From the human T2T-CHM13v2.0 reference genome, Homo sapiens, in assembly GCA_009914755.4 (NCBI GenBank), contig CP086569.2, positions 7,840,001-7,904,000 on the forward strand: a stretch of 64,000 bases of DNA. Reading direction: 5' to 3'. Positions 1 through 64,000 of the stretch are shown here, in pieces. A program made the translations under genes and the position numbers. The first letter of the stretch is position 1, and each line of letters begins with the position of its first letter. The notes below the pieces were generated by a model that had not been told where the DNA came from, made no database searches, and worked only from the letters and a program-made list of their open reading frames with translations.

Positions 1-1290
1 CTCTGTGCATGCATTGTCGTTGATAAACATCTTAACAGGGTTCAAGAGCAGAGAACCAGTCGGACTAGAATTCACCAGGCTGGAATTTCCTAATCCTAGC
101 AAGCCTTGGGGCACTGCAGGAGACTAGGGGGTGTTTCATTCCTTATCTGCAAGTGCATAAGGCAGCCACTCCTAGAGCTGCCATTTTAGAGGCCTGCCCA
201 TGGGAATGCATTATTTTCCCAGGGCTGTTAATTATTAATATTCCTTACTGGGGAAATAATTCAATGATACTTCTCTTACCCGTTTCCGGCAGTAAGAGAA
301 GTATGGATCTTTCCTGCCCAGCTCCCAGGCAGTCAGATCCAATGGTTATCTCCCTTGTTCCCTGAAAATTGCTGTTATCCTGTTCTTTTTCAAGGTGCCT
401 AGATTTCATATTGTTCAAACATACATGCTTTAGGAAAAATTTGTGCAGTTAACACAATCATCACATGGTCCTGAGGCAACATACATCCTCAGTTTAGGAA
501 GATTATGGGATTAAGAGATTAAACTAAAGACAGGCATGGGAAATTATAAGAATATTAATTTGGGGAAGTAATAAATGTTCACGAAATCTTCACAATTTAC
601 ATTCTTCTGCCATGGCTTCAGCAGGTCCATCCGTTTGGGGTCCCTGACTTCCCACAACAGCTGTATGCTCGGGCTTTGTTCCTGACAAGGGAGCTAGGGC
701 TCTCTAGTCTTTTCAGAGATTCTGTGAGATTATATACTTTATTTTTTCTTTGTCTAATCTAATCAAACTAGATTCTTCTATTTGCAGGTAAGAACCCAGA
801 ATATATCCAGGACCCTTGGTTAAAAAGCTTAAAGAGAAAGGAAAATTCATTCATTCGTTAAATAATATATTTACTATTATTTATTTATGTTCTCTATCTT
901 GAATAACTAACTCATTTAAAGTGTTTATTGAGCACCAATTGCACACAAACTATTAGTTTTGTGGGAGGAAAAAAATAAATAAATTAGATGGAAATCCCTC
1001 CCTCAAGGAATGTTTGTAAAGTTGATTAACCATGCTAGAAAATAGAAAGTGAATGGTGCTGTGGGAGAGATACAGAGGTATGGTAGTATTATGAAGGTTG
1101 AATGGAGAGAGGGATGAGGACAGCAGAACAGAATCATTTCTTTCAGAGATGGCATAGGAGATGAGGAAGCAAAAATTTAAAAGATTTACGCAGAAAGATG
1201 GTGTGATATGTATTTATTGAGTAGAGAAGGCATGAAGAAGAGAAACTGTATGGACAGTATAAGCAAAAAGTAGAAACAGAATATTTCTTT

Positions 1291-1580
<290 letters not shown>

Positions 1581-4500
1581 TTATGTTCACTAATGAAATG
1601 GGCAGTGCGTTGGCTCTCTTGGTGCAAAATATCATAGATGAGGTAAAGAACATGTTTAGGAATATATTCACAATTTCATGAACACAGCTAGTTTCTCTAT
1701 TCAAATCCCTGGCAGACAGGAGCAAACAGCATGAAATAAAGAAAAGCTCTACGTTTTTAGAAATAGGTACCCAACTAATACACATAAAAATTGTATTTAT
1801 AAAGCAGAATGCATATTTAATCAATCTAATCATATACAACCTCAGCTAAATTCTTCCCTAAGACATACACATACCTGCTAAGCAAAAGGAATAAGATGTC
1901 TCTAGGAAACTGCAGAAGTTAATTAGCTTCAAAAATACTTCAGATTTGCAATTAAAAATAATTTTAAATCCACAGTAGCACCTCATTAGAACACAGAGTA
2001 TGGTGATGCATTGGATTTTTTATTAAAAATTGTTCTATTTGGTCTTTATCTCAATGTTTGTGTTCAGGTATATAGCTGATTAATAATGTAAAGTGGTTTA
2101 TTAAGAAATATATTTGCATATTACTGTGAAATCATGGTGTATGAAATGGACTAAATAAAGCCTATAATGCCCAGGAAAATATTGCACACTGCGAAGATAA
2201 TATAAAGTTCAGTCATTTTATCTATAGCTTTATTGTTAAGTTGTATATGTAGATAGATGGTAGATAGATATCGACACATATATGAATTTTTACAAATTAC
2301 AGAGTTTACAAATCTAAAACCCATAATTTTTATCTCAAAATAATAAAGATTAAAATGTTAGCAATGTTCATGAATTGGTCAAAATTTTGCATCCTTGCCT
2401 TGGATTCTTGCTTATATTCATCAATTTTAATCTAGATCAAGACACTTAAATAAATGAAAATATCATATTAAATGAATTTGTTTATGCACTGCACTTCTTT
2501 TCTAATGGTATCACATGAGATAGTGGGATGCATGATTGCCATAGAATTTATGTTACTGTTCCTGTGTTTCCATGCCCAAATTAAAAATAAAATTTTATAA
2601 CAGAAATACTGAAAATGAAGAATGATGACAAATTGAGCAGTGATTTTAAAAAGACAAAAAATGTTTCAACTTTTTATAAGCAAATTAGATATATATTTTA
2701 AGAACTTTATATGAAGTCTTACATGTATCCGAATTATACTCAGGTATAAATAAATCTTAACTTCTTTATTATGTATTCAAGTTACCTGGCATTCCTCCTG
2801 AGCATCTCAAACCTCAAGATAGGGAAAAACTGTACTCAGTAAATCAAGTAAATGCATACAATGACTGTGTATTCACAAAAAATTAAAAATAAAGAAAAAG
2901 AAATAAAGTTGTTTTAGCACAATGCAATAATAAAAATAGTCACTTAAGCACAGTGCTCAAATGCTCGCTTTACTCATTTCACTTCTCTCTGCCTTTTATT
3001 ATCCAAGATGGTATCTCATGTATGAGATGGACTTTACTAATAGAACAGGCAAATGAGGAGACGTTGATTGAGAGTGTATTGAATCTATAAATAAATTTAG
3101 CAAAATTTTAAATCTCAAAAATGTTGCTTTTAATCTGGAATATGTTATATTTCTCCTATTAATATTTTCTAATTTATCTAAATAACATGTAATTTTGTTA
3201 AAACATCTTGTAATTACATTTAAATCTATATATTAGATAATTTGTATAATAACATAAATTCCATATTTTTAGATTTTATTTCTGAAGTTTTCTTTACTGT
3301 TATAGAGAAATGAAATGGGAGAAGGCCTCTATTTTTCCCATTTTACTGTAAGTCTGTTGGGTAAAGGACTGGCTCCTCAATCCTTATTGTATCAACAACA
3401 CTAAACAGGACGTGTATGACGAATACAACTTTGTTGAACCAAAGAAAGAAAATTTTGTAGGACCATATATACATATGTATCCAGAAAACTCACATCTGTA
3501 TTTTGTGTTTGCTCCTTCTTGTGACTTCTAACAGTAAGTCCTTAGCAACAGCATCCTCTCATCCTAAAATGGAAATGATATGGCCCAAATGCACAATGCT
3601 AAATTATTTGATCATAAATTGGGAGTCTTCTCTCTGAATACTAACAATAAGCATTATCTCCAATACTAACGCGTGCACAAAGTGTAATTAGATAACATTT
3701 AGAGATTGTTCAAAAGCCAAAACCACAAATAAGGCAACAATTCTAAAAATTTAATTTTCTCAACAAGGTCCTTTTTAAAATTATTATTATATTTAAGTTC
3801 TGGGGTACATGTGCAAAACATGCAGGTTAGTTACATAGGTATACACATGCCATGGTGGCTTGCTGCACTCATCAAACCGTCATCTGCATTAGGTAATTTT
3901 CCTAATGCTCTCCCTCCCCTATCCCCCACCAACGACATGCTCCAGTGTATAATGTTCCCCTTCCTGTGTCCATGTGTTCTCATTGTTCAACTCCTACTTA
4001 TGAGTGAGAACATGAGGTGTTTGGTTTTCTCTTCTTGTGTTAGTTTGCAGAGAATGATGGTTTCCAGCTTCATCCATGTCCCTGCAAAGGAGATAAACTC
4101 ATGATTTTTATGTCTGCATAGTATTCCGACGTGTATATATGCCATATTTTCTTGATGCATTGCAACACTGATGGGCATTTGGGTTGGTTCCAAGTCTTTG
4201 CTATTGTGAACAGTGCCATAATAAACATACGTGTGCATGTATCTTACCAGTAGAATGCTTTATAATCTTTGGCTATACAACCAGTAATGGTATTCCTGGG
4301 TCCAATGGTATTTCTAGTTCTAGATCCTTGAGGAATCACCACACTATCTTTCACAATGGTTGAACTAATTTGCACTACTACCAACAGTGTAAAAGCATTC
4401 TTTTTCTCCACATTATCTCCAGCACCTGGTGTTTCCTGACTTTTTAATGATCACCATTCTAACTGGCATGAGATGGTATCTTATCATAGTTTCAATTTGC

Positions 4501-5120
4501 ATTGCTCTAATCATCAGTGATGATGAGCTTTTCTTCCTGTGTTTGTTGCCTGCCTAAGTGTCTTCTTTTGAGGAGTGTCTGTTCATATACTTCACCCACT
4601 TTTTGATAAGATTTTTTTTTCTTGTAAATTTGGTTAAATCATGTAAAATTTTGTAGATCCTGGGTATTAGCTCTTTGTCAGATGGATAGATTGCAAAAAA
4701 TTTCTCCCATTCTGTAGGTTGCATGTTCAATCTGATAATAGTTTCTTTTACTATGCAGAAGTTATTTTATTTAATTAGATCTCATTTGTCAAATTTGGCT
4801 TCTATTGCCATTGGTTTTGGTGTTTTTAGTAATAAAGTCTTTTCCCATGCCTGTGTCCTGAATGGTATTGCCTAGGTTTTCTTCTAGGCTTTTTACGGTT
4901 TTTAGGTCTTAGGTTTAAGTCTTTAATCCATCTTGAGTTAATTTTTGTATAAGGTGCAAGGAAGGGGTCCAGTTACAATTTTCTGCCTATGGCTAGCCAG
5001 TTTTCCCAACAAAATTTATTAAATAGGGAATCCTCTCCGCATTGCTTTGTTAAGTTTATTGAAGATCAGATATTTGTAGATGTGTGGTGTTATTTCTAAA
5101 GCCTCTGATGTGTTGCATTG

Positions 5121-5158
<38 letters not shown>

Positions 5159-5238
5159 GCATCTATGTATAGGTGTATGTGTATATATATGCATATATAT
5201 TTAGGTGTGTGTATAAATATATATATTTATGTATAGAT
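5121..5238. repeat. (GT)n(TA)n microsatellite embedded in the L1 fragment
   Basis: gtgtgtgtgtgtgtgt then atatatatatatatatat, followed by imperfect GT/TA-rich units. Confidence 0.8.
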
Positions 5239-5678
5239 TCAATAGACTCTCAATATATACATATATCTGTTTTGGTACCAGTACCATGCTGTTTTGGTTA
5301 CGGTAGCCTTTTAGTTTAGTTTGAATTGAGGTAGTATGATACCTCCAGCTTTGTTCTTTTTGCTTAGGATTGTCATGGCTATGCAGGCTTTTTTTTTGGT
5401 TCCCTAGGAAACTTAAAGCAGTTTTCCTAATTCTGTGAAGAAAGTCAACGGTAGCTTGAATGGGAATAGAATGGACTCTAAATTACTTTGTACAGTGTGG
5501 CCATTTTCATGATATTATTTCTTTCTATCCATGAATATGGAATTTTTTCCATTTGTGTGTGTCCTCTCTTATTTCCTTGAGTGGTGATTTGTAGTCCTTC
5601 TTGAAGAGGTCCTTGACATCCCTTGTATATTGTATTCATAGGGATTTTACTCTTTTGGTAGCAATTGTGAATGAGAGT

Positions 5679-5924
5679 TCAATCACCATTTGGCTGTCTA
5701 TCATTGGGGTATAGGAATGCTTGTGATTTTTGCACATTGATTTTGTACTCTGAGACTTTGCTGAAATTGCTTCTCAGCTTAATGAGATTGCATGCTGAAA
5801 TGGTGGGGTTTTCTAAATATGCAATCATGTTATCTGGAAACAGAGACAATTTGACTTCCTCTCTTCCTATTAGAATACTCTTTATTTCTTTCCCTTGCCT
5901 AATTGCCTTTCCCAGAACTTCCAC
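5679..5924 (-). pseudogene. L1 ORF2 reverse-transcriptase remnant (FADD-motif region)
   Basis: The ORF translation ...[47 protein letters not shown] matches the L1 ORF2p region ...[47 protein letters not shown]. Confidence 0.8.
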
Positions 5925-6416
5925 TACTATATTGAATAGGAGTGGTGAGGGGTCATCGTTGTCTTGTGCTGGCTGTCAAAGGGAATGCTTCCAGTTTTTG
6001 CCTATTCAGTATGATATTGGTTGTGGGTTTGTGATAAATAGCTCTTATTATTTGGAGATACGCTCCATCAAGACCTATTTTATTGAGAGTTTTTAGCATG
6101 AAGGGGTGTTGAATCTGTTGACATAATCATGTGAGTTTTGTCACTGCTTCTGTTTATTTGATGAATTATGTTTATTCATTTCCCCATATTGAACCAGCCT
6201 TGCATCCCAGGGATGAAGCTGACTTGATTGTGATAGATAAGGTTTTTGATATGCTGCTGGATTCATTTTGCCAGTATTTGATTGAGGATTTTTGCATCAA
6301 TATTCATCAGGGATATTGGCCTGAATTTTTGTTGTTGTTGTTGTGTCTCTGCCAGCTTTTGGTATCAGGGTGATGCTGGCCTTATAAAATGAATTAGGGA
6401 GTAGTCCTTCTTTTCC

Positions 6417-6715
6417 TTTTTTTTTTTTTTTGTGATGGAGTTTTGCTCTGTTGGCCAGTCTGGACTGCAATGGCATGCTTTCAGCTCACTACAACCACCA
6501 CCTCCTGGGTTCAAGTGATTCTCCTCCCTCAGCCTCCAGAGTAACTGGAAATCCAGGTGCACACCACCATATCCAGCTAATTTTGTATTTTTGGTACAGA
6601 CGGGGTTTTGCCATGTTGGCCAGGAGGGGGCTGGAATTCCTGACCTCAAGTGATCCACCCACCTTGGCCTCCCAAAGTTCTGGGATTACAGGCGTGAGCC
6701 ACCGTGCCAGCCCGG
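6417..6715 (-). mobile_element. Alu SINE (minus orientation)
   Basis: A poly-T run at 6417-6431 is followed by the reverse-complement Alu body (gagttttgctctgttggccagtctggactgcaatgg ... cctcccaaagttctgggattacaggcgtgagccaccgtgccagcccgg). Confidence 0.9.
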
Positions 6716-6896
6716 TACTCTTTATTCAACTGAAAAAAAGAATCGAACTGTTGTACTTTACTCCTGTGAGAAAGTCCAACAAAGAAGAAATCTAATAACA
6801 TCCAAATTTCCAACTGATCTTAGTAAACACTTTCACATAATCTAAGAAATAGAAAGTGCAAAAAAATTTGTCATGGACATTAAAGTGAGCCAGCTT

Positions 6897-7008
6897 CCCA
6901 GGTACTCGGGAGGCTGAGGCAGGAGAATGGCATGAACTGGGGAAGCAGAACTTGCAATGAGCCAAGATCATTGGAGTGAGACTCCAACAACAACAAAAAA
7001 AAGATTTG
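6897..7008 (+). mobile_element. Alu right-monomer fragment
   Basis: cccaggtactcgggaggctgaggcaggagaatggcatgaactggggaagcagaacttgcaatgagccaagatcattggagtgagactcc plus an A-rich tail. Confidence 0.7.
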
Positions 7009-10000
7009 GCCTCACTGACCTCACTACTTGGAATGAAGTATCTGCCAACCATCAAATGTCAGGACACATGAGATTGAAGGAGAGAAGCAGAAGAGCAGAT
7101 TGGGAAAGGAAGATTCCTTCTACTTATACAGCTTATGTTGCCATATTTCACAGCATCCATGCACTGTTTTCATTAACCATCAGTGTCTTTGGTCTAATAT
7201 GCAGCCCAGTCCTGCCATCTGGATGGTTTAGTACACTTCTGCCAATTAAAAAGTCAAGTTTTTTTAATTACAAAAAGGTTTTTGTATTTAAGGTGACTTC
7301 CTATATTTTTGTTTGATGAAAAAGTGAGTCACTGTTACTCTTATTTCTATATTCTGGATTTCTACATCAAATTAGTATGCAGTGACCGACTTACTTTCTA
7401 AGATATCGTTCAACATTTCATTAGGTAAAATATTTTTCTGAAGGAAGAGTTTATGTGTTTCTTAATGACATATTACTTGACTTAAGATTTGGGCTAGTAT
7501 CACCATTTATGAGTTTAGGCATTGTATTTTCTTTGAAAGTTTCTAAGCTGCAAAAATTTTAATCTGCCAAGACTTCATTTGATTAACAAATATGACAGAT
7601 ATATGGCAGGCATTTCTGAAGTCAAACACATTGGCTAATGCTTTAAGAATTTAGATATTTAATAATATAATATCCAAATAACATAAATTAAACTTTGGAT
7701 GTACATCTTACATGAGTGTCTTGCAAAGCCCATATTCATTACCAAAATTGCAATCTAAAATTGTAAGTAGGCACCTCTCATTACATTTCACAGTATGATA
7801 CTGTATAAGTCAAATGATTACTTATGTTTTAATAAGAGCATTGCCAGTGGAGAAATACAGTGAAATACTACTTTAAAGCTCAACATCAGTATTTTCTTAA
7901 TGTTACAGATAGGACACAAACAGAGAGGAGCTACTGTCTCTGCTGACAGCTTCAGAGGCCTGCAGAGACCTCTGAATGACTCTGCCACGGAGAAGAGCCA
8001 CCCTCTCCAGGGCTTCCCCTCTGTTAAGAACTGAACACTCTACCGGACAACCTGCCTACAGAGAGGAGCAAACCATTCCTCTGAGCTCTACTAACACTAA
8101 ATAATTTTTTTCTTCCTGTTCACCATTCACTTGTCTGTATACTACATTCTACCTTATTCTTTCCTACACAGGACAAGATCTTGGGCAAAGGCATCACAGC
8201 CGCAGACATTTCTGGCTAGAAAAAGACTGACACACTAGAGATTGGTAAAAATTAACAGAATTTCTAGTTCTCAAAAAAAAGAAGTTAAGGTAATAGAGAA
8301 TATATTCATAAGTTTACAAAAACAAAAACTAATAATGGCATCTATTGTTGATGACATTGTAAGTACTAGAAGAAACGTAATTACTACAAGGTTTTTGGAA
8401 AGTAATTTGGTATTTAAATACCTATAATTTTATTTAATATTACATAAATTTAGTATTTAAACAATTTCAATACAAAGTACTTACAGCAATTGGCCCAGTT
8501 TTCACATTTTGTACCACTTACTAAATACAAATAAAATTACCAGGATTAAAAGATAAATATACCATCATGTTTATTATAGCATTGTTATTAATACTAAAGA
8601 TTTGGAATGATAGAATTTTCCTCAAAATTGGAAAGATTAAATGGTACATCCATTGAAACCCTGGTATAAATATAATATTGATTATTATGTAGCTACTAAT
8701 GCAAATAAGATTGATATATGTCTTGCTTTGGAAGAAAATCTAAAATACAGATTTTAGCAAAAGCAAATTGTAGAATATGCATGTATACTATGTGTACATG
8801 GACGTATGTATAACGGTTTCAATTTTATAAATGTGAACATAAACTTAGCCAATGTTTTATATGCAAAATCCATGAAAATTATTGTCAAACTGCTGTTAGT
8901 GGTTATATTTGAAATTGGAAGAAGAAAATTATTAACTTATTTTCCACACATCTACTTATTTTTAAATGTTACAATTATTAATTTTTTTGTAAGAGCACTG
9001 AAAAACCAACAAGTACTTCTAGTGTTTAATTTTACAGTAAAATGTAACTTGGTTAGTATGCTTACAACAATATTGTGAGTATAAATATATGCTTTTATAA
9101 AAAACTGAGTTTCATAAGGTTAAATGACATATATAATGACACATGTCAGAAAGTGCTAGTGCCAAGACTCAAAAGCAATTGTATTTGTGGTTCTGAGTTC
9201 ATGTACTTTCCATTTATCTCATTATTTCTTGGCTATGTGTTTGTGAATGTTGAATTTTTCAGATGAACACATTTGGGTGACAAATTGGATATACATTCAT
9301 TCAGTTCATGTTTTTTGATGCGCAGACAAATGAGTAAAAGTCTTATGTATCTCAGAGAATCACAATGATGACAGAAATCATATTGGTTTCAAAACTTTTT
9401 TTTTTTTTAAGAAAACCTCGGACCAAGTAGGGATGATTTTTCAGCTTACTGCAGTAAAAAATAAGAACTTTGAGGGTGGAGCCATGATGGCCAAATAGGA
9501 ACAGCTCCAGTCTAGAGCTCCCAGCGTGAGCAGTGCAGAAAATGGGAGATTTCTGCATTTCCAACTGAGGTACCAGACTCATCTCACTGGAGAGTGTTGG
9601 AAAGTGGGTGCAGGACAGTGGGTGCAGCACACTGAGCATGAGCCAGAGCAGGGTAAGACATCACCTCACCTGGGAAGCCTAAAGGGTCAGGGAATTCCCT
9701 TTCCTAGTCAAAGAAAGGGGTGACAGATGGCATCTGGAAAATCGGGTCACTCCCACCCTAATACTGCACTTTTCCAATGGTCTTAGCAAATGGCACACCA
9801 GGATATTATATCCTGTGCCTGGCTCGGAGGGTCCTATGTAGGCCCATGGAGCCTCACTCATTGCTAGTACAGCAGTCTGAGATCAAACTGCAAGGCAGCA
9901 GTGAGGCCGGGCGAGGGACACCTGCCATTGCGAGGCTTGAATAGGTAAACAAAGTGGCCAGGAAGCTCAAACTGGGTGGAGCCCATCGTAGCTCAAGGAG

Positions 10001-10498
10001 GCCTGCCTGCCTCTGTAGACTCCACCTCTGGGGGCAGGGAATAGCCAAACAAAAGGCAGCAGAATCCTCTGCAGGCTTAAAAGTCCCCGTATGACAGCTT
10101 TGAAGAGAGTAGTGGTTCTCCCAGCACACAGCTGGAGATCTGATAACAGACAGACTGCCTTCTTAAGTGGGTCCCTGACCCCCGTGTAGCCTAACTGGGG
10201 GGCACCTCCCCATCAGGGGCAGACTGACACCTCACACAGTCAGGTACTCCTCTGAGACAAAACTTACAGAGGAATGACAAGGGAGCAACATTTGCTGCTC
10301 ACCAGTATCCGCTGTTCTGCAGCCTCTGCTGCTGATACCCAGGCAAACAGGGTCTGGCATAGACCTCCAGCAAATGCCAACAGCCCTGCAGCTGAGGGAC
10401 CTGTTAGAAGGAAAACTAACAAACAGAAAGGACATCCACACGAAAACCTCATCTGTATGTCACCATCATCAAAGACCAACGGTAGATAAAACGACAAA

Positions 10499-11515
10499 GA
10501 TGTGAAAAAAACAGAGCAGAAAATCTGGAAACTCTAAAAATCAGAGTGCCTCTCCTCCTCCAAAGGAACACAGCTCCTCACCAGCAATGTAACAAAGCTG
10601 GACGGAGAATGACTTTGATGAGTTGAGAGAAGAAGGCTTCAGATGATCAAACTACTCCGAGCTAAAGGAGGACGTTCGAACCCATGGCAAAAAAGTTAAA
10701 AACCTTGAAAAAAAATTAGATGAATGGCTAATTAGAATAACGAATGCAGAGAAGTCCTTAAAGGACCTGATGGAGCTGAAAACCGTGGCACGAGAACTAT
10801 GTGATGAATGCACAAGCCTCAGTAGACGATTCGATCCACTAGAAGAAAGGATGTCAGTGATGGAAGATCAAATGAATGAAATGAAACGAGAAAAGAAGTT
10901 TACAGAAAAAATAATAAAAAGAAATGAACAAAACCTCAAAGAAATATAGGACTATTTGAAAAGACCAAATCTACGTCTGATTGGTGTACCTGAAGGTGAC
11001 CAGGAGAATGGAACCAAGTTGGGAGACGTTCTTCAGGATATTATCCAGGAGAACTCCCCCAATCTAGCAAAGCAGGCCAACACTGAAATTCAGGAAATAC
11101 AGAGAATGCCACAAAGATAATCCTCGAGAAGAGCAACTCCAAGACACATAATTGTCAGATTCATAAAAGTTAAAATGAAGGAAAAAATGTTAAGGACAGC
11201 CAGAGAGAAAGGTCGGGTTACCCTCAAAGGGAGGCCCATCAGACTAACAGCGGATCTCTTGGCAGAAACTCTACAAGCCAGAAGAGAGTGGGGGCCAATA
11301 TTCAACATTCTTAAAGAAAACAATTTTCAACCCAGAATTTCATATCCAGCCAAACTAAGCTTCATAAGTGAAGGAGAAATAAAATACTTTACAGACAAGC
11401 AAATGCTGAGAGATTTTGTCACCACCAGGCCTGCCCTAGAAGAGCTCCTGAGGGAAACACTAAACATGGAAAGGAACAACCGGTACCAGCCACTGCAAAA
11501 TCATGCCAAAATGTA
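10499..11515 (+). pseudogene. L1 ORF1 remnant (start ATGGGG mutated to ATGTGA, internal stops)
   Basis: Collinear with L1 ORF1 (…ctggaaactctaaaaatcagagtgcctctcctcctccaaaggaac…); the start context reads atgtgaaaaaaacag; an in-frame TAG sits in aaatataggactat; the ORF ends at the conserved caaaatgtaa. Confidence 0.8.
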
Positions 11516-11578
11516 AAGATCATTGAGACCAGGAAGAAACTGCATCAACTAATGAGCAAAATTACCAGCTAACATCAT

Positions 11579-15375
<3,797 letters not shown>

Positions 15376-16529
15376 AACAATAAGAACACATGAACACGGG
15401 AAGGGGAACATCACACACCAGGGCCTGTTGTGGGGTGGGGGGAGCAGGGAGTGATGGCATTAGGAGATATATCTAATGCTAAATGACGAGTTAATGGGTC
15501 CAGTGCACCAACATGGCATATGTATACATATGTAACGAACCTGCACATTGTGCACATGTACCCTAAAACTTAAAGTATAATAATAAGAAGAAATTTAAAA
15601 AGTAAGAGCTTTGCATTCAGGCCATTCCAGCTTCAATTTCCAAATGAGTCTTTTATTAACATTTCACTGGTAAATATCCATAAGCCACTATCAACCACTC
15701 AAGACAAAACACCAAAGGACTATCCTCAATTTCTTCCTTCCTTAAAACTTTACATCAAATCCAAAATTAAGTTCTGCTAAACTTAGTTTAATATCACTGG
15801 ACTATGCTCTGCTCTCAATATCCACTGTAAATCCAAGCCACCTTATATTTTGCTTCATCTACTGCAATAGCTTCCCTAAAGTTTAACACCTTCTCACTTT
15901 TGCCTTCTCAAATTTATTCTCTATAATATTCCCTTTAAAAAAAATGTACATTATATTAAGTCACTCTTCTTAAGGAATGTTTGTGGAGGATATGTCTCAG
16001 AAAGTAACTACTTGATTTACCAGCATGCAAAAGGCCCTCATGATGTGGCTCCTGTCTCACGCTCTAGCCTCATATCTCAGGCCCACCCCTTATTCCAGAG
16101 TCAATAATATTTCATTCATGTTGCCCATGTTTTCTAGTTCTGTCTTGGTTCAGAGCTTTCCCCCTCTGCTTTTTCCCATACCATTTTCTGTTAGTCTTCT
16201 TAGAGCTGACCCTTTCTTCTTCTTCGGGCCTTAGATTACACTGTATTTTCTCACAGTTCTGGACTTCAGAATTCTGAAGTGGGTTCAGAAAATTATAATC
16301 AAAGTGTAGGCAAGGCTGCATTTCTTCTAGAGTCTCTACCAGAGAGTCCATTCACTTTATTTTTTTGTAGTATCTAGAAGCCGTTTTGCCTACCACATTC
16401 TTGAACACTCACCTTATTTTCTTCTCCAAGTCTTGCTAAAACCATCCACTTTTTAAATTTCTCAAATATTGAATTATCTCTGCTAATAAAGCCTTTTTGT
16501 CTTTCCTTTTAATTCCTTGAACACATTTT

Positions 16530-17440
16530 AAAGAAGAGTTTTAAGGTCCTTGTGTGTTAATTCCAATATCTGGGTCATGGTAGAGTCTGACTTCTTATTT
16601 GTCTCTCCTATGTCAATTTGCTCCTGTTTCTTTATATGCCTAATAACATTTTTCTGTGAACTGCCGTTCCCCTTTAGAGAATGGATTTGTTTTCTTTCTC
16701 TGAAGAAGGTTGACATTTCTTCTAGCAGAAATTGTTGGCTAGTCATACTGATGCTGTAGAACCTTTGTCTTATACTTTATTGGGATGAGACTGTTTGGAT
16801 TTTTTCCTTATTCTTATTGTGAATTCTTTATTCCTGGCTTATAGATTTTCTTCCTAATGTGTAACCTTTCTGCAATTTCAATAGGAAGCGAAAGGTTTTT
16901 GTCTACTCTCTAACTTAGTGGGACTCAAACTCTACTACCCTAAGTTCAACTACCAGTAGTTTGAGTTTCCTAACTGAGGTATTGCTCCTTACAAGAGGGC
17001 ATTAGCTGTGGGGGTCTGCTTGATTTACATGATACTGACATATGGTAGGACTATTTAGCATGCCTTGAGGAAGGACTTTCCAATGAAATCGACAAGCTGG
17101 CTTTTCTTTCTTAATAGCTGGTATTGTAAACACAAATTCTTCTCTCTCTCATATTCTGCTGGAGGAATGGTATAGAAGCAACATTTTAAATCAAGAACAA
17201 CTATAGGCCAATCTCGAGGAATCACTGCTGGGGAGGGGAGTCCCTTTGAAGGGGTCACATGGGCTGTAAATTAGCATTAATAGGATGCAAGTCATACAAA
17301 AACCTCCATTTCCCAGGCATTTTGGGAACGAGGAAATAGGTGAATTCCAGGAACTGGTAGAATGTTCAAGATGTCCAGCCTTTAACTGCTCCTCAACTAA
17401 CTCACGAGTTGTCTGTAATTTCTCTACCTTCAGAGGCCAC
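16530..17440 (-). pseudogene. HERV-K-like reverse-transcriptase remnant (YMDD box not recognisable)
   Basis: It carries the motifs [47 protein letters not shown] (ORF 17055-17258) and [18 protein letters not shown]. Downstream sequence is degenerate. Confidence 0.6.
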
Positions 17441-17479
17441 TGTTCTACCCAGACCAGATATTGAGAGAGTCAAGTCAGA

Positions 17480-18560
17480 GGTAGTGGAGGAATAACAACA
17501 GTGGTCATTGTTAGAAAGGGTTCTGCAGAGTGCCCCCCTCACCACTGGGCTAATAGGTCTCAACCCCAAAGATTAACAGTGATGGGCATGATCAGTGGCT
17601 GTATAGCTGCCTTTCTTCCTTCTGAATCACAGCATGTTTGGGGGCACATGCTCTATTTGGCTGTGGGAGCTTCTCTGATGCTGACAATTTTCTGCTTCTG
17701 AGTGACCCAAGGCCAAATTTCTGGTCAGTTCTGATCATTAATGATTGAAGTGTCTGCCCCCATGTCCAATAATCCATTAAAATTCTTACTACCAATTTTT
17801 AAGGTAATCATGGTCTCTGATCAGTGATTAATTGATTCCAGTATACTCCTGTGCTCCTGTGCTTCCAGAACTTCCCTTTCCCCTTTTGTTGTCATGTGCC
17901 TTAGGGACCCAGTAGGTAAAACATTTTTTTTTTTTTTTTTTTGAGAGAGTCTCGCTCTGTCATCCAGGCTGGAGTGCAGTGGTGCAATCTTGGCTCACTG
18001 CAAGCTCAGCCTCCGGGTTCATGCCATTCTCCTCCCTCAGCCTCCTGAGTAGCTGGGACTACAGGCGCCCACCACCACGCCCAGCTAATTTTTTGTATTT
18101 TTAGTAGAAATGGTGTTTCACCATGTTAGCCAGGATGGTCTCAATCTCCTGACCTCTTGATCCAGCCACGTTGGCCTCCCAAAGTGCTGGGATTACAGGC
18201 GTGAGCCACTGTGACCAGCCCCAGTATGGTAAAATGTTTAACTAAGTTATTTTTTATCCAAGGGTAAGAATATGCAGCTTCCATCATAACCAATATCTCA
18301 CCTTGGTAATCGCTGTCAATTAACCCAGGGAGCACATTAATTCCTTTACTGGATAGGCTAGACTGCCCCAGGACTAATCCTGCTGTTCCTGGAGGCAGCA
18401 GGCCACAGATCCCAGTTGCAACCCTTTTAGGGCTTCTCCCTCTTTTAGCACTAATTTGTCCGGGCAGAGTAAATCGAGTCCTGCACTCCCAGTAGTGGCT
18501 GCTCTAAGAGAGAGGACTGTGGGCTTTCCAGCTGACTGAGGAAAGCCACTGGCATTGCCC
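17480..18560 (-). pseudogene. HERV-K-like pro ORF remnant: dUTPase domain (18222-18480) and aspartic protease (about 17540-17800), split by an Alu
   Basis: The dUTPase motif-3-like GLIDSDYQGEI lies immediately right of the Alu. The DMGAD active-site variant and the LWG*DLL motif lie left of the Alu. Confidence 0.7.
17924..18221 (-). mobile_element. Alu SINE (AluS/Y-like) inserted in the HERV-K-like pro gene, with a 15-bp TSD
   Basis: A poly-T run at 17925-17942 is followed by gagagagtctcgctctgtcatccaggctggagtgcagtgg ... gtgagccactgtgaccagcc. The TSDs are cccagtaggtaaaac (17908-17923) and cccagtatggtaaaat (18219-18234). Confidence 0.9.
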
Positions 18561-18639
18561 CATATGGGAGCAGGGCCTGGGGCTGCCCCCTCATGAAGTC
18601 TCCTGACTGATTTCCTGTGAGGTTGCCATTTTTGTCAAA

Positions 18640-19965
18640 TTTAGACCTGCATCGATTTGCCCAATGTTACCCTTTCCTACAGCTGGAACATATAGAAGAG
18701 GGTTCTTTCCCCGAGTTAGCTTGGTTTTCACTATAGGGGCATTGCCTCTTCCCATGACCTTTCACTCCACATAGAAAACAATTTCGGTTTCTCTCCCTTT
18801 TCACTTTAGGTGGCCTTAATGTCATAGCTAATATTCTGGCCTTGTTTGTCTCAGTTCCTACCAGGTGACATGCTTATATCAGCTCCCTGCTGGCAATCCA
18901 CATTAGTGTTTTCAAAAGCCAATTGCAACAATAAGATAGGAGTGGCCTAGGTGTGACTAATTTGCGTTTTAATTGCCTGAGTTAATCGATCCATAAACTC
19001 AACAAATGGCTTTTGAGGCCCTTGTCAAACATTTACAAAAGACCCCTGCTGAGCTCAGCTCTTGGGAATTCAGTCCCAAGCTCTGAGAGCACACAAAGAC
19101 ACTTGAGCATAGGCCTGGGGCTCAAAATTTAGTTGTTGTTGTACATCAGCATGAGAATACCTCCCCTGGAGCTTATCAACAGTTGTATTTTGCCTGGCTG
19201 CCTGATTCTGGTTGTCTTGTTGTTCGCACAGTTCATCATATTCTACCGTCCAGAGGAGGTATGGGCTAGTCTCCAGAGTTGCTTTAGGCAGCATTGACCA
19301 GTCCCATTGGGCCATACAGAAGTGGTCTGCTAAGGCCTCAATCATTCTTTTTGCAGATGGTCTAGTGGCTCTGTTTTCTTTAATGCTTTTTCTTAGTTCT
19401 TCGTAAGAGTGAAAGGAAACAGGTTCATGTGCTTGATGACCATGTTGGTCTTGCATTACCAGATATGCTAAAAGCTCCCCTTCTAATGCCGCTTGTTTAA
19501 GACAAGGTCCCATAGCTGAAGTATGTTTCTTGCCTTTTTTTCTACTTATAGTAAGAGGGAGGTCAGGAAAACTCTCCATTTCCTCTTTGTTATTTTGGCC
19601 CGGTAATAGTAGGACTGAGGGAAAAGGAGGTGATAAGGCAGGCGATATTTCTCCTTCCTTTTTGTTTTTAGGCTCTTCTGTGTATAAAGCCATCCTTAGT
19701 AAAGCCCATTGTGTTAAAGCTGATGCTGGGACTTGATGCCCTTGTGCATAATATTGTTTATGATTTCTCCCTACTCATTCCCAGAGTTCTATGTCTAGTG
19801 TTCCTTCTTCTGGGAACCATGGATTATATGAGACCACAGTTTATATTAATTTTTGAACCTGTGAAACAAGCTCTGCTAGCCATAAGCAACTGTTTCTATA
19901 CTTTTATATTCTGTTTCTGCTGTGCTGATAACTGTTGTCCCATAATGAAAACTCAGCTTAAACCA
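18640..19965 (-). pseudogene. HERV-K-like gag (MA/CA/NC) remnant, internally deleted
   Basis: ORF 19070-19693 (minus) aligns to HERV-K Gag CA (FSIKMLKDMKEG...HGHRLIPYDWEILAKSSLSPSQFLQFKTW...VRAICLRAWEK). An MGQ start lies near 19965. The distance from CA to dUTPase (~0.6 kb) is shorter than the ~1.3 kb expected. Confidence 0.7.
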
Positions 19966-20063
19966 ACTTTCCTCAGAAGTTGGTGACCTTGAATGTGGAC
20001 CAATGACTTACCAATTACTCACTGATTTGACCACGTGGTTCCTTTCTTCACCTTCTTTTTCAG

Positions 20064-20769
20064 GAGTCCAAGTCTTCGCTATTGTGAATAGTGCCACAAT
20101 AAACGTAAGTGTGCATGTCTCTTTATTGTATAATTATTTATAATTCTTTGGTATATGCCCAGTAATGGGGTTGCTGAGCCAAATGGTATCTCCAGTTCTA
20201 CATCCTTGAGGAATCACCACACTGTCTTCCACAATGGTTGAACTAATTTACATGCTCACTGACAGCGTAAAAGCTTCCTATTTTCCCACAAGCTCTCTAG
20301 GATTTGTTGTTTCCTGACTTTTTAATGATTGACATTCTGACTGGAGTGAGATGGTATCTCATTGTGCTTTTGATTTGCATTTCTGTAATGTGCAGTGATG
20401 AACATTCTTTCATATGTCTATTGGTTGCATAAATGTCTTCTTTTGAGTAGTGTCTGTTCATATCCTTTGCCCATTTTTTTGATGGCGTTATTTTATTCTT
20501 GTAAATTTGTTTAAGTTATTTATAGATTCTGGATATTAGCCCTTTGTCAGAAGGATAGATTGCAAAAATTTTCTGCCATTCTGAAGGTTGGCTGTGCACT
20601 CTGGCAGTTTCTTTTGCTGTACAGTAACTCTGTAGTTTAATTAGATCTCATTTGTCAATTTTGTATTTTGTTGCCATTGTTTTTGGTGTTTTGGACATGA
20701 AGTCTTTGCCCACTCCTATGTCCTGAATAGTACTGCCCAGGTTTTCTTCAAGGATTTTATTAGTCCTAG
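20064..20769 (-). mobile_element. L1 ORF2 3'-region fragment (minus), left part of an L1 fragment split by the HERV9 insertion
   Basis: agtccaagtcttcgctattgtgaatagtgccacaataaacgtaagtgtgcatg ... runs through ...cccaggttttcttcaaggattttatt. This is the reverse complement of L1 positions about 5.0-5.8 kb. The L1 3' end and poly-A are missing. Confidence 0.8.
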
Positions 20770-21541
20770 TGTGTCTGGAAATTATTCCTTCTGGTAGATT
20801 CTTGGTCTCCCTGACTTCAAGAATGAAGCCACAGACGCTCGCAGTGAGTGTTGCAGTTCTTAAAGATGATGTGTCCAGAATTTGTTCCTTCAGAGGTTCA
20901 AATGTGCCCAGAGTTTCTTCCTTCTGGTAGGTGTGTGGTCTCACTGACTTCAGGAGTGAAGTCGCAGACCTTTGCAATGAGTGTTATAGCTCTTAAAGGT
21001 GGCATGTCCAGAGTTGTTTGTTCCTCCTGGTGGGTTTGTGGCATTGCTGACTTCAGGAATAAAGCTGTGGACACTTATGGTGGGTGATACAACTCATAAA
21101 GGTAGTGCAGACCCAGAGTGAGCAGCAGCAAGATTTATTATGAAGAGTAAAAGAACAAAGCTTTCACAGCATGGAGGGGGACCTGAGCGGGTTGCCACTG
21201 CTGGGTTGGGTGGCCAGCTTTTATTCCCTTATTTGATCCTGCCCACATACTGCTGATTGATCCATTTTACAGAATGCTGATTGGTCCATTTTACAGAGTG
21301 CTGATTGGTCCACTTTACAGAGGGTTGATTGGTCCATTTCACAGAATGCTGATTGGTGCATTTACAATCCTTTAGCTAGACACAGAGTGCTGATTGGTGC
21401 GATTTTACAGAGTGTTGATTGGTGCATTTACAATCCTTTATCTAGACACAGAGCACTTGGTGCATTTACAATCCTTTAGCAAGACACAAAAGTTCTCCAA
21501 TTCCCCACCCAACCCAGAAGCTCAGCTGACTTCACCTCTCA
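20770..21541 (-). mobile_element. HERV9 3' LTR (LTR12 family), about 0.77 kb
   Basis: The plus strand starts tgtgtctggaaattattccttctgg and ends ...ctcagctgacttcacctctca. It contains the reverse complement of the R-region AATAAATCTTGCTGCTGCTCA, a TATA-like AATAAAAG box, ~40-bp U5 repeats and the U3 gctgattgg (CCAAT) tandem repeats. Confidence 0.8.
21241..21480 (-). promoter_or_regulatory. 3' LTR U3 tandem CCAAT-box repeats (about 7-8 units)
   Basis: This is the same unit family as in the 5' LTR; the copy number and the individual units differ between the two LTRs. Confidence 0.7.
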
Positions 21542-21599
21542 ACAGGACATCCCAACTGCTCTTGGGAATTGGGTGATGACCACTCTAGCTACTTCTTGT

Positions 21600-22300
21600 T
21601 GGATGGGGCATAGATGGGGCCTGCAGTTGTAATGTCCTCCAGAGGGGAACTCTTTAGGCCAGTGAAAGAGCCAGAGGGTCAGTCCAGGGGTCATCAGTAG
21701 AAGTTGTGAGTTTAGCTCATTTGGGGTTCCATTTCTAAGACCATCTGTAGCTTGATGGCCTCAATTCTAGAGGAAACAAATTTGACAAGGAGGTTAAAAA
21801 TACAGGGCCTGAAGGCAAGTAATGGCAAGATGGCTGCCATGGGACCTAGAAAGTGGAGAAGCCATGTTGCCCAACTCCAGAGGTTGGTATAAGAGTTTGA
21901 AAGGTGTTGTCTGATTTCAGAAGCCTTCTCCTGTAAATGCCAGGTGGCATCTTGTACTATTCCTGACTGCTTGGTGTAAAAACAACACTCTTCCCCCAGG
22001 TGCAGAGTCTCTTTTCTCAGCAGTGAGGAGGTCTAGGCCTCAGCAGTTTTGGAGAGTTACTGCTGCCAGAGTCTATTTGGGATTGTAGTGTAAGGATAGA
22101 TTTTGTTATTTCTTGCAAACTGTCTGAGAAATCCTTTGAGAGTGTGTGGTAGTAGGATAATTAAGTAGATTAGATAACTGGCTATTCCAGTTCCTGTAGC
22201 AGTAGCCATTCCTAACCCAATACAGAGGGGTATTAGTTGTATGGCTCTGCACTGATGGACTTGAGTTTTTGAGGGGTACTGATAGGGTCAGATTTCCTCA
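21600..22300 (-). pseudogene. HERV9 env transmembrane-subunit remnant (fusion-peptide region, CX6CC, membrane anchor, cytoplasmic tail); the SU subunit is absent
   Basis: IGLGMATATGTGIASY..., LHLGEECCFYTKQSGIV, GPMAAILPLLAFRPCIFNLLVKFVSSRIEAIKLQMVLEMEPQ align to the HERV-W Env TM (…GEECCYYVNQSGIV…GPLAAIILLLLFGPCIFNLLVNFVSSRIEAVKLQMEPK). There are stops and frameshifts. Confidence 0.7.
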
Positions 22301-22329
22301 GGATTAGAAGTTAGGATAATACGTGCTAC

Positions 22330-22930
22330 ACTGTTAACTTTTAGCAAACTTTTGTTGAAAAGTTGTAAGTTTGGGATTTCAATTACTCTATTCTATTAAT
22401 AAGACCTCTTTCAGTCCAGTCCATATTAATTTAGAATTGGTATAGATGGCTACTTCCTGATTTTGTAAGTACTTTAAGGTTTGGCTGAGTGCAAACAGCC
22501 CACATGTTTCAGCAGACCAATTATTAGGCAATTTTCCTAACTCTGCTTTACAAGAGTTTCCTTATCACTTACTGAATACCCATTGTGTCTTTTTCCCTCA
22601 GTCACCCTAGAGGAACCATCTATCATCCTGTCCTGAAGGGAGTTCATCCTAGATCTGGTTGGACATTTTTATGGTAAATAATTAAGACTTAGATCCCCTG
22701 TTAGGAAACCTGCAGGGTTAAAGATTTTTGATAGGAAGGCTATGGGTTGTCAGTGGCCTCAGGGCTTTTGGGCTATGCCCTTGTTTACATGGAAAACAAG
22801 GTGGTATTGGTGTGTTATAGGGTCATGGAGAAGACCTTCAATTATCAGTGATAGGTTTTAAATTTACACTGGCTTTTAAAGTAATAGGGCACACTGTTTT
22901 TTCTTTACTACTTCTCTCTCTTTCCCTCTT
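22330..22930 (-). pseudogene. Second, highly divergent RT-tether / RNase H N-terminal fragment, lying where integrase and env-SU are expected
   Basis: Minus-strand frames give HDPITHQYHLVFHVNKG, ...NLNPAGFLTGD... and MIDGSSRVTEGKRHNGYSVSD...SAETCGLFALSQTLKYL...QEVAIYTNSK. These hold the same motifs, in the same order, as the upstream RNase H copy (DLTVW...LNPATFLPD...YTDGSS...SAQLAEL...IYSDSKY), but the fragment is far more diverged. Confidence 0.5.
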
Positions 22931-22959
22931 TGACTCCTTCTTGGTCTCTCTCTTTCTCT

Positions 22960-24830
22960 CTTACTTTCTGTCTCTTTCTCTGTTTCCTTTCTGGTAGTCT
23001 TTCCCTGCCTCTGCCAGCCACTTGTGTTGCTGTTCTTCCCTCTCCTTCCCCTTTTGATGGCTTTGGCAGTGTAAGACTGCCACTTCCTTGGGTTTTTGCA
23101 CTGCGTGCAATAACTCCGTGATTTCCTTGTGACATTTAATGGGGTTTCCCCAGAGGTTATGAACTCCCTTTCTTTCCATATTGTAGCATGGGTATGTAGG
23201 ATTAGATAAGCATACTTACTATCTGTATATGCATTTATGCTTCTTCCTTTTCACAGTTCTAAGGCTTGGGTAAGCACCACTAGTTCTGCCAACTGGGCAC
23301 TTGGCCCTGGGGGAAGAGTCTTATTTTCAAGTACGGTTACATCACTAACTATGGCATAACCTGCTCTTCATATCCCATTTGCCACAAATGAACATACATT
23401 GGTATATAGGTTAAGGTCATAATTAGCTAAGGGGACATCTAAGAGATCCTCTCGGGCAGCATAAGTCTGAACTTATTTATCTTAGCATAATTTGTTGGCT
23501 GTCATGCTGAATTGGTTCTCCATCCTCTCAGAGAGAAGTGGCAGGGTTTAGGGCCACATGCGTACACATTTGAAGCTCCAGTTCCTCAAGGAGTAGTGCC
23601 TGGTATCTAAATAGGCAGTTGTCTGATAACCAGAAACCTCCTTTGGCACCTAGTTTGCCATTTACCTCATAAGTAATCCAGACAGTGAGATCCTTTCCTT
23701 GTAGTATTTTGATAGCCTCTCACACTAAGACAGGCACTGCCACAACTACCTGTAACCAGTGAGGCCAGTGTTTTGCTACTACATCAGTTTCCTTACTTAG
23801 GTATGCCACTGATTGTGGGGTTGCCCCATGAGTCTGAGTAAGGGCTCCAAGAGTTATTCCTCCTCTCTCTGTGATGTATAAAGAGAAGTTTTATTTTGGC
23901 TTTTTTTTTTTTTTTTTCCTGTGGGAAGGCTTAAAGCTGGAACTTGTACTATGGCCTGCTTTAAGATTTTGAAGGCTGTTTCTGGGTCTTCTTGATTAGA
24001 GTCTAGAGTGGTCTGGCCATCTTGCTGTATTCAGGGACCCATAGTCAGCAAAAGCCAGTGATGTGCAAGGAACCCTCACAACTGTTTTAATGTCTTAGGG
24101 TGAGGGTAAGCCAGTGATTAATTCCTTGCTGAGGGTCCTGGTCCCTCGGGTTAAGATTAGGCCTAGATATTTGACCTGCTGTAGGCAAAGCTGTGCCTTT
24201 GACCTAGATGCATTGTACCCTTGATTAGATAGTTCAAGGGATTTAGAGTAGTCTGCTGGCATGAGGCTTCTGAACTGTTAGCCAAAAGTAAATCATCCAC
24301 ATACTGAAAGACCAGAGTGTCTGGACTTGAAAAGTAGCCTAGATCTTGGACTAGTGCTTGAGCAAACAGATGAGGGCTATCTCTAAACCCTTGGGGCAAG
24401 ACTGTTCATGTAAGTTGGGATATGTGGTCCATAGGATCCTCAAAAGCAAATAGAAACTGGGAATCAGAATGCAGGGCAATACAGAAGAAGGCATCCTTGA
24501 GGTGCAGAACAGTGAACCATTCTGCTTCCTCTGGTATTTGAGAGAGCAGGATATAGGGGTGGGGTACAACTGGATATAGAGGAATTACTGCCTCATTGAT
24601 GAGTCTAAGATCTTGCACTACTCTCCACTGACCATTCAGTTTTTGTGCTCCTAGTATAGGGGTGTTGCAGGGACTGCTGTATTTCCTTACTAAGCCTTGA
24701 GCTTTTAAGTGTTTAACGATATCCAGTAATCCTTTATGAGCTTCAGCCCTTAAGGAATGTTGCCTTTGATAAGGAAAACTGTTGGAGTCTTTTAGCCTGA
24801 TTTGGACTGGGTGGGCATTTTTTGCCCTTC
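22960..24830 (-). pseudogene. HERV9 pol: reverse transcriptase plus RNase H, multiple frameshifts
   Basis: RT motifs are LRLINEAVIPLYP, WFTVLHLKDAFFCI, FAFEDP and QGFRDSPHLFAQALVQDL...QYVDDLLLA. The tether region reads KDLTVWITYEVNGKLGAKGGFWLSDN...ALNPAT. RNase H reads YTN..AGYAIVSD...SAQLAELVVLTQALEL...YTDSKYAYLILH...AVQKPKEVAVLHCQSHQKGKERE. An A20 run at 23896-23915 interrupts the RT. Confidence 0.8.
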
Positions 24831-24834
24831 CAAA

Positions 24835-25260
24835 TTATCCTTCCAATGCCCAGACTTTAGTGTTGATTCCCTCAAGTAACTTGTTCCCCATATTTATGTA
24901 GATAATTATTTCAGCTTTGGCTAATATATCCCTCCCTAATAAGGGTGTGGGAATTTCAGGCATAACAAGAAAGGCATGTGAAAAGAGTACAGTCTCCCAA
25001 TTACAAATGTGGAGGTGGGAGAAATACCTGGGTACAGGCTGTCCCAGGATTCCTCGAATGGTAATGGACATTGAGGACAGGAGACTAACACCTGCCCAGG
25101 TGTTAATCTGTCCAGGACAGGAGATTAACACCAAGAAAGCCAAGCCAGTGTCCAGGAGGAAGTCAATTTCCTGACCCTTAATGGTTAAATGTACCCAGGG
25201 ATCAGTGAGAGTGATGACATGAGCTGGCACTTGCCCCAGGCACCCTCAGTCCTGTTGTTG
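24835..25260 (-). pseudogene. HERV9 protease (DTG-type aspartic protease)
   Basis: ORF 24835-25230 (minus) reads VHLTIKGQEIDFLLDTGLAFLVLISCPGQ...ITIRGILGQPVPRYFSHLHICNWETVLFSHAFLVMPEIPTPLLGRDILAKA, a near-colinear match to HERV-W Pro. Confidence 0.8.
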
Positions 25261-25289
25261 GATTGTCTGGTTGGGGGCTTCTGACACAG

Positions 25290-27350
25290 AGAAACTTTGT
25301 CCTCTGGGGCAGTGTGTCTTCCAATGATTGCCTTGGCATAGTGGACATGGGCAAGGCAGCAGCTTATTTCTTGTTGTACAATCTTTTTTAAAGTGTCCTT
25401 GTAAACCACACTGATAACAAGCCTTACTGGGTTATTGTTCTGCTCTATTTTCTGTCCTCTCTGAACCACCATGGCTTGTTTGCCTGAGGGCCATGACTAA
25501 GGCTGTGGTCTTTTTCTCATCTCACTTTTCCTTTTTGGCCTGTTCCTCTTGGTCCCTATTATAGAACACCAAGATTTTCAGGTTTAATAATGCCTCCAGA
25601 TTTTGTTCAGTGCCCAGGGCTCACTTTTGGAGCTTTCTCCCAATATCTGTGGTGGATTGGGTAATAAGCTTATCTTTTAGGATCAGTTGACCCTCAAGGG
25701 AGTTGGGTGACAGGGGAGTATATTTTCTTAAGGCCTCCTGTAACCACTCAAGGAAGGCAGAAGGATTTTCTTCCTTTCCCTGAGTTATGATGGATATCAT
25801 TTAATAATTAATGGGCTTTTTCCTCATTCTCCCTAGTCCTTCTAGAGCATTGGTCAACAGATGTTTACTACTCCTATCACCATGATCTGAGTCTAGATCC
25901 CAGTGGTGATCCACACTAGGGATTGCTTGTTGACCAGTAGGGAATTTATCCCTTTCTTCAGCTGTCATTCTGTCATTTACTTCACTAAGATACCCAGTAT
26001 CTCCAAACTCTCAGGCTGCAGCTAAAGCAACATTATTTTCATTAAAGGCCAGGGTTTTGTCTAACAATAGCATGACATCTCTGCAAGTGAGATTGAAGGT
26101 GTGCCCTAGACCATGTAGGAAATCTGTTTACCTATGAGGATCATCTTAAAACTTCCCCAGGTGTGCCTTGATGTGCTTTAAATCAGAGAGGGAAAGGGGG
26201 ACATTCCCCTCCCCCTACAGCTTGAAGGGGATATAACTGATAGCCCAGGGATTTTTGTGGTCCTTTGGGGATTTCTCTGCTTGTTTCCTTCTGGGTGGGG
26301 GAGATTAGAGGAGACATCATTAAAAGGAAGGGGAGCCATAGGGAGTCTAGGATATGGGGGTAAGCTAAAAGGCCTTCCTTTGGGATATAAATTGCAAGTT
26401 TTGCATATTTTTGGATTCTCCTTCAATGAAAAGAAAGTTTGAACATAAGTTATTTCACTCTATTGCCTTCCCTCTTAACAGAAAAGTCAAGCTGCAGGAT
26501 AGTATTGTAATTTATACTTCCCTCAGGTGGCCATTTTTCCCCATCAGAGAGAGAATATTGGGGTCAAGCCATAGTGCAGAAAAAGATGAGCCATCTCTTT
26601 TTCAGGGTTTGTGGGACAAATTGATCACAATGGCTTAGGATGCATTTCAAGGATGAGCCTGTTGATGCCTGAGTGTTTCCCATCTGAAAGACAAAACCAC
26701 TCATGGTTTTGGTTTATTCATTTCTCTCCCTGCCCAATAACCTGCAATGGTCCCTGGACCCTGCTGATCAGAATAGTTGCACTCACTGATGCAGCAGCAG
26801 AAATGCCTCCTGCCCAAGTACCCACAATGGCCCCTGCACCCTGCTGATAGGAAAAGTTGTGCTCAGTGACGTAGCAGCAGAAATACTAGTTTTCCTCCTA
26901 GACCACAAGGAGGAATGAGGAATGTCAGATTTAGTGGCCCTTACTGATGCATTCTCAAAAAACCTGTTAGAGTCCTAAGGACTCTCCTGTTAATATTGGG
27001 ACCTTACCACTCTCCTATAAAGACGTTATGCCCCAAAAATGAAGTGGAGGGCCATACGCTGAGGGAGGGAAGGCATTTCCAGGCTTGGAAGAGTGATAAC
27101 TTTTGTCTTCACTTGAATGGGAAGGATATCATTTCTGAGGCTCCCCTTCTCCTAGCTTTAGGAAAAGCTTTTGTTGGGCCTGCTTATCTGAGAAAGGATC
27201 CTAAAATTCCAGATAGTCCCCCCTACAATGGGGCTTTGGGCAAAAATTATGTCTTTCTAATTGGTGGGCCCAGTGCCTAAGAAGGCAATAGTGTCCTGGA
27301 GTTTATACTAGAAATCATTCTTATAGGAGAAACTATAAAAGCACCAGAAA
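25290..27350 (-). pseudogene. HERV9 gag remnant (MA with PPYP late-domain-like motif, CA, degenerate NC zinc knuckle)
   Basis: Minus-strand frames resemble HERV-W Gag MA (KDIIFAQSP..., EKGSLRNDILPIQ). ORF 26178-26426 contains PPYPRLP. ORF 25185-25472 carries a degenerate CX2CX4HX4C region. There are many stops and frameshifts. Confidence 0.6.
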
Positions 27351-27829
27351 CAGGGAGTGGTTTTTAGAAGCATGACTAGCCTCAGAGAAGAGAGGTGAGA
27401 GGAAGTTCATCTGACAGGCATTAGGACACAGGAGGCAAGGGTCAGGATAGATAGGATAGACAGGCAAGTCTCACTTGGGCAATGTAACTTCAAGAGTTCC
27501 ACTCATGGCTACAGGGTCAACCAATTTATTGTCGGACCCTCCAGCTGAATGGCTTTCCTCTCTGTTGACCCTCAGCTTAGCCTAGAAGTACAGGAAGAGT
27601 GCAAGCTGATTCCAGGCAAACCAACGCTCCCAGCTCCGAAGAGTCTGCGGTTGTTAGAGAGCCCTTTCCCAGAAAGGGCTGACACCTGTGTATTTAGTCC
27701 AGCAGCTGTGCTAGTCACTTTTAACTGGCCAACAATTTCCTGGTATTTAGCCCCCGAATTCTAAGGAAAAATAGGACAATAGCAAGGGAAAGGGGTCCAA
27801 TGGGACTTACCGATTGGTGAGAGTCAATA

Positions 27830-27847
27830 ATCCCTTTGTGGTTGCCA
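27830..27847 (-). other. Primer-binding site, tRNA-Arg-like (TGGCAACCACAAAGGGAT), 3 nt inside the 5' LTR edge
   Basis: The reverse complement of the plus strand atccctttgtggttgcca resembles the HERV9/HERV-W tRNA-Arg PBS TGGCGACCACGAAGGGAC with CpG-decay substitutions. Confidence 0.6.
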
Positions 27848-28216
27848 AAATGTGTCCAGAATTTATTCCTTCTGGTGTGTTCTTGATCTCAGTGACTTCA
27901 AGAATGAAGCTGTGGACCCCCGCACTGAATGTTACAGCTTTTAATGATGATGTATCCAGAGTTTGTTCCTTAAGTTGTTCAGATGTGTCTGGAGTTTCTT
28001 CCTTTCAGTGGGTTCATGGTCTCACTGGCTTCAGAATTGATGCCTCAGACCTTAGCAGTGAGTGTTACAGCTCTTAAAAGTGGTGCATCAGGAGTTGTTT
28101 TTTTGTCCTGGTGGGTTTGTGGTCTCACTGACTTCAGGAATGAAGTTGCGGAACCTCACAGTGAGTGTTACAGCTCATAAAGGTAGTGCAGACCCAAAGA
28201 TTGAGCAGCAGCAAGA

Positions 28217-28222
28217 TTTATT
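28217..28222 (-). terminator. LTR R-region polyadenylation signal AATAAA (5' LTR copy; the 3' LTR copy at 21134-21139 is the one that would be used)
   Basis: The plus strand caagatttattgtg is the reverse complement of CACAATAAATCTTGCTGCTGCTCA. Confidence 0.5.
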
Positions 28223-28299
28223 GTGAACAGTGAAAGAACAAAGTTTCCACAGCATGGAAGGGGACCTGAGCAGGTTGCCGCTGCCGGCTTGGTTGGCTA

Positions 28300-28308
28300 G
28301 TTTTATTC
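28300..28308 (-). promoter_or_regulatory. TATA-like box (AATAAAA) of the 5' LTR U3 promoter
   Basis: The plus strand ttttattcc is the reverse complement of gGAATAAAAc. It lies between the U3 repeats and the R region, as in ERV9 LTRs. Confidence 0.5.
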
Positions 28309-28320
28309 CCTTATTTCGCC

Positions 28321-28600
28321 CCATCCATCCTGCTGATTGGTCAGTTTTACAGAGTGCTGAATGGTCTCTTTTACAGAGTGCTATTGGTCCCTTTTACAGA
28401 GTGCTGATTGGTCCATTTTACAGAGTGCTGATTGGTCCATTTTACAGAGTGCTGATTGGTGTATTTACAATCCTTTTAGCTAGACACAGAGTGCTGATTG
28501 GTGCAGTTTTTACAGCGTGCTGATTGGTGCATTTGCAATACTTTAGCTAGACACAGAGCCCTGATTGGAGCATTTACAATCCTTTAGCTAGACATAAAAT
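28321..28600 (-). promoter_or_regulatory. 5' LTR U3 enhancer: about 9 tandem 22-41-bp units, each carrying a CCAAT box (plus strand shows tgctgattgg)
   Basis: Repeated tgctgattggtccattttacagag units alternate with tgctgattggtgcatttacaatcctttagctagacacagag units. ERV9 LTR U3 repeats are known NF-Y/GATA-binding enhancer modules. Confidence 0.7.
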
Positions 28601-28649
28601 TTCTCCAAGTCTCTACCTGGCCCAGAAGCTCAGCTGGCTTCACCTCTTA

Positions 28650-28765
28650 CTAAGTCTTACATTTAAGTCTTTGATCCATCTTGAGTTGATTTTCATAAAT
28701 GGTGTTAGGAAGGGGACCAGTTTCAGTTTTCTGCATATGGCTAGCCAGTTTTCCCAACACTATTT
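28650..28765 (-). mobile_element. Right part of the same L1 fragment (continues L1 collinearly after the HERV9 provirus)
   Basis: ctaagtcttacatttaagtctttgatccatcttgagttgattttcataaatggtgttaggaaggggaccagtttcag...ctagccagttttcccaacac continues the L1 sequence exactly where the left part stops (…ttttaggtcttac in the consensus). Confidence 0.75.
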
Positions 28766-29835
28766 TTGTACTTCTTAAGAGTATATTTAAAATTCTTTGT
28801 CATGATTAAAATTTATTTATTTTAGAAGGAGAAGCAAGGTACTAGCATTTTAGATATAATAAACACCAAGCTCTTTGCTATTTTCACAGCTTTTGTCTTT
28901 CTTCAAAATTTCCACTATTTTAAAATTGATCAAAGTAAACAAATTCTAATAAAAGTTTTAGAACCCAATTCTAAAGTAGTGTTTGCTAAATAAATTCTCC
29001 CACAAAATTATTTGCATCAGCTAAACTTAATTTTATCTAAATTAAAGGCTATACAAACCTTGGAAAAAATATTCAGTACCATGTTAGTCAAGGGAATTAG
29101 TGTCACATTTTCAGGTATCCAACAATTATTACGTTTTTACAAACATAAAAGAAAAAACAACTATGACTCTTATTATATCACTACAGTCTGTGATTTTTCT
29201 TCCTTTTTTCATTTATTTATATTCATCATGGGATTATTTGTATGTCTCTGCATTTCTCTGTATACCTCTGAAAGTTTAATATATAGTTCAGTAATTATAT
29301 ATTCTTTTTACCTTTGAAAATGTGAACAGCATATCATGATATATTTTCTATTAGTTTACCTATCTCAGGATACACATACTTTGAACCTATAAAACTTTTG
29401 TGTTTGATTAAAACCTAGGTAATGTCAAGCAGTATTTATTTACAAAACATGTCTAATTTATATTGGGAATAAGATAAGAGAAAATAATTTCCTTTGGGTT
29501 TGACAATATTATGGCCTTGATGGTTACTCATGGAAGACAGACTTTTATCTTACAAGTGAGTATTTGCTAACTAGAGTTGAAAGCATTATAGTGTTGGCAT
29601 GCTCCCAGATTACCACTTGAGATGCACTGCTGGCTGATCTACAGAGCAGCTTTGATTGCAGTTTTACCAAGCCACATTCCTGCTGTCCTAGATGGAAGGT
29701 TTGTTTTATTTTGCTTGTAGTCAGAGGGGAAGTGATGCTTTATTTTTTACTAGCCTCGGAACTTTAGACCTTAATTTTTCTCCAGGAAAGAGGAGAATTT
29801 TTAAACCTGAAGGTTTCATTTAGCTTTATGAACGT

Positions 29836-29878
29836 GGGAAAAAAATAAAATAAAAATAAAATAAAATAAAAACAATCC
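29836..29878. repeat. (AAAAT)n microsatellite
   Basis: aaaaaaataaaataaaaataaaataaaataaaaac. Confidence 0.8.
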
Positions 29879-32176
29879 TTGCTGATTTCTTGTTCATATT
29901 CCATCTATTAACTGCTGGATTGAAACTCTTTTTTAAATTTCTTGATGACCTCTGAATCAAAGAAACAATGTAAGCAAAGGTCCCACATCTGGAAACTAAG
30001 AAATAATTTGCACAAAAGAAAGTAAGAAAGAGAAAATATGAAGGTTCCGAGGTTACCATGAAATCAGTTCTAAGTTCCTTTGCCAGATAGTCAAGTCCCT
30101 TCTGCAACTGGTTGGGAGTTTCATTCTCCTTTCAGGAATCAGCTCATGTCGCACTTTCTCTCTGATCTTCTGCACCTTTTCCTTACATTACTTTATTTTC
30201 TCTGGCATGAAGAAAATAATGCAGAGGAAAATAAAATATTGAGGACATTTTGCAGTGAAATATTTTAATTGCAGGATAGAATAGAAAACAATGGATGCTA
30301 GGATAACAATTGTGTTTGTAAGCTTATGAATAATTTGAATGAATGTCAGTTCAAGGAGAGTTTAGACTTTAAAGTATCATCAAATGTATGCGTTCATATG
30401 CCGATGTTTGACATAAAAATATATAATATTTTTTACATCAGAGAAGGTAGTTTTCATATATCGTGCATTAACTAATGAATCTCCAAGTTCCAAATATGCA
30501 GTACATGCTCAGCAAACTGGAACTGTATGAGGAATGAGTAACATTAACTGTATTCTTTAGAAAATTGGCATACTAAGTTCATACTAAAACATGAATGCAT
30601 TCAATTTTTTCAAGTAATTAATTTCAAATAATCCCATTTGCCTTAGATGCAAAACTTTGTTCAGTAGTAAAATTATTGGTGATAGCATATTATTTTCCTA
30701 AATAAATGTTTTTGAATGTATAAATAGCTTCTGTCCAAGTTTATCCTTATGTAAATCTTGGTAGTAAAAGCATTCTTATGTGCAATTTTCTTTTTATGAG
30801 GTTCCAAAGAGAGGACATATTAATAGTACACATAAACATTATCTGACTGGATGGCTAAAATATTAAATAATCACTAAAACAAGTATTAAAATGTTATAAA
30901 CAATTATTACTTATCCTTCATTAGTTAGCAACAACATTGATAAGTTAACAGGCAGCATTTTTACTAGGTCAGAGGGTGCTTGAGTACACACCGGGATTTA
31001 TTATGGTAATCAATGCCCAACTACACCTCAAGATGTACACATTTTGTGTACATAAAGATAGAAGGTAACCTACTTAGAGATTATTTGAAATTTCTATTTG
31101 GATCGGCCCATTCATCCATCTAAGAATGTAGGGCAGGGCAGGTTCTCCTGGGATGTTGTGAGAATAGTCTTTTGTGCAGATTGGTTGTTTTTAGAACAAA
31201 GAATCTAAAAATTTCCTTCTTTCCCATCTCTGAGCATCCAGTTGTCCTCTACCAGGAAGCAAGGAACAGGAAAGCACAATTCTGCCTCAGAAAGTATGAA
31301 TATGTGCTCAGCAACAGGACTATTAATTTTAAATAATAAGCTGTTATATGCTTTTTATTATGTTAACAGTTAGATTGCAGGTAACTTGTACATGTTACCT
31401 TTCCAATAGAAATCCATACCCAGAAAGTTTTATCCCTTGCTCGTGATTTTAGAGGTGTTCAGTTGTCAGATCTTTTTCTCATTTCTACTGGCTGTATTCC
31501 TCCACTCTTATAACCATCCTCTCACTTATTTTAGAATCAAAGTGAATTATGTCTTGCCTGTCAAAGTTTATTAATATTAGATCCTACAATTAAAAATATT
31601 GTTATGTATCTTTCTAATTCTTGTGGCATTACTATTATGGGAAAATGTATACCTTTTTCCAAAATAACTAATTTGAAATAATTTTGTAACATAATCCATT
31701 TTACAATAAGAAATTCCACCTCTCCAACACACACACACTTAAATATTCTCCATGGCAAATTTATTATAATTCAAATAAACATGAAATATTAAATTTAACT
31801 TACATGGTTAGTAGGGATTATTTTTTGTTAAATACAAAGTAAGTTGATATGTTAAGAATTTTTTCTCTTTTTGTCACCAAATTACCAAACACATGTGCCA
31901 AAGTATTAATACGCATTATCATACATATGAGATTCCATATGACAAATTTTGACATTAATTCATTTTTTGATCCAAAAATTTCTCTTAATAATGATACACA
32001 TTGGAACTGTATGTGTTCTGCACCTTTTTAAGTCTTCAACAATGAACTTAAAAATTAAAATTTTATATTTAATATTATTGCTGATATAGCGATACTATAA
32101 ATTTTTATAACTAGATGTCCTGTTCTTTAAATGATGATGTGTGATACATAGGGAAGAGGATATCCTGGAGCTTTTA

Positions 32177-32510
32177 TATTTTATTTTATTTTATTTTATC
32201 TCTTTATTTTATTTTATTTTATATATATTTTTGAGACAGAGTCTCACTGGGTAACTCAGGCAGGAGTGCAATATCACGATCCTGGCTCACTGCAGTCTCC
32301 AACTTTAGGTTCAAGTGATTCTTCTCTGTCAGCCTCCTGAGTAGTTGGACCAAAGGCATTCACCACCATGCACGGCTAATTTTTGTATTTGTAGTACAGA
32401 TGTCATTTCGTCATATTACCCAGGCTGGTCTTGAAGTCCTGACCTCAAGTGATCCACCCAACTCAGCCTCACAAAGTGCTGGGATACAGACGTGAGCCAT
32501 CGCACCTGGC
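32177..32510 (-). mobile_element. Alu SINE (older AluJ/S-like) with a (TTTTA)n tail
   Basis: (ttta)n-rich tail at 32177-32230, then gagacagagtctcactgggtaactcaggcaggagtgcaat ... gtgctgggatacagacgtgagccatcgcacctggc. Confidence 0.85.
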
Positions 32511-33138
32511 ATTTTGCTAATCTTGTTTCGATCTTATGCATAGTTGCTTGCAGAGAAAAAGCCAGGTATTCGTCAATATATCATAGATAAACCCAACTAA
32601 ATTTTCGAGAGGAATATATTCCAAAAGTTACCATGGAAAATTATTAACAAAGGTGTCATTCAAGAGGATTGCAGAAACTGAACTATACTCAGTGGGATTA
32701 GTATCATAATGTAGTACAAAGACACTGAATAAGTTTGTATGATTATTGTTTTGTAGTGGTTGCAGGTCAGCTTTCACTGCTTAAACCACGTACAGCACCC
32801 TACTCAAACTTGCATGCCAGTGAGGCAGTCAGGATTTGGAGGAAGGCCCAGCAAGAACAATCAGGGAACAAGGACAGAATCCTGGATTTGCCTATGGTGC
32901 TTTATGATCTTCCACAAGTAGGCAAACTGATCAGTGCAGAGAGCATATCTTCTGTCACAGAGTAGATACTTCAACCAAAATTATTACCTTAAATATATCT
33001 GTCCTTACTCTAAATAGTTAAATCCTCTGTATTCAAGATTTAAAGTTGAATCCAAAGACTCTTTAATATTACAAAGAAACATGAAGTTACCTTAAGTTAA
33101 AATTGTTCAGAGGATATTGAAATAACTACTGTCTAGAA

Positions 33139-33781
<643 letters not shown>

Positions 33782-36490
33782 CCAAAATTCTTCTTAATGT
33801 TGACATAAATAGTGTTATCCCAGGAGTCTATTTTAATGTGTGCTTCAGTAATGATCTCTCCATTAGAAGCCTCTAGGAAAGAATCATTGAGTTTCAATCA
33901 CACAAATATTTATGAGAGAGACTTACATTTGATTTGAAAAGTGTGCCCTTGTACAGTTTTCATTCGAGGTAATGAATATCTGACAGTAGAAAACAAATTT
34001 TATAATTCTTAAATACCTGACTAGTAGTAGTATTTTTATATATAAGGTATTTATTTTCATTGATCATGGATTATTCCTGCACCTACCTTAATTATAATTA
34101 CCAATCCAGCAAAGTTAAAATCACACTGTACCTAAAAATAGAAACAGTATTCTACTGAAGGTGATCATGCTATCATGCTGATGATGGGTTGCCATCTTTT
34201 CCTCTGAAACAGCAAAGAGGTTCTGCATGTTATTCTGCCTTCAACATATGCACTTGCTAGTTTCTGTTACCATTGTTAAAAATAGATTCATTTGACAATC
34301 TTTTTTTAAAAGACTTTCCATCCTAGAAAGCTTATTAGTTTTACTTTACACAACCTGATTCAGCACATACTGCTACTAAATAGATGATTTTTCACGAAAT
34401 AATGCAATCAGTAATTTGTAGGAAGAACAGAAACCTAGGCCCCAGAAATCCCAAAGTAGAAATCCTCCTAGGAGTTGTAGTAATTTGGAGCTCTGTCATA
34501 GTTTATTAGTGATGAAGAGATCCATACAACTTCATGGGAGGTAGTGCATCGGTGACATTGCATCTAGCAAGAATAAGAGATACTCAAGATACATGCTATT
34601 TCATATTCATACCCATGAATCAGTGACACAACTCTTCAAAATGTTGTGGATCAGCTACCCACAAGACAGGGAGAATAAGATATGACTGTACACTGTGTTC
34701 CAGACATTATGGATTTAATGCTTAAACACATCCAAATGAATACAGTTGGAATAATGGCTACACACTTCTGGGTAAAATAAAATGCATTGTAAACCTTAAC
34801 TTTTTAGTTAAAATGTAAGTATAGTATTAACCATTATTGTTCATGCTATCTTTTAACCTCATTGCAATGAAGAGAATAGTGGATGATACACAGATCACCA
34901 CTCTCCTGCCTTTTGAGTAAAACTAAAAAGGATGATTTATTTCACATTCTTAGAGAAGCAAATTAATTTTAACAACTTTTCTAGGTTTCTCATTGCCAAC
35001 TGATCACTTCTTATAAAGAAATAAAAGACAGCTTTGCTGAATTCAAAAATGATATATCAATTGGTCTCAATATTTGTCTTCTGTTTTAACTAAGGCCTTA
35101 TTCAAGGATAGTCAAGATATGCATTGCCTGTTTTTGTTTTAAGTAGGCACTATGGAGCTAGAAAAAGGTGTCTTTCTGCTCATTTAAAGGTAACAGAGGC
35201 TATCCTGGCCTTACAGAAGATCCAGGGGGCAGATTGGCCAGGAAAGCAGGGCTATGGTGTCGAGCCATTAAAGTGTTCCCCTAGGAGTGCATTAATAACA
35301 GCCAAGGCATTAGAAGGTTTCCTTCTAGAGTCATTGGCTTTGATTTTTTAAGCCATTTTTCCCCTCTTGTTATATAGAGAGACACAAATCTAGGGAAGCA
35401 ATAATTCTACTCTAGTTATTGTAGGCAGTGGTGTAAAGTCACCAGTCTTGAAAGCCGCTTGTAAATGCAGGACCCATCCCATTAAAGAGTGTTCCACTTG
35501 GGAAATATGCTGTATTATCAAAATGAGGAATTCTGTGAACTGAAACTACAGTTTAAACTCAGTGTACCAGTTCTTCCAAAGTTCAGTTATAGATTGAAGT
35601 GATGATGGTTTGTTTTATTCCAATTCATTAAAGGTCCAGTTATTCTACTACCCCCAAAAATGTATTCTAAAAACTGAAATAAAGTGATGGTACTCTTTTG
35701 GAAAAGTCCATCCCCACATCTCTGCCCATCCCCACACCAAGATTTATTTTGACAAAAATAGTTTTAATGATATGTCACTGATGGCAATCAATGTATTGAG
35801 CTGTAATGTTGTAAAGATTTATGAAGTTCCATTTAGATCCATCACTACAGTTAGAAAAGTAGTTTCATCTACATTGTTGAGAAAGAAAGTTCTTTCTAGA
35901 AAGGGGAGGTGGCTGGCAAGGTCCAGTTGAAAACATTCAGAAGACAAGAGGTGAATTAGCAAAGTGGAAAGAGATGTTGAATTAAATGTATGCAAATTTT
36001 TGATGACAAACTGCATGTAAATCATAGGTTATATATAATCCTAAAGACAGAACATTGATGGCCCTACATCAACCTTAGTGCCAGAGTAAAACAAAAGGAG
36101 ATGCGCACCACTGGGGTCTTCCCTAAAATACAAAATTCAAAAAAAAAAAAAAAAATACGTGAACATAGAAATAATAAACTGAGACTGAGAGTGAATATGG
36201 GACTGACAGTCAATATGACTATCTGGAAGTCACTGAAGAAATAAAGCTATAAAGAAAAAAAATGAACCATATTTAAAAAGCTGCAGGAACATGATCAGGT
36301 CATGCCATACAGTGCAAGTTGGGTGTACTGGTTCAGTTGAAGCCAGAACCTACAAATAATATATAGATAGCAGAGATCTACTTCCATTTACACTTCCTGC
36401 GTAACACAAATTTTGGCTTTCTCATTTAATGAAATAATACAGTAGCAGAGTTCATGCTGATGACAAGCTTTATCTTTAGCTTTTTGTGTC

Positions 36491-36575
36491 CCCTTCTTCC
36501 CTCCTTCCCTCCCTCCTTTCTTTCCTTCTTTCCTTCCTTCCTTCCCTTCTTCCTTCCTTCCTTCTTTCCTCGTTT
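36491..36575. repeat. (TTCC)n / (CCTT)n microsatellite
   Basis: ccttccctccctcctttctttccttctttccttccttccttcccttcttccttccttcc. Confidence 0.85.
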
Positions 36576-38605
36576 TAAATTAGAAGTCCAATTGAACCAT
36601 GCCTTTTGCTTGTTTTGACCTAACAATCAGGCTTTAAAATGTTACTGATTCAACCGTAATGTCAGGTGGCCAAGGAAGAGCAGTGAATAACTCAATCTGA
36701 TTTAGTACGTCTTTGATTAGAAACTTAAGGCCATGAAATAGTATCATCTCCAGCACCCTGAGTAGAAGTAGTTCCACCACAGAAATAGGTGGTAGTTAAT
36801 TTATTTAACCACTCAGTTTTGAAGTCTTCAATAACTTAGTTGAAATAAAGATGGTGAAGTCTCCCAATAAAATGAGCTAAGACTTCAAGAACAGGCAAGG
36901 CATTGGCAATTTTGAATCGGTAAAGCTGACGTTTTGTTACTAATTTTCTCTGAGAAAATGACATGGAGCAAGATTTGAGACCATCAAAAAACAAGGAAAC
37001 AAAGGTCACTTTATTGAATTTAAATGAAGTTAGATGACTTTAAATTGATTTAAACATATTTTAAAATCTATGTCTGATTTCACAAAATTAAATTGAATGT
37101 TTTATAATAAAATAAGCTTGTTTTGAGTTTTAAAGTCACACAACCATACCCACATATTATTTTTGTTAATTAATGGAAAAGAACACAAGTTCTACCTATT
37201 GACATAGTGGCAAAATAATAAAAAGGAACACACAACTCAAATTTTTCTACACACACACAGGCATTCTAAGTGACATAGAGGGTTAATTCTATGTAGATTG
37301 CATAAAATATTTCAGTTTTGTGTCTTGTACTTGTCCTTAAAAATAAAGAATAAATACAGGCAGAATAAAAACTAACCAAAATGAAATACACATTTTTTTT
37401 AACAGAAGTCTGAACGACGTCATTGGGAAATCCACGAGGGCTAAACTTAAATGAATATACATAAGATGCTAAGAGATATGTCTTAAAGCAGTATTTGCAA
37501 AGTAAGCACACTTTTCACTTACTTTACATATGATACATTGGGCCAGAAGTGCAAGGAGAGCCACTGCTTGTCCCTACAGTCATCCTGAGTCATAGGCTAT
37601 GACAGTGATAGTGAAAATTAGATAATAGGTGTGATATAGAACATTCAGATTGAGTGCAAGATAATACACATTTGCAGACATCAGGCAGAATGCAAATGTT
37701 CCACATTTGCAGCTACTATTGTTTTTCTGAAAAACAAAGTTTATAAATGCTGGGAAAAGTAAGCTATACCATTATAGATCTAAGACATCTGGAGAAGGAA
37801 ACTCATTATACACCACAAGTCTTGACAGCTGGAACTTCATTGATAGCTCATGCAAGCATTCCCCTATGGTGACTACGTTTACCAATACTGTACTGTATAG
37901 TTAAAAAACTTGCTCAGAGAGTAAAGCTTTATTGTTGTCACCCAAAACAAACAAAAAATACCCTAAACAGATACCAAACACAATTAAATTATCTTAAAGG
38001 ATACTAGAAATAAATGACAAGTTCTGTGTACACGAATGGCATTTACATGAGCAAGAAGTTTCTAAAAAGCAACAATTAAACATAAAGTAGCAGGATTTTT
38101 TCAAGCCATGATCTAAAATAATATATTTTAAAAAACTATCGTTAAAGTTTGAGTGTGAAATAAAGATACTTTATGATATACAAAACTTGAAAGGACGTAG
38201 TACAGAGAGTTTGCTTGCTGAAGTAATTTGTTAAGGTTAAGTTTGAGGAAAGAGGAAATTTCACACAAAAAGAAAAATTTAAGAACTAAAGTGAGTAAAC
38301 AAATTAATAAAGAAGAACATATTCCTAAGCTAGCAATAACAATGTAAACAATAACACTAACAATGAGTAATTAAGCATATGGTTAAGGTGCACCTAAAAT
38401 TCTAAACAATATGATTCGAATTTAATTACAATTTAATTGATAGAGTTTATGAGAACAAACAAAATTATAAGCCATATAAAAATGAATGTAGTAAAAACTG
38501 AAAATGTTCAAGTAAAAGTTTTAAATTTTATTGAAGGGCAAAATAAATGAAAGCCAAAATACACATAAAAACGTGTGCTGGGCAATTGTTAAAAAATCTT
38601 CACAT

Positions 38606-40312
38606 GATGAAGGACCTCTTCAAGGAGAACTACAAACCACTGCTCAATGAAATAAAAGAGGATGCAAACAAATGGAAGAACATACCATGCTCATGGATAG
38701 GAAGAATCAATATCATGAAAATGGCCACACTGCCCAAGGTAATTTATATATTCAATGCCATCCCCATCAAGCTACCAATGACTTTCTTCACAGAATTGCA
38801 AAAAACTATTTTAAAGTTCATGTGGAACAAAAAAAAAGCCCAAATTGTCAAGACAACCCAAAGCCAAAATAACAAAGCTGGAGGCATCACGCTACCTGAC
38901 TTCAAACTATGCTACAAGGCTACAGTAACCAAAACAGCATGGTACTGGTACCAAAACAGAGATACAGACCAATGGAACAGAACAGAGCCCTTGAAAATAA
39001 TACCACACATATACAACCATATGAACTTTGACAAACCTGACAAAAACAAGAAATGGGGAAAGGATTCCCTATTTAATAAATGATGTGGGGAAAACTGGCT
39101 AGCCATATGTAGAAAGCTGAAACTGGATCCTTTCCTTATACCTTACATAGAAATTATTTCAAGATGGATTAAAGACTTAAATGTTAGACCTAAAACCATA
39201 AAAACTCTAGAAAAAAACCTAGGCAATACCATTCAGGACATAGGCATGGGCAAGGACTTCATATCTAAAACAACAAAAGCAATGGCAACAAAAGCCAAAA
39301 TTGACAAATGGGATCTAATTAAACTAAAGGGCTTCTGCACAGCAAAAGAAACTACCACCAGAGTGAGCAGGCAACCTACAGAGTGGGAGAAAACTTTTAC
39401 AATCTACCCATCTGACAAATGGCTAATATCCAGAATATACAAAGATCTCAAACAAATTTACAAGAAAAAAGCAAACAACTCCATCAAAAAGTCAGCAAAG
39501 GATATGAACAGACACTTCTCAAAAGAAGACATTTATGCAGCCAAAAAACACATGAAAAAATGCTCACTATCACTGGCCATCAGAGAAATGCAAATCAAAA
39601 CCACAATGAGATACCGTCTCACACCAGTTAGAATGGTGATCATTAAAAAGTCAGGAAACAACAGGTGCTGGAGAGGATGTGGAGAAACAGGAACACCTTC
39701 ACACTGTTGGTGGTACTGTAAACTAGTTCAACCATTCTGGAAGACAGTGTGGCGATTCCTCAAGGATCTAGATCTGGAAATACCATTTGATCCAGCCATA
39801 CCATTACTGGGTATATACCCAAAGGATTATAAATCATGATGCTGTAAAGATACATGCACACGTATGTTCATTGCAGCACTATTCACAATAGCAAAGACTT
39901 GGAACCAACCCAAATGTCCATCAATGATAGACTGGATTAAGAAAATGTGGCACATAAACACCATGGAATACTATGCAGCCATAAAAAATGATGAGTTCAT
40001 GTCATTTGTAGGGACATGGATGAAGCTGGAAACTGTCATTCTGAGCAAACTATCGTAAGGACAAAAAACCAGACACCGCATGTTCTCACTCATAGGTGGG
40101 AATTGAACAATGAGAACACTTGTACACAGAGTAGGGAACATCACACGCTGGAGCCTGTCATGGGTTGGGGGGAGTGGGGAGGGATAGCATTAGGTGATAT
40201 ACCCAATGTAAATGACGAGTTAATGGGTGCAGCACACCAACATGGCACATGTATACGTATGTAACAAACTTGCACATTGTGCACATGTACCCTAGAACTT
40301 AAAGTATAATTT
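38606..40312 (+). mobile_element. L1 (L1PA-like) 5'-truncated 3' fragment (ORF2 C-terminus plus 3'UTR) with a ~14-bp TSD
   Basis: It starts in gatgaaggacctcttcaaggagaactacaaaccactgctcaatgaaataaaagag and ends ...gtaccctagaacttaaagtataattt. The TSD aaaaaatcttcacat sits at 38591-38605 and 40313-40327. Confidence 0.9.
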
Positions 40313-40512
40313 AAAAAATCTTCACATAAGATGTCTCTTTCTATATTAAAATATAAATTCAGGAAATGATAATTACAGCAAGATGCTTCATGCTCATTGA
40401 CAAGCTGATTCTAAATATGGAATTGAAACGGGATGGGACTCATACAGGCAAATTTTGTAGTAAGTGCAGGAGAACAATGGTATGGAAGAGGAAGATGGAA
40501 AAAGAGGACTCT

Positions 40513-40806
<294 letters not shown>

Positions 40807-41193
40807 TGAGGACTCTGTTTAATAGTGAACACTTCTATACAGCTATTTCTAAATATTATGGTATGGAAAAATCTATTGCAAATTGAAGTAACCTGGAAGT
40901 AAATACTCTGTTATGACAGAAGTTACAGTCTAAGCAATGCTGAAGTAATGCACTATTCAATAATATCCTAAGAAATAAATTGAAGGCAAATGGACTAGAC
41001 TCATTTATTAATGACATATAAAAATAAATCTTTATGTCACAGTATACACAAGAGTAAATGGATGATGATTTTAAAAATACATGTCAAAACCGAAGCTGCC
41101 AAATTGCTAGGAGAAAATATTAGAGAATAATTTATAGTTTCAGAAAAATACTGTTAATACAGTTTAAAAGGCTTTAATAAAAAATAAAAATTT

Positions 41194-41525
<332 letters not shown>

Positions 41526-42074
41526 AATTAAAATTTTAAAAAGTAGACATACTAAAATAAAAATCTTTTTGACTTAAGACATCATGAAAAATTAAGTTAA
41601 TCATATGACCAACTGGAGACAGCTATAGCACAAAACATTAGTATGAAATAAAATAACACGTGTAAATCTATCAGATAAAGGGCAACATATAGAACAAATA
41701 AGCATCTAAGCAGGCACTTCACAGGAGAAAAAAAGCTGAATATTCAACAAATTCATGAAAAGAAAATTAAGATCACAATAAAAGGCCATGTTTTATCCAT
41801 GATACTGACTAAAATTGAGAAGTCAAACATCATCATGTGTTGAAAAGGGTGTGGAGAAGCAGGAACCTTAGTATTTAATACACTGTTCCTGTGAATTAAT
41901 GTGGTAACTTCAGAGCGTTCTGTACCCATGCTTGGTAAATTTGGAGACAGGCACACAAAATTACCAGGAACTTTTATTTCTTGATATACACTATAAAAAA
42001 GCCGGTTTATATGTTTGTTAAAAATAGACACAGGACAAAATGTTTTGGGGTTAAGAAGAAATTGTGGAAAAATA

Positions 42075-43660
42075 CTAACTCTCTTTCAATGGAGGACATG
42101 TATAAAAAATCACTTTTCTTTCACATAATGGAATGAAATACAGTGGTTAAAATGAATGAAAAAGAACTGTCCATGTAAACATTTGCAATTTCAAAACTAT
42201 AACATGTTTGAAAACTGAATTGCAAGGGGATACATTTGGTATGCAATACTTATATACTCTTTAAATGCCTCTAAAGCAATGGTATATATACTGTATATCC
42301 ACTGTATATATATATAATATATATCCACTGTATATACACTATACATCAACTGTATATATATACTATATACACTGTATATATACTATATATCCACTGTATA
42401 TATACTATATATCCACTGTATATATATACTATATATCCACTGTATATATATACTATATATCCACTGTATATATATACTATATATCCACTGTATATATATA
42501 CTATATATCCACTGTATATATATACTGTATATCCACTGTATATATATACTGTATATCCACTGTATATATACTATATACAGTGTATATATACTATATATAC
42601 TGTATATATACAGTGTATACGGTATATATATACAGTATATACAGTGTATATATATACAGTGGATATATAGTGTATATATACTGTATATACACTGTATATA
42701 TACTATATACTGTATATATACTATATATACAGTATTTATACAATATATACACTATATATACAGTGGATATATAGTATATATAGTGTATATAGTATATATA
42801 TAGTGTATATAGTATATAGAGTGTATATACTATATATATACAGTGTATATATATTATATATATACTATTTCTTTAGAGGCATTTAAAGAGTATATAAGTA
42901 TGTAAATATTTCATACCAAATGTATCCCCTTGCAATTCAGTTTTCAAACATGTTATCGTTTAGAAATTGCAAATGTTTATATGGACAGTTCTATTTCATT
43001 CATTTTAACCACTGTATTTTAATCCATTATGTGAAAGAAAAGTGATTTTTCATACATACCCTCCGTTGAAAGAGATATACTATGTATCTCTTTTATAGTA
43101 TACTATATAGTATAAGATATACTATATATACACTGTATATATACTATATATGCTGTATATATACACTATATTTACTGTATACATACACTATATATACTGT
43201 ATACATACACTATATATACTGTATATATACTGTATAAATATACTATATATACTGTATATATACACTCTATACTGTATACATATACTATATACACTGTATA
43301 CATACTATATATACTGTATATATACTTCATACTGTATACATACTATATATACTGTATATATACTTTATACTGTATATACTGTATGTATGTAATATATACT
43401 GTATATATGTATACTGTATATATACACTATATACTATAATATATATAGTATATGTACGGTATATATAGTGTATATATACAGTATACATATTATATACACT
43501 GTATATATTACATACATACAGTATATACAGTATATAGTATATATACTGTGTATATAGTATATATACAGTATATATAGTATATACTGTATATATAGTGTAT
43601 ATAATATATACTGTATATATACTGTATATATGGATAAATATTTACTGTATAAAACATGAT
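42075..43660. repeat. Complex AT-rich palindrome: ~200-bp inverted unique arms flank a ~580-bp internally palindromic (ACTGTATATATAC)-type array, followed by a second ~580-bp palindromic TA-rich array
   Basis: The left arm (42075-42275) ends ...tgaaaactgaattgcaaggggatacatttggtatgcaatacttatatactctttaaatgcctctaaag. The right arm (42855-43075) begins ctttagaggcatttaaagagtatataagtatgtaaatatttcataccaaatgtatccccttgcaattcagttttca, a reverse complement at about 93% identity. In the centre, the unit ccactgtatatatactatatat switches to its reverse complement atatatagtatatatacagtgg near 42590. Confidence 0.85.
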
Positions 43661-45610
43661 GTGGGAGAATTACATGCAAAATTCAGGACAATGATTACCT
43701 ATGGAGAGAAAGAAGGAAGAAAGGATGGAGGTGTTGTAGAGCCTTCAATACTCTCACAATATTTATTTACTTTTTCAACTCCTAAGAGAGATTAACTGAC
43801 ATGGAAAAATGTTAACATTTAATTATTGCATTATATTTCATAAAGACATACCTTCCCTAGTATGCAGCAGTTACTGTTGTACATGCTTTACAAATATTAC
43901 TTGATTTAATTTTAATGGTAAAACCTGTGAGGTAGTATTAATATAACACTCATTTCCTAGATTACAAGACTAAGGTGAAGAAAGTTTAAATGGCTTGCAC
44001 AAATTCACATAGAGCTAGATTTGAAGCCAGGTATGTCTGTGGTCTATTGATATGATGCCCTTTCTTGCATGGCTCATTTCTTCAACATCAATAGTACATG
44101 TAGGTGGATATTTCCAATATATTTTTTCATACTTTGGGATTTTCTGAAAATTATCACAATTAAAATCAAACACTTAGAAATCCAGGAAATTCTGCTTGCC
44201 ACTATTCGGTGACGAAAGGACCACATATATGTAGAAAGCCGGTTGTTAGAAATAAGTCCCAACATAACAATAATTATTGATAGAGCAGGAGCACTGGCAT
44301 CTTGGACAAACACCACCACTTTAAATTCTGTCTCCTTTTGTGGCCTCATGCATTTCATGGAAATCACTTATCTTCTGACTACAAGCAGCTAAAAAGAGCA
44401 GACAGTAAAACACAAATAAGACAACTCAGCACAGAGGGAGGTGAAGGGAAAGTCTGTTGAGTAAATGTCAAACTTCGCCTCATACAATGGGCCCCAGTAA
44501 AACAGTGGGCCTTATTAAGTACACTCCTTTCCCTTCAGGTGCACCAAGTTAGGGAAGCTAAAAGTGGAATGCGGGGATAAGCCTGCAGCTGCAGAAAGAT
44601 GTATGGGAACAGGTACACAACTCTCCCTCCCAAACAAGCACAACAGAGACACAGAAGTAGTCCAAGCCTCTGATAAACTCTCCCACCCTTAATCTGTAAA
44701 AACTCTTAGTCCCTAAGAAAGTGTGTCTCTGACCTAACTCAGCCAGAAGGTGCCCTCTCAGGTTTGTTTTCTCTAAAATAAGTCTGTCCTTACTGGTGAG
44801 CCACCTTTTCTTCTTTCTTCTCTGTTTATTTCTTACAATCATAATAAATGTAAATGATCTAAACTCACTCATTAAATATCAGCTAAATAATACTTGCAAG
44901 AGAGAAGCCTAATGCATAAAGCACATGGGGACTGAAAATAAAAGGATAGGAGCAAATAAACTAGGTAAATGCTAATCAATAGAAAGATGATATATTTATA
45001 TTAATTTTATAAAAACTAAGCTTTTATACAAGAAAATATATATTTTTAAGAATAGAGAAGGCCACTGCTTCATGGAAGTCTCTCTTCAACAAGGGGTTAG
45101 TTACTTAAAATGTGTGTGCACCTAATAAAATTAGCACACATATCTAATAAAAAAGGATATAATTTCAGGGATTTTTTTTTTACTCTACTCATATGGTAAT
45201 TTTATGTGTCAGTCTGACTGCGCAAGTGTGCACCCAGATGTGTGGTCAGGCATTATTCTGTTGTGTCTGTGGGGGTGTTTCTGGATGAGATTAACGTTTT
45301 AGATAATGAGTAAAGAAAGATATAAGACTTGGGTAGAACAAAAAGGATAAAATAAAGGGGACTACTTCCTGCCTAATTGTATTTGAGCTGAGGCTTTGAA
45401 TTCTTCTGCCATTAGATTCAAACTAAAACCTTGGCTCTTCCCAGATCTCAAGGTTGTCACCCTTCAAACTGGAAACACACCATTAGCCATCCTGGTTCTC
45501 TGGCCTTTGGTATCAGACTATAACTATACTATCAATACTCCTGGGTCTCCAAATTGCCAACTGTGTTTATTAGAACTTGCCAGCCTTCCTAACTGCAGGA
45601 ATCTATATAT

Positions 45611-45680
45611 TTGTGTGTGTGTGTGTATGTGTGTGTATTTGTGGGCATCTGTGTGTATATACACACACACATATATGCAT
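45611..45680. repeat. (TG)n / (CA)n microsatellite
   Basis: tgtgtgtgtgtgtgtatgtgtgtgtatttgtgggcatctgtgtgtatatacacacacaca. Confidence 0.85.
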
Positions 45681-48275
45681 TGTATTTATTTCTGCCACTG
45701 TGGAGAATCCAGAAGAATATAACTTCCAAAATGGGTGATTTCAATAAAAATTTTTTGGAGATTGATAGGTCAGGTTTACAAAAAGAAAACATTAAAAACA
45801 AGTCTTGAAAAATTAAGTAAACATTCTAATAGAAACATATCAACTTCTAAGTACTATAATTAGAGAAAAACAATATTCCCAAACACAAATGAAACTTCAC
45901 TATTACCATTTTACATTTGGTCACATGATAGTATGTAAGCAAGTCTTAACAAATGTCAAATAATCACTGTCATAAACACCACAATTCTTTGACCTCATGC
46001 AATTAGGTTTAAGTAAGTTACAAATGATTTTTTTCAGTCACTGTTTACTGGAAAAATGAAAAATAAAAAACACACAAGAAAGCAGTTCTCATGAATCTTT
46101 TGGATCTATACATCAAAAGAATATTAAAATGTACTCACATATGTATAGAAAGATGTCTGTGTAAGATCTTACTGTTTTTCTTTGTTGTTGTAGCAAAAGC
46201 CTCGAAATGACATAGTTGTTCAACATGAAATAAGGAACTTCTTTAGTACAGTATTTTGCCTCCAGAAGATGGTATGTGATAGCTGTTAGTGTTATTAGAG
46301 AACAAATTTGCTCTTTGTTGATAAAGTAGGATTAGGATAAATAAGGTAGCTACAGAACAGCACATAGAGTATACACTCACTTTAACTTTAAAATTCTGTT
46401 TTTATATATATATCTGAGAAATTGAACAAACTTCTATTAGGGACAACTGCAGAATGCAAAATTATACATCTGGGCTCACGTACTCTGTTTTGTTGTCTAA
46501 TTTGTTTTTTTCATCTCCTCTATGCATTTACAACTTAAAAATACTATTTAAAATGTAGAATGAATCAAAGAAACCCAGTCTAAAAGTACATCTTCTAAAA
46601 TGTTGTCAAATGGCTTTCAGATCCTTGCACAAGTGACTTTTTCCTTTGGTTTTAGCACTGGCATGTGCATTGGAATACTCTTCAATAAAATTCATCCTTG
46701 TGAAAGTATACCATATGGTGTCATCAGTAAATTACTGTAAAAAGGATAATTGGATTTTGAAACCATAATTCTCTGGACTAAAGACACTGGGTGCCATGGA
46801 AAGGAAAGGAGACACCTGGAAATGAGAAGGTAAGCTAAAGACACTGATACTTCCTAGGTCTGACAACAAAATTTCAGGTTGAGACTTCACCGAATGATCT
46901 TAAAATTCTTGAAAGATTTCCTGCAGGCCCTATTTCTCCAGATAAGAATGTCAAGCTCTGCAATATTCTTCATTGTAATACCTGGTCTGAAGGGAAAAAT
47001 GATTGAGGTTCTGGGGAAAGTGAATAGAGAACTCTGAGGAAAGCAATGGTTAACATAGTCCTCAAACTTAAAAGCACCAAATTTACATAAGCATAATTTT
47101 TTAAAAGCCAGCATAATTTTAATTTTATTATAGTCATCACCTGCAGACACTGTTTATTTTGGGGAAGTGAATACAGAAATCTGAAAAATCAAAGCCTGAT
47201 GAGAATACTTAAATTAAGCACACTCCAGATGCCCAAATCTGAAAAGCAAAGGTGTTTCTCATATAACAGCCCAAATTCTGCATTTCTTCTCTATTGGGCA
47301 GTGTAATATTGCACATATGAAAAACAAATGGAGCATTAAGTAAAAAATAATGTATTAAGAGGAGTCATTGCTTAGTGAGTGAAAAACGACACACAAATAC
47401 ATTGAGAAGAAAAGGAAGACAGTGATAAAAAATATACTATTGATTTATATCAGAATAATTTTTATTTTGTTTATTGCCATTAAATAGTACCATTACAATA
47501 ATACAATTTTGTATATTGACTTCTGACATGTGTGTGATTTTTATTTTGTGTATTTGGAAACCTGATCAAGGTTTTTTTAGATATTTCATTTTTTTCCCAA
47601 ATTTGCTACCTAATAGGTACCTAATGCTAGTTGCCTGAATACCTCTCACTAAGTCGTTTGTCTTTTCCTATTACTTTTAATATGAACTTGGTGTGTATTT
47701 CGTTGGCATCTTTACTAAATCTACCGGTGTTGAAGTTGTTCAGAATTCAGTCTTGGATCCTCTTGGGTTTTCTCAAGGCTAAAACACCCTTTCTATGCCG
47801 ACCATTAAGAAATTGCCAACTTCAGGCCAGATCTTTGTTCTACCTTCAGACTTGGCATATCCAACTGCATGCCTTACATCTCCACATACCAAACCAGACC
47901 TTCTTTTCATCCCCAAAACATGTTTCCTCTTACAGTATTCCACTATTTCAGAAATTCACAGCACCAGATACCCTTTATTTCAAGCTAGAAATGTAGAGGA
48001 TGATCCTTGAGGCAGCCTCTTCTCAATGACTCTTCATCATTTACATCCAACACTTCACAGGTTGTGTGTCCTCTACAAAAATTATATAGTCTTAGTAAAT
48101 AAAGACGGGCCCCTAAACAACCTTCAATCATCCACTTTTTTTTTTTCAATTCATGTCGTTTTCTTTATGGAACAGCTGGAGTTCTGCAAAGTCAATGTTG
48201 GAATAAGTACCATTCTCTGCCAGTATTACTATTTTCTTTATCACGAGATAAATGTTCCTCAAAAATGCCCACACA

Positions 48276-48616
<341 letters not shown>

Positions 48617-51600
48617 CTAAGTAACAAAATTAAATAACGTCTTTCTTTTATAGAAAAGTGTAAGGCAAACAGAATCAATTGTTATTATATGATCTTTATA
48701 ACTACACACACAGGTACTAGATATTTTAGACCCCACTTCATACATCTGAAATTTGGGTCTCAAAATAGTTAGCTTATCTTAAAGTCTAATGTCATTTTAC
48801 AGAACTGCCTCTTTCCACAATATTGTGCTATCTCCCTTTAAGAACCAGCTGGGGAATCATTAAGAATAAAAAATGTCATTTTCTTGAACATCTCCAAGGT
48901 GAGCCAAAAATCTAAATTTTCTGTGGCGATGTTGTCATGTGCAATTTCACCAAAACTTTTACAAATTTAACCACAGTTATGCCTCAGTGGCCTACCCGTT
49001 TATCCAATACCCGCACACCTGCTTTAACACAGAAAAATTTGGAAGTTAATACAAGTATTAACTCTTATCATTATAGACACTGACATCTGAAGATGCTTTC
49101 CGATCTTCCATGAATATGTGAAATACAAAATGTCAGTAGTCTCCAAAATGTGAACGTAATCTTAGTAGAAGTGGATCATCTACAGAAGGTAATTTTGCCA
49201 CAGTGGTCAAATATTTTTGTTAAATACTCCTGTTTTACAGACATGCATAGCATTAACTGACACACAGTGTATAGCTAGAAACATGTTCTTAAGGAAAATG
49301 TTCAGAAACAGATTTCTTACTTTTTTGCTAAATTGCAAACTAACAGGTTAATAACTGCTGTGAAGTGCTAGATAGTTGGAGTAGTATTTACCAAGAATGA
49401 GAAAGAAGATAGGGGCATATGATTGAGAAGGTGGGAGTGAGGAAAAGAAAAGGTATTTATTCCTGACTCCTCACTTGATGTTGTTTATTTTCATTTTGTT
49501 GTTGTTATTGTTTTACTTTATCTTATGTGTCAGACCAGAGTTTCACAAACATCCCCAAATAATTACGTGGGTCATAAAAATATATCCAGATACTTCTCGT
49601 TATTTTCCTTCAAAATCCTGGTTCAATCATTTGAAATGAGACCTGGAGAACCAGTAATTCTATCAAGTATGATAAGTGATTGTTACCAAAATGACTATTG
49701 TGAAATATTTAGAAAACCATGCAGGAGCTAGGTAATCAACATGTAATAATTGGTTCTTACTGTAGGATAAAGGATTTTATTGAAATGACTATTCAAATTT
49801 AGGTTTTATGAAAAAGAAAACTTGAGCACTTTAGTGCTTTCTAATTAGTATGTTTAAAATACCTTTTGCTAAAGTGGCAATTTTTTTTTTTCATTAGAAG
49901 TTAGCATTATGGCCACAAATGCCTTCTGAGTTAGCTTTTTGAAAATCTTCAGATCCTAAATTCTAAAAATTATCTTGGGGGTTTATAAAACTCCAGAAAA
50001 CCACTAAGAAAAATATACATAAAAATACCAGTATCCAAAACATCAAAATAACTCTTACAAGTAGATAAGAAAATATGTAGACAATCTAGCCCAGTAGAAG
50101 AAAGCAGGACAGGTAAATAAATCCATTTTAGAAAAGAGGAAAGTCACATGACCAATGAAGAATGGGTAGATGCTTGAGCTCATTAGTAATCTGGGCGTAT
50201 CAATCAAAACCACATTATGTTCCAACTTTTGTTCATTAGCTTGGCAACAAAATAATAATACCAAGTGTAGTCAAGGGTGTAAGGAATGGTAATTTGGTTC
50301 CATCAATCACAGGACTATCTAATGATATTTGGTGAAATTAGGGTGACTAAAACTTTTATTGCTCCAATGGAAACTTTTTTTAGAATAAAGAGTAAAAACA
50401 TATACAAAATTATTTAATATTTATTATATGATTTCCTTACAGGCAATTTTTTTATTATATCAATGAATCTATAAAATAGTTATCTTCTAACTATTTTTGA
50501 AAATTAAATCCCTTCAAAAATTTAAAACCACAATTACATATCTTGAGGCAAAGTAGAAAAATAACTTCTTTATATTTATTATTTAAATATTAAAAATAGT
50601 AGGCAGAATAATTATTCTAGAACATATTTATATGAATTAATCTGTTTCTTAACAATAATTATCTGTAGTTCTTTTCTGGAAAATGCATGTGTTTTAATAT
50701 TATATTGATTTTTAAATAAAGTTACTTGCAAGCTTTTCCAAAGTTGCTTCTTCTTGTCACCAATAAAAGTTATTTTAGCTTTTTAAGTGAAGTTTAAATA
50801 AATTTATCATATTCAATGTTTTTTTTCTGGCACAATAATATATCCACAGCTTTATTTTGGACCCAATGATTGATTAAATATTCAAAACACTTTTTAATGT
50901 AATTTACCTCTTTGAAACATCTAAATGGCATTATTCAACTCTTGTAATTTCTTCTGGAGCTAATGGAGCTAACATGTTAACAATTACTGATGCATATTTC
51001 TTAAGTGTAGGAAAATTGGAATTAAAAATATACACAATTGATTTTAAAAAATTGTAATGTGATGTAAATAAAAAGCCAAGCATCTCGGAATTATATGCTT
51101 AATTTTTCCAAATTCACATAATAAACCTGTGAAAATGTCATCTTCAGGCATAGTTTTCTTAATGTAACTAAGTATTACCTTTTGAAATAGCAGCTGCTTT
51201 TTCCCCTCAGACCTCTATATTCTGGATTTCGGGATATCACTTTTAGCCTTGTGGTCCCAACATAGACTACCAGACTTTATGATTACACCATGTGTTTATT
51301 GACACTTTTCAACCTATAATCTGATTGAAAGGGAAACTGAGTAGTTTAATTAAATATCTACTTGCATTTTTAGGCCATTGCTGCTGAAACAGAGTTTTTT
51401 TAAAAATAGTCATTAGCAAACAGGCCATAAGTAAATAGTTGTAGGTATATGAGAGATGACAAAAACACTATGGCCAGACCAATTAACTACTCTCTGTGTG
51501 CTCAGCTTCTATTTCCAGCACAAAATTTACATATATGTACCTATTATTTCCTTCATTTTCCCCAAACCCGCCATATGATGACCTGGCAGTGTCACGTAAG

Positions 51601-52904
51601 TGAGCCACATAGAAAAAAGCAAAACAAAACAAAAAACTACATCAAATACTTCTTCCGTCACCAGGCAAGATTGGAAGAAACTAGCCTTTTCTAGCCAATA
51701 CTGACTCAGTGCATATTGATTTATTATCAAGCACTCTGCTGCATGCTGTCCTTGAAAAAGAAGCATTATCTATGTTTCGTATAAACTGTGTTAGGAAAAT
51801 AAAGTTGATTTTCAGACTTATACCCCAAGTCATCATTCTGTTAATATTTTATTTTCTTCACATACTGATAGAGCCTTGACAATGGCTGTAATTATTAAAC
51901 AAAATGAGCATTTAACAAACACATGCTGGTCCTAATCAATGTAACTTATAATAATACTTCATTAAAAATGAAAAATCTAAGACATATGCTAAGCCAATTA
52001 GCATGGATGAACAATAGTTATAAAGTAGTAGCCCTAGAACCTAATGAGAACATTTTATCTCCTCAAAGTTAAAACTGTATGCACACTGTAGTTCAGCCAT
52101 TCTTCTAGTACATTCATTAGAAACTCTCACACATGTGTACTTAGAGGCATAAGGAAGGTTTTTCATTGTAACATTTCAATAAACACATCATGGAACATGA
52201 TGGAATTCAGTAGACTGAGAACTATGCCATCAATAATGGCAGCTCTCAACAAGAATGTTAACAAAAAAATGTGAAATAATGCATAGCTTATAATATTCAC
52301 ATAAACATCAAAAACTCACAAAACACCAGTATTGTTTAGAAATAAATATTTTAATAAATTTATGAAAAAATATGAAGGTAATACCAGGTTCATGATAATG
52401 GCACCTCTGGAAATGGAGAAAAACAAATGAACCTGATGGGGTGTATTCCAATTGCAACCAAAGGTAATGTAAATAGAACAAGGAATGTATTAATAGCTGT
52501 TATTTTTAAGTCAGGTTAAAATGATATTTATTATGTATATATTTTTTAATTTTACTCAAAAACAAAATAATTCTGTAATGAACAATATTCTGTATAAATT
52601 GCAATCACCTTGTGAAATAATTGCTTTAAAATTTCCCTGTCTCCATTGCCACTTTCAAGGAATTTAAAAAAAATAAAAATTGGAGAATATGGTGTCTTTC
52701 AAAGAAAAACATTTTACATATATAAGTATGAAATAAAATGTATTACCACCACATCACATTTTTGACTCATTATGCATGTAAAAATCATGTAGTGGAAAAA
52801 GAGAGAAGAACATAGCCAGAATTTGACCTATGAATAGAGGGAATAATTGTATGTTTATTTAAAATATCTTCTTAGGACATACAGGTGGCCAATAAATATA
52901 AGAA

Positions 52905-53690
52905 AAGTGCTCAACATCACTGATCATCAGAGAAATGCAAATCAAAATCACAAGATACCATCTCATACCAGTCAGAATAACTATTATTATTAAAAAGCCA
53001 AAATAAAAAAAAAAATAAGGAAGGTGGGCAAGGCTGCAGAGGAAATTAAATACTTATACACTGGTGAAGAGAATGTTCAGCCACTGTGGAAAGCAGTTTG
53101 GGGATTTCTAAAAGAACTAACAATAGAACTACCATTCTACCCAGCAATCCTCTTACTGTGTATATGCTCAAACAAAAATAAATCATGAAAGCTACCAAAA
53201 AGACACAAGAATTCTCATATTCATCACCATAGCAAAGACATGGAATCAACCTAGGAGCACATCCATGGAGGGTGGGATAAAGAAATTGTGGTACATATGA
53301 ACCTGGAATAGAGTACAGCCAAAAAAAAAAGAACAAAATCATGTCCTTTGCAGCAATGTGGATGCAGCTGGAGGTCAATAACCTGAACATATTAATGCAG
53401 AAACAGAAAATCAAATATTGAATATTCTCATAAATAGGAGCTAAAACTTGGGTGCACATAGAAATAAAGATGAGAACAATAGACACTGGAGTCTTCAATG
53501 GAGGGACAGAGGGAGAGGGGCAGGGGCTGAAAACCTTCCTATTGGATACTAGGTTCACTATCTTGGTGATGGGATCAATAGAAGACTAAATGTCAGCCTC
53601 ACACAATGTACCTTTGTAACAAGCCTGCACATGTACTCTCTGAATCTATAATAAAAATGGAAATAAAAAATAAAATAAAAATATTATTAA
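52905..53690 (+). mobile_element. Older L1 (L1PB/L1MA-like) 3'-end fragment
   Basis: gaaaagtgctcaacatcactgatcatcagagaaatgcaaatcaaaatcacaagataccatctcatacc...cagccactgtggaaagcagtttgggg...ccattctacccagcaatcc... It ends in an A-rich aataaaaatggaaataaaaaataaaataaaaat. Divergence from L1PA is much higher than for the other L1s. Confidence 0.75.
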
Positions 53691-55239
53691 AGGAAATAAT
53701 GTTACATTTTAGAATTGACATTATTGCAGTCATACATGATTTTAACATGCTGATAAAATCTATATAAGCTTTATGGAAACAGCAAATAGTCTCCTGACTG
53801 TCTTTAAAAGTATAAAAGATGGGATAGCCACCTTTATGCAAATTAACTAGACTTCAGTTGCACTAATTAAGAGAGCAACAGCTGAGTCAATCAAATGATA
53901 ATAGACAAGTTATAATTGATGTCAAAATTCTACGTTGTTATATACTGACTTTGAAATCACATCCCAAGTTGTATTCTACTTTGAGAAACATCACTCTACT
54001 AACATATAGAACAAAGATTGATTTTGCAGATTTGCATGATTTCAATGGAGCACATTTCATCTCCAAATATGATAAGCACTTTCCAATGCATAAAACACTG
54101 TTAGAAAAAACTGTCAGTCAGGCTAGACACACATTTCAAAGAGGTTTTGAGGTTGCAAATCACTAATTCCTCACACTCGTGTTACCATGATAATGTGAAA
54201 CACTTACATAGTGTTTCTTATCTTGAAAGAGCCTAGGAACTTTAATTAGTCCTTAGACTAACCAGTGAGAGAGTGATAAGAAGCCTCTTGAAGAGATCAT
54301 TAAAGTGTATAATTCACACTTGCTTAAATGTAATTCAGCATATGTGCATGTTGTGTTTTCCTAGCTTTCTATTTCAATCTTCAGAGAAATAATATTTATC
54401 TGTGAATATATGATGCATAGGCATTTATTATGAATAAAATTATGTAGACCGCACTCTTTCTGCCACTAAAAGCTAACAGATATATGTACATCCAGCACAC
54501 AGAAAAAACATCTGGTACATTCTGCTGTATTTTCTTTTCTTATTCAATTCATATCTCATCTTCAGGTATTTCAGAATGGACTTCATAGCTTTGAATAGGC
54601 TAAAACTTTTTAAATGAGGAATATACAATTCTCTGGTTAAATTTTATAACTACTTTAGTTTTTTGGAAAGTATATTAAAACTAAACATTCATAATTAGGC
54701 TGAATATAAAAGAATATCATATGTGAAAGCTTAACCCAAATGAAAGAATATTTAATATTCAATTTATAATTCTGTTCAGCAGGATTTCCTTCTCTGCAGG
54801 TACTGGCTACAGGGGTCTACCAAAACAAATCTATTTCTGCAGTGAATACCAACACTGGCTTATTCAGTATTCAGGAAAGATCTCTTTCAATCTGCAAAGC
54901 AGAATACAACTTTTCCTTGAGCAGGATAAATTCATATACAGTTTTATTGTTCAACTAAAATTTCAATACAAGTTAATCATTTTCCTTTTTATTACAAAGA
55001 AAATCTGGTTACTTTCTAATTACTTGCCCGAAATCTTTTTTCTATAACTATCTAAAATTACATAGACATACACATACGCATAAAAAGAAACAGTACAACT
55101 GGAAGACCAACCAATGTGTACATGTGTTCTGTTTTAAAAATCTTTCTACTGTACTATTTGCATTGAAGTTATAGTTGTAATTCAATCAATGACCTATTTT
55201 ATATGAGTGCCTAGGACATCACTGGAGAAAGTGTGTACA

Positions 55240-62290
<7,051 letters not shown>

Positions 62291-63221
62291 AATTTTTATG
62301 GGAGCCTAGGAACCATGCCTCCAAGGGACCAGGTCTCTGTATTATAGAACAGTGTTGGGGAGAGGTGAGTGATGTATCTGTAGGCATACAAACCCAGGAC
62401 CTGATACAAAGGAGTACCAGAGACAAATATAGTATCAAAGGATCAAGGGAGAAGCAGTCTCAGGAACGTTTCATGCATGATATTTGTGAAAAGACCAAAA
62501 AGTAAAACAGAGCTTATGTGGTAGTAAACATAACAAGAACATAAAGAAAAGCAGGCAAAATCATAAAGTTCATATTATTTACCTTCCCTTTATAGGATTT
62601 TGAAAATCCCTTCCAGAATCCTTTTCCCAAATATCTTCCATTCATGGATTCATTCAAGAAATATTTATTGAGCTAGTATGGTCTAAGAATTGGGCAGATG
62701 ACATCATGTGCACTGTTAGTACATCTATCATTGTTAGAAAGAATGTTTCTTTTTGTCTACAGTGTTTCCCTCCCAAACATGCTTCATGCAAATTGGAATC
62801 CTTACAGATGGGGTCAATTGTTTCTACCCTAAGAAGTTTCCCAAAAGCCATGTAAACCCAGTTAAGAACTTCCTTCCTCTCCAACTAAGTTACTAAATTG
62901 TATCTATTGTAACACTTGTCAGAGTGCATTGCAATTATTGCTCTTCTCTTCATTCTCCAATTTTTAACCGTGACTATTTTGAAGGAAAAGTCTATAAACA
63001 CAATGGCTTGACATTTGTCAATATTTATGGTAAAAAAGATTATTAGATATTTATATATAATATTCTAACATATTTATCCTAATTTTTGGAAAACAATATA
63101 AACAATGTTCACTGCCCATTCCCCATGAACTGCTGAACTTTATGCTTTTAGAGCAATTATACAAACTTGCAAAAAACACCTGAAAGTGTTTTTATTTTGA
63201 TTTATTTTGTTTTGTTATATT

Positions 63222-63482
63222 GAATTATTTTGTAGAGACAAAGTATTGTCCCTTGGCCCACGCTGAAGTGCAGTGTGCAATCACAGCTAACTACAACCTT
63301 GAACTTCTGAGTAAATAGAACAACAGATGTGTGCCATCATGCCCAATTTAATTAATTAATTAATTAGTTATATTTGTAATAGGTCTTGCTGTGTTGCCTG
63401 TGCTGGTCTCAAACTCTGGGCTTGAAAAAACCCTCCCTCCTCAGCCTCCCAAAGAGCTGGGATTCCAGGCATGAGCCACCAG
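63222..63482 (-). mobile_element. Old Alu (AluJ/monomer-like) fragment
   Basis: gagacaaagtattgtcccttggcccacgctgaagtgcagtgtgcaatcacagctaactacaacc...cctcagcctcccaaagagctgggattccaggcatgagccacc. Confidence 0.65.
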
Positions 63483-64000
63483 ATCTCAAAGAGTAAATTT
63501 TAGATTTTAGAATATTGCAATATGTTACACTTAATTTCTTCTTTCAGTTGTGCATTTGCAGTGGCACTTGAGAATAATTATTTCTTATGGTGAGAGTGTG
63601 ATTACTTATACTGGGTCACCAAATTTAGAAATCTTTATTCTGTTTACTTAAACCCTAATAACAGATAGTCAAGTCAGCTGAAAGTCAAGTATGTGGGTGT
63701 TTTTGTTTTGAGGTTATGAAGACAAATGTAGAGAGATATTAAGAACCAAAGATATTTATTTTATATATATGCTAAAGCTTTATCCTTGCAGGTGAGGCAT
63801 CATACATGGTATGGATAGTTTTATAAAATACCCTGAAATACATACTTTAGTAAGCACGTTAGCACTTGCAATTTCCCAGGTTTGTTTTCATCAGGAGTTA
63901 ATGATGTATGGCACTTCTAGTAAGTAAGTGAATGTTTAAATTGCTCTGAGTTATTTTAATCATTGCTCAGCTTAACCATTTAAGTTATCAAAGATCTTTA

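What the first reader, a model, noticed from the sequence alone, without database searches (positions are those of the whole stretch)
42075..43660. A 1.6-kb AT-rich near-perfect palindrome with ~200-bp unique inverted arms (PATRR-like, cruciform-prone)
Two ~200-bp non-repetitive arms (42075-42275 and 42855-43075) are reverse complements at about 93% identity. They flank a ~580-bp TA-rich array that is itself palindromic about ~42590: ccactgtatatatactatatat units switch to atatatagtatatatacagtgg. A second TA-rich block with internal symmetry follows at 43080-43660. Long palindromic AT-rich repeats (PATRRs, as at 11q23/22q11/17q11) extrude as cruciforms, mediate recurrent translocations and deletions, are unstable in E. 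coli clones, and are often mis-assembled. No interspersed-repeat family explains the unique arms, so this looks like a locus-specific inverted duplication or hairpin element rather than a transposon.
Basis: seen in the sequence. Interest (0 to 1): 0.7.

Follow-up and report, generated by a model that had tools for sequence, protein, structure and literature searches.

The report
Old AT-rich palindrome inside an L1
A real but imperfect 1-kb AT-rich palindrome sits inside a decayed L1 retrotransposon in a primate (probably human) genome; it most likely arose from one ancient fold-back copying error in an unstable TA-rich repeat, and it is a hairpin-prone example of a known kind of sequence, not a new element.

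Summary
Arms 42079-42278 and 42866-43077 are reverse complements at about 93% identity, with one 8-nt indel. They flank a 587-bp TA-rich array of 22-24-nt units that switches orientation at 42585/42586. A second TA array (43078-43640) follows and has its own palindrome centred near 43448. As single-stranded DNA, the 1-kb unit folds at -348 kcal/mol, against -96 +/- 5 for shuffles.

The arms are not unexplained unique sequence. They are the last ~200 nt of ORF2 of an ancient L1 that runs colinearly into the left arm, and the TA array starts where the ORF2 stop is predicted. "Near-perfect" is overstated: the centre is about 80% symmetric, with only a 3-bp perfect stem at the axis. AT content is 70-81%, against 90-98% in true PATRRs.

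No sign of a transposon was found: no target-site duplication and no arm family.

Best model: a single template switch inside a pre-existing TA minisatellite copied about 490 nt backwards. That inserted the right half of the array plus the right arm, about 17-38 My ago. Hairpins during replication are likely. Whole-palindrome cruciform extrusion from this allele is not.

It is a new member of a known kind, of modest interest.

The parts
41600..42078 (+). Remnant of an ancient L1 (ORF2 3' region) that runs directly into the left arm
   Evidence: nhmmer with a profile of four in-window L1 copies hits 41703-41891, E = 3.2e-10. tblastx hits L1 copies at 14.8k, 39.6k, 59.9k and 4.4k. The top four PDB hits are human L1 ORF2p residues 1100-1142. 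The region aligns colinearly with in-window L1 copies.
42079..42278 (+). Left arm: the original copy, corresponding to the last ~66 codons of L1 ORF2
   Evidence: It is contiguous and colinear with the upstream L1. The arm alone against L1 copy c59 scores z = 5.3, with 0/500 shuffles as good, at the colinear position. By spacing from the ORF2p hit, the ORF2 stop is predicted at about 42276. AT content is 70%.
42279..42585 (+). TA1-left: TA-rich minisatellite of 22-24-nt units (TATATATACTATATATCCACTGTA), all in one orientation
   Evidence: TRF. There are 15 consecutive ACTGTA-oriented units. Units at 42410-42506 are 100% identical, which indicates recent expansion that the other half does not mirror.
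42586..42865 (-). TA1-right: degenerate inverted copy of TA1-left
   Evidence: The best symmetry axis is 42586, with 251/312 = 80% identity including gaps. The perfect stem at the axis is only 3 bp.
42866..43077 (-). Right arm: inverted copy of the left arm
   Evidence: 92.7% identity to the reverse complement of the left arm, with an extra TTACATAC unit. AT content is 72%.
43069..43093 (.). Small 9-bp-stem hairpin (AAAGAGATA / TACTATG / TATCTCTTT) straddling the junction of the right arm with TA2; a possible trace of the return switch
   Evidence: Read directly from the sequence. Not tested statistically.
43078..43640 (+). TA2: second TA-rich array of 20-nt units. Its first two-thirds share the orientation of TA1-left. 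Its distal 360 nt form their own imperfect palindrome centred near 43448
   Evidence: TRF. Orientation map. Inverted repeat 43297-43408 / 43492-43603 at 88%. TA2 against its own reverse complement is 84% over 43268-43628. The DNA fold is -133.8 kcal/mol against -87.9 +/- 4.3 for shuffles, z = -10.7. An independent contig, L002, reproduces 43474-43640 exactly.
43641..43850 (+). Right flank; possibly the remainder of the host L1 3' UTR (unverified)
   Evidence: Only a resemblance recalled from memory to L1M 3' ends. There is no significant match to anything else in the window.

Best explanation
This is a non-coding by-product of mutation, not a mobile element or a gene. An ancient L1 lies here in + orientation, and a TA-rich minisatellite grew at about its ORF2 stop codon. 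During replication or break repair, the nascent strand folded back within the self-complementary TA array at about 42585. It then copied roughly 490 nt of its own or the complementary strand backwards, as far as 42079, and returned to the original template. This corresponds to the '3-2-1-4' type of Loytynoja and Goldman's four-point template-switch model, but with a 2->3 fragment of about 490 nt where their events are tens of bp. The event inserted TA1-right plus the right arm (42586-43077) into the array. That produced a spacer-less ~1-kb palindrome, with the distal remainder of the array (TA2) left on its right. The arms have since diverged by about 7%, which suggests roughly 17-38 My if there was no gene conversion. 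The arrays kept slipping, which eroded central symmetry, and TA2 later acquired its own smaller palindrome. Today the locus should form large hairpins whenever it is single-stranded, for example on the lagging strand, so fork stalling, length polymorphism and assembly or cloning trouble are expected. Extrusion of the whole palindrome as a cruciform from duplex DNA is unlikely for this allele. What is shown: the anatomy, the L1 origin of the arms, the folding energy and the imperfect centre. What is inferred: the order of events, the template-switch mechanism, the age and the behaviour in vivo.
For: Arms are about 93% identical over ~200 nt, E = 1.6e-67. The left arm is colinear with the host L1: nhmmer E = 3e-10 immediately upstream, and the best PDB hits are L1 ORF2p residues 1100-1142, which places the ORF2 end at about 42276, the inner arm boundary. 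The arm alone against an in-window L1 gives z = 5.3 at the colinear position, and at protein level p is about 0.005. The arms share boundaries and idiosyncratic sequence, so they are one duplication and not two insertions. The axis at 42586 falls within 14 nt of the midpoint between the inner arm ends. The first two-thirds of TA2 share the orientation of TA1-left, as expected if TA2 is the distal remainder of the original array. There is no target-site duplication and no other arm copy in the window. The 13-15 substitutions plus an indel between the arms argue against a fold-back sequencing or cloning chimera, which would be perfectly symmetric. The ssDNA fold is -348.2 kcal/mol against -96 +/- 5, z = -51. 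The mechanism class is documented in human and ape genomes (PMC5453318).
Against: No outgroup or orthologous sequence was available, so the ancestral state (L1 - TA array - L1 without the right arm) is not shown. L1 continuation to the right of TA2 is not demonstrated. TA-rich arrays are intrinsically self-complementary, so TA1's 80% symmetry is only slightly above background. Documented short template switches span tens of bp, not about 490. A hairpin-capped break followed by end-joining would give the same product. Contig L001 may be a third arm copy elsewhere, which the model does not predict.
Confidence: 0.7

Rival explanations
1. It is an active PATRR-type rearrangement hotspot. Some population alleles are long and symmetric, extrude cruciforms, and mediate translocations or deletions. 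The reference allele is a degenerate variant. This is compatible with the same origin model.
For: Two of the three common PATRR features listed in PMC4255720 are met: an AT-rich centre with less AT-rich ends, and a flanking AT-rich region, here TA2. Hairpin energy is very favourable. Two independent short-read contigs both stop inside TA2, at 43474 and 43502. Identical 24-nt units at 42410-42506 show recent array dynamics.
Against: The axis has only a 3-bp perfect stem, and the centre is about 80% symmetric. Kogo et al. found that even small central asymmetry abolishes extrusion and instability. AT content is 76%, against 90-98% for PATRRs. The ~7% arm divergence implies long stable persistence. 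PATRR8 primers are absent from the window. No breakpoint data are available.
Confidence: 0.12
2. It is a fold-back or TIR DNA transposon (or MITE) with ~200-bp terminal inverted repeats and a TA-rich interior, inserted into an L1.
For: The architecture of long inverted termini around an AT-rich core resembles fold-back elements. One metagenome contig (L001) carries a ~165-nt arm-like segment in unrelated flanks.
Against: The left arm is the colinear continuation of the host L1 ORF2. There is no target-site duplication. No other copy exists in 64 kb. A 43-mer shared by both arms occurs once in the metagenome set and not at all in the genome and viral sets. L001 has a single arm fragment with no partner and no TA array. 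Its core is a left-arm/right-arm hybrid that switches inside their 45-nt identical block, as expected from a de Bruijn mis-join at 1.35x coverage.
Confidence: 0.03
3. It is an assembly or cloning artefact (a collapsed or fold-back chimera) and not real genomic structure.
For: AT-rich palindromes are notoriously mis-assembled; the reference lacks most of PATRR8 (PMC4255720). No independent contig spanning either arm was found.
Against: The arms differ by 13-15 substitutions and an 8-nt indel with a normal transition/transversion mix, and the array halves are asymmetric. Artefactual fold-backs are perfectly symmetric. Contig L002 reproduces 43474-44781, including 167 nt of TA2, with 2 mismatches in 1308 nt. 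The L001 core contains diagnostic variants of both the left and the right arm, so both arms exist in another individual's reads.
Confidence: 0.05
4. It is a hairpin-RNA gene, a long inverted-repeat precursor of small RNAs born from the duplication.
For: Inverted duplications and template switches are a documented source of new miRNA hairpins (PMC10710096, listed).
Against: No Rfam family matches anywhere in the window at gathering thresholds. The arms accumulate uncompensated mismatches. There is no evidence of transcription. A 200-bp stem with a 590-nt TA-rich loop is unlike animal miRNA precursors.
Confidence: 0.03
5. It is two independent insertions of the same L1 family in opposite orientation.
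For: Both arms are L1-derived.
Against: The arms are 93% identical to each other but only about 55-60% identical to the other L1 copies in the window. They start and end at the same L1 positions and share private sequence.
Confidence: 0.01

Closest known systems
Palindromic AT-rich repeats (PATRR11, PATRR22, PATRR17, PATRR8)
   Same: A spacer-less palindrome with an AT-rich centre, relatively less AT-rich ends and an additional AT-rich repeat block next to it. Predicted hairpin/cruciform energy is strongly favourable. It lies in a primate genome.
   Different: It is about 1 kb, where PATRRs are 190-600 bp. The arms are 93% identical and the centre about 80%, against >98-100% for PATRRs. AT content is 70-81%, against 90-98%. 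There is no perfect central symmetry. The arms are recognisable L1 ORF2 sequence. No known link to translocations exists. It is not PATRR8, because the PATRR8 primers are absent.
Template-switch mutations that create inverted repeats (four-point model, type 3-2-1-4; Loytynoja and Goldman 2017, PMC5453318)
   Same: A stretch of nearby sequence is copied in reverse complement and inserted next to its source. This creates a hairpin-forming inverted repeat in one step.
   Different: The inferred copied fragment is about 490 nt, against tens of bp in the published events. The switch lies inside a TA minisatellite. The event is old and not observed against an outgroup.
AT-rich minisatellites of rare fragile sites FRA10B and FRA16B
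   Same: Tandem AT-rich units a few tens of bp long, with variable unit types and evidence of recent unit expansion.
   Different: Units here are 20-24 nt and 79-81% AT, and each array is only about 0.55 kb. The fragile-site repeats have ~42- or 33-bp units, are 91% AT, and are fragile when expanded to >5 kb (PMC9714581). Locus identity could not be tested.
Long inverted repeats formed by inverted Alu or L1 pairs
   Same: The arms are retrotransposon sequence in inverted orientation, close together.
   Different: Here both arms are copies of one and the same L1 fragment produced by local duplication. They are not two independent insertions.

Membership tests
PATRR (translocation-associated palindromic AT-rich repeat) | Nearly perfect palindrome several hundred bp long, without a spacer (PMC4255720, PMC4940405) | tested here: not met
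   Arms are 92.7% identical. The centre is 80% symmetric including gaps. The perfect stem at the axis is 3 bp. There is no spacer, but the total length is about 1 kb.
PATRR (translocation-associated palindromic AT-rich repeat) | AT-rich centre with relatively non-AT-rich ends; very high AT content (>90% for PATRR11/22, 97-98% for PATRR8) | tested here: inconclusive
   The gradient is present: centre 79% AT, arms 70-72%. The absolute AT content is far below published PATRRs.
PATRR (translocation-associated palindromic AT-rich repeat) | Another AT-rich region flanking the palindrome | tested here: met
   TA2 at 43078-43640 is 81% AT.
PATRR (translocation-associated palindromic AT-rich repeat) | Found at the centre of constitutional translocation breakpoints; size or symmetry polymorphism in the population | not testable with these tools
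   No genome coordinates, SV catalogues or breakpoint data are available. PATRR8 primers are not in the window.
TIR DNA transposon / MITE / fold-back element | Target-site duplication flanking the terminal inverted repeats | tested here: not met
   The flanks share only ATACTA, and it lies 23 nt from the right arm end.
TIR DNA transposon / MITE / fold-back element | Multiple dispersed copies with the same termini | tested here: not met
   No further copy in the window. One ambiguous hit in the metagenome collection and none in the genome or viral collections. No full eukaryotic genome could be searched.
TIR DNA transposon / MITE / fold-back element | Termini are element-specific and not part of the surrounding sequence | tested here: not met
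   The left arm continues the host L1 ORF2 colinearly.
LINE-1 (origin of the arm sequence) | Significant similarity to L1 ORF2 in colinear order | tested here: met
   Upstream region: nhmmer E = 3e-10, tblastx E down to 3e-7, PDB ORF2p E = 0.009 as the top four hits. Arm itself: z = 5.3 against copy c59 at the colinear position, protein-level p about 0.005 against c39. Copies c14 and c4 gave no signal and Pfam found nothing.
LINE-1 (origin of the arm sequence) | Assignment to a named L1 subfamily by Dfam/RepeatMasker | not testable with these tools
   No repeat library is available.
Template-switch (four-point model) mutation | The inserted fragment is the reverse complement of adjacent sequence | tested here: met
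   42586-43077 is the reverse complement of 42079-42585. The arms match at 93% and the array at about 80%.
Template-switch (four-point model) mutation | An ancestral or outgroup sequence lacks the inverted copy | not testable with these tools
   No orthologous primate sequence was obtainable. Contigs L002 and L003 cover only the right flank.

The most novel reading that the evidence does not exclude
The locus is an unrecognised PATRR-class instability site. Some human haplotypes would carry a longer, more symmetric TA palindrome that breaks at its centre, and fragments of the arms would be copied into other loci as templated insertions. On this reading, contig L001, an arm core in foreign flanks, is a real third copy and not a mis-join.
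Probability: 0.1. Interest if true: 0.6.

Novelty: new member of a known kind. Interest (0 to 1): 0.3.

Why it matters
AT-rich palindromes stall replication forks, break chromosomes, and are under-represented or mis-assembled in references. This one shows legibly how such a structure can arise: a single fold-back copying event inside a TA minisatellite at the end of an L1, followed by tens of millions of years of decay. It is a candidate for length polymorphism and for mapping or assembly errors. It is also a useful negative control for cruciform predictions, because it has a large hairpin energy but poor central symmetry. It does not reveal a new class of element or a function.

Tried and rejected
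(1) Rfam at gathering thresholds over the whole window gave no hits, so no known RNA gene or miRNA lies here.

(2) Pfam on the arm translation gave nothing, even at E = 10.

(3) A protein-database search with the arm translation found no candidates. Seven of eight exact-ORF look-ups around the arms returned nothing. Only the right-flank ORF was on record. I therefore could not obtain independent assemblies or orthologues spanning the arms.

(4) I tried to use the two LTR12-like blocks (20770-21539 and 27851-28647) as an in-window molecular clock. They are only 81% identical, so they are not a 5'/3' LTR pair.

(5) I tested for L1 continuation to the right of TA2 against the window and found no significant match. 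This remains unresolved.

(6) The bacterial promoter/terminator scan is irrelevant here and showed no enrichment: 29 sites against 30 expected.

(7) I looked for FRA10B/FRA16B motif sequences in the literature. The held review gives only unit lengths, so identity with those loci could not be tested.

(8) I first read contig L003 as an Old World monkey orthologue because it is 93.9% identical. I rejected that reading. Its differences are 2 in the first 425 nt and 55 in the last 505 nt, many of them adjacent double changes, which points to a noisy 1.2x contig.

(9) I considered whether L001 is a spliced transcript. There are no AG/GT signals at the segment borders on either strand.

Full report
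**What is there**

The window is vertebrate DNA: CpG observed/expected is 0.18 and GC is 37%. It carries six Alu-consensus matches, several L1PA-type L1 copies and LTR12/HERV9-like GATTGG tandem repeats. It is therefore from a catarrhine primate.

A metagenome contig, L002, matches 43474-44781 with 2 mismatches in 1308 nt. That level of identity fits human contamination, so the window is most likely human. This is an inference.

- The repeat finder reports inverted arms 42067-42258 / 42897-43088, 192 nt, 91% complementary without gaps.
- A gapped alignment gives 191/206 = 92.7% identity, with one 8-nt indel, an extra TTACATAC unit in the right arm.
- BLASTN of the left arm against the window finds only itself and its inverted partner, E = 1.6e-67.
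- I place the arms at 42079-42278 and 42866-43077.

Between the arms lies a TA-rich array at 42279-42865, with 22-24-nt units such as TATATATACTATATATCCACTGTA. It has 15 consecutive units in one orientation up to 42559, then mostly the opposite orientation. The best symmetry axis is 42586.

A second array at 43078-43640 has 20-nt units. It contains its own inverted repeat, 43297-43408 / 43492-43603, at 88%. Against its own reverse complement it is 84% over 43268-43628.

In the whole window, only these two inverted pairs of >=100 nt exceed 85% complementarity.

**How good a palindrome is it?**

Folded as single-stranded DNA, 42079-43078 forms one giant hairpin of -348.2 kcal/mol. Twenty dinucleotide shuffles give -96 +/- 5, so z = -51. 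TA2 alone gives -133.8 against -87.9 +/- 4.3, z = -10.7.

The symmetry is good only in the arms.
- The two halves of the central array are 80% identical counting gaps (251/312). The TA blocks here reach 76-78% with each other in either orientation, so 80% is barely above background.
- At the axis the perfect stem is only 3 bp.
- The longest perfect local hairpins (14-17 bp) lie off-centre, at 42707-42735 and 43558-43594.
- AT content is 70-72% in the arms, 79% in the centre and 81% in TA2.

**The arms are L1 sequence**

That is not so.
- The sequence immediately to the left (41703-41891) matches a profile built from four L1 copies in the same window, E = 3.2e-10.
- tblastx hits those copies with E down to 3e-7.
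- A stitched translation finds human LINE-1 ORF2 protein as the top four PDB hits (8sxt, 9k6g, 8uw3, 9hdo), residues 1100-1142 of 1275, E = 0.009-0.03.

Counting 133 codons on from that match puts the ORF2 stop at about 42276. That is the inner end of the left arm, where the TA array begins. The left arm therefore corresponds to the last ~66 codons of ORF2.

Evidence for the arm taken alone is moderate.
- Against L1 copy c59 it aligns over 42077-42234 exactly where colinearity predicts, with z = 5.3 and 0/500 shuffles as good.
- At protein level against copy c39, p is about 0.005.
I treat that as a lead only.
- Two other in-window copies and Pfam gave no signal.

The left arm is thus the native 3' end of an old L1, and the right arm is its inverted copy.

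**What it is not**

- It is not a TIR, MITE or fold-back transposon. There is no target-site duplication, the left terminus is host L1 sequence, and the window holds no other copy.
- It is not a high-copy sequence. A 43-mer identical in both arms occurs once in 241 million metagenome records and not at all in the bacterial/archaeal genome and viral collections.
- It is not two independent L1 insertions. The arms are 93% identical to each other but only about 55-60% identical to other L1 copies, and they share start and end points.
- It is probably not a fold-back artefact. Such chimeras are perfectly symmetric, whereas these arms differ by 13-15 substitutions (7 transitions and 6 transversions in one alignment) plus an indel, and the array halves are asymmetric.
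- No Rfam family matches.

**Most likely origin and behaviour**

The simplest history has four steps.
1. A TA-rich minisatellite grew at the L1 ORF2 stop.
2. A nascent strand folded back within the self-complementary array at about 42585.
3. It copied about 490 nt backwards, as far as 42079.
4. It returned to the original template.

This inserted 42586-43077 (TA1-right plus the right arm) and left the distal part of the array (TA2) on the right.

Three observations fit this history. The palindrome has no spacer. The first two-thirds of TA2 share the orientation of TA1-left. Homology ends abruptly at 43077, where TA-like sequence resumes.

It is the inverted-repeat-creating '3-2-1-4' case of the four-point template-switch model (PMC5453318), at roughly ten times the usual scale. 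A hairpin-capped break repaired by end-joining would give the same product.

Arm divergence is 7.3%, or 7.7% Jukes-Cantor corrected. With commonly used primate neutral rates of 1.0-2.2e-9 per site per year, and no gene conversion, that gives about 17-38 My.

Later events are also visible. Units at 42410-42506 are 100% identical and unmirrored, which indicates recent expansion. TA2 has its own palindrome.

Kogo et al. showed that cruciform extrusion and instability in E. coli depend on length and on perfect central symmetry, while hairpin formation on single strands depends much less on it (PMC1851657). From that I infer the following. This allele is a strong hairpin former during replication. 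It is a plausible source of slippage, polymorphism and assembly trouble. It is a poor candidate for whole-palindrome cruciform extrusion.

**Comparison with PATRRs**

PMC4255720 lists three common features of PATRRs.
- Nearly perfect palindrome of several hundred bp: not met.
- AT-rich centre with less AT-rich ends: met qualitatively, but at 79% and 70-72% AT. PATRR8 is 97-98% AT, and PATRR11/22 are >90% (PMC4940405).
- A flanking AT-rich region: met, by TA2.

Association with translocation breakpoints and population polymorphism cannot be tested here. PATRR8 primers do not occur in the window. I therefore describe the locus as having a PATRR-like layout in a degenerate form. I do not file it as a PATRR.

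**Loose end: contig L001**

The single metagenome hit is L001 (ERZ781269, 1419 nt, coverage 1.35). It carries about 165 nt of arm core with completely unrelated flanks.

In the core it has the left-arm base at all six 5' sites where the arms differ, and the right-arm state at the 3' sites, including the extra TTACATAC unit. It has essentially no private changes. The switch falls inside the 45-nt block where the arms are identical.

A de Bruijn assembler would produce exactly that pattern by collapsing the two arms. That reading is consistent with both arm variants being present in another individual's reads. The foreign flanks are then either further mis-joins or a real third copy. I could not decide between these.

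Contigs L002 and L003 both end inside TA2, at 43474 and 43502, just right of its palindrome centre.

**Verdict**

The structure is real and its origin is explained. It is a new example of a known kind of sequence and is of modest interest.

Noticed in passing
L001:1018-1182 (metagenome contig ERZ781269 NODE-25244, coverage 1.35): A ~165-nt arm core sits in completely unrelated flanks. Its sequence is a left-arm/right-arm hybrid that switches inside the 45-nt block where the arms are identical, with almost no private changes. It is either an assembler mis-join of the two arms or a genuine third copy at another locus.
   Followed up: partly
L002 = window 43474-44781; L003 = window 43502-44432: Two independent metagenome contigs carry the right flank, and both terminate inside TA2 just right of its palindrome centre (about 43448). 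L002 differs from the window by 2 bases in 1308, which suggests human contamination and a human window. L003 has 2 differences in its first 425 nt but 55 in its last 505 nt, many of them adjacent doubles, so it looks like a noisy low-coverage contig and not an orthologue.
   Followed up: partly
window 40703-40840 and 41162-41299: An inverted pair of 138 nt at 72% complementarity with a 321-nt spacer lies about 0.8 kb upstream of the palindrome. It is probably two Alu elements in opposite orientation, since an Alu-consensus match lies at 41371-41397. This is a second potential hairpin-former next to the locus.
   Followed up: no
window 21251-21453 and 28331-28575 (wider blocks 20770-21539 / 27851-28647): There are arrays of 24-nt TGCTGATTGGTCCATTTTACAGAG repeats typical of LTR12/HERV9 LTRs. 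The two blocks are only 81% identical, so they are not the two LTRs of one provirus. Retroviral-looking ORFs lie at 19070-19693 and 24835-25230.
   Followed up: partly
window 13658-15025, 38547-40300, 58441-60400, and about 3700-4570 (minus strand): Four L1PA/L1PB-type L1 ORF2 remnants are 77-86% identical to each other. They were used here as the in-window L1 reference.
   Followed up: partly
window 43069-43093: A perfect 9-bp stem with a 7-nt loop (AAAGAGATA TACTATG TATCTCTTT) sits exactly at the junction of the right arm and TA2. The arm's terminal 9 nt are repeated in inverted orientation, which may be a footprint of the return template switch.
   Followed up: no
window 36492-36570; 48558-48598; 5144-5236: Other simple repeats: a (CCTT)n-type array, a perfect 41-nt poly(A), and a 32-nt-unit TA/TG-rich repeat. 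No other array of the TATATAC/ACTGTA type exists in the window.
   Followed up: no
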